Shown here: piece after piece, positions 1 through 61,920 of the stretch
Numbering within the stretch: position 1 is the first letter of the stretch
Layout of the letters: each line of letters starts with the position of its first letter
Assembly (NCBI GenBank): GCA_902596065.1
Contig: CACJSL010000004.1
Location: forward strand, 1 to 61,920
Length of the DNA: 61,920 nt
Direction of reading: 5' to 3'
Origin: an uncultured Alphaproteobacteria bacterium
GTDB taxonomy: Bacteria > Pseudomonadota > Alphaproteobacteria > HIMB59 > GCA-002718135
The notes under the pieces: generated by a model
What the model was told of the DNA's origin: nothing
Database searches by the model: none
Seen by the model: only the letters and a program-made list of their open reading frames with translations
Position numbers and translations under genes: made by a program

Positions 1-1620
1 CAACCCCCCAGCTAGGTGTGCTGTAGAGCTACTAATTGTTATAAATAAATCTAGATTTACTAGTAAGGCTGCCAAATTTTCAAAGTCATTAAATAAATCA
101 ATATTAGGATAATTCATAATATTCAATTTTTCTTTTTTGTTTAATTTTTCTATTTCTTTTTCATAATTTCCATATTGTAAGTTTATAAAAGATATTTCAG
201 GCATTTTCAGAATTGGTAAAAAAGAATTTAAATTAATTGATTTTTCTTCCCCAAAAAATTTTCTTTTACTTAGCCAGGAAAAACCAATTTTTATTTTTTT
301 ACATTTTTTATCTAAAACTTCTTTTATATTTTTGATATTAGCTGAATCAGCTCTTAGAAATGCTTCTTGAGGAAAGCTAGTTTTGGTATTTCTAAATTTT
401 GAAGGCAAACTTCCTGCAAAAATTGCTTTATTATAATTTTTTAACTGATCTTTAGATGAAGATATTTTTTTATAAGGAATAAAATTATCAGACTTAAATG
501 ATCTTTTAAAAAGAGAAATTAATCTTTCATCTGTTTCAATAATGGTTTTGGGATATGTGTTTAATAAATCATTATAAATTGAGCTGAACAAAATTTCATC
601 ACCAATACCCTGTTCTTTTATTAAAATAACTTTATCATTTTTTGAAATATCTTGAAATGAGCCGAGTTTTTCTTTTATGTTATCCATATAGCTCCCCGGT
701 ATAATAAATTTATCTTTATTTATTCCTTCGGAAAGCATTTTCCATGCTTTTTGATATTCTTGTTTATATATTAGGAATGATGAATAATTTTTCTTAAAAT
801 TATTATTGTTAGGATCTTCTTTTTCAACATACTGAAAATATTTTTCTGCTTCATTAAAGTTTTCATTAAAAAAATATCCAATAGCTAAGTTTAAATTAAC
901 TGAATTACTTTTTGTTTTTTCTTTAACACTTTCTAAAAATTTTATTCCTTCATTATATTTACCTGTTTCTATTAATAGTGCGCCCATATTAATGATGCCT
1001 TCAATAAAATTAGGAAAAATTGCTAGAGTTTTTTGGAGATACTCAATTGCGATTTTTGGTTCATCTAACTGTCTGAAACAAGTACTTAAGTTATTTAAAA
1101 TAGGGTAATAGTTAGGACTTATTTCAATTCCTTTTAAAAATACTTCTTTTGCTTTTTGTAACTCATTGCTTTTTAGATAAATAAGTCCTTGAATATTTAA
1201 ACCTAAGTGATCATTGGGATTTAATTTTATAAAATTATTAATTATTTTTTTTGCATCATTAATCTTGTTTTGATGAAAATATACATTTGCTTTTTCTCTT
1301 AATGCAGGATGAAAAACTGGATTTATTTTTAATACTTCCTCTAAAAGAGGTAGGCATTTGTCATACTGTTTTTTTTGAAAAAAAATTAAACTTAAGTTAA
1401 ATCGTGATTGCCAATGAAGTTTGTTTTTTATTAATACTTGCTTGTATATAGTTATTGCTTCGTCTATCTCTTCTAAAACTTCACACATGTAGCCTAGATT
1501 ATATAATGCGATAATATCTTTAGGATTTTTCTTCGTAAATTTTTTTAGTTTATTAAATGCAATTAGTTTATCAGAATTTTGAAATTCATTTAAAATGCTG
1601 TTTAAAGAAATATTAGACAT
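1..1620 (-). CDS. TPR-repeat protein with C-terminal glycosyltransferase family 9-like domain (3' end truncated by window edge)
   Basis: Absent from the ORF track. Manual translation from ATG at 1620 (MSNISLNSILNEFQNSDK...) shows TPR-like helices (ALYNLG, ILNNLS), an EQGIGDEILF motif, and ends LDLFITISSSTAHLAGGL, the same motifs as the paralog at 25385-26854. Confidence 0.85.
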   Translation of the reverse strand, partial: MSNISLNSILNEFQNSDKLIAFNKLKKFTKKNPKDIIALYNLGYMCEVLEEIDEAITIYKQVLIKNKLHWQSRFNLSLIFFQKKQYDKCLPLLEEVLKINPVFHPALREKANVYFHQNKINDAKKIINNFIKLNPNDHLGLNIQGLIYLKSNELQKAKEVFLKGIEISPNYYPILNNLSTCFRQLDEPKIAIEYLQKTLAIFPNFIEGIINMGALLIETGKYNEGIKFLESVKEKTKSNSVNLNLAIGYFFNENFNEAEKYFQYVEKEDPNNNNFKKNYSSFLIYKQEYQKAWKMLSEGINKDKFIIPGSYMDNIKEKLGSFQDISKNDKVILIKEQGIGDEILFSSIYNDLLNTYPKTIIETDERLISLFKRSFKSDNFIPYKKISSSKDQLKNYNKAIFAGSLPSKFRNTKTSFPQEAFLRADSANIKNIKEVLDKKCKKIKIGFSWLSKRKFFGEEKSINLNSFLPILKMPEISFINLQYGNYEKEIEKLNKKEKLNIMNYPNIDLFNDFENLAALLVNLDLFITISSSTAHLAGGL

Positions 1621-1652
1621 AAAAAAACCTGACTATTATATAGTCAGGTTTT
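1621..1652 (-). terminator. Intrinsic terminator after the yccA-like gene
   Basis: Perfect 13-bp inverted repeat AAAACCTGACTAT/ATAGTCAGGTTTT ending in a T7 tract on the minus strand. Confidence 0.75.
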
Positions 1653-1671
1653 ATTGTGTAATGAAGAAATT

Positions 1672-2421
1672 TTATCTTCTTTGCCCAAAAAGTTGCAATA
1701 AAAGTATAAATAAGTTGATGAAATCAAGATATAATCTTAGAGCTCCCATTAAAGCTTTTTTAGAACCAACTGAATCTGAATCTCCTGCATAATACATATT
1801 TTTAATAGTTTGAGTGTCATATGCTGTTAAACCAACAAATACCAAAACTCCTATTATAGAAATTACAAAAGCCATAGGGCCAGATTGAATAAAAATATTA
1901 ACAATACTTGCCAAGATAATTCCAATTAAGCCCATAAATAAAAAGCCACCAAGTTTTGTTAAATCTCTTTTAGTTGTATAGCCATAAAGACTCATTGCTG
2001 CAAAAGTTCCTGCAGTAATAAAAAATACTCTTGCTATAGATGTGCCAGTAAACTGCACAAAAACAGAAGCTAGAGATAATCCCATAATTGATGCAAACAA
2101 CCAGAATGTAATTTGAGCACTTGAAACAGACATTTTATTAATTCTAGCACTTAAATAAAAAACAAAACCCAGAGGGGCAAGCATGATAATCCACGATAAA
2201 CCAGAATTAAAAAGCGCTTGTCCAAGTGATGTCAAAATAACTCCGTTTGGTGTAAATGCTGCTACTGATGCTTTACCAAAAAAATAAGCGATAAAACCAG
2301 TAAGTACTAAGCCAGTTGTCATATAGTTATAAACTTTCAGCATATATGCTCTTAAGCCTTCATCAATACCAGCTTGATCAGCTGTTTTTGAATAAGTTCT
2401 TTGATTAAAGTCTAAAGCCAT
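1672..2421 (-). CDS. Bax inhibitor-1/YccA family membrane protein
   Basis: About 7 TM segments; DEGLRAYMLKVYNYM, AYDTQTIK and GALRLYLDFINLF motifs; SD AGGAG upstream. Confidence 0.93.
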   Translation of the reverse strand: MALDFNQRTYSKTADQAGIDEGLRAYMLKVYNYMTTGLVLTGFIAYFFGKASVAAFTPNGVILTSLGQALFNSGLSWIIMLAPLGFVFYLSARINKMSVSSAQITFWLFASIMGLSLASVFVQFTGTSIARVFFITAGTFAAMSLYGYTTKRDLTKLGGFLFMGLIGIILASIVNIFIQSGPMAFVISIIGVLVFVGLTAYDTQTIKNMYYAGDSDSVGSKKALMGALRLYLDFINLFILLLQLFGQRR

Positions 2422-2504
2422 AAATTCTCCTTTTAATTATTACTAATATCGCTATAAATTTGTTAAATTCAAGATATTTAGGAAAAAATTAATATAAATT
2501 TATT

Positions 2505-3557
2505 ATGAGGTATAGAAAATTAGGAAATACAAATACTGACGTAAGCGTCATTTGTCTTGGAACCATGACTTTTGGAGAGCAAAACTCTGAAAAAGATGGT
2601 TTTGAGCAAATGGACTACGCAATTGATAGAGGAGTTAACTTTATTGATACAGCTGAAATGTATGCTGTTCCAACAAGAGCTGAAACATATGGTAAAACTG
2701 AAGAGATAGTTGGAAATTGGATTAAATCTAAAAAAAATAGAGATAAAGTTATTTTAGCGACAAAAATAGCCTCTAAATCAAATGGACTTTCTTGGGTAAG
2801 AGAAGGTGGAAAAAAATTAAGTTTTAATAAAAAAAATATAAATGCCGCTATAGATGCTAGTCTAAAAAGATTAAAGACTGATTATGTTGATTTATATCAA
2901 CTTCATTGGCCAGAAAGAAATGTACCAAAGTTTGGTGTTATGGATTTTGAATATGATCCAAATGATAATGAATGGACCGCAATTGAAGAAGTTTTAGAAA
3001 ATTTAAACCAATTAATAGATCAAGGCAAAGTAAGATATATAGGAGTTTCTAATGAAACACCTTGGGGTTTAATGAAATTTATGCAGGTTGCTAAAGAAAA
3101 AAATTTACCTGTTATGGTTTCGATTCAAAATGTCTATAATTTAGTCAATCGAGTTTTTGATATAGCTAACTCAGAAGTTTCATTAAGAGAAAATTGTGGG
3201 CTATTAGCTTATTCGCCTTTAGCAGGGGGGCGTTTAAGTGGCAAATATTTAAATGATCAAAATCCAAAAAATTCAAGATACACACTTTTCGCATCTATTT
3301 TTGAAAGACATAGAACGCCAAGAGGAGAAGTTGCTATTTCAAAATATGTTAATTTAGCAAATAAATATAACATTGCCCCCTCCACATTTGCTAATGCTTT
3401 TGTTAATGACAGGCCTTTTGTAACTAGTAATATTATTGGGGCAACAACAATGGACCAGCTTAAAGAAAATATTGACAGTATAGACATTAAGTTCTCAGAT
3501 GAAATATTACGAGAAATTGAAGATATTCATCTTGCAGATCCTAATCCATGCGTGTGA
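2505..3557 (+). CDS. tas: NADP(H)-dependent aldo/keto reductase (Tas-like)
   Basis: ICLGTMTFGEQ, NFIDTAEMY, DLYQLHWPER, GVSNETPWG and LLAYSPLAGG motifs. Confidence 0.88.
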   Translation: MRYRKLGNTNTDVSVICLGTMTFGEQNSEKDGFEQMDYAIDRGVNFIDTAEMYAVPTRAETYGKTEEIVGNWIKSKKNRDKVILATKIASKSNGLSWVREGGKKLSFNKKNINAAIDASLKRLKTDYVDLYQLHWPERNVPKFGVMDFEYDPNDNEWTAIEEVLENLNQLIDQGKVRYIGVSNETPWGLMKFMQVAKEKNLPVMVSIQNVYNLVNRVFDIANSEVSLRENCGLLAYSPLAGGRLSGKYLNDQNPKNSRYTLFASIFERHRTPRGEVAISKYVNLANKYNIAPSTFANAFVNDRPFVTSNIIGATTMDQLKENIDSIDIKFSDEILREIEDIHLADPNPCV

Positions 3558-3583
3558 TATTTTAAATATTATTATTTTAGGAA

Positions 3584-4447
3584 TTAAATTTTAATTTTAT
3601 TCAATAATTTTTCAACATCTCTAATATAGGTCCGATCCCAAAGATGAACATTTAAAAGACAATAATATAATTGATAAATTGGCTCATATTCAAAATACTC
3701 TCTTTCAATAGGTATAATATTAGAATAAACTTTTATAAATTCTTCATTAACAAAATTAAACCAAGTTAAATAAGCTATTTCTAATTCATTATGTCCAAAA
3801 AAAATTCCTGGATCTATTAGCCCTACTAATTTACCATTGTTGTATAAAATATTACCCGCCCATAAATCTCCATGTAATAATCTAGGAATAGGATTGTTTG
3901 GTATCAAATTATGAATATTTTTTAATAATTTTTCAATTCTCTGGTTTATGTGACTTGCCATCGGGTTATCATTATTAATTAACTCAAAAATAGAATTTAA
4001 TCTTTTGTCTCTAAAAAAAATATCCCAATTATCTGTGAATTCATTTTTTTGTTTTAAAGCTCCAATTTGCGAATCAAATTTAAAACCATATTTTTCGTGT
4101 GTATTTTGATGAATTTTTAATATTTCTTCTGCTAAGATAATTTGATAATTTTTATCTTTAATATTATTATTTTCAATGTAATCGATAATAAGAAGCTCAT
4201 TTGAATTGAATTTTATCTTAGGTACAAGCGATGTTATATTTGCTAAATAAGATAATGAATTCTTTTCGCTAATAATAGAATTAAATTCCTCTTTTTTATT
4301 TTGATAATATTTTACTACAAAAGCCTCATTATTTTTTAACAATATTTTTTCACATATCATATTGAATGAATTAGAAAGTATTTTTCTAGTTTTTATTTTT
4401 TTATCTGATACGTAATTGGCTATTTGATTTTCTACTATTTTATTCAC
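3584..4447 (-). CDS. Fructosamine kinase family protein
   Basis: PRLLHGDLWAGN, LIDP..FFGHNELEIA and YQLYYCLLNVHLW motifs. Confidence 0.85.
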   Translation of the reverse strand: MNKIVENQIANYVSDKKIKTRKILSNSFNMICEKILLKNNEAFVVKYYQNKKEEFNSIISEKNSLSYLANITSLVPKIKFNSNELLIIDYIENNNIKDKNYQIILAEEILKIHQNTHEKYGFKFDSQIGALKQKNEFTDNWDIFFRDKRLNSIFELINNDNPMASHINQRIEKLLKNIHNLIPNNPIPRLLHGDLWAGNILYNNGKLVGLIDPGIFFGHNELEIAYLTWFNFVNEEFIKVYSNIIPIEREYFEYEPIYQLYYCLLNVHLWDRTYIRDVEKLLNKIKI

Positions 4448-4477
4448 GATTAAAATTTTATAAAATTATAATAATTA

Positions 4478-5473
4478 TTATGAAATTTTTGTATATATTT
4501 TTCCAGTATTTATTCTTGCATGATTAAATATTTTTTCATTAGTCCATTTAGAAAGTCCTCTTAGTTCTTTTTTATTTAATAAATTTAATTTCTTGAAAAT
4601 ACTATTTGCTACTGAAGGTAATGCTCTTTCATTTCCATCCTCAACCTTAATAATTCCTCCAACCTTTTTTTCTTTATGAGCGAATAACAATACTCCTTCA
4701 GCACCTCCCTTCGCAAAAATTTTTCCCCCAGTAATTTTAATTAGTTGACAAGGGTATATGTTTTTGCTTCCTGTAAGTTGAGGATATCTTTCAATAGCTT
4801 TTAAAAGAATTTTAACCTCTTTATTATATTTATTTTTTTCATCATAACTTTTAATTATATTGATCATTGCAATAGCAAGGTTTTCCATAGGAAAAGCATA
4901 TTGTGGTGCACTGCAACCATCTATGCCCTTTTGAATTTTTTTAACCTTACATTCTGTAAAGTCTTCTAAGCATTTTCTTATTTTTTTTTGGTATGGATGA
5001 TTAATATTTAAATAATCTACAATATTTAAGTTGTTAGCTTTACAACCTGAAATCATCCCCAAATGTTTTCCAGCACAATTATTATGTAATTGATTTGGTT
5101 TGATACCACTTAATAATATTTTGTTAGAAGATTTTAAATTTATAGGATTGTGGACTCCACATTTTAATTGATGTATTTTTATTTTTGTTTTTTCTAACCA
5201 TTTTTTTAATACATTTATATGTTCCTGCTCTCCACAATGAGACGAACAACAAATTGCTATCTGTTTTTGTGTTAAATTATATTTATTTTTTGCTTGAGAC
5301 TGAATAAAAGGAATAGCTTGTAATATTTTAATCGCTGATCTTGGATAAACTAAGTCTTTATTATTTTTAGTCGAAAAAACTGTTTTGTAATTATAGTTTT
5401 TTATAACACACTTTGATTTGTGAGTACTCTCAATAAGATTTCCCCTAGTTATGTGGGTCTGTATTTGTGTCAT
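4478..5473 (-). CDS. L-asparaginase, Rhizobium etli type (Asparaginase II / class 3)
   Basis: RGNLIESTH, YPRSAIK, CSSHCGE, HNNCAGKH, GIDGCSAP and AKGGAEGV motifs. Confidence 0.88.
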   Translation of the reverse strand: MTQIQTHITRGNLIESTHKSKCVIKNYNYKTVFSTKNNKDLVYPRSAIKILQAIPFIQSQAKNKYNLTQKQIAICCSSHCGEQEHINVLKKWLEKTKIKIHQLKCGVHNPINLKSSNKILLSGIKPNQLHNNCAGKHLGMISGCKANNLNIVDYLNINHPYQKKIRKCLEDFTECKVKKIQKGIDGCSAPQYAFPMENLAIAMINIIKSYDEKNKYNKEVKILLKAIERYPQLTGSKNIYPCQLIKITGGKIFAKGGAEGVLLFAHKEKKVGGIIKVEDGNERALPSVANSIFKKLNLLNKKELRGLSKWTNEKIFNHARINTGKIYTKIS

Positions 5474-5644
5474 AACCTATAATGTCATAAAATACAGTAC
5501 AAGTCTCTTTGAATTTTTTTTAGCATTTTAAATTTTTTAGCAAAATAATCAAATTTACAATAATATTAAATATCCATAAAATGTTAAAACTACCTTCCAA
5601 CCTTTAATTTTTTGGTATAATAGAAACTTACAGTAATTAGTATT

Positions 5645-6118
5645 ATGAATAAAATATTAAGTTTATTTTTTGGAATTTCTTTTTTTATCCTTTCATTTTC
5701 ACCCTCAGTTTTTGGTGAGATTATCAAAGGCCAATGGGAATTTGTAAAAGAGCCAGAATACTGCTTTATTCAAAGTGCTCCAATTGAAACAAAAATTCCA
5801 GAAGGTAAAACTAGAGGACAACATTATATCCTGGTATATAGAATGCATAAAAGCCCTGATATAATAGTTCAAATAACTGCAGGATTTAATTACAAAGATT
5901 CGGGTGCAGTCGAGGTTAAAATTGATTCTAGTAACTATGATTTTTATACAGACGGGGATACTGCTTGGGCTAAAGAAGATAAAAAAGTCATATATGCAAT
6001 GAAAAAGGGATTACAATTAGAGACAACTGGAATTTCAAGTAAGGGAACTAAGGTTATTGATATTTATACTTTGAAAGGATTTACCTCAGCAGTTAACAAA
6101 CTTACCAAAGATTGTTAA
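5645..6118 (+). CDS. Invasion-associated locus B (IalB) family exported protein
   Basis: Signal peptide; W...[30 protein letters not shown] and a C-terminal Cys. Confidence 0.8.
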
Positions 6119-6119
6119 C

Positions 6120-7307
6120 GTGGTAAAAAAAATAGTACTAGCATATTCAGGTGGGTTAGACACAAGTGTTATATTAAAATGGTTACAACTAAAATATAAT
6201 TGTCCTGTAGCAACATTTACAGCTGATTTAGGGCAAGGAGATGAGCTTGAGCCAATAAAGGAAAAAGCAGAATCACTTGGGGTAAAAGAAATATTCATAG
6301 AAAATCTTCAAGAAGAATTTGTAAAAAACTATGTCTTCCCAATGTTCAGAGCAAATACCTTATATGAAGGATCATATTTATTAGGAACGGCTATAGCAAG
6401 ACCCCTAATAGCAAAAAGACAAATTGAAATAGCAAAGGAAATAGGAGCAGATTCAGTAGCTCATGGTGCAACCGGCAAAGGAAATGATCAAGTACGTTTT
6501 GAGTTAGGTTACTATGCAAACGACTCTTCAATAATTGTTATAGCTCCTTGGAGAGAGTGGGATTTAAGTTCTAGAAAAGAATTAGTTAATTTTGCTCAAA
6601 AATATCAAATACCAATTCCTAAAGATAAAAAAGGTGAACCTCCTTTTAGTACAGATGCTAATCTGTTACATACTTCTTCAGAAGGTAAAGTTTTGGAAGA
6701 TCCATGGTTGGAGGCGCCTGAATATGTATATAATCGTACAACCTCTCTATTAGATGCACCTGATAAGCCTGAAGAAATAAATATTATTTTTGAGAATGGA
6801 GACCCTATTGCTGTAAATAACAAAAAGATGAAAGCTCATGAAATTCTTACTTCCTTAAACAATATAGCTGGCAAACATGGAGTCGGACGAATTGATATTG
6901 TTGAAAATAGATTAGTAGGTATGAAATCCAGAGGTGTTTATGAAACTCCAGGAGGAACTATACTGCTTCATGCACATAGAGCAATTGAGAGCATAACTTT
7001 AGACAGAGGTGAGGCTCATTTAAAAGATGAAATTATGCCTAAATATGCAGAGATAATTTACAATGGCCTTTGGTTTTCTTCAGAGAGAGAATCAATGCAA
7101 AAAATTATTGATAAAACTCAAGTAAATGTCTCTGGAGAAGTTTGTTTAAAAATTTATAAAGGAAACGTAATAGTATGTGGCCGTAAATCAAAAAATAGCT
7201 TATACGATACGTCTTTAGTATCTTTTGATGAAGAAGGTCAATTTAATCAAAAAGATGCCGAAGGTTTTATAAAAATTTTATCACTACGTTTAAAAAAAAG
7301 AAAATAA
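6120..7307 (+). CDS. argG: Argininosuccinate synthase
   Basis: [23 protein letters not shown] and [13 protein letters not shown] motifs. Confidence 0.98.
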
Positions 7308-8189
7308 TTATCTTGAATTTTTGAATGCAATTGCTGTATTTCTTAATAAACAAGCAATTGTCATAGGACCCACACCTCCCGGCACAGGTGTAATTGCTGA
7401 GGCATTTTTTTCTGCTTCTTTAAAATCTACATCACCCACAAGTTTATTTTTTCTCTCACCACCAATTTCTACTTCTACGCGATTAATACCCACATCAATA
7501 ACAATTGCTCCTTTTTTTATCCATTCACCTTTTATCATTTTAGGTCTTCCAACTGCAGCAACGACTATATCAGCATTTTGACAAATACCAGGTAAGTCTT
7601 TTGTTTTAGAATGTGCAACAGTTACCGTACAAGATTCTTTAATTAATAATTGTGCCATAGGTTTTCCAACTATATTGGATCTTCCTACAACAACTGCATT
7701 TTTTCCTGCAAGTTCAATATTTAAACCTTTTAACATCAGAAGACATCCATAAGGAGTGCATGGGATAAGTAAATTTTCATCATTATGTGAGGCAATTGAA
7801 AGTTTACCAACATTTAGTGGATGAAAACCATCAGCATCTTTATCAGGATGAATGGAATCTAAAATTAATTGCTCATTCATGTGTTTAGGTAGCGGCAACT
7901 GTACCAAAATACCATTAACATTCTTTTGAGTATTTAATTTTTCAATTAAGTTTAGGAGCTCATCTTCAGATATAGATTCTTCAAGATGATGGTCTATTAC
8001 TTCAATTCCAACTTCTTGGGCACTTTTAGTTTTAGCCTTTACATACACACTACTAGCTGCAACGTTTCCTACTTGAACAACTGCAAGTCCTGGAACAGCA
8101 TTATATTTTTTCTTTAAATCTTTAATTTCTTTATTTAAATCTTCCCTTAATTTTTTAGAAATTTCTTTTCCATCTATTATTATAGTCAT
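7308..8189 (-). CDS. folD: Methylenetetrahydrofolate dehydrogenase/cyclohydrolase
   Basis: IIDGK, GILVQLPLP, VGRSNIVGKP and TPVPGGVGPMT motifs; start placed at ATG 8189, overlapping the yggT stop. Confidence 0.97.
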   Translation of the reverse strand: MTIIIDGKEISKKLREDLNKEIKDLKKKYNAVPGLAVVQVGNVAASSVYVKAKTKSAQEVGIEVIDHHLEESISEDELLNLIEKLNTQKNVNGILVQLPLPKHMNEQLILDSIHPDKDADGFHPLNVGKLSIASHNDENLLIPCTPYGCLLMLKGLNIELAGKNAVVVGRSNIVGKPMAQLLIKESCTVTVAHSKTKDLPGICQNADIVVAAVGRPKMIKGEWIKKGAIVIDVGINRVEVEIGGERKNKLVGDVDFKEAEKNASAITPVPGGVGPMTIACLLRNTAIAFKNSR

Positions 8190-8473
8190 TAATACCTCGG
8201 CCAATATTCAATTAATAAACTTTTAATAAACCATAACAGTAAGTAAACAATTACTGGTGAAATATCTATAGCACCTAAATTTGGTAAATATTGTCTTACA
8301 AGTCTTAAGCTAGGTTCACATAGTCGAAAAAGCGCATTCATCATACTAAATATAAATCGATTGGAAGTATTGATAATATTAAAACTAATTAACCAAGTCA
8401 TTATAATATAAATTAATAAAATAAATTGGTACAAATTTATGATTTGAATAATAAGCCCTAATAATGAATTCAT
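8189..8473 (-). CDS. yggT: YggT family membrane protein
   Basis: Two TM segments; LCEP.L..VRQYLP and GAIDISP motifs; usual position upstream of folD. Confidence 0.9.
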   Translation of the reverse strand: MNSLLGLIIQIINLYQFILLIYIIMTWLISFNIINTSNRFIFSMMNALFRLCEPSLRLVRQYLPNLGAIDISPVIVYLLLWFIKSLLIEYWPRY

Positions 8474-8518
8474 GTATTTTGCACTTCGTAAAAATTTTTT
8501 TTATACTATTAATTAAAT

Positions 8519-8546
8519 AAAAAAAGCGGCTTAAGCCGCTTTTTTT
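8519..8546. terminator. Intrinsic terminator after the SBP gene (potentially bidirectional)
   Basis: Perfect palindrome AAAAAAAGCGGC-TTAA-GCCGCTTTTTTT. Confidence 0.9.
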
Positions 8547-8563
8547 AAACAAAAACAATTAAA

Positions 8564-9394
8564 TTACATAGAAATATCTCTACCGAACCACTGTTTAGTG
8601 ATTTCTGCAGTAGTACCGTCGGCACTCATTTCAGCTATTGCTTTATTAAACATTTCTAAAATATCAGTGTCTTCTTTTCTAACAGCGCCACCAACACCAT
8701 CTCCAAAAACTCCTCCAGAGAATTTTGGTCCTGTTAAAACTACATCAACACCACCATCTGAGTCCATAAAATCAATAAGAGATCCAACATCAGCAAGTAT
8801 TGCATCGCATCGTCCTGCAGCTAAATCAAGATTATGATCATCAACTGCTTGGTAAAGTCTTACATCTACAGCTCCTGCCATATGTTTTTCTAAAAAGTTT
8901 TGATGAATTGTAGAAGATTGAACACAAACAGTCTTACCATTCATTGCAGCAATTAATTGACCTATAGCTGCCTGTTCTTTTCCACCTGCATTATTTAAAT
9001 TTACTTTTTCTGATCCAACTGACAAATTTGCTAATCCACTACCTTTTAAGACAGCAAAACTTGCAGGGTCGGTCATATATCCATTAGTAAAGTTTACTTT
9101 TTCTTTTCTTTCTTCAGTAATTGACATACCAGCAATGATGATGTCATACTTACCATTAAGTAAAGCAGGGATAATACCATCCCAATCTTGAGTTACCCAT
9201 TCACAGTCAGCACTCATTCTTTTGCACAGCTCATTACCAAAATCAATTTCAGCACCTTCAAGCTCGCCAGCAGAATTTAAATTATTCCAAGGTGGGTATG
9301 CACCTTCAGTTCCTATTCTTATTGTCTTAGCACTTGCAACTGTAGTTAAGCATAAAGCACTAAGAGCTATTAAAGATAATATAAATTTTTTCAC
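8564..9394 (-). CDS. Polar amino acid ABC transporter substrate-binding protein (Arg/Lys/Orn/octopine family)
   Basis: Signal peptide; IGTEGAYPPWN, QDWDGIIPAL, AGMSITEER and GVGGAVRK motifs; strong SD AGGAGG before GTG. Confidence 0.92.
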   Translation of the reverse strand: MKKFILSLIALSALCLTTVASAKTIRIGTEGAYPPWNNLNSAGELEGAEIDFGNELCKRMSADCEWVTQDWDGIIPALLNGKYDIIIAGMSITEERKEKVNFTNGYMTDPASFAVLKGSGLANLSVGSEKVNLNNAGGKEQAAIGQLIAAMNGKTVCVQSSTIHQNFLEKHMAGAVDVRLYQAVDDHNLDLAAGRCDAILADVGSLIDFMDSDGGVDVVLTGPKFSGGVFGDGVGGAVRKEDTDILEMFNKAIAEMSADGTTAEITKQWFGRDISM

Positions 9395-9497
9395 AATTCC
9401 TCCTAATGACCTATACAGTTAATAGGTCTTAAAATTTTATTTTTATATGTTCGTTATAGTTAAAATTATAAAAAAGGAAATAAATAGTCAGCTTTTC

Positions 9498-9899
9498 TTA
9501 GTTTTTTTTGATTCTAAAAATTAGGAAAATCAAGGATATTGCTAAAATAACAAAAGGAAAGAACCATAAAAAATAATTTTTAATGTTCATTTGGGGCTCA
9601 AAGACTATGTATTCCCCATATCTTTGTACAAGAAATTTAATTATCTCTTTCTCAGTATGTCCACTTTCTAATTTTTGAACTATTATTTTTTTTATATCTT
9701 TTGAAAAGTCAGCATCTGAATCATAAATGCTTTGATTTTGGCAAGTCATACAACGTAATTTTGATGATATTTTTTTTAAATCTTTTTCAGAATATGCATT
9801 TGTAGAACCTGAGAACAGAAATATAAAAAAACAAATCAACAAAAATAAAAAATATTTTAGAAAATTTTCAGTTAAGTAAGGGATAAATATCATTTTCAA
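9498..9899 (-). CDS. ccmH: Cytochrome c biogenesis protein CcmH (N-terminal/CcmL-type)
   Basis: LRCMTCQNQSI (LRCxxC), RYGEYI and a C-terminal TM; exact start uncertain. Confidence 0.9.
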   Translation of the reverse strand: MKMIFIPYLTENFLKYFLFLLICFFIFLFSGSTNAYSEKDLKKISSKLRCMTCQNQSIYDSDADFSKDIKKIIVQKLESGHTEKEIIKFLVQRYGEYIVFEPQMNIKNYFLWFFPFVILAISLIFLIFRIKKN

Positions 9900-10395
9900 T
9901 AATTTTTTTATCTAATGGGCCTAAGTGTTTATAGATAATTTTTCCGTTTTTATTAATTAAAAAAGTTTCTGGTAGTCCAAAAACTCCAAATTCTAAACCA
10001 ATTAAACCTTGTTTATCATAACCCACAAAATCATAAGGGTTACCATCTTTTTTCAAATAATCTAATGCGTCATTTTTTGAATCTTTATAATCAACTCCAA
10101 TTATAAATAAGTTAGGATACTCTTCTTTGATCGTAAAAAAAAGAGGGTGCTCAATTTTACAAGGAGCACACCAAGACGCAAAAAAATTAACTAAAATCAA
10201 TTTATCATTAAGTTCAATATTTGTTAAAAATTTTTTTTCATCAAATAAATCTGGGATTTTTATTTTTGGTACATCTTCATTTAAAAGAGCGCTAGGAGGT
10301 TTTTTAGGATCTTTGTTTTGTAAGAGATAAAATAATAAAAAACTTGAAATAATTAAAGTTAATATAAATGGTATAATTAATATAATTTTCTTCAT
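9868..10395 (-). CDS. ccmG: Thiol:disulfide interchange protein CcmG/DsbE
   Basis: NFFASWCAPCKIEHP and GVFGLPETF motifs; N-terminal TM. Confidence 0.95.
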   Translation of the reverse strand: MKKIILIIPFILTLIISSFLLFYLLQNKDPKKPPSALLNEDVPKIKIPDLFDEKKFLTNIELNDKLILVNFFASWCAPCKIEHPLFFTIKEEYPNLFIIGVDYKDSKNDALDYLKKDGNPYDFVGYDKQGLIGLEFGVFGLPETFLINKNGKIIYKHLGPLDKKIIENDIYPLLN

Positions 10396-10398
10396 ACT

Positions 10399-12270
10399 TT
10401 ATACTTTTCGAATGCCCAAAAATCCTGACATAACCATTATTATAACTCCAATCCATATTAAGCTTACCAGAGGGTTTTGGTAAATTTTTACAGACCATAT
10501 CTTATCTTTTTCATTACCGATGATAACATAAAAATCTTGAAACCAACTATGGTATATACCAGCTTCAGTGGTGATCATTTTTGAAACATTATAGTATCTT
10601 TTACTGGGTTTAATTTCAGCTATTTTTTTATTATCTTTATATAGTGAAAATACAGCTACTAATTCTTGGAAATTACTGTCTTGATTTGTTTCTAATTTTA
10701 ACAATGTATATGAGTAATTATTAATTTGTTTTTTTTCATTTATCATAAATGTTTCACTAAATTCAGATTTATAAACACTCGATGTTGTAATTCCCAAAAT
10801 TAATATTCCCACTCCAATATGAGCTAGTAATGCATTATTTTGACTAATAAAATTTCTTAATCCAAATTTTTTATAATTAAAATAAACAGACAACAAAGAT
10901 GAAAATATAATTATCAAACCTAGTGAAATCCCTATAAAACCCCAAACATTAAAAGTATTTAAATAAACAATAATAAAAGATAATAAACTTAGAGCTATGA
11001 AAACAAAAATATAACTTTTATATTTCGGTAACTTATTATTCTGCCATGATAATGCTGGAGCAATACTCATTAGCAAAAAACCAGGAAGCAATATTGGGAG
11101 AGCAGTAGAGTTAAAATATGGAGCTCCAACTGATATTCTTTTATTTGTAATTACTTCAATTACAATTGGGTAAATTGTACCCAATAATATTGTTAAGCAA
11201 GCTATTATCATAACTATATTATTAAATACTAGTGCAGTAGACTTATTTATAAACAAAAGTTTTAATTTTTCTTCTGAATCATCAGTTTTAAAAATGAACA
11301 GTATAAAAGAAAATCCTGTAGAAACTAAAAATATGATTAAAATAAATATGCCTCGAGCAGAATCAGTTGCAAATGAATGTACGCTAGTTAAAATACCTGA
11401 TCGTACTAAAAAGGTGCCAAAAATACTTAGTGAAAAACATAATATAGATAAAAAGACTATCCATCTAATCAGTAATTTTTCCTTTTTTGTTATCATTAAT
11501 GAATGAACAAGTGCCAAACCAGCAATCCAGGGCATTAAGGAAACATTTTCAACAGGGTCCCAAAACCACCATCCCCCCCAACCTAATTCATAGTAGGCCC
11601 AATATGACCCCAAAGCTATTCCTCCAGTAAGCATTGACCAACAAAATAAAGTAAATTTTTTTGCAGTATTCATCCATTCATAATCTATTTGTTTAAATGT
11701 TAATCCAGCTAAAGCCAAACTCAGAATTAATGAAAAACCTACATAGCCAATATACAAAATAGGAGGATGTACCGCTAATGCGGGATCTTGTAAAATAGGG
11801 TTTAGACCCATTCCCTCTTCAAAATTAATTGAATTTATCAAAAATGGATTAGAAGTTAAAATAACAAACACTGCAAAAAGAAGAAAAAGACTAGTCTGAA
11901 AAGTTATAGTTAATTTTTTAATATTATCTTTTAAATTTTTATTGAATATAAAAAATAATGTATAGCCTGACATAATCAACAACCATAAAAGCATTGAGCC
12001 CTCATGGTTCCCCCATGTTCCAGTTATTTTATATAAAATTGGCTTATCAGAATGAGAGTTTTCAAAAACATTTTGATTTGAAAAATCAGAAACTACATAA
12101 GCATATATAAGTGTTAAAAAAGAAACTATAATAAAAAAAAACTTAAAAAAAACTAAATTATAATAAGTTCTACTTATTTGATTTTTGTTATTAAAAAAAT
12201 ATGAAAAAAATATTATTAATCCAATTAAAAAAGAAAATAATAAATTAGCAAATCCTACTAAAGATATCAT
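10399..12270 (-). CDS. ccmF: Heme lyase CcmF
   Basis: WGNHEGSMLLW, WAYYELGWGGWWFWDPVEN and SVHSFA motifs; ATG at 12270 overlaps the ccmE stop (ATGA). Confidence 0.97.
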   Translation of the reverse strand: MISLVGFANLLFSFLIGLIIFFSYFFNNKNQISRTYYNLVFFKFFFIIVSFLTLIYAYVVSDFSNQNVFENSHSDKPILYKITGTWGNHEGSMLLWLLIMSGYTLFFIFNKNLKDNIKKLTITFQTSLFLLFAVFVILTSNPFLINSINFEEGMGLNPILQDPALAVHPPILYIGYVGFSLILSLALAGLTFKQIDYEWMNTAKKFTLFCWSMLTGGIALGSYWAYYELGWGGWWFWDPVENVSLMPWIAGLALVHSLMITKKEKLLIRWIVFLSILCFSLSIFGTFLVRSGILTSVHSFATDSARGIFILIIFLVSTGFSFILFIFKTDDSEEKLKLLFINKSTALVFNNIVMIIACLTILLGTIYPIVIEVITNKRISVGAPYFNSTALPILLPGFLLMSIAPALSWQNNKLPKYKSYIFVFIALSLLSFIIVYLNTFNVWGFIGISLGLIIIFSSLLSVYFNYKKFGLRNFISQNNALLAHIGVGILILGITTSSVYKSEFSETFMINEKKQINNYSYTLLKLETNQDSNFQELVAVFSLYKDNKKIAEIKPSKRYYNVSKMITTEAGIYHSWFQDFYVIIGNEKDKIWSVKIYQNPLVSLIWIGVIIMVMSGFLGIRKV

Positions 12271-12707
12271 TGGTAGCTTTTGTTCCAATATTTATTTTTT
12301 TCAAGCTGCTTTTTAATAGATGTAGGCATATAGTTTTCGTCATGTTTAGCAAAAACTCGTTCAGCTTTTATGTTGTCAATTTTTATTAATTTTCCTTGTA
12401 CTACTACCCCTTGTTCTTCTCTAAATAAATCAGGCAATATACCTGTGTAACTAACCCTTACATAATTATTATTATCATGGATAATAAAAACATATTTATT
12501 ATCTTCGATATTTTTTAATGAATCTTTTTTTACAATTCCTCCAATGCGAATTGTGTCATTAATTTGAGTTTTTGAATTCAGTAATTCTGAAGGGGTATAA
12601 AAAAAAATTAAATTTTTTTTTGAATTAAAGAGAATAAGAAAAATCGAAGCTGTTAAAAAAATCAACGATAAGAATATAAGTAATAATCTTTGAAATCTTA
12701 AGGACAT
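12267..12707 (-). CDS. ccmE: Heme chaperone CcmE
   Basis: FFYTPSE, LPDLFREEQGVV and AKHDENYMP motifs. Confidence 0.97.
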   Translation of the reverse strand: MSLRFQRLLLIFLSLIFLTASIFLILFNSKKNLIFFYTPSELLNSKTQINDTIRIGGIVKKDSLKNIEDNKYVFIIHDNNNYVRVSYTGILPDLFREEQGVVVQGKLIKIDNIKAERVFAKHDENYMPTSIKKQLEKNKYWNKSYQ

Positions 12708-12714
12708 TATTATT

Positions 12715-12813
12715 TTATTTAAGTTTTTTAAGTTTTAAATATGACTGGACTAAGAGCAGAAATAGCAAAATAAAGCTTATAAAATAAGCAAAGAAAATAT
12801 ACCAAAAATACAT
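12715..12813 (-). CDS. ccmD: Heme exporter protein CcmD (32 aa)
   Basis: Absent from the ORF track. Translates as MYFWYIFFAYFISFILLFLLLVQSYLKLKKLK: aromatic Y..AY TM with a basic tail, between ccmC and ccmE. Confidence 0.75.
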   Translation of the reverse strand: MYFWYIFFAYFISFILLFLLLVQSYLKLKKLK

Positions 12814-12878
12814 AAACCCTTTTAACAAAAAAATTATATAATGTAATAATACTTAGATGACCGATCGTCTCATCAAGA

Positions 12879-13571
12879 TTATCTAAGTTTTCTCTTAAGT
12901 ATCTCCGCTTTAATTCTAATAATACCAATTACTATAGCCAATAACATAAGTGCAATAGTCATAATAACCAGAGGCCTTAGCATACTAGGATCAATAGAAG
13001 GAGAAGATAACTTGCTTATACTAGCAGGTTGATGAAGTGTATTCCACCAATCCACAGAAAATTTAATTATTGGGAGGTTAATAGATCCTACTATTATTAA
13101 AACAGCAGTAATTTTTTCGGAAACATTAATATTTGTAATTGAGTTTTTAAGAAAGATTATGATTAAATATAAAAGAAATAAAATTGCTACAGAAGTTAAT
13201 CTTGCGTCCCAAACCCACCAAGTTCCCCACATGGGCTTACCCCACAAAGAGCCAGTAACTATGCATATCAATGTAAATATTGCTCCTATAGGAGCGATGG
13301 CTGAATTAATTATAAAACTAAAATTAATTTTAAAAGCTAATCCTATAATACTATAAAGTGTCATTATTAAAAAAGTCAAAACTGCTATCCACGCAGCAGG
13401 AACATGAATATACATTATCCTAACAGTAGCGCCCTGTTGATAGTCGTTAGGAGATAAAAAAAAAGCAAATACTATCCCAATTAACAAAAATATAGCACTT
13501 AAACAAATTAATGGTTTGAAAACTAGGTCACTAAACTTAATAAAACGATTTGGATTAATTAAAAACTTCAT
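12879..13571 (-). CDS. ccmC: Heme ABC transporter permease CcmC
   Basis: IMYIHVPAAW, WGKPMWGTWWVWDARLT and WWNTLHQ motifs. Confidence 0.97.
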   Translation of the reverse strand: MKFLINPNRFIKFSDLVFKPLICLSAIFLLIGIVFAFFLSPNDYQQGATVRIMYIHVPAAWIAVLTFLIMTLYSIIGLAFKINFSFIINSAIAPIGAIFTLICIVTGSLWGKPMWGTWWVWDARLTSVAILFLLYLIIIFLKNSITNINVSEKITAVLIIVGSINLPIIKFSVDWWNTLHQPASISKLSSPSIDPSMLRPLVIMTIALMLLAIVIGIIRIKAEILKRKLR

Positions 13572-13572
13572 A

Positions 13573-14253
13573 TTATTTATTTTGTAATGATATTTTAATA
13601 CATAATCCGCTAGCCCAAGGTGAAATTGCTAGAAAAAAAAACATAATTCCTAAAAGGATATTGATTTGCGCTTTTATAATCTCAATATTATTTGAAACAT
13701 TTACAATATTAACTCCAAATATTATTACTGGAATACTAAATATCATAATAATAAGCCCTCCTATTGAAAAATTTTTTTTATTTAATAAATTCATTGATCC
13801 TGATATTGCAGATATACACGTAATAATAACAGAACCTATTAAAAAACTTAAATAAACTATTTTTAAATTGTCAAATTGCATTTCTAATAAAAGAAAAGCT
13901 ATAGGGAGAATTATAAAAAAAGGAGCTTGAAGAAACATCCATATCGTTAACATTTTAATAAGTGCTATGATTTCATAGGAAAGCCCACTCATATGAATTA
14001 TTATCAAGCTATTGTCATCAAAATCATTCTGAAAAAATTTTTTTATTGAAAGAGTATTGCTTAATAATATTATTGTCCAAATAATACCCACACCAATTTG
14101 GTTAAACAATTCTTTATTTGAACCTACTGCAAAAACAAAAATTATAATACTAAGTATAAAAAATAAAAATATACTTAATATATGAAAGAAACTTCTATAA
14201 TGTATTTTAGACTCTCTTAAAAAAACTCCCAAAATTGAATTGAAGCTACTCAT
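13573..14253 (-). CDS. ccmB: Heme exporter protein CcmB
   Basis: About 6 TMs, FQNDFDDNSL motif, position in the ccm operon. Confidence 0.88.
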   Translation of the reverse strand: MSSFNSILGVFLRESKIHYRSFFHILSIFLFFILSIIIFVFAVGSNKELFNQIGVGIIWTIILLSNTLSIKKFFQNDFDDNSLIIIHMSGLSYEIIALIKMLTIWMFLQAPFFIILPIAFLLLEMQFDNLKIVYLSFLIGSVIITCISAISGSMNLLNKKNFSIGGLIIMIFSIPVIIFGVNIVNVSNNIEIIKAQINILLGIMFFFLAISPWASGLCIKISLQNK

Positions 14254-14863
14254 TGATTTCCAAATTTACAGTATTAATATTAGGAATAGTTGGTAATGTA
14301 TGGGAAGTAAAAATCACCATACCACTTAAATCTAGGTGATTAGTTATTGTTTGAATAATTATTTCAACAGATTTTAAATCTAGACCTATAAAAGGCTCAT
14401 CTAGAACCCAAAGTTTTTTTTGTTCAATAATTAACCTAATTAGTTCTAGTTTTTTAATTTCTCCAAAAGATAGATGAATAGTAGAAGTATTTTTATATTC
14501 TAACAATCCTAAAACTTCTAATATTGATTCTATTTCATTAATCTTAATTTGTGATGAAAAAATTTTCTTCCAAAAAATTATATTTTCATAGACTGTTAAA
14601 TTTTCATTAGAAGTATTTTGATCCAAAATAAAAGTTATATTTTTACAATAATCATAATGATTTTTTTTTATATTTTTCCCATTCCAAAAAATTTCACCAT
14701 CATCTGGATTTAAAATCTTACATATAATTTTTAATAATGTTGTTTTACCAACACCATTATTCCCAGTTAGATGAATTATTCCTTTGGGAGGTAAAGATAA
14801 ATTTACATCTTTTAAAATGGCTTTACTTTGACGACTGAAATAAATATTATTAACGAGAAGCAT
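14246..14863 (-). CDS. ccmA: Heme ABC exporter ATP-binding protein CcmA
   Basis: Walker A GNNGVGKTT, LWVLDEPF and FTSH motifs; first gene of the ccm operon. Confidence 0.92.
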   Translation of the reverse strand: MLLVNNIYFSRQSKAILKDVNLSLPPKGIIHLTGNNGVGKTTLLKIICKILNPDDGEIFWNGKNIKKNHYDYCKNITFILDQNTSNENLTVYENIIFWKKIFSSQIKINEIESILEVLGLLEYKNTSTIHLSFGEIKKLELIRLIIEQKKLWVLDEPFIGLDLKSVEIIIQTITNHLDLSGMVIFTSHTLPTIPNINTVNLEINE

Positions 14864-14904
14864 TTCTTTGATCCATAATCTCTTTATTAGCCTTAGACAA
14901 CAAT

Positions 14905-14930
14905 AAAAAACGGGGCCTTAAGACCCCGTT
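14905..14930 (-). terminator. Intrinsic terminator of the histone-like gene
   Basis: Minus strand reads AACGGGGTCTTAAGGCCCCGTTTTTT: GC-rich stem followed by T6. Confidence 0.88.
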
Positions 14931-14997
14931 ATTTGAGATAAAATCTCTATTTTTAAGAAAAAGAAAACTTAAATTAAGCTTTCTATTAAAAAAGAAA

Positions 14998-15195
14998 CTA
15001 TCTTCTTCTTTTCTTAGCTGCTTTTTTCTTTTTTTTCTTAGCTGCTTTTTTCTTTTTCTTAGGTGCAGCTTTTTTCTTTTTCTTAGGTGCAGCTTTTTTC
15101 TTTTTCTTAGCTGCCTTTTTTCTCTTAGGTGCAGCTTTTCTTTTTCTTGGTGCAGCTTTTCTTTTCTTAGCTGCCTTCTTTTTCTTCTTTGCCAT
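14998..15195 (-). CDS. Histone H1-like lysine-rich protein (65 aa)
   Basis: MAKKKKKAAKKRKAAP... contains only K, A, R and P after Met; SD AAGGAG just upstream of ATG 15195; has its own terminator. Confidence 0.85.
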   Translation of the reverse strand: MAKKKKKAAKKRKAAPRKRKAAPKRKKAAKKKKKAAPKKKKKAAPKKKKKAAKKKKKKAAKKRRR

Positions 15196-15307
15196 TTGAT
15201 GCTCCTTGTGTTGGGTTAAGTGGAGGAACCTCCCTCCATCATCACTTAAAAAAAGTGATAAACATAAAAGGCTATCTTTTTTTCCCAAAACTTACGGAAA
15301 ATGTCAA
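15196..15307 (-). promoter_or_regulatory. Structured 5' leader and -35 element of the histone-like gene
   Basis: TTGACA on the minus strand at 15302-15307; hairpins TGGAGG/CCTCCA (15221-15238) and ATCACTT/AAGTGAT (15241-15259). Confidence 0.5.
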
Positions 15308-15523
15308 CGATATAGTAGATTTTAAAAATTAATCTAAAAAATATCAATTTTAAATTTAATTATATATTTTTTAGTACTAATTTTTTTAAAAAAAGTTTTT
15401 TTTATCAAATAGTACAAATTTTTCGCAGAAATCTTATATTTTATTCACTTTTATATATACTTTATCTCTTTGACATAATATTTATATTAAAAAAGAAAAT
15501 GAATTTAATTTTCTTTAATTAAC

Positions 15524-18169
15524 ATGAAATCTAAAAATACTTTTAAAACTCGCTCAATATTGGAAATAAATGGACAAAAATACGTTTATTTTGACCTTAA
15601 TATTCTCGCAAATTATTTTGACTTTAATCTAAATAATATTCCAAATAGTATAAAAATTTTATTAGAAAATTTAATTAGAAATGAAGATGGAAAGTCGATA
15701 AATCATGAGATGATATCATCTTTTTGTACCAAAATAGAAAAGAAAGAATCATTTTCTGAAATTGCATTTTTTCCAACAAGAGTTTTAATGCAAGATTTTA
15801 CTGGAGTGCCAGCCATAGCAGACTTAGCTGCAATGAGAGATGCACTTAAGTTAAAGAATGTTGATCCAAAGAATATTAATCCTCTTTCAAGAGTAGATCT
15901 AGTTATAGATCATTCAGTCATGGTTGATAAATTTGGCACTTCTTCAGCTTTAGAAGAAAATGTAAAGATTGAGTTTCAGCGTAATCAAGAAAGATATGAA
16001 TTTTTAAAATGGGGTCAAGAATCTTTTAATAATTTTTTCTTGGTTCCTCCTGGGGCTGGTATTTGTCATCAGGTTAATTTAGAAAATATTGCTAAAACCG
16101 TATGGTTAAATAAATTTGATAATAATCAGTATATCTATCCAGACTCTGTTGTTGGAACAGATAGCCATACAACTATGGTAAACTCTTTATCAGTTTTGGG
16201 TTGGGGAGTAGGTGGCATAGAAGCTGAAGCGGCTATGCTAGGACAACCTATATCTATGAACATACCAAAAGTTTTAGGTTTTAATATAACTGGCTCTTTA
16301 AGAGAAGGAATAACAGCAACAGATTTGGTCCTTACTATTACTGAAAAATTACGCAAGCATGGAGTTGTAGGAAAGTTTGTTGAATTTTATGGTAGTGGTT
16401 TAGATAGCTTGTCATTGGCAGACAGAGCAACAATTTCCAATATGGCTCCCGAATATGGAGCTACATGTGGATTTTTTCCAACAGATCAAGAAACTATCAA
16501 ATATCTTCATATGACAGGTAAAGATAAAAATCATTTAGATATAGTTAAGGCTTATACAAAAAAACAAAAACTTTGGTATGATAAGAATATCGAACAAAAT
16601 TTTGATGAGTCAATAAATTTTAATTTAGATAAAGTTGAAGCTGTGGTAGCAGGACCAAAAAGACCACAAGATAAAATTTTATTAAAAGATATTTCTAAAT
16701 CATTCTCTACTTTTGCAAAAAAAAATACAAAATTAATTAGAAAAAAAAATGAAATACAATCTGGCGATATAGTTATTGCAGCAATTACTAGTTGTACTAA
16801 TACCTCTAATCCAAGTGTCATGGTTGCAGCAGGACTTGTTGCCAAGAAAGCCGTTGAACTTGGATTAAAAGTAAAGCCTTGGGTGAAAACAAGTTTGGCG
16901 CCTGGAAGCAAAGTAGTAAGTGATTATTTAGAAAAATCTAAGCTTTCTGAGTTTTTAAATAAAATAGGTTTTAACTTGGTTGGATATGGTTGCACAACAT
17001 GTATAGGAAACTCTGGGCCTTTAGATAAACGGATTTCTAAAGAAATTAAAAATAACCAATTATCAGTTTGTTCAGTCTTATCAGGAAATAGAAATTTTGA
17101 AGGTAGAGTACATCAAGAAATAAAAGCAAATTATCTTGCTTCACCCCCTTTGGTCGTTGCTTTTGCTTTAGTAGGAAATGTGAATATTGATATAGTTAAT
17201 GATCCAATAGGAATTGGTGGAAGTGGAAACAAGATATATTTGAAGGATATTTGGCCTACTTCGAAAGAAATAGAAAATATTGTAAGATCAAGCCTATCCC
17301 CTGATGTTTTTTTATCAAGATATAATGAAATATATAAAGGAGATAATAATTGGAATTCTATTAAAACTATTTCTCAAGATACTTTTAAATGGAGAGAAAC
17401 AAGCACCTATATTAAACATCCTCCTTTTTTTACAAATAATTCTAATAATACAAAAGAAGATATAAATGATGCAAGAATACTAGCTCTTTTAGGAGACACA
17501 GTAACCACAGATCATATTTCTCCAGCTGGTGCAATAAAAGAAAAAAGCCCCGCTGGTGAATATCTTTCCATGAGACAAATATCTAAAGAAAATTTTAATT
17601 CATACGGATCTAGAAGAGGAAATCACGAAATAATGATGAGGGGCACTTTCGCAAATATAAGAATAAGAAATGAAATTAACAAGAATATAGAAGGAGGGAT
17701 AACATATTGTTATATTAATAATAAGCATATGCCAATTTACGATGCTGCGATGGAATACGCCAAACATTCTATTCCTCTAGTTGTACTAGCTGGCAAAGAG
17801 TATGGCACCGGCTCTTCTCGTGACTGGGCGGCTAAAGGAACTAAGCTTTTAGGGATTAGAGCTATTATAGCTGAGTCATTTGAAAGAATTCACAGATCTA
17901 ACTTAATAGGAATGGGAGTAATACCATTTGAATTTACAGAAGGCCAAAACCGAATAAATTTGTCAATCAAGGGAGATGAAAAAATTTCTATTTTGGGAAT
18001 AAATCAAATTGCCCCAAACAAAATAATTGAGTGTACTATATCAAGAAAAGATTTTTTTAAAAAAATAAATTTAAGATGCAGAATAGATACTACAAAAGAA
18101 CTAGAATATTTTAAAGCTGGAGGCATTTTGCAATTCGTTCTTAACTCAATTATTGCCAAAGCTTCTTAA
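15524..18169 (+). CDS. acnA: Aconitate hydratase A
   Basis: RVLMQDFTGVP, VGTDSHTTM, AITSCTNTSNP, GYGCTTCIGNSG and YGTGSSRDWAAKG motifs. Confidence 0.98.
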   Translation: MKSKNTFKTRSILEINGQKYVYFDLNILANYFDFNLNNIPNSIKILLENLIRNEDGKSINHEMISSFCTKIEKKESFSEIAFFPTRVLMQDFTGVPAIADLAAMRDALKLKNVDPKNINPLSRVDLVIDHSVMVDKFGTSSALEENVKIEFQRNQERYEFLKWGQESFNNFFLVPPGAGICHQVNLENIAKTVWLNKFDNNQYIYPDSVVGTDSHTTMVNSLSVLGWGVGGIEAEAAMLGQPISMNIPKVLGFNITGSLREGITATDLVLTITEKLRKHGVVGKFVEFYGSGLDSLSLADRATISNMAPEYGATCGFFPTDQETIKYLHMTGKDKNHLDIVKAYTKKQKLWYDKNIEQNFDESINFNLDKVEAVVAGPKRPQDKILLKDISKSFSTFAKKNTKLIRKKNEIQSGDIVIAAITSCTNTSNPSVMVAAGLVAKKAVELGLKVKPWVKTSLAPGSKVVSDYLEKSKLSEFLNKIGFNLVGYGCTTCIGNSGPLDKRISKEIKNNQLSVCSVLSGNRNFEGRVHQEIKANYLASPPLVVAFALVGNVNIDIVNDPIGIGGSGNKIYLKDIWPTSKEIENIVRSSLSPDVFLSRYNEIYKGDNNWNSIKTISQDTFKWRETSTYIKHPPFFTNNSNNTKEDINDARILALLGDTVTTDHISPAGAIKEKSPAGEYLSMRQISKENFNSYGSRRGNHEIMMRGTFANIRIRNEINKNIEGGITYCYINNKHMPIYDAAMEYAKHSIPLVVLAGKEYGTGSSRDWAAKGTKLLGIRAIIAESFERIHRSNLIGMGVIPFEFTEGQNRINLSIKGDEKISILGINQIAPNKIIECTISRKDFFKKINLRCRIDTTKELEYFKAGGILQFVLNSIIAKAS

Positions 18170-20765
18170 AAAATTTTCTGTGCAAGATCGAGACAATAAT
18201 TTAACAGCAATTCTTGGGCCAACCAATACCGGCAAAACTTACGCTGCATTTGAGCGTCTTATCTCATATAAATCTGGAATTTTTGGTTTTCCTCTAAGAT
18301 TATTAGCAAGAGAAAATTATGATAAAGCTTTATCAAAATTAGGTTCTAAAAATGTGGCTTTAATAACAGGTGAAGAAAAAATTTTTCCAAAAACAGCTAA
18401 ATATTTTTTTTGTACAGTTGAGTCAATGCCATTAAATATTGATGTCGAATGTATAGCAATAGATGAAGTACAACTAGCATCTGATTATGAAAGAGGACAT
18501 ATTTTTACTGACCGTTTGCTTAATATGCGTGGAGAGCATGAAACTATTTTTTTGGGCTCATCAACTATTGAAAGAATACTAATAAATTTATTTCCAAAAA
18601 TTAATATTAAAAAAAGAGAAAGATTTTCTAAATTAACTTTTGAAAATAAAAGAAACTTGTCCAAACTTAATCCTCGTTCAGCAATTATTGCTTTTAATAT
18701 TAATTCAATTTATGAAATTGCTGAATCTTTAAGAGCCCACAAAGGTGGAGCGGCTGTTGTTTTAGGCTCTTTAAGTCCGAGGACACGTAATTCACAAGTT
18801 GAAATTTATGAAGACAAAAAAGTAGATTTTTTAGTAGCGACTGATGCTATTGGTATGGGACTTAATCTAAATATCGAGCATGTATCTTTTTCTTCATTCC
18901 AAAAATTTGATGGAAGATATAATCGTGATTTATATCCTGCAGAATTGGGTCAAATAGCAGGAAGAGCAGGAAGACATTTAAATGATGGGACATTTGGATG
19001 CTTAAATACTGCGGGCAACTTAGATCCAATGATTATCAAGTCAATAGAAGACAGTAAGTTTGATTCAATAAAAAAAATTTATTGGAGAAATTCAAAAATT
19101 GATTTTGAATCTGTTGACTCAGTTATTAATTCTTTCAAAAAATTTCCTATAAAAAATTTTTTTATACATAAAAAAAATGCAGAAGATGAAATTAATTTTA
19201 GAGAACTTTCTCAGGACAAAGAAATTAAACCATTTTTAAATAATTTTTATTCTATTAGTTTGCTTTGGGATGTGTGCCAAATTCCTGATTTTCAAAAAAT
19301 TTTTAAGGATTCATATTTAGATTTATTAAAGAGTATTTTTTTAGAATTGATTAATAATGATGGAGTAATAAATGATAATTGGTTGAGAGAAAAAATACTT
19401 AAATTAGAAAATTATTCAGGTGGGATAGAGGAACTATCAATCAAAATTTCTAATATAAGAACTTGGACCTATATATCCAATCAAACAAAGTGGATAAAAG
19501 AATATGAATTTTGGCAAAGCAAGACCAAGGAAATAGAAGATAATTTGTCAGATAATTTGCATGAATCTCTTACTAAAAGATTTGTTGATTTTTCAGCTAG
19601 TTTTTTTGTTAATAACAAAAAACTTGGCGAAGATATAAAAGTTGAAGTTGATAATAATAAGAATATTATATTAAATGGACAAAATTATGGATATATTAAT
19701 GGTTTTAATTTAGAATTAAAAGTAACTAAATCTGAGTCTTTATTTTCTCTAATACATGTAAAAAAATCAATACGAACAATGATAGAAGAAAAAATTAATA
19801 ATTTTTTAAAAGCTCCCTTAATAGCAATTAATCTAGGAAATATTTATGAATTTCCAATTAGTAATGAGGTTAAAATTTATTGGGGTGATGAGCCTATAGG
19901 TAGATTGATTAAAGGAAATAAAATATTTGCCCCAAAGGCTGAATGCTTAAATTCAGAATTATTAGAATCTGATAAGAAATTGGCTATAACAACTAAATTA
20001 CAAAAGTGGGTTGATGATAAAATAGCCAATACTTTAAAATCTCTCGTTGAGGAGATTGATGCTAATATCTCTTCAGAAGCAAGAGCAATTGTTTATAATG
20101 TTTTTGATTCCCTTGGAACGATGACAATATATGAGCATTTTGATAGTTTAAAAAAGTTGTCTGAAGGGGATAAGTCAAGTTTATCAAAAACAGGGATTAG
20201 AGTTGGAACTAAATTTTTTTTTATGCCACATTTGTTAAAAAAATCACCAATGGAATTAAATGCTTTACTTTGGAAAGTGTATTATGAATCTCAAGAAGAA
20301 AATTTATATCCACTACCAAATGACGGAAGAGTATCTTTTCTTTGTAATTTTGCTATGCCAGAGTCTTATTGGTTTGCAATAGGTTACATTAATTTAAATG
20401 GTTTTTTAATAAGAACAGACGTTTTTGAAAGAATTTTTTTTATAGCTAGGCAAAAAGCTAAATACGGACCCTTTTTAGAATCTTCTGAATTAATGAATCC
20501 AGTTGGATGTAATTCTGACCAGCTTAAAAATATCTTAAATTATTGTGGATTTGAAAGTATTGCTGTTTCTGAGAATAAAAAATTATTTTTTTATAAATCA
20601 AATAAAAAAGAAATATTAAAAAAATCTAATAAAAAAATAAAGCTACATAAGAAAAAAATTAAAAAAACTAATATTAATTTAAAAAAGAATACTTCAAACA
20701 AGGAAAGAAAAGATAATAAAAAAGACCCCAATTCTCCTTTTGCAGTTTTAGAAAAATTACTTTAA
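18153..20765 (+). CDS. Suv3/MgpS-like SF2 ATP-dependent helicase
   Basis: LGPTNTGKT, PLRLLARE, IDEVQL, ATDAIGMGLN and QIAGRAGR motifs. Confidence 0.92.
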   Translation: MPKLLKKFSVQDRDNNLTAILGPTNTGKTYAAFERLISYKSGIFGFPLRLLARENYDKALSKLGSKNVALITGEEKIFPKTAKYFFCTVESMPLNIDVECIAIDEVQLASDYERGHIFTDRLLNMRGEHETIFLGSSTIERILINLFPKINIKKRERFSKLTFENKRNLSKLNPRSAIIAFNINSIYEIAESLRAHKGGAAVVLGSLSPRTRNSQVEIYEDKKVDFLVATDAIGMGLNLNIEHVSFSSFQKFDGRYNRDLYPAELGQIAGRAGRHLNDGTFGCLNTAGNLDPMIIKSIEDSKFDSIKKIYWRNSKIDFESVDSVINSFKKFPIKNFFIHKKNAEDEINFRELSQDKEIKPFLNNFYSISLLWDVCQIPDFQKIFKDSYLDLLKSIFLELINNDGVINDNWLREKILKLENYSGGIEELSIKISNIRTWTYISNQTKWIKEYEFWQSKTKEIEDNLSDNLHESLTKRFVDFSASFFVNNKKLGEDIKVEVDNNKNIILNGQNYGYINGFNLELKVTKSESLFSLIHVKKSIRTMIEEKINNFLKAPLIAINLGNIYEFPISNEVKIYWGDEPIGRLIKGNKIFAPKAECLNSELLESDKKLAITTKLQKWVDDKIANTLKSLVEEIDANISSEARAIVYNVFDSLGTMTIYEHFDSLKKLSEGDKSSLSKTGIRVGTKFFFMPHLLKKSPMELNALLWKVYYESQEENLYPLPNDGRVSFLCNFAMPESYWFAIGYINLNGFLIRTDVFERIFFIARQKAKYGPFLESSELMNPVGCNSDQLKNILNYCGFESIAVSENKKLFFYKSNKKEILKKSNKKIKLHKKKIKKTNINLKKNTSNKERKDNKKDPNSPFAVLEKLL

Positions 20766-20793
20766 TGAACCTTTTTAACCAAACAAATTTAAA

Positions 20794-21246
20794 TTGATAA
20801 ACTCACTTAAAAATTTTTTTATAAGATCTAAAGAAAATATAGAATCAGAAATTTCTGATTTGAATATATTGTGTGGACTTATGATTGAGGCTGCCAATAT
20901 TGATGGAACTATTGATCAAAAGGAAATTGACAAAATATCTACTTTCTTAGTGGACTTATTGGAAGAAAAGAAAGAAGATGTTCAAAGAGAAATAGATAAA
21001 TGTATAAATGATCTTAATAATCATAAATCTTTACATTTTTTTACTTCTAAAATTAATAAAATCTATTCTGATGAAAATAAAATAGAATTAATAGAAATTT
21101 TATGGGAAATTATTCTTGCTGATGGAAAAGTTCATGATTATGAATCTAATCTTATTAGAAGACTCGCAGGGTTATTATATTTAAATGATTATGAATGTGG
21201 AAAAGCTAAGAAAAAAGTTTTATTAAAAATGGGAATTAATGAATAG
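20794..21246 (+). CDS. TerB family (tellurite resistance-like) protein
   Basis: LMIEAANIDG and LWEIILADGKVHDYESNLIRRLAGLL motifs. Confidence 0.85.
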   Translation: MINSLKNFFIRSKENIESEISDLNILCGLMIEAANIDGTIDQKEIDKISTFLVDLLEEKKEDVQREIDKCINDLNNHKSLHFFTSKINKIYSDENKIELIEILWEIILADGKVHDYESNLIRRLAGLLYLNDYECGKAKKKVLLKMGINE

Positions 21247-21255
21247 GTTTTAATC

Positions 21256-21588
21256 TTGACATACGTAGTTGATGAAAATTGTATTAAATGCAAGCATATG
21301 GACTGTGTAGAAGTATGCCCAGTGGATTGTTTTTACGAAGGTGAAAATATGCTTGTGATTCATCCTGATGAGTGTATTGACTGTGGAGTGTGTGAACCAG
21401 AATGTCCTATAGATGCCATACATCCAGATACGGAAGAAAATATGGAAAAATGGGCAGAAATTAACCGAACTTACTCTGAAAAATGGCCAGTAATTACTGA
21501 AAAAAAAGATCCTCCAAAAGATGCTAAAGAATGGGAAGGCGTAAAGAATAAATTTGAAGAACATTTTAGTGAAAAACCAGGAGAATAA
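21256..21588 (+). CDS. fdxA: 7Fe ferredoxin FdxA
   Basis: [18 protein letters not shown]...[12 protein letters not shown]; TTG start. Confidence 0.96.
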
Positions 21589-22092
21589 ATGAAATCTAAG
21601 AAAAATAAGGAATTTAAAATTGGAGAAATTGTAGTTTACCCTAAGCATGGAGTTGGAGAAATAATTAAAATAGAGTCCATGGAAGTTTCTAGCATAAAAA
21701 CAAAATTTTATGTTGTTAAAATGGAGCAGGGCAAACTAACAATTCGTGTTCCTTTAGATAAACAAAATGAAGTTGGATTAAGAAAAATTTCATCTAAAAA
21801 AATTATAGAAGAAGTATTTAATATTTTAAAATTGAAACCTAAAATACGCAGAATTATGTGGAGTAGGCGCGCGCAAGAATATGATACTAAAATATTTTCA
21901 GGAGATCCAATAAAAATAGGAGAGGTAGTAAGGGATTTATTCCGTAAAAGTAGTCAACCAGAGCAATCATATAGTGAAAGACAAATGTTCCAAGTTGCTT
22001 TAGAGCGATTAGCAAGAGAGGTTGCTGCAGTAGAGAAGACTGACTATTTTCAAGCTACTGAAAAAATAGAAACAACATTGTACAATAAGTAA
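21589..22092 (+). CDS. carD: CarD family transcriptional regulator
   Basis: VVYPKHGVG, MWSRRAQEY and EVVRDL motifs. Confidence 0.95.
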   Translation: MKSKKNKEFKIGEIVVYPKHGVGEIIKIESMEVSSIKTKFYVVKMEQGKLTIRVPLDKQNEVGLRKISSKKIIEEVFNILKLKPKIRRIMWSRRAQEYDTKIFSGDPIKIGEVVRDLFRKSSQPEQSYSERQMFQVALERLAREVAAVEKTDYFQATEKIETTLYNK

Positions 22093-22095
22093 TTA

Positions 22096-22908
22096 GTGAA
22101 AAAAAAAACAAATTTTATTGAAATTACAAAATCAAAAAAAATTTGGGCTATAGGCTCTATACATTCTAGAAATACTGCTTTTGAGTCTATCAAAAAATAC
22201 TTATTAAAAAAATTTGAAAAAAATGATGCATTAGTTTTTTTAGGAAATATTATAGGTCTAGGAACAGAGGCTAAAAAAACATTAAGCAGTGTTTTGGATC
22301 TTAGAAACGATCTTATGTCTAAGTTTTATTTAGATCCTGAGAAAATTATTTTTTTGCGAGGAGCACAAGAAGAAATGTTTCTAAAATTACTTCAATTGCA
22401 AACTGCTCCCAATCCAAATGATATTGTTAAATGGATGTTTGAACATGGTGTAGACGCTACAATTAAATCATATGGATTTAATAGAGAAGAATTATTACAA
22501 ATTTCTACCCAAGGTACCATGCCTATAAGCAAGTGGACTGCAAGATTAAACTCTTCTATTCTATCTCAGCCTGGGCATAATCAATATTTTATTAATTTAA
22601 AACATGCAGCTTATACAAGTACAAAAAAAATTTTATTTTTAAATAGAGGCGTTGATATTTCTCGCCCTCTATCAGCTCAGAGTGACTGTTTTTGGTGGGG
22701 TTATCAAAATTTTTCCAATTTAAATAATCCCTACAATACCTTTATTAGAATTGTAAGAGGCTATAAATCTTCTAATACTGAAGAAATAAAAGATGTTAAT
22801 AAAAGAATTGTTTGTTCATTGTTTAATCAACCTCTAGATAATCCTAACATTTTAGCAGGAATTTTTAATGATTCTGGTAAAATTCTTGATATATTTGAAT
22901 CACATTAA
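22096..22908 (+). CDS. Metallophosphoesterase-fold protein with degenerate active site
   Basis: WAIGSIHS, VFLGNIIG and FLRGAQEE align with the PPP motifs GDxHG, GDxVDRG and RGNHE. Confidence 0.7.
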   Translation: MKKKTNFIEITKSKKIWAIGSIHSRNTAFESIKKYLLKKFEKNDALVFLGNIIGLGTEAKKTLSSVLDLRNDLMSKFYLDPEKIIFLRGAQEEMFLKLLQLQTAPNPNDIVKWMFEHGVDATIKSYGFNREELLQISTQGTMPISKWTARLNSSILSQPGHNQYFINLKHAAYTSTKKILFLNRGVDISRPLSAQSDCFWWGYQNFSNLNNPYNTFIRIVRGYKSSNTEEIKDVNKRIVCSLFNQPLDNPNILAGIFNDSGKILDIFESH

Positions 22909-23006
22909 TTTTTTATTAAACACCATATTGTTATTAAGATATGGATTAATTAATTTAGCAATTTTCAATTGATAGAATTAAAAATTGTTTTAGTATAAAA
23001 AAATAA

Positions 23007-23543
23007 ATGTTTAAAAAATTATTAACTATTCTAATATTGTTTTTATTCCCTAAAATTGTTTATGCTGGGGGTTATGATATTTTTGGTTTTGGTTTATATG
23101 ATATAAAGTTTGATGGTAGCCAAACTAACGAAGCAGCAGATATAAGATATGAAAGAAGATTTGATAATGCTGTAGTTGAAATAGGTCCTGAAAGTGAAAA
23201 TTTTTTTTACCTTAAACCATTCGTTGGATTAGAAACCACATCAGACTCCGCAGTATATTTATTGGGTGGAATTTATTTAGAAGATAACCTGGGTACACTA
23301 TTTGTAGGTGATGATTCTAATTTTATATTTACTCCTAGTTTCGGAGTAGGATTTTATGATGATGGTGATGGGAAACAGCTTGGGAATGATATTCAATTTA
23401 GAACCACTTTTGAATTTAGTTATGAATTATCAAATAAAAATAGAATAGGCATATCTTTTGGACATATTTCTAATGCAAACTTAGGTGATAAAAATCCTGG
23501 AGCTGAAATATTATCACTTTCTTATCAAATTCCATTTGATTAA
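23007..23543 (+). CDS. Acyloxyacyl hydrolase / PagL-like outer-membrane beta-barrel
   Basis: Signal peptide, alternating beta pattern, GHISNANL...NPG and C-terminal YQIPF. Confidence 0.82.
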   Translation: MFKKLLTILILFLFPKIVYAGGYDIFGFGLYDIKFDGSQTNEAADIRYERRFDNAVVEIGPESENFFYLKPFVGLETTSDSAVYLLGGIYLEDNLGTLFVGDDSNFIFTPSFGVGFYDDGDGKQLGNDIQFRTTFEFSYELSNKNRIGISFGHISNANLGDKNPGAEILSLSYQIPFD

Positions 23544-24532
23544 ATTAATATTTCTTTTTTCTGTTTAATAAATTGTAAAAACAATGATTCCAATTCATCT
23601 AATTTATGATTTTTCATATTTTCATGAATATCAGTTTTAAATTTTTTACTATTAGGTATTCCAAAAAAAATCTGTAAAATTGGGCTCAATAATCTAAATA
23701 TTGATTCAGTATTAATTTTTGGTCTAATATAATTAAAGTATTCATTAATTATTTTTTCATTTATTGCCTTCTTTTCTGAATAGTTAAAAAAAATTTTATC
23801 AATCTTAGATAAACAAAAAGGATTGTTTTGAATTAATCTTCCAACCATTACCCCATCGTATTCATTAGAAAGCTTATAAGCATTTTCTAAATTTTTTATT
23901 CCTCCATTAAGAATAAATTGGATTTTTGGATGTTCCGCCTTAATTTTTTTTATAAAATCATAATTTAAAGGTGGAATGTTTCTATTGCCTTTAGGACTTA
24001 ACCCATTTAGAATTGCATTACGAGCATGCACGTATACTATTGAAATATCACTTTTAATAATTTCATTTATAAAGTCTGAAAAAAAATCATAGTTAAATTC
24101 TTTTCCAATTCCAATACGACATTTAACAGAAACTTCAATATCTGCCGCATTTTTCATTTGTTCTAAACAATTTCTGACTAAGGATTTTTTTTTCATTAAA
24201 CAGGCACCAAAACTTCCTTTTTGTACTGCCTTACTTGGGCAACCTACATTTAAATTTATTTCATCATAATTATAAGATTTAGCAATTTTGGAGCATTTTT
24301 TTAAATCATCAATTTCAGAACCTCCAACTTGTAAAGCAATAGGGTTATTAGAATCATTTTCTATAATTAAATCTCTATTTTTAGAATGTATCATTGTTTT
24401 TGTTGCTATCATTTCAGTAAATAAAAATGCTTCAGAAGAAAGCATACGATAAAGTCTACGAGCGTGAGGTGTAGTGTATCCCATCATTGGAGCTACACAA
24501 AAAATTCTTTTTTTTGATTTATTATTCATCAA
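23540..24532 (-). CDS. dusA: tRNA-dihydrouridine(20/20a) synthase
   Basis: CVAPMM, INLNVGCPS..VQ.G.FGACLM, VHARNA.L.GLSPK.NR.IPPL motifs. Confidence 0.92.
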   Translation of the reverse strand: MMNNKSKKRIFCVAPMMGYTTPHARRLYRMLSSEAFLFTEMIATKTMIHSKNRDLIIENDSNNPIALQVGGSEIDDLKKCSKIAKSYNYDEINLNVGCPSKAVQKGSFGACLMKKKSLVRNCLEQMKNAADIEVSVKCRIGIGKEFNYDFFSDFINEIIKSDISIVYVHARNAILNGLSPKGNRNIPPLNYDFIKKIKAEHPKIQFILNGGIKNLENAYKLSNEYDGVMVGRLIQNNPFCLSKIDKIFFNYSEKKAINEKIINEYFNYIRPKINTESIFRLLSPILQIFFGIPNSKKFKTDIHENMKNHKLDELESLFLQFIKQKKEILI

Positions 24533-24543
24533 TTGCTATTAAA

Positions 24544-25344
24544 CTACTTATAAACATTTTTTTTATTAGGAAATTTTTTTTGAATAACATCCAAACAATA
24601 TTTTTTTACAGATTTATTAATTTCTGATTCAAAATTGGCATATGATTTAACAAACTTAGGTTTTTTTTCTGAGCTTGATATTCCTAATATGTCATCTATT
24701 ACCAAAATTTGACCATCACAATCTTTAGAAGCACCTATACCAATAGTTGGAATTTTTAATTTTTTTGATATCTCTCTAGCTAGAGTTTCTTGCATACACT
24801 CAAGAACAATCAAACATGATCCAGCTTTTTCAAGATTTAAAGCTAATTTGATAATTTCCTCTTTTTCATTTGGTAGCTTACCTACTGTACGTATTTTATT
24901 AAAATTTTTGTATTTTTGAGGGGTTACACCAATATGAGATACTACTTTGATTTTGTTTTTGGTTAAATATTTTACTATTCCTATATTATTTTCATCACTT
25001 TCTATTTTGACTGATTGGCATTTAGTATAATTAATTATATTCTTAGCATTTGTTAACGCCTCTTTATTGTTATTATAAGTATTGAATGGCATATCAATAA
25101 TTGTATATGATTTTTTACAGTACTGAGAAACAGCTCGACCATGCTCCTTCATCATTTCCAACGAAACTTTTTGGGTATTTTTCATCCCATAAATCGTTGA
25201 ACCTAGAGAGTCACCTACCAAAACAATATCTACATAATTATCAATGATTTTAGCAACAGAAGAAGTATAAGCAGTCAAACATGTAATTTTCTTCCTGCCC
25301 TTTTGTCTTTGTATAGCTTTAATTGTTTTTTTAGTCATAAGCAA
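24544..25344 (-). CDS. panB: 3-methyl-2-oxobutanoate hydroxymethyltransferase
   Basis: CLTAY, LVGDSLG, DMPF, HIGVTPQ and PTIGIGA..CDGQILV motifs. Confidence 0.95.
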   Translation of the reverse strand: MLMTKKTIKAIQRQKGRKKITCLTAYTSSVAKIIDNYVDIVLVGDSLGSTIYGMKNTQKVSLEMMKEHGRAVSQYCKKSYTIIDMPFNTYNNNKEALTNAKNIINYTKCQSVKIESDENNIGIVKYLTKNKIKVVSHIGVTPQKYKNFNKIRTVGKLPNEKEEIIKLALNLEKAGSCLIVLECMQETLAREISKKLKIPTIGIGASKDCDGQILVIDDILGISSSEKKPKFVKSYANFESEINKSVKKYCLDVIQKKFPNKKNVYK

Positions 25345-25384
25345 TTTTCAAAATATTATATTTATAAACGAATTTTAAAAAATA

Positions 25385-26854
25385 TTAATTACTATTAATA
25401 AGTAAATTAATCTCTTTTTCTATTTGTTTAAAGGGGTCACCCCAATCATTTAGTTTTGATTGTCTAAATAATTTCATTGAAGGATACCATGGGGTTATTT
25501 TTTTATCTGACATCCATCGCCAATCAGGAATGAATTGTAGAAGCACCCAAACCTTACAACCCATTGATCCTGCTAAATGTGCTATTGATGTATCTACAGT
25601 AATTATTAAATCTAATTTAGTCATCAATACTGCTGTATCTAAAAAGGCCGCTTCTTTATCTAAATCAGTACCAAAATTAATTACTTTTATTTCTTCAGAA
25701 TTTGAGTGTAACTGTTCTGCCCCATCATTTTTTTGTAAGCTAAATAATTTAACATTTTTTATTTTGGAAATATTTTTAAAATATTTTATTGAAAACGATC
25801 TTCCTTCATCTTTTGAATATGAACTGCCTTGCCAACATATTCCAATATTAAAATTATCCTTGTTTAATTTATTTTTCCAAATTTTTTTTTTGATATTGGG
25901 CTTTTTAATATAGGGAATATTTTGAGGAATATTATTAATGTTTGTTTTAAAGGCATTAGGCAAACTAAGTAGAGGGCAGTGGCAATCAAAAAAGGGTAAT
26001 TTTTCTCCTTTTCGAACTATAGCAAAATTTCCTTTTAAGTATTTCATTAATTTTATAAGTGAGTCTTCAACTTCAAATATTATTTTAGCACCTAATTTTT
26101 CTACTAGCTCAATATATCTTGAAAACTGTATACTATCCCCTAACCCTTGCTCAGTATGAATTAAAATTATTTTTTTGTTTATGTTAAAATCTCCTAACCA
26201 CAAGGGTTTAGAAAAGCTTCTTTTTTCAGATGAAAAATCATTTTTTTTCCATCTCCATTCATAGTATTTCCAACCTTCATCTAAATCTCCTTTAAGCAAA
26301 AGGGTAATTGCTTTATTCCAATTCGGCTCTACTTCATTTGAATTAATTTCAATTGCTTTATTATAATTTGTAATTGCTTCATCTAGTTTTTTTAAGTTTT
26401 TAAGAGAGTTACCTTTGTTTATGTAGGCACCAAATAAATTAGAATTAATTTCTAGAGCTTTATCATAGTTAATTATTGATTCTTCAAAATTTTGTAATTT
26501 TTGTAAAGCATTTCCTTTGTTGTAGTATGCATCTACTAATTTAGGATTTAAGGATATTGCTCTATCATAATTATTAATTGCTTTTTTAAACTCATTTAAT
26601 TCAAAATGTGCATTGCCTTTATTACAATATAAACCTGCATGATTATCTTGAATATTAATAGCTTTATTAAAATATTTTAAACCTTCACTAAATTTTTCAT
26701 ATTGGCAGCAAAGTATCCCAAGTAAGTTGTGAGCTTCAAAATTATTTATATCTATATCAATGATTTTTTTATAAAATTTTTCAGCCTTTAAATTTTCATT
26801 TTTATTTTGGCAATCTTTAGCCTTTTCTAATAATTCTCTTATTGTATTATTCAT
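25385..26854 (-). CDS. TPR-repeat protein with glycosyltransferase family 9-like domain
   Basis: About five TPRs (YCNKGNA, YYNKGNA, YINKGNS), GWKYYEWRW, EQGLGDSIQF, ITVDTSIAHLAG and PWYPSMKLFRQ. Confidence 0.9.
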   Translation of the reverse strand: MNNTIRELLEKAKDCQNKNENLKAEKFYKKIIDIDINNFEAHNLLGILCCQYEKFSEGLKYFNKAINIQDNHAGLYCNKGNAHFELNEFKKAINNYDRAISLNPKLVDAYYNKGNALQKLQNFEESIINYDKALEINSNLFGAYINKGNSLKNLKKLDEAITNYNKAIEINSNEVEPNWNKAITLLLKGDLDEGWKYYEWRWKKNDFSSEKRSFSKPLWLGDFNINKKIILIHTEQGLGDSIQFSRYIELVEKLGAKIIFEVEDSLIKLMKYLKGNFAIVRKGEKLPFFDCHCPLLSLPNAFKTNINNIPQNIPYIKKPNIKKKIWKNKLNKDNFNIGICWQGSSYSKDEGRSFSIKYFKNISKIKNVKLFSLQKNDGAEQLHSNSEEIKVINFGTDLDKEAAFLDTAVLMTKLDLIITVDTSIAHLAGSMGCKVWVLLQFIPDWRWMSDKKITPWYPSMKLFRQSKLNDWGDPFKQIEKEINLLINSN

Positions 26855-27012
26855 TCTTTAAAAAAATCACCAAGCTTAATATTTTTTTATAAAATTATTT
26901 TAGCATTTTATTGAAGTTTAAAAACTAATAATTCAACAATAATTTGCATCCTCAACATAATTAAAGTAAAAATTACTATAGTTTTTATAATGTAGTTTAT
27001 TGTATATAGAAA

Positions 27013-27582
27013 ATGATCAAAATAAATCTAGGTTCTGGTGATAAAAGAATAGATGGATATGCTAATTTAGATAAGTTTGACACCTTTAATCCAGAGTATG
27101 TTCATGATTTAGAAACCTTTCCTTATCCTTTCAAAGATAACGAAGTATCTAATATTATGCTGTCTCATGTTCTAGAGCATATTGGACAAAATCCAGACAT
27201 TTTTAATCATATAATGAAAGAATTATATAGAATTTGTTGTCATGAAGCTGAAATAGATATTATAGTTCCACATCCAAGACATGATAATTATTTATCTGAT
27301 CCCACCCATGTAAGACCTATTACTGCTTTAGGATTAGAACTTTATGATTTAGAAAGTAATGCTCGCTGGATAAAAATTAATGCCGCGAATACCCCTTTAG
27401 CTATGATTCATAAGGTAAATTTTAAAATTATAAATACAGTACATTTTTTAGAAGAAAATTATGATAATTTATATAAAAAAAATAAAATTTCAAAAGAAGA
27501 CTTAGAATATCATATCAGACATTATAATAATGTTATAAAACAAACTCATTATAAGCTTAAAGTAATAAAAGAAAATGGTTAA
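27013..27582 (+). CDS. Class I SAM-dependent methyltransferase-like protein
   Basis: KINLGSG (motif I), SHVLEHI, ELYRIC and DPTHVR motifs. Confidence 0.8.
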   Translation: MIKINLGSGDKRIDGYANLDKFDTFNPEYVHDLETFPYPFKDNEVSNIMLSHVLEHIGQNPDIFNHIMKELYRICCHEAEIDIIVPHPRHDNYLSDPTHVRPITALGLELYDLESNARWIKINAANTPLAMIHKVNFKIINTVHFLEENYDNLYKKNKISKEDLEYHIRHYNNVIKQTHYKLKVIKENG

Positions 27583-28447
27583 AGAAAGTGACAATCGTGA
27601 TCTGAGTTTTTTGCCTATACAAAACTCTTCTCCAAAATTATTATCATTTGAAGATATTGAGAATTATAATTCTAGTGGTTTCATTTCACCTTTTAATGCC
27701 TTTTCTAAGAAAGAAATAAATGAGGTAAGAAAATCTGTAGATAACTTATTTCATAAACTTCAATCATATAAAGATGGTAGAGATAGTTATTCAATAAATT
27801 GCTATCAACATAAGTCAAAATCAATTTGGAAAATTATCAATAATACCAAAATATTAAATCACGTTGAGGATTTGATTGGTCCCAATATTATTTGTTGGGC
27901 GTCACATTTTTTTAATAAGCTTCCAAATGATAATAGGCCAGTTCCTTATCATCAAGATGCGAGTTATTGGTTAATGTCTCCGGCAAGAACAGTTACTGTT
28001 TGGTTGGCTATAGATGATACTGATTTAGAAAATGCTCCGATGGAGTTTCTCCCTGGTTCACATAAAGTAGGCCCATTACCGTGGAAAGTTACAGATAAAA
28101 AAAATCCTGTATTGAATCAAGAAATTACTGGTATTGAAAAATTTGGCAATCCTTATTTAAATGTTCTTAAAGCTGGAGATTTTTCTTTACATGCTGATAT
28201 GATTGCACATGGATCACTTCCAAATTTGTCTCATAGAAGAAGATGTGGCTTAACAATTAGATATTGTAATCCTGAATCAACAAACCCGCTACATCCCATG
28301 TATGCGGAAAAGGCTATACTTTGTAGAGGAATTAAACCAACTGGGAAGTGGAGTTCATGTAATATAAATATGCCTTTAGAAGATGATCTTGCAATTATAG
28401 AATCTAATCCAATAGTAGAATTGCCTAACCCACAATCTTTCCACTAA
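27575..28447 (+). CDS. Phytanoyl-CoA dioxygenase (PhyH) family Fe(II)/2OG dioxygenase
   Basis: YHQDASYW (HxD), TVWLAIDD..ENAPM.FLPGSH and HGS.PN.S.RRRCG motifs. Confidence 0.9.
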   Translation: MVKESDNRDLSFLPIQNSSPKLLSFEDIENYNSSGFISPFNAFSKKEINEVRKSVDNLFHKLQSYKDGRDSYSINCYQHKSKSIWKIINNTKILNHVEDLIGPNIICWASHFFNKLPNDNRPVPYHQDASYWLMSPARTVTVWLAIDDTDLENAPMEFLPGSHKVGPLPWKVTDKKNPVLNQEITGIEKFGNPYLNVLKAGDFSLHADMIAHGSLPNLSHRRRCGLTIRYCNPESTNPLHPMYAEKAILCRGIKPTGKWSSCNINMPLEDDLAIIESNPIVELPNPQSFH

Positions 28448-28456
28448 ATTCTTTTT

Positions 28457-29299
28457 ATGTCTCTCCAGGTCAAAAAACTTCATAAAAAATTTGGTGCAGA
28501 AATAATAAATTTTGATTTGTCAAAAAGTTTAAATAACAAATATTTCAAAGAAATTTTAAAAAATTTTAATGAATATGGAATTTTGCTTTTCAGGAATCAA
28601 AATCTATCTATTAAAAATCAAGTAATATTTGGAAGAAAATTTGGAAAAGTTTTAATTCATGCTGTCAATCAGAATCACGCCAAAGAACACCCAGAAATTT
28701 ATGTATTAAGTAACTTAGACAACAAAGGACAACCATCAGGAAAGCATCCTGATCAAGGTTCTTTATATTGGCATACTGATGGCTCATGGCGTAAAAATAC
28801 TGGGCAAGCAACTATAATGGTTGCAGATATAATTCCTTCAAAAGGTGGAGAAACCCATTTTTGTTGTATGGAAAATGCATATGATTCTTTAGGCGATAGC
28901 AATAAACAAAAAATAATTAATCTATTTGCTTATCACAATTTAGATTTTTCTAGAAATAGAAGACATGGCCATGATCCTTTATCCAAAAAACAAAAAAATA
29001 ATGCCCCACCTGTAATACATCCAGTTGTAAGAACTCATCCTAGCACTAAGAGAAAAAGCCTATTTCTTGGAGATCATGCAGAATATATTGAAGGTATGGA
29101 TTATTCAAAAGGGAGAAATTTTATTGAGCAATTAAACAAATTAGCAACCAAAACACAATTTATTTATAAGCATAAGTACAAAGAAGGTGATGTGTTGGTG
29201 TGGGATAATCGTAGATTACTCCATAAAGGCACAAAATATGATACTGCTAAAGAGAAAAGAGTTATGCGAAGAACTACAATTATTGGAGAAGCACCTTAA
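28457..29299 (+). CDS. TauD/TfdA family dioxygenase
   Basis: FGAEI, WHTDGSW, HPVVRTHP and WDNRRLLH motifs. Confidence 0.92.
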   Translation: MSLQVKKLHKKFGAEIINFDLSKSLNNKYFKEILKNFNEYGILLFRNQNLSIKNQVIFGRKFGKVLIHAVNQNHAKEHPEIYVLSNLDNKGQPSGKHPDQGSLYWHTDGSWRKNTGQATIMVADIIPSKGGETHFCCMENAYDSLGDSNKQKIINLFAYHNLDFSRNRRHGHDPLSKKQKNNAPPVIHPVVRTHPSTKRKSLFLGDHAEYIEGMDYSKGRNFIEQLNKLATKTQFIYKHKYKEGDVLVWDNRRLLHKGTKYDTAKEKRVMRRTTIIGEAP

Positions 29300-29439
29300 T
29301 AAAAGTAAAATTATCAATTCAAAAAAGTTTAAAAATGATATTTCTATGAATTTTACACTCAATTTTTGGTAAAAAAAGTATTGTATTCTTTACTTTTCGT
29401 TTATCATCATTTTTAATTAGTCTTATTTAATAACATTAT

Positions 29440-32400
29440 ATGAAAAATATCTTTTTAGCTTTTTTTTTATTTCTTTTTTTGCCATCGGCAAGTTTTGCTT
29501 TTTCTAAAAAAGAAGCAATTTACCAAGATGGTAGTCAATTACATGAATGGTCAATTAAAGCAGGCTATCATATATCTTGGATGGAATGTGCAACAGGAGG
29601 TAATGGATCAAAAGTTGCAAAAACTATTAAACAAGAAGTTGCCAAACTTTCTTGGCCAGACTTTAAGGTTTTAAATGTTGGCATAAACCTTAGCAGTAGT
29701 AATCCTCCTAAGTTTGTTGGTTTTTTTTGTAACTCAGGTGTTAATAAATTTGACATGGTTGAGGCTAAACTAAAAAATTATGTTACAGAATTAAAACTAC
29801 TTGTTTTGACAGATGGTAGTCAAACAACAGAAACCTCTAAAACTAACTCAGATGACAGCGGAATAATAGAAATAGCAGGCTCTTCCTATCCTTATTCAAG
29901 CAAAACACCTCTAATGGCTAAAGAATCTAAATATGCAGGTGAGGATCATGAGTGGCTAAGATTATGTGGAGGTGAGGCAGCTGAGAATGCAAGAGAGGTT
30001 GAAAAAAAAGTAAAACAACTATCTACTCCTGATTATAAAATATATCAAAAAGCAAAAAACAGAGAAAGGTCAAAAAATTATTCTCATTCTACTGGGTGTA
30101 CTGATAATGTTGGATGGGTTATTAGAGAAAATAATAATTTCATTAAGGCTCTTAAACGTAAAGTAGATAAAAAGCTCGGTCTTGTTAAAGAAAAAACTAG
30201 TGGGAAAGATGAAGTCGTACCAAAAATTGAAGCAAATAAAAAGTTTTTGTGGTGTTTAGATATTTCTGAGGAAAGGGGGTTTATCTATGTAAAATCATCT
30301 GTTTTAAAATCTTGCTATGAAAATCAAATAGAAATTACCAGAGCTCAATATAATAATTTAATAGCTAATAAAATAACAGCACAAGAAATAATTGATAGTC
30401 AAGATGACTCAACAGACCCAACACTATTAGATTTGAAAAAATTTGCTAATAGAAATTGTGATAATGTTCCAGCAGTTAATACTAATAAGGGCATCAAATG
30501 TTCAAATCAATTAGATGGAGCTACAATAATTAAACAAACTGAAACAGATTCAAAGCAAGTATTCGAGGATCAATCTGAAAATAACAAAGAACTTCAAGAG
30601 GCCCAACACTATATTAATGATCTTTTGAATTACATCAAAATAAACCCTAGCACTTTTGATATTATTGAAATCACTAAATTTATGATTGGTAATAAAAATA
30701 TTTTGAATGGTAGTTGGACTGATTTAGAACAGGAAGGCTTTAAGCTATTTAAAAATTATACTGAAGCTTCAAAGGATTTTTTAGATTTTCATAATAAACA
30801 AAATAATCTTCGTGAAGAAGAAGCAGCAAATAATTTGGTTACAGCTGAGAATGAATTAAAAAAACTCATTAATTATTTTACATACTTTTTACAAAATAAT
30901 TTAACCTCTGTTTTAGCACCTGATATTCTAGCAAATATTGATCTCGCTAGAGATACATTGTCTTCAAAAGAAATAAATAAGTTAAATAGTATAATTGAGA
31001 CATTAAATACTTTTATAAACGATAAAAATCTTATTTCTGATTACCAAGAATTTCAAAATGAGCAAATAGATGAAGTAGTTACTAAAAAAGAAACCAAAAA
31101 AGAAACCAAGAAAGTAGAAAAGAAAATTAATAATAATCTTATTACTTTAAAAGAAGACTTTAAAAGAGCGCAAAGTGCTCTTAATAAACTAGGATTTTAT
31201 GAAGGTGTAATTGATGGTCTTTTTGGAAGAGTTTCTCTTAAAGCTCTTAATGCATGGCAAGAAAAAACAGGCTTAACCATTACTACAACTATTTCATTTG
31301 ATCTACTAACTACTCTAGAAAATGCAGCAAATGATTTTGATCAAGTAATTGTTAAACAAGAAATTATTGAAGATATAGAAAAAACTGAAGCTGGTATCTT
31401 CAATGCAGAACAACAAGCAGCTCAACATTTTCTGAATGATTTTTTAATTTTTATTAAGGATAATCCTACATCTTTTGATATCATTGAAATTACAGAATTA
31501 ATTTCTGTTAATAAAAGTATTTTAGAAGGTCAATGGAATGAAGTTCAACAGAAAGATTTTATACAGTTTAAAAATTATGTTTCCATTTCAGATGAATTTT
31601 TAAAATTTCATTCAAAGCAAAATGATCAACGTCAAAAGGATATTTTAAATAAGATTGCTACTCAAAACACAAAGTTAAAAAATATAATTTCTTATTTAAA
31701 ATTTTATTTACAGAATAATATTACTTCGGATATTGCAACAATTGTTATTAAAAATATAAAATATGCTGAAAAATCTCTTGAGGATCAAAATCTTGGAGTA
31801 TTAACTAATGCTAATAATGAACTAGAAAAATTTATAAATAATCAAAATTTAACTGATGAATACAAAGCTCATGTTAGTTCATTATCTTCTCAAGATGAGT
31901 TAGTTGTAACTAGTACAATTAATGAAGTAGATTTACTCAGTTTTGACATTATCAAAAACGCTACTGACTCTGATTTTATTACTTTAGTTAATTTATCAGG
32001 TAAGGCTCCTAATGCTATTCTCAATTTAGAAGGAAAAGTTGTGTTTGAAAAGGACATTGCACTTTCATGTTTTTATCAATCTAAAACAATTAAAAATGAC
32101 TTAAAATATTATTTGTATGATAAGGTTGCGAATAAAAAGTTTTTAGCTTTTGATCAGGGTTTTGAATGTAATCAAAACAACTTATTAAATTATGATCTAA
32201 TCTTTTTTGAAAAAGATGCATTATTGCGTGAAGACAAAAGCTATGTAAGTTCTTTAGCGGCTGCTATAGCTTCTGATCATTTGCAATTATTTTCTATGAT
32301 ATCAAAAAAAGAATATGAAAAAGATTTTTTACAACGTGAAATGTTCGCAGAGCAAATATCAGAGGATGTATTAAATGAAACAAGATTAGGTTATGGTTCA

Positions 32401-33309
32401 TTAATTATTGATAATGATAATACTTCTTTGTGTACTGATGTTAATTCATCTCTTGGTCATATAAGTATTATGAATTTACTTGCTAATGAATTTACAAGAA
32501 TGGGATATGGAAAATCTGTAAATGATGTTGTTTTCAATAATACTGAAGATACCTTCATAAATGTTCAACGAGGTAATTGTGGCTTTATTTATGCTGGAGA
32601 AGAATCACTTAAAAATCTTATGATAGCATTTGAAAACTCTAATACAAAGTTTAGTGTTTTGCCTATTTGGTTATCTAATAAACAAGTTGCAGATGAACAA
32701 GAAAGACAAGAAAATAAAGAAAAAAATGTATTAGTTGATTTGCAGAAGAAAAAAGAACAATTAGAAAAAGAAAAAAAACTTAAAGAAGAACGCTTAAAGG
32801 CCGAAGGTATTTTAAAGGCACAAGAAGAAAAAGCTCTAAGGGATCGCAATAGAGTTGTTGTTGAGGCACATGTCGAATTAATTGAAAATGAAATTAAAAT
32901 TTTATTTAATAAAGATAAATTTAAAAAAACTTGGCTCTATGAATCTTATCCTAATTTGGGAAAACTAATGGATACAAAGTTTAAGGAAAAATGGGAGTTA
33001 GACCAATCAAGTGTTTCAATTAACGATTATGGTCTTAGTGATTATAAAGGACGAAAAATTGCAACTTTCATTACTGATATTAATTTTAGATTGATGAATA
33101 GAGACTTGGGTGAGTATGAAACTATGTGTATTCGGTTAGCAATTATTGCCGACAGTGAATTCTCTCGTTGGAGAGAGCCAGAGGCTGCAGTTTGTAAAGT
33201 GGATGATGATAAAAATTTAACTGAAGAAGAATTATACGAAAAGTATAAAAATGCATTTGATAATTACAAAAAAAGATTAAATTTTCAAAGTGCATGGATT
33301 GTTGAATAA
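29440..33309 (+). CDS. Large exported protein with peptidoglycan-binding domain and internal duplications
   Basis: Signal peptide (...SASFA); PG_binding_1-like AQSALNKLGFYEGVIDGLFG...AWQEKTGL; two 155-aa repeats; C-terminal coiled coil. Confidence 0.8.
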   Translation: MKNIFLAFFLFLFLPSASFAFSKKEAIYQDGSQLHEWSIKAGYHISWMECATGGNGSKVAKTIKQEVAKLSWPDFKVLNVGINLSSSNPPKFVGFFCNSGVNKFDMVEAKLKNYVTELKLLVLTDGSQTTETSKTNSDDSGIIEIAGSSYPYSSKTPLMAKESKYAGEDHEWLRLCGGEAAENAREVEKKVKQLSTPDYKIYQKAKNRERSKNYSHSTGCTDNVGWVIRENNNFIKALKRKVDKKLGLVKEKTSGKDEVVPKIEANKKFLWCLDISEERGFIYVKSSVLKSCYENQIEITRAQYNNLIANKITAQEIIDSQDDSTDPTLLDLKKFANRNCDNVPAVNTNKGIKCSNQLDGATIIKQTETDSKQVFEDQSENNKELQEAQHYINDLLNYIKINPSTFDIIEITKFMIGNKNILNGSWTDLEQEGFKLFKNYTEASKDFLDFHNKQNNLREEEAANNLVTAENELKKLINYFTYFLQNNLTSVLAPDILANIDLARDTLSSKEINKLNSIIETLNTFINDKNLISDYQEFQNEQIDEVVTKKETKKETKKVEKKINNNLITLKEDFKRAQSALNKLGFYEGVIDGLFGRVSLKALNAWQEKTGLTITTTISFDLLTTLENAANDFDQVIVKQEIIEDIEKTEAGIFNAEQQAAQHFLNDFLIFIKDNPTSFDIIEITELISVNKSILEGQWNEVQQKDFIQFKNYVSISDEFLKFHSKQNDQRQKDILNKIATQNTKLKNIISYLKFYLQNNITSDIATIVIKNIKYAEKSLEDQNLGVLTNANNELEKFINNQNLTDEYKAHVSSLSSQDELVVTSTINEVDLLSFDIIKNATDSDFITLVNLSGKAPNAILNLEGKVVFEKDIALSCFYQSKTIKNDLKYYLYDKVANKKFLAFDQGFECNQNNLLNYDLIFFEKDALLREDKSYVSSLAAAIASDHLQLFSMISKKEYEKDFLQREMFAEQISEDVLNETRLGYGSLIIDNDNTSLCTDVNSSLGHISIMNLLANEFTRMGYGKSVNDVVFNNTEDTFINVQRGNCGFIYAGEESLKNLMIAFENSNTKFSVLPIWLSNKQVADEQERQENKEKNVLVDLQKKKEQLEKEKKLKEERLKAEGILKAQEEKALRDRNRVVVEAHVELIENEIKILFNKDKFKKTWLYESYPNLGKLMDTKFKEKWELDQSSVSINDYGLSDYKGRKIATFITDINFRLMNRDLGEYETMCIRLAIIADSEFSRWREPEAAVCKVDDDKNLTEEELYEKYKNAFDNYKKRLNFQSAWIVE

Positions 33310-33336
33310 GTAATTATTTATGACAAATGAGTTTTT

Positions 33337-34167
33337 GTGAAAGTTGAATTATTATCAGGAGCTTTGGGAGCAGAAATTACAGGTATAAATTTACGTGATA
33401 CATCAGACAATAATATAAAAATAATTAAAGATCTTTTATGGGAACACAAAGTAATTTTTTTTCGTGAACAAGATATTTCTCATCAAGAACAAATTGATTT
33501 TGCTAAGTGTTTTGGCCCTATAGAACATCACGCGTATGTGAAAGGATTACCTAATCATCCTGAAATATTAAGAATTGTTAAAGAGCCATACGAAAAAAAC
33601 AATTGGGGAGAAAATTGGCACAGTGATGTAAGTTATAATCATGAACCTACTCAAGCTGTTATTTTAAAATCTGTGGAAATACCGCCAATTGGTGGAGATA
33701 CAATGTTTGCTAATATGGAACTTGCATGGGAAACACTAGATGAGAAATTAAAAAATCAAATAATAGATAAAAAAGCCTTACATAGCTCTCTTGGAATGTC
33801 GTTTTTTGTAGATAATTATGCGGGAATGGAAGCAAAAAAAGTAGATATAGACGAATATTCTAATGAGCATCCTATTGTAAGAACTCATCCTGAAACAAAA
33901 AAGAAAATTTTATATGTAAATTGGACTTATACAAAAAAAATTATAGGATTAAGTAAAAAAGAAAGCGATGAATTATTGATGAAAATTTTTAAGCATCAAG
34001 AAAGATTAGAATTAACATGTAGATTTAGGTGGACTAAAAATGCAGTGGCAATATGGGATAACAGAAGTGTCATACATTATGCAATAGCTGACTATTTTCC
34101 TAATAGAGGTTTAGGACACAGAAGGATTATGGACCGAGTAGCTATTAAAGGAGATAAACCTTTTTAA
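33337..34167 (+). CDS. TauD/TfdA family dioxygenase (taurine/alkylsulfonate type)
   Basis: LGAEITG, WHSDVSY, GGDTMFANM, HPIVRTHPET and WDNRSVIHYA motifs. Confidence 0.92.
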   Translation: MKVELLSGALGAEITGINLRDTSDNNIKIIKDLLWEHKVIFFREQDISHQEQIDFAKCFGPIEHHAYVKGLPNHPEILRIVKEPYEKNNWGENWHSDVSYNHEPTQAVILKSVEIPPIGGDTMFANMELAWETLDEKLKNQIIDKKALHSSLGMSFFVDNYAGMEAKKVDIDEYSNEHPIVRTHPETKKKILYVNWTYTKKIIGLSKKESDELLMKIFKHQERLELTCRFRWTKNAVAIWDNRSVIHYAIADYFPNRGLGHRRIMDRVAIKGDKPF

Positions 34168-34201
34168 TTTTAAAACTAAATTATTTAAACAAGATTTGTT
34201 T

Positions 34202-35698
34202 TTAAGTTATTTTGATCCAAGTTGATTTTACTTGAAGATAATTTTCTAGAGCTTGTGCACCGTTATCTCTTCCGATTCCAGATTGTTTATATCCACCAAG
34301 AGGAATTGTTGAGTCAACACCTTCCTCATAGTTATTTATATAAACTGTTCCTGCACGAATTTCTCTTGATGCCCTTATTGCTTTGTTAATATCATTCGTC
34401 CACACACCAGCTGCTAGTCCATATTCAGAGTCATTAGCAATTGAAACAGCCTCATCAAAATTAGAAAAAGCTAAAGTTGTTAACACGGGTCCAAAAATTT
34501 CTTCTTGAGCAATCTTCATATTGTTCTTAACATTCTTAAAAATAGTAGGTTCAAAATAACAACCACCTGTTTCTTTCATTGTTATATTTCCACCAACTTC
34601 AATATCAGCCCCCTCTTTTTTACCTATATTTACATATTTATTTATTTTTTCTAACTGCTCAGTATTTACTATTGCTCCAGCAAATGAATCTGGATTTAGC
34701 GGATCTGAAGGTTGCATTTTTTTACTTAATTGAACAACTTTATTGATGAAATCTTTTTCAATATCTTTTTGGATTATAAGTCTAGATCCTGCCGAACAAA
34801 CCTCACCTTGATTTCCAAAGATAGCATAAGCAGATGCTTCTGCAGCTCTATCAAGATCATCACAATCTGCAAAAATAATATTTGGTGATTTTCCACCACA
34901 CTCCAGTTGCACTCTTTTCATATTGGATTGACCAGAATATTGAAGTACTAGTTTACCAACTTCGCCTGATCCAGTAAAAGCTACACAATCAATATCATTA
35001 TGAAGACATAATGATTTGCCTGTAATAGGCCCATCTCCTGGAAGTACTGAAAATACTCCATCAGGTACTCCAGCTTCAGAGAGCAAAGCACCAATTTTAA
35101 TAGCGCTCATCGGAGATTGTTCTGCAGGTTTTAATATAACAGAATTACCAGTAATAAGCGCTGGAGCAATTTTCCATATTGCCATCCATAATGGATAATT
35201 CCAAGGTACTATCGCTGCTACAACTCCAATTGGCTCTTTGGTAATTAAGCCCAAATATTCTTTTGAACTTGGTGAAATATCATCAAAAAGCTTATCAATT
35301 ATTTCAGCATACCATTCAATATTATCTATACTAGTTGGTAAGTCAGCATTGTAAGTATCATTAATTGTTTTACCCATGTCTATGGTATCAAGGAGTGATA
35401 ACTCCAAACGATCTCTTTCCAATAGTATAGCAAATTTTAAAAGTATTTTTTTTCTTTGACCTGGTGAAAGATTTGACCAATATCCTTTATTAAAAGTTTC
35501 TTTAGCTTTAGAAACAGCTAAATCAATATCTTCTTGCTCAGCAAAAAAAACTTGATTTACAATACTTCCATCAATTGGAGAAATATTTTCAAATGATTTT
35601 TCTGAAATTGATTTTTGATATTTCCCATTAATAAATAATTGAGAGGGATAACTTAAATTAGATTTTGTTTTTTTAATATTTTCAAAGGTTAAACTCAT
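34202..35698 (-). CDS. NAD-dependent aldehyde dehydrogenase (PuuC-like)
   Basis: IVPWNYP, FTGSGEVG, LECGGKSP, NQGEVCSAGSR and EEIFGPV motifs. Confidence 0.92.
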   Translation of the reverse strand: MSLTFENIKKTKSNLSYPSQLFINGKYQKSISEKSFENISPIDGSIVNQVFFAEQEDIDLAVSKAKETFNKGYWSNLSPGQRKKILLKFAILLERDRLELSLLDTIDMGKTINDTYNADLPTSIDNIEWYAEIIDKLFDDISPSSKEYLGLITKEPIGVVAAIVPWNYPLWMAIWKIAPALITGNSVILKPAEQSPMSAIKIGALLSEAGVPDGVFSVLPGDGPITGKSLCLHNDIDCVAFTGSGEVGKLVLQYSGQSNMKRVQLECGGKSPNIIFADCDDLDRAAEASAYAIFGNQGEVCSAGSRLIIQKDIEKDFINKVVQLSKKMQPSDPLNPDSFAGAIVNTEQLEKINKYVNIGKKEGADIEVGGNITMKETGGCYFEPTIFKNVKNNMKIAQEEIFGPVLTTLAFSNFDEAVSIANDSEYGLAAGVWTNDINKAIRASREIRAGTVYINNYEEGVDSTIPLGGYKQSGIGRDNGAQALENYLQVKSTWIKIT

Positions 35699-35778
35699 TG
35701 TTGACAATATATACTATTATTTTTTTTTAAGCATCCTTTTTAGAGCTGAGAAATGTGAAATCCTGCTATGAGTAAATT

Positions 35779-36285
35779 TTAAAAATTTATTTTTTTTATA
35801 TAAAAAGAATATAGCATTAAAAAACACCCCCAAAACACAACCATTGTTGTCATAGCTAAAATTATATTTTTACTAGAAGCTATATCCAGTGGTATACCTA
35901 AATAATATGTAGGAGGAGCAAGTACGGCACCTATCAAGAAGGATAGCAATAAATAATTTTTTAAAAAAACAAGAACATTTACAAATAAAGTTGTAAAACT
36001 AGGCCAGAGAACTAAAAACCAAATTGGCATATAGCCTATCATAATATTAGATTTAATATTAAATAGTTGAGTATACCCAAGAATACTATCAAACAAATAT
36101 CCAATAAATGAAAAGAGCAGACATATTTTTAATGCTCGAATTTTAAATTTAACAAAATAGAAAAAAGTAGACAAATATAAAATTCCTACAACAATACCAA
36201 GTAAAGGATAATTGTAATATTCACCAAAAACACAAAATATCCATGTTAATTGATATCCTGTTAGTGTTAAAAATATGTTTTTCAT
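35779..36285 (-). CDS. DUF2878-like membrane protein
   Basis: YQLTWIFCV, GYLFDS, PIWFLVLW and APPTYY pattern; multiple TMs. Confidence 0.65.
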   Translation of the reverse strand: MKNIFLTLTGYQLTWIFCVFGEYYNYPLLGIVVGILYLSTFFYFVKFKIRALKICLLFSFIGYLFDSILGYTQLFNIKSNIMIGYMPIWFLVLWPSFTTLFVNVLVFLKNYLLLSFLIGAVLAPPTYYLGIPLDIASSKNIILAMTTMVVFWGCFLMLYSFYIKKINF

Positions 36286-36382
36286 AAATTTGTGTAAATA
36301 TATAGTGTATTATATTTAATATTGTATTTATTTATTATCTAAAATTTTGTACTATTTTTTTTAATTGCAAGATTGATTTAAG

Positions 36383-37300
36383 ATGACTGAAAAAAACTCA
36401 AATTATAAAGATGTGGATGTAACAAGTCCAGGAAACTCAGATTTAAATAATATAAATGAAAAAATAGATTTTATGAATATTGATGAGACAGATTTTGAAT
36501 CGATGTCTCTGGGAGAAAAAAAACGCCATCTTGAAGTCGAAGGATATACTATTCTTCCTAAAGCTGTAGATGCTTCAAAGATTGAACAGATAAAAAAAGA
36601 AATGAAAGATGCACCTATGCAGACAAAGGATTATAGTGACTGCCAGACTTTTCATTTAGAGCCACAGTGGTATAGTCCTGCAGTTGCGTCCTTGATAGCT
36701 AACCCACCAGTAGTTGAATTTCTTGAAGAGTTATGTGGTCCAGAAATAATTTTTACTAGGGGTTTTTTTCACCGGACACTTCCGGGCTCACCTCCCGTAT
36801 CAATGCATACTGATGGGCAGCCCTTCGGCTCTTCAATTTTTGGATATGAGGGAAGTTCTCCTAAACTTTTACGTGTAATTTATTATTTTGATGATTTAAC
36901 TAAAGAACGTGCACCGTTTAGAATTTTACCACGATCCCATCTTTCTTTTCATGCTGAAGCTAATCCATATAAAAGATATAAATCTCATCCAGAAGAAATC
37001 ACTATATGTGCCGAAGCAGGAACTGCTATAGTTTTCCCAGTAAATATATTTCATGGTGTTCATCCCAATTTAGCTGATACTCGTCGTACGATGGTACAAT
37101 TTGGTTATCGTCCAATTTGGGCAGGCCCTATTAAACCTATGGAAGAGTGGGATCCTGAACTTGTAGAAAAGGCACCTAAAGAAACTAAACGTTTTCTTAA
37201 AAGTGTTAACAGTTCAGGAGTTGAATGGGAACAGCCCCACAAACCTAAAGGAATGAAATCAGAAGCCTCAGCTATTAATCCTAGTAGGTGGGATAAATAG
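36383..37300 (+). CDS. PhyH family Fe(II)/2OG dioxygenase
   Basis: EVEGY, MHTDG (HxD), YYFDDLT...PRSH and FHGVHPN..TRR motifs. Confidence 0.85.
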   Translation: MTEKNSNYKDVDVTSPGNSDLNNINEKIDFMNIDETDFESMSLGEKKRHLEVEGYTILPKAVDASKIEQIKKEMKDAPMQTKDYSDCQTFHLEPQWYSPAVASLIANPPVVEFLEELCGPEIIFTRGFFHRTLPGSPPVSMHTDGQPFGSSIFGYEGSSPKLLRVIYYFDDLTKERAPFRILPRSHLSFHAEANPYKRYKSHPEEITICAEAGTAIVFPVNIFHGVHPNLADTRRTMVQFGYRPIWAGPIKPMEEWDPELVEKAPKETKRFLKSVNSSGVEWEQPHKPKGMKSEASAINPSRWDK

Positions 37301-37359
37301 TATCTGTAATTTATTTAGATAGAGAGTCAGTTTCCTAATCTATATAGGTACTGAAAATT

Positions 37360-38025
37360 ATGTTAACAAAAATAATTTATGTATTAACACTTAAAACAAT
37401 TCCTAAACTTCATTGGAGTTCTTCACATGAATATAATTTAAAACCAAAAATAGTAACTGTTTTATATTTAATTTTCGGGTTAATGTTATTTGGTTTAGGT
37501 GAGACATTAATAGTAACAGCAAATATTGGAGTTAGCCCCTGGTTCGTGCTTCATCAAGGATTGTCTTTTATCACTGGTTATACAATTGGAATAACTACAT
37601 TTATAGTCAGTGTAATTTCCCTACTATTCTGGTTTCCATTAAAACAAAAACCAGGAATTGCTACAATTCTAAATGCTATACTGATATCGATAGTTATTGA
37701 TTTATCTTTACCATTTTTACCAAAACCAGATATTTTTTTATTACAATTATTCCAAGTAATTTTTGCAATACTAATCATTGGAATAGGAAGTGGATTTTAT
37801 TTAGCAGCTAACTTAGGCCCAGGTCCAAGGGACGGACTTATGACGGGCATCAATAAGCAAACTGGTTTATCTTTTTCTCTAATCAGATTAGTGCTTGAGT
37901 TAAGCGTTGTTGGTCTCGGTTTTTGGTTAGGCGGTATAATTGGTATAGGAACTGTTTTATATGCGGTTGGAATAGGTTATTCAGTTTCTTTAGGTTTATT
38001 TTTGGTTGGAAAGTTTTATAAATAA
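37360..38025 (+). CDS. YczE/YitT family membrane protein
   Basis: GVSPW.VLHQGLS, KPGIAT and LGPGPRDGLM motifs. Confidence 0.85.
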   Translation: MLTKIIYVLTLKTIPKLHWSSSHEYNLKPKIVTVLYLIFGLMLFGLGETLIVTANIGVSPWFVLHQGLSFITGYTIGITTFIVSVISLLFWFPLKQKPGIATILNAILISIVIDLSLPFLPKPDIFLLQLFQVIFAILIIGIGSGFYLAANLGPGPRDGLMTGINKQTGLSFSLIRLVLELSVVGLGFWLGGIIGIGTVLYAVGIGYSVSLGLFLVGKFYK

Positions 38026-38041
38026 AAATTATTATAGGTAT

Positions 38042-38365
38042 TTAATCTTTTCTAAAAACTTCTTCTAATTCTACCCAGCCCTCAAACTTTTCTTGGTGTT
38101 CAAGAGGCCTAAACATATTTTCATGAAATTTTTCCCATTCTATAAATCTTGGATCATTTTTCATTTTTGTCATATCTTTTTCAAAATCATCACCATGATA
38201 TTCAAAAAAAGCAAAAAGCCTGTCTTCTTGAGCAAAAATTGAATAATTTTTAATTTTGCTCTCTGAAATTTTCTCTAATATATCAGGCCAAACATCAGAG
38301 TGAGTTTTTTTATACTCTGCAATAAACTCTGGCTTAATACCTATTACCAACCCTTTTCTAATCAT
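38042..38365 (-). CDS. L-rhamnose mutarotase family protein
   Basis: EYKKTH..VWP, NYSIF, LFAFFEY and EEVF motifs. Confidence 0.85.
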   Translation of the reverse strand: MIRKGLVIGIKPEFIAEYKKTHSDVWPDILEKISESKIKNYSIFAQEDRLFAFFEYHGDDFEKDMTKMKNDPRFIEWEKFHENMFRPLEHQEKFEGWVELEEVFRKD

Positions 38366-38416
38366 AGTATTTATTTTAAATTTTTTTAATAAATTGTAAA
38401 TTTTAAATCTTAATAC

Positions 38417-38833
38417 TTATTCAAATTTATCTGAGTAAAACCAAGGAATTAATATTGTCAAAAAAAAATATAAACAAAAAAACAATACTATAGGTAATAA
38501 AATATTATAGATCCCAATTTCAGCTATTGGTCCAAAAATAGAAGCATAAATTGTAAATAGAACATTTGAACCTAAAAACCAATACCCCCCTGATTTTTTA
38601 AGTTTATATAAAAGAAATATTCCGTAAATTATACCAATTTCAAAAATTATGAAAACAATCAAATCTATTGTTGTAGGCTTGATAAAAGAATCTACTCCAG
38701 GAAAACTTGCACCTTCTCCAAAATAGCCAATAATTACAAATCTATAAATTGTATCAATTGTATCTCCAGCTAAGAGGATTATCATTACCCAATATACCAA
38801 CTTAAATGAATTTTCTTTAAAACCTTCACTCAT
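38417..38833 (-). CDS. Hypothetical membrane protein (about 4 TM)
   Basis: Hydrophobic 138-aa ORF filling the gap, same strand as gcrA. Confidence 0.7.
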   Translation of the reverse strand: MSEGFKENSFKLVYWVMIILLAGDTIDTIYRFVIIGYFGEGASFPGVDSFIKPTTIDLIVFIIFEIGIIYGIFLLYKLKKSGGYWFLGSNVLFTIYASIFGPIAEIGIYNILLPIVLFFCLYFFLTILIPWFYSDKFE

Positions 38834-38843
38834 AGTAGAAAAA

Positions 38844-39320
38844 TTATTTATATTTTATTGATCTATTTACTGGTAAAGGTTTTGCCTCTTCTTTTTCTGG
38901 AATCACATAAGCTATAGCACAATGATCTAGACAATATGGTTTATCATCGAACCTTTCTTTACCGCAAAAATGAAAATCAGATTCATCAGGATGACCCATT
39001 GGCCACTCACAACCTCTCTTTGAACTTGAAATAAAAATATTTTTAACAGATGGTTGAAAATTGCTAGTATTAATTTGGTTTATTTCTGACTCTTGTTTTT
39101 CAAAATTTAATTTTGGCATTACTGGTGAACGTGCTTTTTTTCTATCGGGCTTAACCGCTGTTCTTCTTATTGGCGAAGGCCTTCTCTCTAATCCAATCCT
39201 ATGAGCTTTACCCACAACAGCATTTTTCGTAAAACCTAACAATTTACCTATTTGAGCAGTAGGAAGCCCTTGATCCCATAATTCTTTTAAGCGAAGGACA
39301 TTATCATCATTCCAAGACAT
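38844..39320 (-). CDS. gcrA: GcrA cell-cycle regulator
   Basis: MSWND..V.RLKELW..G, TKNAVVGKAHRIGL and CEWPMG.P...FHFCG...PYC..H motifs. Confidence 0.93.
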   Translation of the reverse strand: MSWNDDNVLRLKELWDQGLPTAQIGKLLGFTKNAVVGKAHRIGLERRPSPIRRTAVKPDRKKARSPVMPKLNFEKQESEINQINTSNFQPSVKNIFISSSKRGCEWPMGHPDESDFHFCGKERFDDKPYCLDHCAIAYVIPEKEEAKPLPVNRSIKYK

Positions 39321-39345
39321 AAATTATATACTCTCCTTACAATAG

Positions 39346-39449
39346 TCTCTATATATAGTATCTTGGATATAGACTAATATACTAAATATGTATTTTTTTA
39401 AACAAAAAACTGCCATTTTTTTAAAAAAATGTAGAAAAACTGTGGTTAA
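39346..39449. promoter_or_regulatory. Candidate NrdR-like boxes and DnaA-like box in the gcrA/pgk divergent promoter region
   Basis: TCTCTATATATAGTAT (39346-39361), a weaker ATACTAAATATGTATT (39379-39394), and TGTGGTTAA (39441-39449). Confidence 0.35.
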
Positions 39450-39469
39450 TTAGGATAAAAAATTGAATT

Positions 39470-40669
39470 ATGAACAGTATAGAAGATAAAAATTTAAGTA
39501 AAAAAAATATTTTAGTTAGAGTAGATCTTAATGTGCCTGTTGTTAATGATCAGATAACTGACAGATCAAGGATTAAATCAATATTGCCAACTTTGAATAA
39601 ATTGAAAGATTCTAATAATAAAATTTTTTTAATTTCTCATTTTGGAAGACCTAAGGGCACAAAAAATAAAAAATATTCTTTAAAATTTATATGCAATATT
39701 CTTGAGGAAGAAATAAATATTAAAAAAATTTATTTTCTGAATGACTTCGATGAAAAAAATATTCAGAATATGATTAATGAAATTAACCCAGGAGATATTT
39801 GTCTTTTTGAAAATATCCGATTTTATTCTGCTGAAGAAAAGAATGATTTAGATTTTGCTAAAAATATTAGTAAAAATTTTGATGCATTTGTCAATGATGC
39901 CTTTTCTTGCTCACATAGAAAACATGCATCAATAGTTGGTCTTCCAACTTTTTTACCTTCATATCTAGGATATAGTTTTTTAAAAGAAATCAATAATCTT
40001 AATTCTTTATTATCTAATAAAGACAAACCAAATTTAGCAATTATTGGTGGCTCAAAAATTTCTACTAAAATAGAATTACTTTTTAATTTGTCTTATTACT
40101 TTGATGCAATAATTATCGGAGGAGCCATGGCTAATACTTTTTTATATGCAAAAAAAATTAATATTGGAAAATCTTTAATTGAAAAAAACTACAATGAAGT
40201 TGTTTTTTCAATTATAAATAAAGCTAAAGAAAATAATTGTGAAATCATTCTGCCAATTGATGTTGTATGTGCAAATAATTTAAATGAAAAAGAAACTGTT
40301 AAAAGATGTGAAATAGACAATGTATCTGACTCTCAAATGATTTTAGATATTGGATCCAAAACAACTCAAATAATTGCACAATATATTAATAAATCAAAAT
40401 TGATTTTATGGAACGGACCTTTAGGAGCTTTTGAATATCCTGCTTTTGCGGAGTCTTCTATTAAAATTGCCAATATTATAAAATCACGCTCAGTCAACTC
40501 TGAGATAATTAGTATTGCCGGAGGCGGAGACACAAACTCAGTTATTAAAATTGCTAAAGCAAAAGATGGTTTTTCTTATATTTCAAATGCTGGAGGGGCT
40601 TTTCTTGAGTGGTTAGAAGGAAATGGATCCCCAGGTTTTAATGCAATTGAAGAAAATAATATAAATTAA
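39470..40669 (+). CDS. pgk: Phosphoglycerate kinase
   Basis: RVDLNVP, SHFGRP, VNDAFS.SHR.HAS, GGSKISTK, WNGPLG and GGAFLEWLEG motifs. Confidence 0.96.
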   Translation: MNSIEDKNLSKKNILVRVDLNVPVVNDQITDRSRIKSILPTLNKLKDSNNKIFLISHFGRPKGTKNKKYSLKFICNILEEEINIKKIYFLNDFDEKNIQNMINEINPGDICLFENIRFYSAEEKNDLDFAKNISKNFDAFVNDAFSCSHRKHASIVGLPTFLPSYLGYSFLKEINNLNSLLSNKDKPNLAIIGGSKISTKIELLFNLSYYFDAIIIGGAMANTFLYAKKINIGKSLIEKNYNEVVFSIINKAKENNCEIILPIDVVCANNLNEKETVKRCEIDNVSDSQMILDIGSKTTQIIAQYINKSKLILWNGPLGAFEYPAFAESSIKIANIIKSRSVNSEIISIAGGGDTNSVIKIAKAKDGFSYISNAGGAFLEWLEGNGSPGFNAIEENNIN

Positions 40670-41217
40670 TCTTCTATTTGATGTTTTTTTAGTAGAGAAA
40701 ATTGGCTTAGAGTAAATAAAAATGTAATTGGCAAAATACCAAAAACCTTAAAGTTTACCCATATATCTGTAGATTGAGTTCTCCATATAATTTCGTTCAA
40801 AATACCAAGAGCTATAAAAAAAGCTATCCATCTTTTTGTAAGTATAGACCATCCTTCCTCAGAGAGTTTTAAAGCAGAACCCAAAAGTAGTTTTAATAAT
40901 GGTTTTTTTATAACTTCTCCAGCATATAAAATTATTGCAAAAATAATGTTAATTATAGTTGGTTTCATTTTAAAAAAAACTTCATTATCAAAGTAGATCG
41001 TAAGTCCTCCAAAAACTAAAATAATAAATGCTCCAAAAGTTGGCATTATTGGTATTTTTTTCTCTAATATGTAAGAAAACAATATGGCAACAATCGTTGC
41101 AATCATTAATGGTAGAATTGCTGATTGTAATTTTTCTCCCTCTTCACCTCTTGTATAAAAAATAAAAAATATAGCTAGAGGTCCAATATCAATAATTATT
41201 TTTGTTAAGCCTTTCAT
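40666..41217 (-). CDS. yciB: Septation protein A (YciB/IspZ)
   Basis: FGGLT, FFKMKPT and WVNFKVFG motifs. Confidence 0.92.
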   Translation of the reverse strand: MKGLTKIIIDIGPLAIFFIFYTRGEEGEKLQSAILPLMIATIVAILFSYILEKKIPIMPTFGAFIILVFGGLTIYFDNEVFFKMKPTIINIIFAIILYAGEVIKKPLLKLLLGSALKLSEEGWSILTKRWIAFFIALGILNEIIWRTQSTDIWVNFKVFGILPITFLFTLSQFSLLKKHQIED

Positions 41218-41220
41218 TTT

Positions 41221-42132
41221 TTATTTTTTAATTTCAATAATTGATTCAGCAAAATTTTTTGCATTAAATATTAGCAAATCTTCTTTTTTTTCTCCCATTC
41301 CAACAAAGTGTATAGGTAAATCATATTTTTTTGCTATAGCGATCAGTGCCCCACCTTTTGCAGTACCATCGATTTTTGTTATTATTAATCCTGTTACATC
41401 CATTGATTTGCTAAATATTTCAACTTGTTTAATCATATTTGATCCATTAGTTCCATCTAAAACTAAAATTATCTTTAGATCATCTTTATTTATATTTTTT
41501 TCTACAACAGTTTTAATCTTTATTAATTGATTTAATAAATTTGCATTATTTGATAGACGACCTGCAGTATCCAATATCACATAATCATACCCTTCACTTT
41601 TAGCCTTTAAAGTTGCATTGTATGCAACACTTGCGGGATCTTGATTAATCTTACCTTCATAAAAATCAACACTTTGTTTTACTGACCATTCTTTTAATTG
41701 TTCAACTGCAGCCGCCCTAAAAGTATCACAAGCCCCTATTAATATTTTTTTATCGGAAATAAAATTTATTACCTTTCCAATAGTGGTGGTTTTTCCACTT
41801 CCATTAACACCTATAAAAATTAATGCACCGGGCTTATTATCACTTTCTGAGACTAATGTTTTTTCTTTAGACTTAAGAATTTGTTCTATTTCATCACACA
41901 ATATTTTTAAAACTAAATTAGAGTCTTCTTTACCTGATAATTTTGAGGATTTTATTTTTTCAATTAAATGATTAGTTACTTCAATTCCTATATCACTCGA
42001 AAGTAAAATATTTTCAATTTCATCAATAACTTCTTGGTCAATTTTATTTTTTGCTAAAACGTTTAATAAACTTGAAGAGAAAATAGTTGAAGTTTTGTTT
42101 AATCCAATCTGAAATTTTTTAAAAATATTCAT
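41221..42132 (-). CDS. ftsY: SRP receptor FtsY (NG domain only)
   Basis: GVNGSGKTTT, DTFRAAA, DTAGR and TKIDGTAKGG motifs. Confidence 0.96.
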   Translation of the reverse strand: MNIFKKFQIGLNKTSTIFSSSLLNVLAKNKIDQEVIDEIENILLSSDIGIEVTNHLIEKIKSSKLSGKEDSNLVLKILCDEIEQILKSKEKTLVSESDNKPGALIFIGVNGSGKTTTIGKVINFISDKKILIGACDTFRAAAVEQLKEWSVKQSVDFYEGKINQDPASVAYNATLKAKSEGYDYVILDTAGRLSNNANLLNQLIKIKTVVEKNINKDDLKIILVLDGTNGSNMIKQVEIFSKSMDVTGLIITKIDGTAKGGALIAIAKKYDLPIHFVGMGEKKEDLLIFNAKNFAESIIEIKK

Positions 42133-42136
42133 TAAA

Positions 42137-43399
42137 TTAGATAATATTTCCCTCTAAGATATTGTCATTAAAATCTGTAATTTTACAATTTATTATTTGA
42201 CCTATATGCATTTTTTTATCAATTTTAGTTTTAATAAAATGTTGAGACTTTCCAAATGATGAATTATTTTTTACTTCTTCAACTAATACAGAGGCATAAT
42301 TACCAATTTGTTTTTTTAATAATTTCTTCATTTCCTTATTTCCTGCTTCTCTTAATAATTTTGCTCTTTTTTTAATTATTTCTCGAGGAACTTGTGGCAT
42401 TCTTGCTGCTGGAGTACCTTCTCTTGGAGAATATGGAAAAATATGTAAGTGTGTTAAATTACATTCTTCAATCATAGACAGTGAATCTTTAAACATAATT
42501 TCTGTTTCTGTAGGAAAGCCAGCAATAATATCTGCTCCCAGAACTACATCAGGTCTAAATGATCTAATTTTTTTACAGAAATCAGTCACTTGTTTATTAT
42601 TATGTCTTCTTTTCATCCTTTTTAAAATTAAATCGTTTCCAGCTTGTAAGCTTAAATGAAAATGGGGCATAATTCTCTTATCACTAAGTAGTGGCCAGAA
42701 GTCATCATTTATTTCAGCACAATCAATTGACGATAGTCTCAATTGTTTTAGCTGTGGCACTAAATTGAGGATTCGTTTGATAAGTTGAAAAAGATTTGGT
42801 TTACCTGGCAAATCTTTTCCATAATCTGTTATATCTACTCCTGTTAAAACAATTTCATTATAACCATTATCTACAAGTTTTGTAATGCGATTTACAATTA
42901 CCCCTACAGGTACACTTCTATTGTTACCTCTACCAAAAGGGATAATACAGAATGTGCAACGATGATCACACCCCTGTTGTATTTCAATATATGCTCTCGA
43001 TTTACCTTCAAATTTTTCAATTGAATTATTATGTAATTTATTATCTGAAAAAATATTATTAACTTTAATAGGGTCATTATTTGATAAATTATTCCAAGTT
43101 GAACTTTCTAATTTTTCTTTGTTTCCTATTACAAAGTCAACATTACTTATTTTAGAATATTTTTTGGGATTAATTTGTGCAGCACACCCAGTTACAATAA
43201 TTTTTTTATCTGGGGAGTATTTTTTTGATTTTCTAATCTCATACAATACTTTTTTTTCAGCTTGTTCAGTTACAGCACAAGAGTTGATTATTGTATAATT
43301 TTTAATATCACTTTTTTTTACTAAAGTGTTCATCACCTCACCTTCAAAAATGTTCAATCTACAGCCAAGATTGACAATATCTACTCTATTTTTTTTCAT
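42137..43399 (-). CDS. mtaB: tRNA t6A37 methylthiotransferase MtaB
   Basis: LGCRLNIFE, NSCAVT and radical SAM motif CDHRCTFC. Confidence 0.93.
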   Translation of the reverse strand: MKKNRVDIVNLGCRLNIFEGEVMNTLVKKSDIKNYTIINSCAVTEQAEKKVLYEIRKSKKYSPDKKIIVTGCAAQINPKKYSKISNVDFVIGNKEKLESSTWNNLSNNDPIKVNNIFSDNKLHNNSIEKFEGKSRAYIEIQQGCDHRCTFCIIPFGRGNNRSVPVGVIVNRITKLVDNGYNEIVLTGVDITDYGKDLPGKPNLFQLIKRILNLVPQLKQLRLSSIDCAEINDDFWPLLSDKRIMPHFHLSLQAGNDLILKRMKRRHNNKQVTDFCKKIRSFRPDVVLGADIIAGFPTETEIMFKDSLSMIEECNLTHLHIFPYSPREGTPAARMPQVPREIIKKRAKLLREAGNKEMKKLLKKQIGNYASVLVEEVKNNSSFGKSQHFIKTKIDKKMHIGQIINCKITDFNDNILEGNII

Positions 43400-43402
43400 A
43401 AT

Positions 43403-44224
43403 TTAGTAATCTAAACTTCCGTAAAAACTTACCTCTGCAGGCCCTGTCATTATTGCTTCATCATTAACTATGTTTATATATAATGATCCTCTTTCTAAAA
43501 TTACCTCAACTTCATTTTCAAGAAGGTCTTTCAATGTTCCAGCATATACTGAAGCACAAGCTCCGCTTCCACAGGCTAGTGTAATTCCAGCACCTCGCTC
43601 CCATACTCTTAATTTAATTTTATTCCTATTTATGATTTCCACAAGCTCAACATTTATTTTGTTAGGAAAAAACTTATGATTTTCTATACTAGGTCCTATA
43701 ACTTCTAAATCCACATCATTTATATTTTGTCCAAAAAAAACTAAATGAGGATTACCAATATTAACAGCTACTCCTTTACTAAAGTCATTTATTTTTATTG
43801 GAACATTCATGGTATCCATATCTTTTATTATGGGGATTTTTTTCCAATTAGTTGTAAGCTTTCCTAAATTGACACTAATATTGTTATCTTTTTGTTTAGC
43901 GACTAAAATTCCAGCATCAGAAAGTATTTTGATATCATTTTTATTTAGCTCTTCAAATAATAATTTTGCTACACATCTTGTTCCATTTCCACAAGCTTCT
44001 GCTTGATCACCACTAGGATTATATATTTTTATTTCAGCATCTATATCAATATCTTTTTTACTGCTGTTATTAATAGTGATTAATTGATCACAACCAGCGC
44101 CACTTTTTCTGTCACTTAATTTGCTTATTAACTCTTTTGTAATGTTAATTTCATTGACTCTTCTATCAATGATGACAAAATCATTACCTAGGCCGTGCAT
44201 TTTGATAAAATTTATTTTTTGCAT
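43403..44224 (-). CDS. dapF: Diaminopimelate epimerase
   Basis: KMHGLGNDF, ACGNGTRC and ERGAGITLACGSG motifs; start placed at ATG 44224. Confidence 0.96.
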   Translation of the reverse strand: MQKINFIKMHGLGNDFVIIDRRVNEINITKELISKLSDRKSGAGCDQLITINNSSKKDIDIDAEIKIYNPSGDQAEACGNGTRCVAKLLFEELNKNDIKILSDAGILVAKQKDNNISVNLGKLTTNWKKIPIIKDMDTMNVPIKINDFSKGVAVNIGNPHLVFFGQNINDVDLEVIGPSIENHKFFPNKINVELVEIINRNKIKLRVWERGAGITLACGSGACASVYAGTLKDLLENEVEVILERGSLYINIVNDEAIMTGPAEVSFYGSLDY

Positions 44225-44349
44225 AAAAATGCTTTTATGACTGTTTTTTCGAAGAATTCCAGTAAAAATTCCATCACTTATCAAATCTTGACTTTAATGC
44301 TCTATTTCAATATGCGTTCCTTAAAATTCATTAAATGAAATTTTATTAA

Positions 44350-44405
44350 CTTATCAGTTTTGATAGGTACATCAGCCCACGAGTTTCGTGCCCTGGTGTG
44401 AAAGG
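44350..44405 (+). ncRNA. ffh leader RNA motif (cis-regulatory)
   Basis: Hairpin CTTATCA/TGATAGG, then TACATCAG-cc-CACGA-gtt-TCGTG-cc-CTGGTGTG directly 5' of ffh; TTGACT -35 at 44288-44293. An ffh leader motif is known in alphaproteobacteria. Confidence 0.65.
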
Positions 44406-44417
44406 TTATTTGATATT

Positions 44418-45785
44418 ATGTTTGAAACATTAAATGAAAGATTAGAAAAAATTGTCAACTCTATTAGAGGCAAGGCAGTAATTTCAGAGTCAGATCTTGA
44501 TACTACTATGAGAGAAATAAGAATTTCTCTTCTAGAGGCCGATGTAGCTCTTTCAGTAGTTAAGAGTTTTGTAGATAACATAAAATCAAATATTTTAGGT
44601 AAAGAAGTTTTAAAATCAATAAAACCTGATCAAATGATTATTAAATTAGTTCAAGACGAACTAATTAAAATTCTTGGTGATAATAATGAGCCTTTAAATA
44701 TTCAAAAAAATAGTTTAACAAAAATTCTTTTCTGTGGACTTCAAGGATCAGGTAAAACGACAACTGTTGCAAAAATTGCAAATGACATTAAAAAAAATAC
44801 AAAGAAAAAAATTTTATTAGTTTCAGTTGATATTTATCGTCCAGCAGCCCAAGAACAATTAAAGGTATTAGCTAATCAAATTGATGTAGACTTTTATGAT
44901 AGCAAAAACTCTGATTCTGTTAATAATATATTAAGCGAATCATTAAATTTTGCAGAGAAAAATTTAATAGATATTATTTTATTAGACACAGCTGGAAGGC
45001 AAGTCATTGATGAAGCAATGATGAAGGAGTTAAAAGACATAAATGAATTTTTTAGTCCTAATGAAACACTTCTAGTAGCTGATTCTTTAACTGGCCAAGA
45101 TGCAGCAAACATAGCTAAAAGTTTTAGTAATACTGTAAATATTACTGGATCTATTCTAACTAGAATTGATGGAGATGGAAGAGGAGGGGCAGCCTTATCA
45201 ATAAAATCAATAACTGGAGCTCCAATCAAGTTTATAGGTACAGGAGAAAAAATTGATCAACTTGAAGCTTTTTATCCTGAAAGAATAGCTAATAGAATTC
45301 TTGGGATGGGAGACATTGTTTCATTAGTAGAAAAAGCTTCTGAAAATATAGATCAACAAGAAGCAGAAATTTTAGCAAAAAAAATGGCTAAAGGTAATTT
45401 TGATTTAGAAGATTTTGCGAAACAACTTAAGCAAATGGGCAAGATGGGAGGAGTATCAGGTATTATGTCTATGCTACCAGGAATTTCAAAAGCACAAAAA
45501 CTAATGGCTGAAAATAAAATATCAGATGACATGATTAAACATCAGATTGCAATAATTAATTCAATGACAAAAAAAGAGAAATCTAATCCTGATTTAATTA
45601 AAGCATCAAGAAAAATTCGTATCTCCAAAGGATCTGGCACTAGAGTGCAAGATGTAAACAAATTATTAAAACAGTTTCTTCAATCTCAAAAGATGATGAA
45701 AAAAATGAAATCCATGGGAAAAGGCGGTCTTCCAAGTGATTTTATGAATAAATTACAAGGAAAATTACCGCCAAATTTAAATTGA
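44418..45785 (+). CDS. ffh: Signal recognition particle protein
   Basis: MFETL.ERL start, GLQGSGKTTT, DTAGR, RILGMGD and a Met-rich M domain. Confidence 0.98.
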   Translation: MFETLNERLEKIVNSIRGKAVISESDLDTTMREIRISLLEADVALSVVKSFVDNIKSNILGKEVLKSIKPDQMIIKLVQDELIKILGDNNEPLNIQKNSLTKILFCGLQGSGKTTTVAKIANDIKKNTKKKILLVSVDIYRPAAQEQLKVLANQIDVDFYDSKNSDSVNNILSESLNFAEKNLIDIILLDTAGRQVIDEAMMKELKDINEFFSPNETLLVADSLTGQDAANIAKSFSNTVNITGSILTRIDGDGRGGAALSIKSITGAPIKFIGTGEKIDQLEAFYPERIANRILGMGDIVSLVEKASENIDQQEAEILAKKMAKGNFDLEDFAKQLKQMGKMGGVSGIMSMLPGISKAQKLMAENKISDDMIKHQIAIINSMTKKEKSNPDLIKASRKIRISKGSGTRVQDVNKLLKQFLQSQKMMKKMKSMGKGGLPSDFMNKLQGKLPPNLN

Positions 45786-45802
45786 TTTAGAAAGGAAAAA
45801 AT

Positions 45803-46240
45803 ATGCCAGTTAGAATTAGACTATCAAGAGGGGGAGCAAAAAAAAGACCATATTATAGAATAGTTGTTGCAGACTCTAGGCGTGCCAGAGATGGTAAATT
45901 TATTGAACAGATAGGTACATATAACCCAATGTTAACAAAAGATAATCCAGAAAGAGTAAAAGTAGATTTAGACAAAGCAAAAGATTGGATTGGAAAAGGT
46001 GCACAACCAAGTAACAGAGTTCAGTTGTTTTTAAGCTCTATGGGTGTTGGAGAAAAACCTATTATTACTGAAAAAACAAAAAAACATCTTCCAAAGAAAA
46101 AAACAAAAGAAAAATCTGAAGAAAAACCTGCAGAAGTTAAAGCAGAAGAAAAACCTGCAGAAGCTAAAGCAGAAGAAAAACCTGCAGAAGCTAAAGCAGA
46201 AGAAAAACCTGCAGAAGAAAAACCTGCAGAGGAGAAGTAG
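45803..46240 (+). CDS. rpsP: 30S ribosomal protein S16 with repetitive C-terminal tail
   Basis: [27 protein letters not shown] and GAQPS motifs. Confidence 0.98.
46118..46237 (+). repeat. Coding tandem repeat in rpsP: 3 x 27 bp (EEKPAE[V/A]KA) plus 2 x 15 bp (EEKPA)
   Basis: GAAGAAAAACCTGCAGAAG[T/C]TAAAGCA at 46118, 46145 and 46172; GAAGAAAAACCTGCA at 46199 and 46214. Confidence 0.95.
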
Positions 46241-46276
46241 AAATTATAAATTTTAAATATTTAATAGTTAAGTAAA

Positions 46277-46786
46277 ATGAAAAAAAATCAATTGGTTCTC
46301 GTTGGCTCTTTTGGCAACCCCAGAGGTTTAAAGGGCGATATAAGTATCAATATTTTTATGTCTAATTTAAAATCTTTTAAAATGTTAAAAGAATTTTTTT
46401 TAGAAGAAAATAAAACAATTTTACATTTTACTTATTTTAAAAAAATAGGATCTAAATATATAGCTAGTTTAGATAAATGCTGTGATAGAAACACTGCATT
46501 ATCATTTAAAGGAAAAAATATTTACTCTTATAGAAAAAACTTTCCAAAATTAAAAAAAAAAGAGTTTTATTCTTCAGATTTAATTGGTTGTAAAGTTACA
46601 AATACAAAAAATAAGTTTCTTGGAATTGTTAAAGATTTAAAAAATTTTGGAGCAGGTGATTTACTTGAAATTTATGATGAAAAGAAAAAGATTTTTTTTA
46701 TTCCAATGGATAAAAATAACATTGTAAGCGTTGATATTGTAAATAATATCATAATTACTGATCCTTTATTGGGGCTTATAGACTGA
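46277..46786 (+). CDS. rimM: 16S rRNA processing protein RimM
   Basis: GLKG, EFY..DLIGC and NFGAGDLLEI motifs; operon position. Confidence 0.92.
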   Translation: MKKNQLVLVGSFGNPRGLKGDISINIFMSNLKSFKMLKEFFLEENKTILHFTYFKKIGSKYIASLDKCCDRNTALSFKGKNIYSYRKNFPKLKKKEFYSSDLIGCKVTNTKNKFLGIVKDLKNFGAGDLLEIYDEKKKIFFIPMDKNNIVSVDIVNNIIITDPLLGLID

Positions 46787-47496
46787 TGTTAGATATTAAA
46801 ATATTAACTGCTTACCCTAATATGTTTCCTGGGACATTGAATCATTCTTTAATTGGAAGCGCATTAAAAGAGAAAAAATGGACGCTTGAAGTGATTAATT
46901 TACATAATTTTGGTTACGATAATAATAAAAGTATTGATGATGAGCCTTTTGGAGGTGGTCCTGGCATGATTATTCGTGCTGACGTAGTAGAAAAAGCCTT
47001 ACTTTCTATAGAATATCCAAATAATATTAAGAGAAAATTGATATATTTAACTCCTTCAGGCAAGCCATTAAAACAAGCAAATTTATTAGAATTTTCAAGA
47101 TTTGACCAATTAATTATACTTTGTGGGAGATTTGAGGGGGTAGACCAGAGAGCAATAAATGTTTTAGATTTCACAGAAATTAGCATTGGAGATTATATTT
47201 TAATGGGAGGAGAAACAGCAGCTCAAGTATTAGTTGAAGGTTGTATTCGTTTGCTTCCTGGAGTATTAGGGCAACCTAAAAGTTTATTAGAAGAAAGTTT
47301 TTCTAATGACCTTTTGGAGTATCCGCATTATACCAGACCTAAAGTTTGGAAAGATACTAATAACAATAATCATGAAATTCCTGAAGTTTTAATTTCAGGT
47401 CATCATGAAAAGATTAAAGAGTGGAGATTAAAAAAGTCTATTGAGAGAACTAAAATAACTAGACCAGATTTATTAATTAAAGACAAAAAAGCATAA
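46786..47496 (+). CDS. trmD: tRNA (guanine37-N1)-methyltransferase
   Basis: [30 protein letters not shown] and LEYPHYTRP motifs. Confidence 0.98.
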
Positions 47497-47504
47497 GGAA
47501 AAAA

Positions 47505-48125
47505 ATGAATAATTTATTAGAAAAATTTGAAAAAAAACAAATTGAAAATCTTACTTCAAAAAAAAGAATTCCTGCTTTTCGTCCTGGAGATACAATCAAG
47601 GTGACTTTAAAGATTACTGAAGGTGATAAATCGCGTCTACAATCTTTTGAAGGAATGTGCATTTCAAGAAAAAATAATTCAGTTAATTCAAAATTTACTT
47701 TAAGAAAAATTTCTCATGGTGAAGGCGTAGAAAGAGTATTTCCTCTTTTTGGTGCTAACATAGATAAAATAGAAGTTATACGTAAAGGTAATGTTAAAAG
47801 AGCTAAATTATATTATCTTCGTGATCGAACAGGGAAAAGTGCTCGAATTGCAGATCGCGATAGAGGTGATGAAATTGATCAATATGCGATGATGGCAGAA
47901 AAACCAATATCAGAAGAAAGTTCTAAAGAAACTTCAATCGAAGCAAACCAAACTGAATCAATAGAACAAAGCGCTGAACCTAAAGTGGAAGAAGAACAAA
48001 TAAAAAAAGAAGCAACTGAGCAACCTGTTAATGAAGAAAAAAAAGAAGATACGCAAAAAGAATCAGTAAAATCAGAAGCTTCTGCTGAAGAAACTGAAAA
48101 AAAAACGGATGAGCAATCCAAATAA
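47505..48125 (+). CDS. rplS: 50S ribosomal protein L19 with acidic C-terminal extension
   Basis: [20 protein letters not shown] and RAKLYYLR motifs. Confidence 0.97.
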
Positions 48126-49512
48126 TAAAACATTATTTGATAAAATTTGGTCTCATCATCTTGTCCACCAACAAGAAGATGGTACTTGTCTAATATATAT
48201 TGATCGTCATTTAGTTCACGAGGTAACAAGCCCTCAAGCATTTGAGGGTTTGAGAGACAATAATAGAAAAGTACATCGTCCTGAAAGTACCTTTGCTGTT
48301 GCTGATCATAACGTTCCTACCTCCGATAGATCTAAGGGTATTGATAATGAAGAAAGTAGAATACAAGTAGAAACACTAGAAAATAACTGTAAAGAATTTG
48401 GAGTTACTTTATTTCCTCTTTTAGATAAACGACAAGGTATAGTTCATATAGTCGGTCCCGAACAAGGTATTACTCAGCCAGGAATGACTATTGTATGTGG
48501 AGATAGTCACACTGCCACACACGGTGCTTTTGGTGCACTTGCTTTTGGAATAGGCACGAGTGAAGTAGAACATGTTTTAGCTAGTCAGACTCTTATTCAA
48601 CAACCTGCAAAAAATATGAAGATTGCTGTTAATGGAAAATTAAAATCTGGGGTTACAGCAAAAGATATTATTCTTCATATTATAGGCGTAATTGGTACAG
48701 CTGGAGGAACAGGTTATGTTATTGAATATACTGGTGATGCAATTCATTCACTTAGTATGGAAGGACGTATGACTATATGTAATATGAGTATAGAAGCTGG
48801 AGCAAGAGCTGGACTAATTGCCCCTGATCAAAAAACCTTTGATTATATTAAAGATAGACCATATGCACCTAAAGGATCAGAATGGGAAAAGGCCATTGAA
48901 TTTTGGAAGTCCTTACCTTCTGATGATGATGCAAAATATGATAAAGAAATAAATATTAATGCTGAAGACATTGCTCCTCAAATAACTTGGGGAACTAGTC
49001 CTCAAGATGTTGTGCCAATTAATGGAAAGGTTCCAAACCCTTCATCTGTTGAAGATGTTAATAGAAAAAAAGCAATTGAGCGATCACTTGAATATATGGG
49101 CTTAGAACCAGATCAAGAAATAAATGAAATTAAAATTGATAAGGTGTTTATTGGATCATGTACAAACGGTAGAATCGAGGACCTAAGAGAAGTTGCAAGA
49201 GTAGTTAAAGGAAAAAAAGTAAGTGTTGATTCAATGATTGTTCCTGGATCCGGTCTAGTAAAAGAGCAAGCAGAGAGTGAAGGATTAGATAAAATTTTTA
49301 TTGAAGCTGGCTTTGATTGGAGAGAACCAGGATGTTCAATGTGTTTAGCTATGAATCCAGATCAATTAAAACCAAGAGAAAGATGCGCTTCAACATCAAA
49401 TAGAAATTTTGAAGGAAGACAAGGCAGAGAAGGTAGAACACATTTAGTTAGTCCAGTTGTTGCTGCTGCATCTGCAATTAAAGGCTCATTTGCTCAGGAG
49501 ACTGATTTATAA
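48109..49512 (+). CDS. leuC: 3-isopropylmalate dehydratase large subunit
   Basis: [21 protein letters not shown] and GCSMCLAMN motifs. Confidence 0.98.
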
Positions 49513-50114
49513 TGGACAAATTCATAACTTTAAAAGGTATTGCAGCTCCCCTCCCTATGATCAATGTTGATACAGATATGATCATACCAAAACAATTTTT
49601 AAAAACAATTAAACGTTCTGGTTTGGGAAAAAATCTTTTTCATGAATTAAGATTTGATATGCAAGGTAATATAAAAAATGATTTTGTCTTAAATTGGGAT
49701 CCTTATAAAAAAGCAACTATTCTTATCGCAGGTGATAACTTTGGCTGTGGTTCAAGTAGAGAACATGCGCCTTGGTCTTTATTAGATTTTGGATTTAAGT
49801 GTATTGTTGCCCCAAGTTTTGCTGATATTTTTTATAATAATTGTTTTAAAAATGGCATTCTTCCTATTCGCTTAAATCAAGAAAAAGTGAATATATTAAT
49901 GACAGAAGCAAAAAATAAAAATCAATTAACCATAAATCTTGATGAGCAAATAATCATTTTAGAAGATGAAAATGCTATTGAGTTTGATATTGATCCCTTT
50001 AGAAAAAAATGTTTGATAGAAGGCCTTGATGATATTGGTTTAACACTTCAAAAAAAAGATAAAATTTCTAAATATGAAGAAAATATTAAGTCATCTCATC
50101 CTTGGATAATATAA
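49512..50114 (+). CDS. leuD: 3-isopropylmalate dehydratase small subunit
   Basis: [13 protein letters not shown] and [11 protein letters not shown] motifs. Confidence 0.98.
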
Positions 50115-50115
50115 A

Positions 50116-51228
50116 ATGAGTAATAAAAAAATTCTTATTTTGCCTGGCGATGGTATTGGCAATGAGGTTATGGCTGAAGTTCTCAAAATTATTGATTGGA
50201 TGGAGAAAACCAAATCTATATCTTTTGATATTTCTGAGAGATTAGTTGGTGGAGCTGCATATAACAAAGAAGGTAACTCTATTAGTGATGAAACAATGCA
50301 GATTGCTTTGGACTCAGATGCTGTTTTATTTGGTGCAGTAGGTGGGCCTAAATGGGAAAATGTCGAAAGAGAAAAAAGACCAGAAGCTGCGTTATTAAGA
50401 TTAAGGAAAGATTTAGACCTTTTTGCAAATTTAAGACCTGCTGTTGTATTAGATGCTTTAGCAGAATCTTCTTCTTTAAAATCAGATTTAGTAAAGGGAT
50501 TAGATATATTAATTGTCCGAGAATTAACAAGTGGAGTGTATTTTGGCCAGCCAAGAGGTATTTCTAAAATTAGTGATACAGAAAGTAAAGCTATCGATAC
50601 TCAAGCTTATACCACATCTGAAATTGAGAGAGTTTCAAGAGTTGCTTTTGATTTAGCAAAATTGAGAAGAAATAAAGTTTCATCAGCTGAAAAATCTAAT
50701 GTAATGGAAACTGGATTATTTTGGAGAAATATTGTTACTGATTTACATAAAAAAGAATATGATTCGGTCAATCTTGAACATATCTTAGCTGATAATTGTG
50801 CAATGCAACTTGTTCGATATCCTAAACAATTTGATGTTATTCTAACAGACAATCTTTTTGGTGATTTACTTAGTGATACTGCTGCAATGTTAACCGGTTC
50901 ACTTGGTATGCTACCATCAGCGTCACTTGGATCATTAAAGGAAAATGGCTCTAGAGCGGCCATGTACGAACCAGTTCATGGAAGCGCGCCAGATATAGCC
51001 GGTCAATCAAAAGCAAATCCTCTCGCAATGATTATGAGTTTTGCTATGATGCTTAAATATAGTTTTAATATGCAAGAGGATAGTGAACTAGTTGAGAAAG
51101 CTGTGCAAAATGTTTTATTAAAAGGTCTTAGAACTGCAGATATTAAAGACGGTGCAAAAAAAATAATTTCTACTAAAGAAATGGGCGATGCTGTAATAGA
51201 GGAATTAAAAATATTATCAGGAAATTAG
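50116..51228 (+). CDS. leuB: 3-isopropylmalate dehydrogenase
   Basis: [16 protein letters not shown] and [12 protein letters not shown] motifs. Confidence 0.98.
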
Positions 51229-52269
51229 ATGACACGAAAATATAATATAGCAGTTGCAGGAGCAACAGGAGCAGTTGGCAGTGAAATAATTCAAATTTTA
51301 GAACAAAGAAATTTTCCAATTGATAATCTTTATTTACTTGCATCATCAAAATCTAAAGGTAAAAAATTAGAATTTAAAGACAAGGAGATTATTGTTGAAG
51401 ATTTGACTGAATTTGATTTTTCAAAAGCTCATATAGGTTTGTTTTCTCCAGGTGGTAAAATTTCAGCTGAATATGCTCCTAAAGCTGCTAATGCTGGATG
51501 TATAGTTATTGACAACACTTCTCATTTTAGAATGCAAAGAAATATTCCTCTAATAGTTCCTGAAGTTAATGCAAATACTCTAGAAGAATTTTTTCAAGAT
51601 GAAGAAAGAATAAATATCATTTCAAACCCGAATTGCTCAACAATTCAAATGGTGGTTGCTTTAAAACCACTTCATGAAAAATCAATCATAAATAGAGTTG
51701 TAGTTTCAACATATCAAGCTGTATCAGGAGCAGGCAAAACAGGAATGGATGAGTTATTTAATCAAACTCAAAATGTGTATGCAAATCAAGAATTAAAAAA
51801 AGAAAAGTTTACCAAACAAATAGCTTTCAATGCAATTCCTCATATAGGTGCTTTTTTAGAAAACGGTAATACTGAAGAAGAGCAAAAAATGATTGATGAA
51901 ACAAAAAAAATTTTAGATGAAGGAATTAAAGTCTCAGCAACATGTGTTAGAACAGCAGTGTTTATTGGTCATTCAGAAGCTATAAATATTGAATTTGATT
52001 CCCCAATGGATTCTAAAGAGGCTCATGATATTCTATCTAATTCTGATGGTATTTCAGTTATTGATCATAGAAAAGATGAGGGATACGTAACTCCTGTTGA
52101 AATAGCTGGTGAAGATAAAGTTTATATAAGTAGAATTAGAAATGATGATACAATTGATAATGGTTTAAGTTTGTGGGTTGTATCAGATAATCTTCGTAAG
52201 GGAGCTGCCTTAAATGCTGTTCAGATAGCTGAAACTATAATAAAAGATTATGATCAGTATATTCAATAA
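51229..52269 (+). CDS. asd: Aspartate-semialdehyde dehydrogenase
   Basis: GATGAVG, NPNCSTIQ, TYQAVSGAG and DNLRKGAALNAVQ motifs. Confidence 0.98.
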   Translation: MTRKYNIAVAGATGAVGSEIIQILEQRNFPIDNLYLLASSKSKGKKLEFKDKEIIVEDLTEFDFSKAHIGLFSPGGKISAEYAPKAANAGCIVIDNTSHFRMQRNIPLIVPEVNANTLEEFFQDEERINIISNPNCSTIQMVVALKPLHEKSIINRVVVSTYQAVSGAGKTGMDELFNQTQNVYANQELKKEKFTKQIAFNAIPHIGAFLENGNTEEEQKMIDETKKILDEGIKVSATCVRTAVFIGHSEAINIEFDSPMDSKEAHDILSNSDGISVIDHRKDEGYVTPVEIAGEDKVYISRIRNDDTIDNGLSLWVVSDNLRKGAALNAVQIAETIIKDYDQYIQ

Positions 52270-52287
52270 ATTAGTTTTTTTAATATT

Positions 52288-52935
52288 GTGAACGACAAAA
52301 TTCATTTAAATTTATCTAAACCTTTTGGTCCAAGTTTGGGTAAAGTAAATATTCCTGAAAACTTAATTATAAAAATTAATAATTATATAGATGAAATAAT
52401 AGAAAAAGACAAAGAAGCTGCTCAGCTTAATGACTATGGATCAAGCTTAGCAGGTCAAGTAAAACAAGAAATCAGATTACCAAAAGAAATAGTAGAAGGT
52501 GAACTCTTAGATTATCTTATTAGCATTTCAAAAACATATGTTAAATTGTCTTGTGGACAGGAAATAACTAAATTTGAACTAATGTCTGCTTGGGTTGTAA
52601 GACAATTTGAAAATGAATATAATCCTGCCCATGTACATGGAGGCCATCTTTCAGGTGCTGGATATCTTAAATTACCAGATACTTTTGGAGAAACAATTCA
52701 AGAAAATAAAAAAAATGTTCATGGAAATATAAATTTTATTCATGGAACTGAACAATTTCTTTCCAAGGGCGCTTTATCAGAAAAACCACGTGTGGGAGAT
52801 TTTTATATTTTTCCTCATTATCTATTTCATTCAGTAAATCCTTTTATAGGATCAGGAGAAAGAAGATCTTTGTCATTTAATGCAAAAATTGATGAAGAAA
52901 TTTTTAGTGTTCATAGTCATAGAACAAAAAAATAA
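52288..52935 (+). CDS. Putative 2OG-Fe(II) oxygenase
   Basis: W......EYNPAHVH (HxH), LSGAGYL and FPHYLFHSVNPF...ERRSLSFN motifs. Confidence 0.8.
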   Translation: MNDKIHLNLSKPFGPSLGKVNIPENLIIKINNYIDEIIEKDKEAAQLNDYGSSLAGQVKQEIRLPKEIVEGELLDYLISISKTYVKLSCGQEITKFELMSAWVVRQFENEYNPAHVHGGHLSGAGYLKLPDTFGETIQENKKNVHGNINFIHGTEQFLSKGALSEKPRVGDFYIFPHYLFHSVNPFIGSGERRSLSFNAKIDEEIFSVHSHRTKK

Positions 52936-53007
52936 TAAAATTTTTTAGAAGCTTAAACCTTTACTTTGTCTAACGTAAATTTCAAATAGAAAATTTATGG
53001 CAACTAG

Positions 53008-53892
53008 TTAAATATAATTTAATTCAGTCAATTGATTTTTGAATTTCTTCTCAATTGCCTCTATTTGTTTTTTATTTAATATTTTTTTCCATTGTTTTTG
53101 TTGTCCTACTCTAAAAAAATTAGAATGCAAATGTTCTGAGAAGCCATATTGCAATTCTTTTTTCTTTAAGTTATCAAATTTTGTTGATTCAATAATATTT
53201 TTTATTTTATTACTTTCATTAGTGATTTTTATATTATAATTTTTGTAAAAAAATTTTGTTATTTTTTGTATTTCTAATTCTATATTATTTAACATATCTT
53301 CGTATTTAAGAAATAAACTTGGCACTTCTGAAAATTTTTTCCACGACAAATAGTTATCTCTCCAATTTAGTATAATTTCAGGCATTTTATTATCTATTTT
53401 TTCTTTTTTCATAATTTGTCCATCTAATAAAAAGCTAATTGTTTCATCAATGTCTTTATTTATATGTTTACTATATGAAATAGCAATGTCTCTAGGATCT
53501 CTAGAAAGATAAATAAAACCTAGCGTAGTTGATGAGTCAGTATAAAAGTTATTATTAATTTTCAATCTGGCATTGTGTGTTTTAAATAAACCAAATTTAC
53601 CTTTCTCAATATTAATTTTTTTTTGTGCCTCAATCCAATATTTAGAATAAGTTAAAACTGACTCTTCATTATATTCTCTTCCATTGAAAATTATATTATA
53701 ATCATCTAATGATTTCTTTTTTACAAACCTAAAATTTTTTAGATTATCAAAACCTGTAATCTTATTTAGTAAATTAAAATTATTTAAATTCCCATCTTCA
53801 GTAAAAAAAAGAGCACATAAAATTAATCTTAACCAAGTATTGCCACTTTTAGGATATGAAGCAATCCAAAACATTTTTTTATCGTTAATCAT
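53008..53892 (-). CDS. Sulfotransferase (Sulfotransfer_1 domain)
   Basis: ASYPKSGNTW (5'-PSB), KTH, RDPRDIAIS (3'-PB), KYEDM and FFRVG motifs. Confidence 0.9.
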   Translation of the reverse strand: MINDKKMFWIASYPKSGNTWLRLILCALFFTEDGNLNNFNLLNKITGFDNLKNFRFVKKKSLDDYNIIFNGREYNEESVLTYSKYWIEAQKKINIEKGKFGLFKTHNARLKINNNFYTDSSTTLGFIYLSRDPRDIAISYSKHINKDIDETISFLLDGQIMKKEKIDNKMPEIILNWRDNYLSWKKFSEVPSLFLKYEDMLNNIELEIQKITKFFYKNYNIKITNESNKIKNIIESTKFDNLKKKELQYGFSEHLHSNFFRVGQQKQWKKILNKKQIEAIEKKFKNQLTELNYI

Positions 53893-53922
53893 TAATTATT
53901 TCATTTTTTATATTTATTAAAT

Positions 53923-53997
53923 TGGCAGTCTCGTAGGGACTCGAACCCCAAACTTTGGTTCCGAAGACCAACGTGATATCCATTTCACTACGAGACC
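53923..53997 (-). tRNA. tRNA-Arg (anticodon TCG)
   Basis: GGTCTCGTAGTGAAATGGATATCACGTTGGTCTTCGGAACCAAAGTTTGGGGTTCGAGTCCCTACGAGACTGCCA: full cloverleaf, anticodon loop CT-TCG-GA, T loop TTCGAGT, A20 and encoded CCA. Confidence 0.95.
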
Positions 53998-54035
53998 TTA
54001 TAAAAATAATCTTTATCATTTTTTAATAACTTTAA

Positions 54036-54596
54036 CTACCAAGCACTATTTGGTAGTTTTAAAAAAATTTCTTCTTTTGGAGTAGATTTTCTTCCAAGAA
54101 TCTCATTTCTATGAGGATAACGACCAAATTTTTTTATTGGAATTGTGTGATCATCCCAAGCCTTTTTTATTAAATGATATTTTTCATGTTTTTTTAAATA
54201 TGCTTCTATGAGCTTATGACCAAAAATATGATCACTAATATCTTCACTATGAATTAAAGGAAGTAATAAAAAATGTATTTTATCAAGATCTAATTCTTCT
54301 AAATAACCTCTGTCTACGGCTTCATTTACTATTAGTCTTGTTTTGTAGTCTTGATGAAATGCTTTTTTGCTGTTTCTAAAAAGATTTCTTGAAAATTGAT
54401 CAAGTAAAATTACCAAAGCTACACATTCATTAGGATTATCCTGCCAATCGTCATATTCATTATTAATAGCTTGATTATAATCTTCTAAGAAAAGATCTCT
54501 AATTTTTTTATCAAAATTATCATTTTTTTCAAACCAATCTTTTATTGATGATTTGATAAACCAAAATTCAAGTATTTTTTTTGCTCTTTCATTCAT
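54036..54596 (-). CDS. DUF924 family protein
   Basis: ILEFWF, ILLDQFSRN, LPLIHSE and FGRYPHRN..LGR.ST..E motifs. Confidence 0.9.
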   Translation of the reverse strand: MNERAKKILEFWFIKSSIKDWFEKNDNFDKKIRDLFLEDYNQAINNEYDDWQDNPNECVALVILLDQFSRNLFRNSKKAFHQDYKTRLIVNEAVDRGYLEELDLDKIHFLLLPLIHSEDISDHIFGHKLIEAYLKKHEKYHLIKKAWDDHTIPIKKFGRYPHRNEILGRKSTPKEEIFLKLPNSAW

Positions 54597-54629
54597 ATCT
54601 TTACTATAATATAGAAGACTTATTTCTTC

Positions 54630-55310
54630 ATGACACTAATAAAATTAAATCAAACCATTACTAAATGTAGACAATGTAAGAGGCTTGTAAATTTTAGAGA
54701 AAAAATTGCAAAAGAAAAACGTAAACAATACATAAATGAAAATTATTGGGGAAAACCAATAACTGGATATGGTGATCCAGATGCCAAATTGTTAATGATC
54801 GGATTAGCACCTGCGGCTCATGGAGGCAACAGAACTGGCAGAGTTTTTACTGGAGATAAATCATCTGAATTTTTATTTCAATGTTTGTTTAAAGCGGGCT
54901 TATCAAATAAGTCCAACTCATTAGAAAAAAATGATGGATTAAAGTTATATAATGCTTATTTAACAACGGCTCTCAAATGTGTTCCCCCTGAAGATAAACC
55001 AACATCTAAAGAATTAAAGACTTGTTTTGCCTTTTTTAAAAAAGAGAAAAATCATTTAAGAAATATCAAAGTAATTTTGGCCTTAGGCAAAATTGCTTTT
55101 GACGCATGTTTAAATTTTTATAGAGAAGATTATGAAATAAAAACTAAAAACTATAAATTTTCTCACGGATGCAAATTTCAACTACCTGATAAAAAAATTC
55201 TTGTCGGATGTTATCATCCTAGTCCACGAAATGTGAATACTGGAAGAATCAATATAAAGAAAATGGTTAATTTATTAAATGAAGTGAAAAAAATAACATT
55301 AAAATATTAA
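54630..55310 (+). CDS. Uracil-DNA glycosylase family 5 (UdgB-like, Fe-S)
   Basis: C..C.RL, GLAPAAHGGNRTGRVFTGD and YHPSPRN motifs. Confidence 0.92.
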   Translation: MTLIKLNQTITKCRQCKRLVNFREKIAKEKRKQYINENYWGKPITGYGDPDAKLLMIGLAPAAHGGNRTGRVFTGDKSSEFLFQCLFKAGLSNKSNSLEKNDGLKLYNAYLTTALKCVPPEDKPTSKELKTCFAFFKKEKNHLRNIKVILALGKIAFDACLNFYREDYEIKTKNYKFSHGCKFQLPDKKILVGCYHPSPRNVNTGRINIKKMVNLLNEVKKITLKY

Positions 55311-55521
55311 TATGATTAAAACTAAAAACTCAATTAATATAATTCATATAGAAAGCAATGGGCAACAATCATTTTTTGGACGTGATAATATTTTTTTTAA
55401 AACTATTAATATGCCAAAAAAACAACACTTTAAAAATATTTGTTGTAATTTTAAACTAAAAAAAACATATAAAAAAAGAAAATTATTTTTACCTTTTTTT
55501 TCAATTTGTAATTAATAAAAT

Positions 55522-56718
55522 ATGAGAGATTTTTTATCATTTGATCCTAAATTGCTTATTTATGGATTTGCCATTCTATTTTTTGCTAGTTTTGGTCAAA
55601 CATTTTTTATTTCAATTTATAATTTAGAGATAAGAGAATTTTATGTTTTAACAGATGGAGAATTTGGTTTAGTTTATGCTCTTGGTACTTTATTTAGTTC
55701 AATTATTCTAGTGGGTTTTGCTAAACTTATAGATTACATAGATCTAAGAATTTATTCTTTAATAATTTCAGTGGGTTTATCTTTAGCATGTTTAGGCATG
55801 TATTCATCTTTTAAGAGTCCTTTTTTTCTTTTTTTTGTTATATTTGCATTACGTTTTTTTGGCCAAGGAGCCATGTCTCATGCAGGAGAAACCACAATGG
55901 CCAGATACTTCGGTAATAACAGGGGGAAAGCTTTATCAGTTGCTACACTTGGAGGAATGATTGGTGTTATGTTCTTGCCAATGATTGTTGTTAAATTAGC
56001 TGGTAATTTAGAGTGGAAGCATATTTGGTTAGCGGGGAGCTTTAGTATTTTAATTATTTTTTTACCAATACTTTTTCTATCTTTACAAAATCAATCAATC
56101 AGACACTCTAATTTTAGAGAAAATTCATTAAACTTTGTAAATAATAAAACTTGGCGAACCCGAGATGTTTTATTTGATAAAAAATTTTATTATTATTTGC
56201 CAATTTCTATTGCTGCACCATATATTAGTACCGGACTGACATTTCATCAAATTTTTATTATTAATCAAAAAGGATGGACTATTCAAATGTTAGCAAATGG
56301 ATTTATTTTTCTAGGAATATTTTCTATCATAGGAATAATTATAGGCGGCCCTATAGTTGATAAATATAATACAAAAAAAGTAATTTATTTTACACTAGCT
56401 CCTTTGTTTTTTGGAATAATAGCTTTAATTTTTTTTGAAAGTTATTTTTTTATGATGTTTTACATGTCCTTGCTTGGTTTAAGTTTAGGAATTGGAACTC
56501 CATTTATAGGATCTTTATGGGCAGAACTTTATGGTCTTGAAAGCCTGGGCTCTGTAAAAGCACTACTTCATGCACTAGGGGTTTTTTTTAGTGCTTTATC
56601 ACCAGTAGTTTTTGGTTATATGATAGATTTTGGAATGGGTGTGCTATCAATTAGTTTTATGAGTTTATTCATAATAATATTTTCAACTGTTTTGCCTTTT
56701 TTTTACAATCAAAATTGA
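55522..56718 (+). CDS. MFS transporter
   Basis: About 12 TMs; SFGQTFFIS, LRFFGQG, RGKALS and WAELYG motifs. Confidence 0.9.
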   Translation: MRDFLSFDPKLLIYGFAILFFASFGQTFFISIYNLEIREFYVLTDGEFGLVYALGTLFSSIILVGFAKLIDYIDLRIYSLIISVGLSLACLGMYSSFKSPFFLFFVIFALRFFGQGAMSHAGETTMARYFGNNRGKALSVATLGGMIGVMFLPMIVVKLAGNLEWKHIWLAGSFSILIIFLPILFLSLQNQSIRHSNFRENSLNFVNNKTWRTRDVLFDKKFYYYLPISIAAPYISTGLTFHQIFIINQKGWTIQMLANGFIFLGIFSIIGIIIGGPIVDKYNTKKVIYFTLAPLFFGIIALIFFESYFFMMFYMSLLGLSLGIGTPFIGSLWAELYGLESLGSVKALLHALGVFFSALSPVVFGYMIDFGMGVLSISFMSLFIIIFSTVLPFFYNQN

Positions 56719-56867
56719 TGAATAGTAATATTGATGAAAGTTTAAAATATCTTTTTGAAGAATATAAAAGATTAAAATTAAAAGAAAAAAAACAAAAATT
56801 AACAATTGAAGAGATTGAAACACTTAAAAAACTTTCTTCTTTTTTAGGAAAATCAAATGAAAAATAA
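56718..56867 (+). CDS. Small hypothetical protein (49 aa)
   Basis: Absent from the ORF track. MNSNIDESLKYLFEEYKRLKLKEKKQKLTIEEIETLKKLSSFLGKSNEK; TGATG overlap with the MFS stop, and its end overlaps the zapE start. Confidence 0.55.
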   Translation: MNSNIDESLKYLFEEYKRLKLKEKKQKLTIEEIETLKKLSSFLGKSNEK

Positions 56868-57903
56868 CTTAATGAAAATATATAATGATTTTGTATCAAA
56901 TAATTTTATTAGTTATGATGAAGATCAAATTAAAATTTTAAATATTTTTGAGGAAATTTGGAATCAAAATCAAAAAATTAACTTTTTTTTAAACAAAAAA
57001 AAACCTAAAGGCATATATCTTTATGGCCAAGTAGGTATTGGAAAAACTTTTCTAATCAATTTATTTATTAATAACATTGAAAAATCAAAAAAATTTCACT
57101 TTAATCATTTTATGATTAACTTACATGCATTTGTTAATAATCACAGTAAAAAAGATTTTGCCTTAGAAATATATGTAAAAAAACTTTCTCAAAAATATAA
57201 AATTATATTTATTGATGAATTACATGTTTTTAATATAGTAGATGCATTATTATTAAAAAAAATATTCTATTTTTTTCAAAAATATAAAGTTTTTATTGTT
57301 ACCTCTTCAAATTATATTCCCAAAGACCTATATAAAAATGGTTTACAAAGAGAAGATTTTATTCCGTTTATTGAACATATTAAAAATAATTTTAAAGTTT
57401 TACACTTAGAGAGTTTTGAAGATTATAGACGACAAATGCTTAACCAGGCAAAGACTTACTATAGTCCAGTTAATAATAAAACTATTAGTGAATTTAATAA
57501 ACTTTTTGATCGTTTTGTAGATAAGGGAGAAATACATATAAGAAAAATTAAAACTAAAAGCAGAACTATACGTCTAGAAAAATGTACAGCGAATATTGCT
57601 TATTGTGAATTTTCTGAACTTTGTATGGCTAATTTAGCCCACGAAGATTATAAAAATATTGCGAATGAATTTAGTATTTTATTTATTAATAAAGTTCCAG
57701 AATTTTCAGATTCTGAATCTGATCAATGCAGAAGATTTATTAGCTTAATTGATATGTTGTATGAAAAAAAATGTTCAGTAGTGATATTGGCAGAAAAACC
57801 AATAAACAGCTTATGTAATATACAAAAACTAAAAATTGAGTTCAAGCGAACAGCTAGTAGATTATATGAAATGACAATTATAACTTCTGAAAACAAATGG
57901 TAA
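56857..57903 (+). CDS. zapE: Cell division ATPase ZapE (AFG1 family)
   Basis: KGIYLYGQVGIGKT, HFNHFM, DELHV, LYKNGLQR and RTASRLYEM motifs. Confidence 0.92.
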   Translation: MKNNLMKIYNDFVSNNFISYDEDQIKILNIFEEIWNQNQKINFFLNKKKPKGIYLYGQVGIGKTFLINLFINNIEKSKKFHFNHFMINLHAFVNNHSKKDFALEIYVKKLSQKYKIIFIDELHVFNIVDALLLKKIFYFFQKYKVFIVTSSNYIPKDLYKNGLQREDFIPFIEHIKNNFKVLHLESFEDYRRQMLNQAKTYYSPVNNKTISEFNKLFDRFVDKGEIHIRKIKTKSRTIRLEKCTANIAYCEFSELCMANLAHEDYKNIANEFSILFINKVPEFSDSESDQCRRFISLIDMLYEKKCSVVILAEKPINSLCNIQKLKIEFKRTASRLYEMTIITSENKW

Positions 57904-58889
57904 AAAAAGTAATTTATATTTTTAGCTCTTTGATATTTTTTATATTTATCATTTATATAGCTGCTGGTTTTTACTTAGCTAATACTATACTAAAAATTGA
58001 TCCCTCATGCGGATTACATGAAGGTGCTTTACCTAATACATGGTCAACATTAGTAGATCATCATGAATACTCAAATGTTAACAGGAGCATCCTTAGAAAA
58101 AATTTTCCTTTTAAAAATTATCATATTGATGATTGGCAGGCAGTTTATTTTTCTTCTAGAGAAAAAGATATTAAAATAAGTGGATGGTTATTTGACCACC
58201 ATAAAAACCAACCAATTGTAATAATAGTTCATGGATTATTTCCCAATGGCAAATGCAAACCTGAGTCAAATCTTTTAGCAAGCTTATTAATAAAAAATAA
58301 TATTAATGCTCTTACAATTGATTTAAGAAATTATGGAGATAGTACTACTGTTAGTAATTATGAAAATTTAGGATTAAGTGAATATAAAGATGTTTTAGGG
58401 GCTTATGATTTTTTAGTAGAAAATGGATTTAGGGAATCTTCTATTGGCTTACTAGGAATTTCTTTAGGAGGAACCTCAGTTATATTTGCTGGAAAAGAAG
58501 AACCAAACATTAAAGCTATTTGGCTTGATAGTACTTTAGCAGAATTCAAAATGATTTTAAAAGATGAAATTGCTCGCTATGGATTTTCTCATGATTTTGG
58601 GCCATCAGTAAGTTTTGCAGGAAAGTTTTTAACAGGAATTGATCCAACGAAACTATCACCAGCATTTTCTTTAACTAAAACTCAAAATTATTTTTTTACT
58701 CATGGAGATAAGGATGAAAGAGTATTAATTCATCATTTTGATTTTTTTAAAGAATATATAAAAAAGAATAATATCAAAGCAAAATTCTGGCTTGCAAAAG
58801 ACTCATATCATGTTGATGCAATGTTTAAATACCCAGAAGAATATGGAATAAAATTAAAAAATTTTTTTGAAGCACATTTAAATAACTAA
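57897..58889 (+). CDS. Membrane-anchored alpha/beta hydrolase
   Basis: N-terminal TM, IIVHG, DLRNYG.S, nucleophile motif GISLG, HGDKDERV and a C-terminal His. Confidence 0.88.
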   Translation: MVKKVIYIFSSLIFFIFIIYIAAGFYLANTILKIDPSCGLHEGALPNTWSTLVDHHEYSNVNRSILRKNFPFKNYHIDDWQAVYFSSREKDIKISGWLFDHHKNQPIVIIVHGLFPNGKCKPESNLLASLLIKNNINALTIDLRNYGDSTTVSNYENLGLSEYKDVLGAYDFLVENGFRESSIGLLGISLGGTSVIFAGKEEPNIKAIWLDSTLAEFKMILKDEIARYGFSHDFGPSVSFAGKFLTGIDPTKLSPAFSLTKTQNYFFTHGDKDERVLIHHFDFFKEYIKKNNIKAKFWLAKDSYHVDAMFKYPEEYGIKLKNFFEAHLNN

Positions 58890-58890
58890 A

Positions 58891-59038
58891 AGTGCCGGAC
58901 TCGCCTTCACCAGTTTGTACCTTGGCAGACACTTCTCTAGTTTAGACAAAACTCTAATACATCATCCGGCGGGAATGATTGTAAACTGTATCTCGGCGTT
59001 CCTCCGAAGCTAAGAAAACGAGCTTTTTATCCGGCATT
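58891..59038 (-). ncRNA. Candidate stand-alone structured ncRNA (about 148 nt), family unassigned
   Basis: 46% GC island (69/150 by hand count), four long-range helices plus three hairpins, promoter TTGAAT-17-TAATTT directly upstream, and a 3' U-tract. Confidence 0.7.
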
Positions 59039-59041
59039 ACC

Positions 59042-59070
59042 AAATTACTTTCAAACTAGAAATTATTCAA
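59042..59070 (-). promoter_or_regulatory. Sigma70-type promoter of the candidate ncRNA
   Basis: Minus-strand -35 TTGAAT (59070-59065), 17-nt spacer, -10 TAATTT (59047-59042), five nt before the first helix. Confidence 0.55.
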
Positions 59071-59133
59071 GAAATAAGGAAAAAAAGATTAGTTAATTTG
59101 ATTAAGTTATTAGAATTTAAGCCAAAATTTATA

Positions 59134-59154
59134 ATATCCACAGATTTATCCACA
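59134..59154 (+). promoter_or_regulatory. Tandem DnaA boxes
   Basis: ATATCCACA (59134-59142, one mismatch) and TTATCCACA (59146-59154, perfect). Confidence 0.55.
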
Positions 59155-59257
59155 TTAATTACATAAATTGATTATAGTCTAAAAAGGGATTTTTTTTTGA
59201 ATTTCTCTAAAAAAAGAATACTTAAAAGTTAGAATATATATTTTTAATTTTCAATAA

Positions 59258-59626
59258 ATGATCGATAATAGACCTTTATCCCCACATCTAAGTATTCACA
59301 AAAAGGTATTAACTGCTGTCTTTTCTATTTTTCACAGATTAACTGGCATTTTTTTAACATTAGGTTCATTTTTTCTAGTCTTTTGGTTTTTATCAGTTTT
59401 AATTGGAGAAAATTTTTATAATTATTTTCAAATTGTTTCTTCAAATTTAATTTTTAAAGTAATTTTATTTTTTTGGACATTGGCATTTTTTTATCATTTA
59501 TTTAATGGTATTCGCTATTTATTCTGGTCTTTTAGTTTGGGAATGGATTTAAAAACAGTTTACCTATCAGGTTACATAGTTTCATTATTAACGATTATTG
59601 CCACAATCATAGTCTGGTATTTATGA
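59258..59626 (+). CDS. sdhC: Succinate dehydrogenase cytochrome b556 subunit
   Basis: RPLSPHL, SIFHRLTG and HLFNGIR motifs. Confidence 0.96.
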   Translation: MIDNRPLSPHLSIHKKVLTAVFSIFHRLTGIFLTLGSFFLVFWFLSVLIGENFYNYFQIVSSNLIFKVILFFWTLAFFYHLFNGIRYLFWSFSLGMDLKTVYLSGYIVSLLTIIATIIVWYL

Positions 59627-59967
59627 ATATTATAAAAAAAAACTATAAAAATAGCTGGATAGCGCAAAGAGTTACTGCAACAATGTTATTACCTTTATCG
59701 TTTTGGTTTATTTATCATTGTATTTTGTTTCAAAATCAATCTTATGAAGAAATTAGGATTTTTTTTGAATCATTTTTTAATAGTTTTCTTTTTTTATTAA
59801 TGATGTTGGCAATACTATTGCATTCAAAAATAGGCTGTGAAACTATTATACAGGATTATATTTCAGCAAAAAATTTAAAAATATTTTTAATACGATTTAT
59901 AAATTTAATAATATTAGCTTCAGCTATTGTAGTTGTAGTGGGAATTTTAAAATTAAATCTTTTTTAA
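59623..59967 (+). CDS. sdhD: Succinate dehydrogenase hydrophobic anchor subunit
   Basis: WIAQRVTA and LHSKIG....IQDYI motifs. Confidence 0.93.
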
Positions 59968-61760
59968 TGAATAAAGCTTATAATATTATTGATCATAATT
60001 ATGATGTAGTTGTTATTGGTGCAGGAGGATCAGGTTTACGTTCTACTTTAGGGTTGGCTGAATCTGGTTTAAATGTAGCATGTATATCAAAAGTTTTTCC
60101 AACCAGAAGTCACACTGTTGCAGCGCAAGGCGGTATAGGCGCAGCACTAGGCAATATGGGTGAGGATAATTGGAAATGGCACATGTTTGATACGGTTAAA
60201 GGCTCTGATTGGCTTGGAGATCAAGATGCAATAGAGTATCTTTGTTCAAAAGCTCCAGAGGCAATTGAAGATTTAGAAGAATATGGAATGCCATTTAGTA
60301 GGACTGAAGAGGGCAAAATTTATCAACGACCTTTTGGAGGTCATTTAACTAGTAATGGTGAGGGCCCACCAGCTATGCGAGCTTGTGCTGCAGCAGACAG
60401 AACAGGACATGCTTTATTACATACTTTGTATCAACAATCTTTAAAGAATTCTGTTGAATTTTTTATAGAATATTATGTTCTAGATTTACTTATAGATGAT
60501 GATGGGACTTGCAAAGGAGTGATTGCTTGGTGTCTTGAAGATGGAACTTTACATAGATTCTTATCTCACCAAACTATTATCGCAACAGGAGGGTATGGAC
60601 GTGCATATTTTTCTTCAACAAGTGCCCACATCTGTACTGGTGATGGAAGCGCAATGGCTTTAAGGCAAGGATTGCCTTTATCAGATATGGAATTTATTCA
60701 ATTTCATCCTACTGGAGTTTACGGAGCCGGGGTTTTAATAACAGAAGGTGCTAGAGGAGAGGGAGGTTATTTAACAAATAGTGATGGAGAACGTTTTATG
60801 GAACGTTATGCCCCTAATGCAAAAGATCTAGCTTCTCGAGATGTTGTAAGCAGAGCAATGACGATTGAAATAAATGAAAACAGAGGATGTGGAGAAAATT
60901 CTGATCATGTTTTGCTTCATCTAGAGCATATTAATTCGAACACTATTCACAAAAGATTACCAGGAATATCAGAAACAGCAAAAATTTTTGCAGGCGTAGA
61001 TTTAACTAAAGACCCTATCCCAGTTTTACCTACCGTACATTATAACATGGGAGGCATTCCAACAAATTATAGAACTGAAGTACTTAACCCAACAACTGAC
61101 AATCCTGATAAAATTTGTGAGGGACTTATGGCAGTTGGAGAAGCAGCATGCGTTTCTGTACATGGAGCTAATAGATTAGGAACAAATTCTTTAATTGATT
61201 TATTAGTTTTTGGTAAAGCCTCTAGTATTACTGCAAGAAAAAAAACAAAACCAAATTCAGCTAAAGTTAATATTCACCAAAGATGTACTGAAGAAATATT
61301 AAATCGATTTGATCTTATTAGACATAACAAAGGAGAAATTTTTTCAGGAGAAGCGCGAAATGAAATGCAAAAAATAATGCAAAAAAAATGTGCTGTTTTT
61401 AGAACTGAGTATTTAATTAAAAGTGGTATAAAAGAATTTGAAACTGTTGAAAGAAAAATGGAAAATATTCAAGTTAAAGATCAATCACTTATTTTTAATA
61501 CAGATTTAGTAGAAACATTAGAATTGCACAATTTAATGGAACAATCAAAAGTAACATTATATTCAGCTCTTAATCGAAAAGAAAGTAGAGGTGCTCATGC
61601 TAGGGAAGACTATCCTGAAAGAGATGATAAAAATTGGCTTGTTCATAGTCTAGTATGGTTAGATAAAAAAGGAAATATAAAATTAGATAAGAAGCCTGTA
61701 AATTTAAATACCTTAACTAATCACGTTCAACCAATCCCACCCAAGAGAAGAGTGTATTAA
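59967..61760 (+). CDS. sdhA: Succinate dehydrogenase flavoprotein subunit
   Basis: [28 protein letters not shown] and HGANRLG motifs. Confidence 0.98.
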
Positions 61761-61764
61761 TATT

Positions 61765-61920
61765 ATGGCTGATTTTATTTTACCAAAAAATTCAAAAATC
61801 AAAGAAGGCAAAACATATCCTTTTGAAGGAAATAAAGATTCAACAAAAAAATTAATTATATACCGATGGGATCCTGAAGAGAATGAAAATCCTAGATTAG
61901 ATAAATATGAAGTTGACTTA
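61765..61920 (+). CDS. sdhB: Succinate dehydrogenase iron-sulfur subunit (5' part, truncated by window edge)
   Basis: Absent from the ORF track. MADFILPKNSKIKEGKTY...IYRWDPE..ENPRLD.YEVD. Confidence 0.92.
   Translation, partial: MADFILPKNSKIKEGKTYPFEGNKDSTKKLIIYRWDPEENENPRLDKYEVDL

Follow-up and report, generated by a model that had tools for sequence, protein, structure and literature searches.

A conserved stand-alone RNA gene beside sdhCDAB in HIMB59-type marine Alphaproteobacteria, with marR-lysK as its predicted antisense target

The window, by which we mean the whole 61,920-nt stretch of DNA analysed, carries a G+C-rich island between a hydrolase gene and sdhC (45% G+C over the island against 28.3% genome-wide). 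The island is a stand-alone RNA gene of ~148 nt on the minus strand, running from ~59035 to 58888 and divergent from sdhCDAB. The gene and its predicted promoter are:

58888..59035, minus strand: RNA gene, ~148 nt; the covariance model matches 58888-59038
59065..59070, minus strand: -35 box TTGAAT, found at the same distance in the homologues listed, as TTGAA(T/A)
59042..59047, minus strand: -10 box TAATTT, separated from the -35 box by a 17-nt spacer and 6 nt ahead of the predicted start, G59035

The putative promoter is of the sigma-70 type and is conserved, the pattern TTGAA(T/A)-17-TAnnnT being kept among the homologues listed; in the window it occupies 59070-59042, five nt ahead of the closing helix, P1. 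At the 3' end P1 is followed directly by the U tract CUUUU (58892-58888), which overlaps the hydrolase stop. The order hydrolase - element - sdhC was fixed in all 22 loci examined, and the element stops ~220 nt short of sdhC, with AT-rich DNA between. The original prediction had picked out the island, the promoter, P1 and the U tract from the window's sequence, and all of them stand. It had also stated that the island contains no open reading frame; two short frames (35 and 32 aa) do overlap it, but neither is conserved.

RNA-library alignments to the locus came from four runs, as contigs rather than raw reads. Contig X7 covers 58888-59035, begins at 59035 and leaves the flanks uncovered, while X6 covers 58893-59029, has adapter letters on either side and again leaves the flanks uncovered. 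The two come from different studies and both nearly coincide with the predicted RNA. Contigs X1 (possibly DNA) and X2 extend into the flanks too. In all, 19 runs recorded as RNA contain a small part of the 801-nt query (16 studies over 20 rows), and the evidence used here is that of the four aligned runs. The discrete transcript of ~150 nt that had been proposed is supported by the confined contigs of two studies, but its strand is known indirectly. We infer strand and ends from the contigs, the logic of the promoter and the wobble bias: in variable pairs of the fold described below there were 144 G.U cells against 28 A.C cells when read on the minus strand, the direction of bias already suspected. 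The -35 and -10 boxes at fixed distance, P1 with its U tract and the confined contigs together mark the RNA as an independent transcription unit.

No family in Rfam 15 matched at gathering score. At E<=10 the sole match to the RNA was a chance one to CRISPR-DR46 (17.6 bits, at the 3' end), and the loci of 24 relatives gave no match at E<=1. We found no account of the RNA in the published literature, bioRxiv and PDF supplements being beyond the scope of that search. The RNA thus appears uncatalogued so far, and the marR target proposed below from complementarity appears to be new.

Several known identities were tried and rejected. A tRNA-like reading was considered because P1 is followed by ACCA when the plus strand is read, but ARAGORN was negative and the CCA is not conserved in genus g8. 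The genome (G000) encodes its SRP RNA (C10:6542-6636), RNase P RNA (C17:11225-11575) and tmRNA (alpha_tmRNA, C15:14490-14782) elsewhere, in keeping with the earlier view that the RNA belongs to none of these classes. A sponge of the CsrB/RsmZ type was rejected since CsrA was found in 0/5 genomes and, in the largest genus, an exposed GGA occurs in the P3 loop only. A repeat, MITE or other mobile element would be dispersed; the RNA is single-copy in G000, a covariance-model search gave one full-length copy each in 61 genomes, and viral contigs gave 0 matches. Coding capacity was rejected as well: many sequences have an open plus-strand frame, with a median of 47 codons, but it is not kept, being shifted by an indel of 1 nt between g8 sequences that are nearly identical, and in several genera every frame contains stops. 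A replication origin was also rejected: the window's only perfect TTATCCACA adjoins the RNA, but there are two boxes only and no skew switch, and the boxes are missing from most of g8.

The RNA was present in 60 of 79 genomes of one family of HIMB59-type marine Alphaproteobacteria. BLAST and the covariance model did not find it in 71 genomes of the sister family, nor was it found across 150 other alphaproteobacterial families; a match in the Kapaibacterium locus L109 was due to chance and lay in G+C-rich coding DNA. The hydrolase was not detected in the sister family with the query used. HIMB59/AEGEAN-169-type organisms are described as SAR11 subclade V, part of the marine bacterioplankton group of highest abundance (PMC10308909). 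Genomes of the HIMB59-type relatives are small, ~0.9-1.6 Mb, and RNA-based regulation is little known in bacteria of this type.

Folding a lone sequence was uninformative. The window's RNA folds no better than shuffled sequences (z of -0.99 for the minus and -1.88 for the plus strand), so the structural evidence is comparative. We aligned 57 distinct genomic sequences and 19 metagenomic ones, the latter from at least 119 pattern matches in metagenomes, of which 80 loci were retrieved, 19 proving to be homologues and 61 chance matches in other habitats. Covariation in these alignments supports a predicted branched fold of seven helices:

59029..59036, minus strand: P1 5' strand UGCCGGAU, pairing with 58893-58900, with compensatory changes
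58893..58900, minus strand: P1 3' strand GUCCGGCA, with CUUUU directly after it; the contig ends lie at 58893 and 58888
59020..59026, minus strand: P2 5' strand AAAGCUC, pairing with 58948-58954
58948..58954, minus strand: P2 3' strand GAGUUUU, pairing with 59020-59026; replaced in metagenome variants
58991..59015, minus strand: P3 hairpin; its loop, UUCGGAGGAAC (59008-58998), is invariant
58961..58979, minus strand: P4 hairpin, loop CCGCC inside an invariant CCCGCCG, with compensatory pairs
58945..58947, minus strand: P5 5' strand GUC, pairing with GGC at 58903-58905
58910..58940, minus strand: P6 (CUAG/CUGG), which surrounds an internal loop (AGAA/AAA) and the P7 hairpin
within 58910..58940, minus strand: P7 hairpin, GUGUCU-GCCA-AGGUAC, with tandem G.U pairs

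In the genomic set 90.9% of cells were paired, against 83.4% in shuffles, and none of 500 shuffles came as high; 21 pairs varied on both sides against 11.8 in shuffles, and slid controls paired at 30-45%. The independent metagenome set gave the same picture (91.3% against 82.8% paired, 19 against 11.8 both-side pairs, 0/500). P1 was in the minimum free energy (MFE) fold of 56 of the 57 distinct sequences and covaries as GCCGGA/UCCGGC, GUCGGA/UCCGAC and GCUGAG/CUCAGC. P2 is weak thermodynamically (23/57 MFE folds), its CUC/GAG core lying within the best inter-region helix of 53/57 sequences, and in metagenome variants AAUAAUA/UAUUAUU and AAAUAAUG/CGUUAUUU take its place. The pairs of the P3 stem survive U-A/U-G/C-G changes while its loop letters are invariant. 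P4 was in the MFE fold of 55/57 sequences. P5 is short and thermodynamically weak (13/57), with all three of its pairs varying on both sides. In P6, C-G changes to U-A and U-G in metagenome variants, and P7 is invariant except for a change of U-A to U-G.

Of the helices proposed in the original prediction, P1 and a side hairpin AUCAUUC/GGAUGAU, which is P4 of the present fold, covary. The inner helices are otherwise mostly wrong: CUCGUUUUC/GAAGGCGAG, CAGUUU/AAACUG and GUAUU/GGUAC, as well as two of the side hairpins, UCGG/CCGA and AGUUU/AAACU, are restricted to the genus of the window or clash with covarying helices. It had also suggested alternative folds through a second GCCGGAU, but that copy is not conserved, reading CCGCCGUUUGAU in the largest genus, which leaves the idea without comparative support. 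Its central proposal, a stand-alone and undescribed minus-strand ncRNA, is borne out by the promoter, the wobble bias, the covariation, the single copy per genome, the lack of an Rfam match and contigs that match the RNA and not its flanks.

The predicted RNA has two modules, a core (P1-P4) and an arm (P5-P7). Each of the eight genera examined in the family retains the core hairpin loops GGAGGAA and CCGCC. G008 and G010 have divergent forms in which the core is present, with UGGGAGGAAUG of the P3 loop and the P4 loop retained, and the arm is absent. Pairing of the P3 and P4 loops with each other or with a target was considered and rejected, as the exact complement of the P4 loop occurs at the RNA's own gene only and the best duplexes with start regions were no better than those of shuffled queries.

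It is the arm that suggests a target, through a match absent from the original prediction:

58923..58938, minus strand: seed AGAGAAGUGUCUGCCA, complementary to marR coding nt +2..+17 (G000:C5:27315-27330)

These 16 nt are the exact antisense of the start of a 155-aa MarR-family ORF (PF01047), which is followed, with a 4-nt overlap, by a class I LysRS gene (lysK, PF01921). The order of marR and then lysK is conserved in G005, G011 and G010. When the P6-P7 segment was run against 1004 crude genomic start regions, this one site reached -33.1 kcal/mol; the runner-up reached -22.0, and the best for each of five shuffled queries lay between -16.6 and -22.0 kcal/mol. In four genera, co-folding predicted that pairing brings a net -6.8 to -16.5 kcal/mol, the duplex covering +2..+17 or beyond. 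About half of the seed is paired within P6/P7 of the free RNA.

An exact 16-mer match somewhere in an AT-rich genome was reached by 17 of 200 shuffled RNAs, and by 5 of 500 when matches had to be at least 40% G+C. On its face chance is not negligible, and it is the position of the match and its joint conservation that carry the argument. Of 25 genomes examined in the family, 20, from six genera (g1, g2, g3, g4, g6 and g8), contain both the RNA and a further copy of the 16-mer, which lay at the marR start in all 19 target sequences read. Target nt +1..+17 are identical in 18 of these, across the six genera, and the exception gives a U.G wobble. The MarR proteins of four other genera are 42-55% identical to that of the window's genome. 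Among 15 sequences the first variable target base was +18, the first base past the duplex, and the 18-nt blocks that follow are 17-56% invariant. The N-terminal MADTSL could be conserved for protein reasons, but this would not fix all third positions. In the sister family, matches to the 16-mer with two mismatches were all inside unrelated genes.

The two common changes within the duplex keep it paired. An A->G in the seed of most g8 RNAs and an A->G in the target of G016 and G024 each stand opposite U and leave a wobble. In one species, G301, a G->A in the seed, shared with two metagenome variants, gives an A.C mismatch with an unchanged target. Wobble-preserving changes are the only common ones, this A.C mismatch is uncompensated, and no double compensatory change was seen. 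G001 and G003 have the RNA and not the target, and G004 the target and not the RNA; all three genomes are incomplete. In G008 and G010, with their arm-less RNA, marR starts MEKIHKL and MNSNNL and the motif is absent. As the six genera are related they may represent one origin followed by purifying selection, and the loss or lack of arm and motif in two genera may be a single event. At the level of sequence, a conserved seed faces a conserved site in an mRNA encoded elsewhere.

The 16-base antisense match at the start of marR-lysK suggests that the RNA most likely silences the operon by base pairing. Given the RNA gene, fold and distribution that we observed, and the complementarity to marR with its co-conservation, we put the probability at roughly 0.6 that it is a trans-acting, Hfq-independent antisense sRNA, transcribed from its own minus-strand sigma-70-type promoter, that blocks translation of marR and perhaps of lysK. 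Pairing in vivo, its sign and its consequence would be as follows. The arm would display the 16 seed nt in an internal loop, a tetraloop and a weak stem with two G.U pairs, while the core would act as a scaffold or bind protein. The open loop letters of the arm would nucleate on marR mRNA, and P6/P7 would then open to give a 16-bp duplex that spans the start codon and the first five codons, barring the 30S subunit from binding and reducing MarR synthesis. If lysK is translationally coupled, synthesis of LysRS would also fall; if it is uncoupled, loss of an autorepressor would instead raise lysK transcription. Hfq would be neither required nor present, as none was found in any of the five genomes searched.

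MicF acting on ompF, RyhB acting on sodB, and Spot 42 are trans-encoded sRNAs that base-pair with an mRNA and cover its translation start region, and Bouvier et al. 2008 reportedly formulated a "five-codon window" rule. The RNA described here resembles such sRNAs in its own promoter, its terminator-like end and a short invariant seed against the start codon and first codons, conserved jointly with the target. It differs in that no Hfq gene was found in the genomes searched, in a perfect 16-mer seed where 7-12 nt are usual, in being far more structured and conserved with a separate core, and in its predicted target, a MarR-LysRS operon; it matches none of the Rfam families of MicF, RyhB and Spot 42. 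T-boxes are cis-acting and bind uncharged tRNA. Like those leaders, this is a structured RNA linked, if the prediction holds, to expression of an aminoacyl-tRNA synthetase operon, but it is encoded elsewhere, is predicted to pair with mRNA and has no Rfam T-box match.

Flavo-1, Chlorobi-1 and Bacteroidales-1 are orphans, stand-alone structured RNAs that came to light through comparative genomics or in G+C-rich intergenic regions, and Meyer 2009 and Stav 2019 are said to include structured-RNA candidates from SAR11. As with these orphans, our RNA forms a G+C-rich island within a streamlined marine genome that is otherwise AT-rich, with conserved, covarying helices and no same-strand gene downstream; unlike them it lacks an Rfam match and a target can be named. 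One supplementary file of Stav 2019 places the HIMB5 candidates 'sRNA-1' and 'PBC-3' at other loci and mentions neither sdhC nor succinate dehydrogenase (PMC6429828), and the main text of Meyer 2009 contains none of the terms sdh, succinate, 6S RNA and sRNA (PMC2704228). The RNA is a candidate for a new Rfam family, and its predicted target, a MarR repressor co-transcribed with an essential class I LysRS, is specific and testable. If the prediction is true, an Hfq-independent sRNA with a compact, highly structured scaffold and a conserved core controls a tRNA-synthetase operon.

An unlikely alternative is that this is a housekeeping RNA that binds proteins or ribosomes, as a scaffold or sponge, with the invariant loops GGAGGAA, CCGCC and GCCA contacting protein or rRNA and the marR match a non-regulatory relic of the arm's origin. 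RNPs typically show what is seen here, three separate invariant blocks and unvarying stems (P7 and most of both P3 and P6); the plus strand at 58922-58945 reads as though the first six codons of marR had left a relic there, no complement of the P4 loop exists elsewhere in the genome, and neither the P3 nor the P4 loop has a start-region match better than shuffles. A relic, however, would not hold marR invariant at synonymous sites across six genera, would not make conservation end exactly at the end of the duplex and would leave the wobble-only changes unexplained; nor is there a partner protein to hand, both Hfq and CsrA (PF02599) not having been found in 5/5 genomes. The arm-less core of G008 and G010 also fits an RNP. 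Its survival without the arm in two genera implies that the RNA has at least one further function outside the silencing model. We consider it improbable that this function is sensing, with an ancient, invariant core binding a small molecule, a protein or uncharged tRNA and gating a grafted antisense arm, which would make a trans-acting "riboswitch-sRNA" for the LysRS operon in a lineage that has neither T-boxes nor Hfq. Lineage-specific arms could in that case retarget the core, and a match of the G008 form to a deaminase-family gene, given below, could be a possible example.

It is very improbable that the RNA is the lineage's divergent 6S RNA, mimicking open promoter DNA and sequestering RNA polymerase. 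RF00013 matched 0/41 genomes of the order at E<=1, so that the 6S role is unfilled, and a stand-alone, conserved RNA of ~150 nt that appears in RNA libraries resembles 6S; yet the fold is branched, with two junctions and seven helices rather than a rod with a central bubble, RF00013 does not match the locus even at E<=10, and neither the RNA nor a detectable 6S occurs in the sister family, so the two distributions are not complementary. Equally hard to credit is a plus-strand cis element, serving sdhCDAB as its 5' leader or attenuator or the hydrolase mRNA as a 3' element, which would suit the fixed synteny and the slightly better plus-strand z of the window's sequence, but not G.U cells five times as frequent as A.C on the minus strand, a conserved promoter facing the opposite way, the ~220-nt AT-rich gap before sdhC or an antisense match to marR that exists for the minus-strand transcript only.

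Two observations concern the divergent forms. A second complementary site was sought in G010, where the search returned AT-rich noise alone. In the G008 form, the 3' arm shows ~27 nt of complementarity to a deaminase-family gene at its start.

The minus-strand RNA at about 59035-58888 most likely constitutes a new family within the trans-encoded antisense sRNAs, and its core is unusually structured for that kind. It occupies an island of 45% G+C (58888-59038) in a genome of 28.3% G+C, and the gene order hydrolase, RNA, sdhC-sdhD-sdhA was constant in all 22 loci examined.

Features of the RNA locus, in window coordinates
57897-58889, plus: alpha/beta-hydrolase gene (Peptidase_S9/Abhydrolase_1), stop codon bordering the island
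58932-58917, minus: P7, arm
58940-58937 with 58913-58910, minus: P6, arm
58947-58945 with 58905-58903, minus: P5, arm
58979-58961, minus: P4 hairpin, core
59015-58991, minus: P3 hairpin, core
59026-59020 with 58954-58948, minus: P2, core, enclosing P3 and P4
59036-59029 with 58900-58893, minus: P1, core
59070-59065 and 59047-59042, minus: RNA promoter, TTGAA(T/A)-17-TAnnnT
From 59258, plus: sdhC, the other neighbour
P1 to P7 are helices of the derived fold.

In the homologues displayed, the promoter stands 5-7 nt ahead of P1. The variable pairs of the fold hold 144 G.U against 28 A.C cells; the wobble bias noticed in the single sequence recurs across homologues and is compatible with the minus strand only. 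The RNA-library data of all four runs are contigs, from which neither strand nor level can be read directly. Run X7 gave a contig spanning 58888-59035 and run X6 one spanning 58893-59029, with the flanking genes uncovered in both; runs X1 (perhaps DNA) and X2 covered the flanks too. The 14 loose letters on either side of the X6 contig are presumably sequencing-adapter read-through. Their arrangement would make the first mate a plus-strand read and hence, for most stranded libraries, the RNA a minus-strand one; this is a weak pointer to the strand. The X7 contig carries 13 loose letters past the RNA 3' end (58888), resembling the reverse complement of a relative's P3 loop region, which may be fold-back or chimeric cDNA.

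Known RNAs do not account for the island. Rfam 15 reported a single tRNA in the whole window and, at E<=10 on the RNA itself, nothing except a 17.6-bit chance match at its 3' end, so that the novelty proposed earlier survives the Rfam search. ARAGORN found nothing at the locus, and the 6S RNA model (RF00013) had no match in 41 genomes of the order. SRP RNA, RNase P RNA and a two-piece alpha_tmRNA all lie on other contigs of the same genome. The stretch occurs once in the 1.06-Mb assembly (68% complete), which argues against a repeat or MITE. We found no description of the RNA in the literature searched, which included Stav 2019 (main text, one supplementary table), Meyer 2009 (main text) and passages of the Red Sea dRNA-seq paper. 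No conserved ORF runs through the homologues.

The fold was derived by comparison, and a covariance model built from five sequences aligned all 100 loci (57 distinct sequences). In alignments fitted to this model, and hence biased towards its fold, the 57 genomic sequences had 90.9% of cells paired against 83.4% when shuffled (0 of 500 shuffles as high) and 21 pairs changed on both sides against 11.8 (slid controls 30-45%); of 80 metagenome loci that were fetched, the 19 that are true homologues gave 91.3% against 82.8% (again 0 of 500), with 19 such pairs against 11.8 (slid controls 31-46%). Covariation is seen in both sets. In the first of three independent checks, RNAalifold re-predicted P1, P3, part of P4, P5, P6 and P7 and did not predict P2. 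Folded singly, the 57 sequences formed P1 in 56 cases, P4 in 55, P3, P6 and P7 in 31-32, P2 in 23 and P5 in 13. Without any alignment, a search still located P2's CUC/GAG core in 53 of the 57 sequences, and two metagenome variants exchange it for AAUAAUA/UAUUAUU and AAAUAAUG/CGUUAUUU. Covariation thus supports P2 and P5, although both are thermodynamically weak. P1 and the hairpin AUCAUUC/GGAUGAU had been recognised from the window alone; the other helices proposed then are confined to the window's genus or clash with covarying helices.

By BLAST, 21 of the 24 other family genomes searched have a homologue, as against none of 16 from the sister family. A two-block pattern run over 185,579 species genomes gave 81 loci; among the 80 listed, the covariance model found the full-length RNA in 78, one was truncated by a contig end and one was a chance match. 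The hosts of the 78 are mostly uncultured marine Alphaproteobacteria records, several labelled HIMB59, MarineAlpha5 or Pelagibacteraceae; one RNA lies on a 3.4-kb contig labelled Flavobacteriaceae, which is probably mis-binned. With covariance model R2 the RNA was detected in 60 of the 79 genomes of the family, the misses being mostly incomplete genomes, and in none of 71 sister-family genomes, 150 other alphaproteobacterial families (one genome sampled each) or viral contigs.

Two genera missed by the search, represented by G008 and G010, have a divergent RNA at the same locus (E 0.003 and 0.0007, filters off). The loops of P3 (UGGGAGGAAUG) and P4 (CCGCCG) are retained in both, and the P5-P7 arm is absent in G010 and replaced in G008. 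The core is older or broader than the arm. These forms (L123 ~979-1250 in G008; L124 ~2095-2262 in G010) are enclosed by an additional helix, CCAGGAA/UUCCUGG, with a U run after it, and contain an inner hairpin based on UUAUCCA/UGGAUAA. Complementarity of 89% (E 0.011) exists between about 27 nt of the G008 3' arm and nt +12..+39 of an ORF in the dCMP_cyt_deam_1 family (L283, start ~1490), a possible lineage-specific second seed.

A crude set of 1004 start regions from the genome was scanned with the three conserved segments of the RNA. For the loops of P3 and P4, no duplex beat those of shuffled queries. For the P6-P7 segment one site stood out at -33.1 kcal/mol; the next best reached -22.0, and shuffled queries -16.6 to -22.0.

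Predicted target site
Contig C5 of the window's genome, start of a 155-aa ORF: mRNA ...ACU AUG GCA GAC ACU UCU CUU...

RNA 58938-58923, the seed, is exactly complementary to nt +2..+17 of this mRNA. The ORF encodes a MarR-family protein (marR) and overlaps by 4 nt the next ORF, for a class I lysyl-tRNA synthetase (lysK), an order also found in G005, G010 and G011. Of 200 shuffled RNAs, 17 matched this AT-rich genome exactly over 16 nt at some position; when only matches with at least 40% G+C were counted, 5 of 500 did. The net gain predicted by co-folding was -14.3 kcal/mol in the window's genome and -16.5, -6.8 and -11.2 in G011, G005 and G009.

We searched 41 genomes for the 16-mer with up to 2 mismatches. 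Among the 25 of the family, which are relatives and so not independent counts, 20 (genera g1, g2, g3, g4, g6 and g8) have both the RNA copy and a second copy, two have the RNA copy only (G001 and G003, 67% and 81% complete), one the second copy only (G004, 80% complete) and two neither (G008 and G010). All 19 second copies read lie at the marR start behind the operator, and 18 of them share the same marR nt +1..+17. G016 alone differs, with GGC in place of GAC, which sets G opposite U in the duplex; G024 has the same change by pattern. Most g8 RNAs have A to G in the seed, again G opposite U. In four other genera, identity to the MarR protein of the window's genome is 42-55%. In 15 sequences, 18-nt blocks past the first block of marR are 17-56% invariant, and the first variable base, +18, is a Leu wobble position and the first base beyond the duplex. 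Against this stands G301, one species with an uncompensated seed change. The marR genes of G008 and G010 have the same operator and other first codons (MEKIHKL, MNSNNL), and their RNA regions pair with their own marR starts no better than with shuffled targets (119/200 and 183/200 as good).

We propose that the RNA acts as an antisense sRNA, pairing with marR across its start codon and first five codons. This would explain why P7, its two G.U pairs included, does not vary: the target would fix the sequence of the 5' strand, and the 3' strand would hold the stem weak enough for opening. Neither Hfq nor CsrA was found in the five genomes searched, two of these 96% and 99% complete, and seed-target pairing must therefore work without both. 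The sign of any effect on LysRS would depend on whether lysK is translationally coupled, or derepressed as the autorepressor falls.

Ahead of the marR start lies a tandem palindrome in two copies, TTGTATACAAA / TTGTATACAA(A) (L277 2833-2870, contig C5), presumably the MarR operator. The pair follows a TTGACA-like box, is kept in all eight genera, including those with arm-less RNAs, and is predicted to be able to fold into a 5' UTR hairpin. Read on the plus strand, 58922-58945 gives TTG GCA GAC ACT TCT CTA GTT TAG, or (M)ADTSLV then stop, which resembles a remnant of marR codons one to six, a hint that a copy of the marR 5' end, inverted, gave rise to the arm.

The hydrolase gene, whose stop overlaps the RNA 3' end, is beside the RNA in all family loci examined and was not found with this query in three sister-family genomes (94-99% complete); the two may have been gained or lost as a single block. 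At the corresponding position the sister family carries another, unlike G+C-rich element, ~95 nt long (L125, G025:C1:244510-247857; L126), ~170-270 nt upstream of sdhC on the opposite strand and ~45 nt upstream of a 192-aa ORF on its own strand. This element is closed by a helix, GGUCG../..CGACC, that shows a compensatory change; it also has a hairpin with CCCCGCA as its loop, and a U.G pair compatible with no strand but the one opposite sdhC. Rfam gave no match to it, and it may be a candidate leader or riboswitch.

Between the RNA promoter and sdhC, a weak Flavo-1 (RF01705) report at 59172-59239 (plus) is probably a chance match; it scores 16.9 bits (E 0.99; gathering score 42) and lies in DNA of 18% G+C. 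Two DnaA-box-like sites, ATATCCACA and TTATCCACA, the latter the only perfect copy in the window, lie 3 nt apart at 59134-59154 (plus). One or two of their TGTGGA cores are kept in g1, g2, g3, g4, g6 and G021, and not in the other two g8 loci examined. The pair does not look like an origin of replication; one regulator may bind there and serve both divergent promoters.
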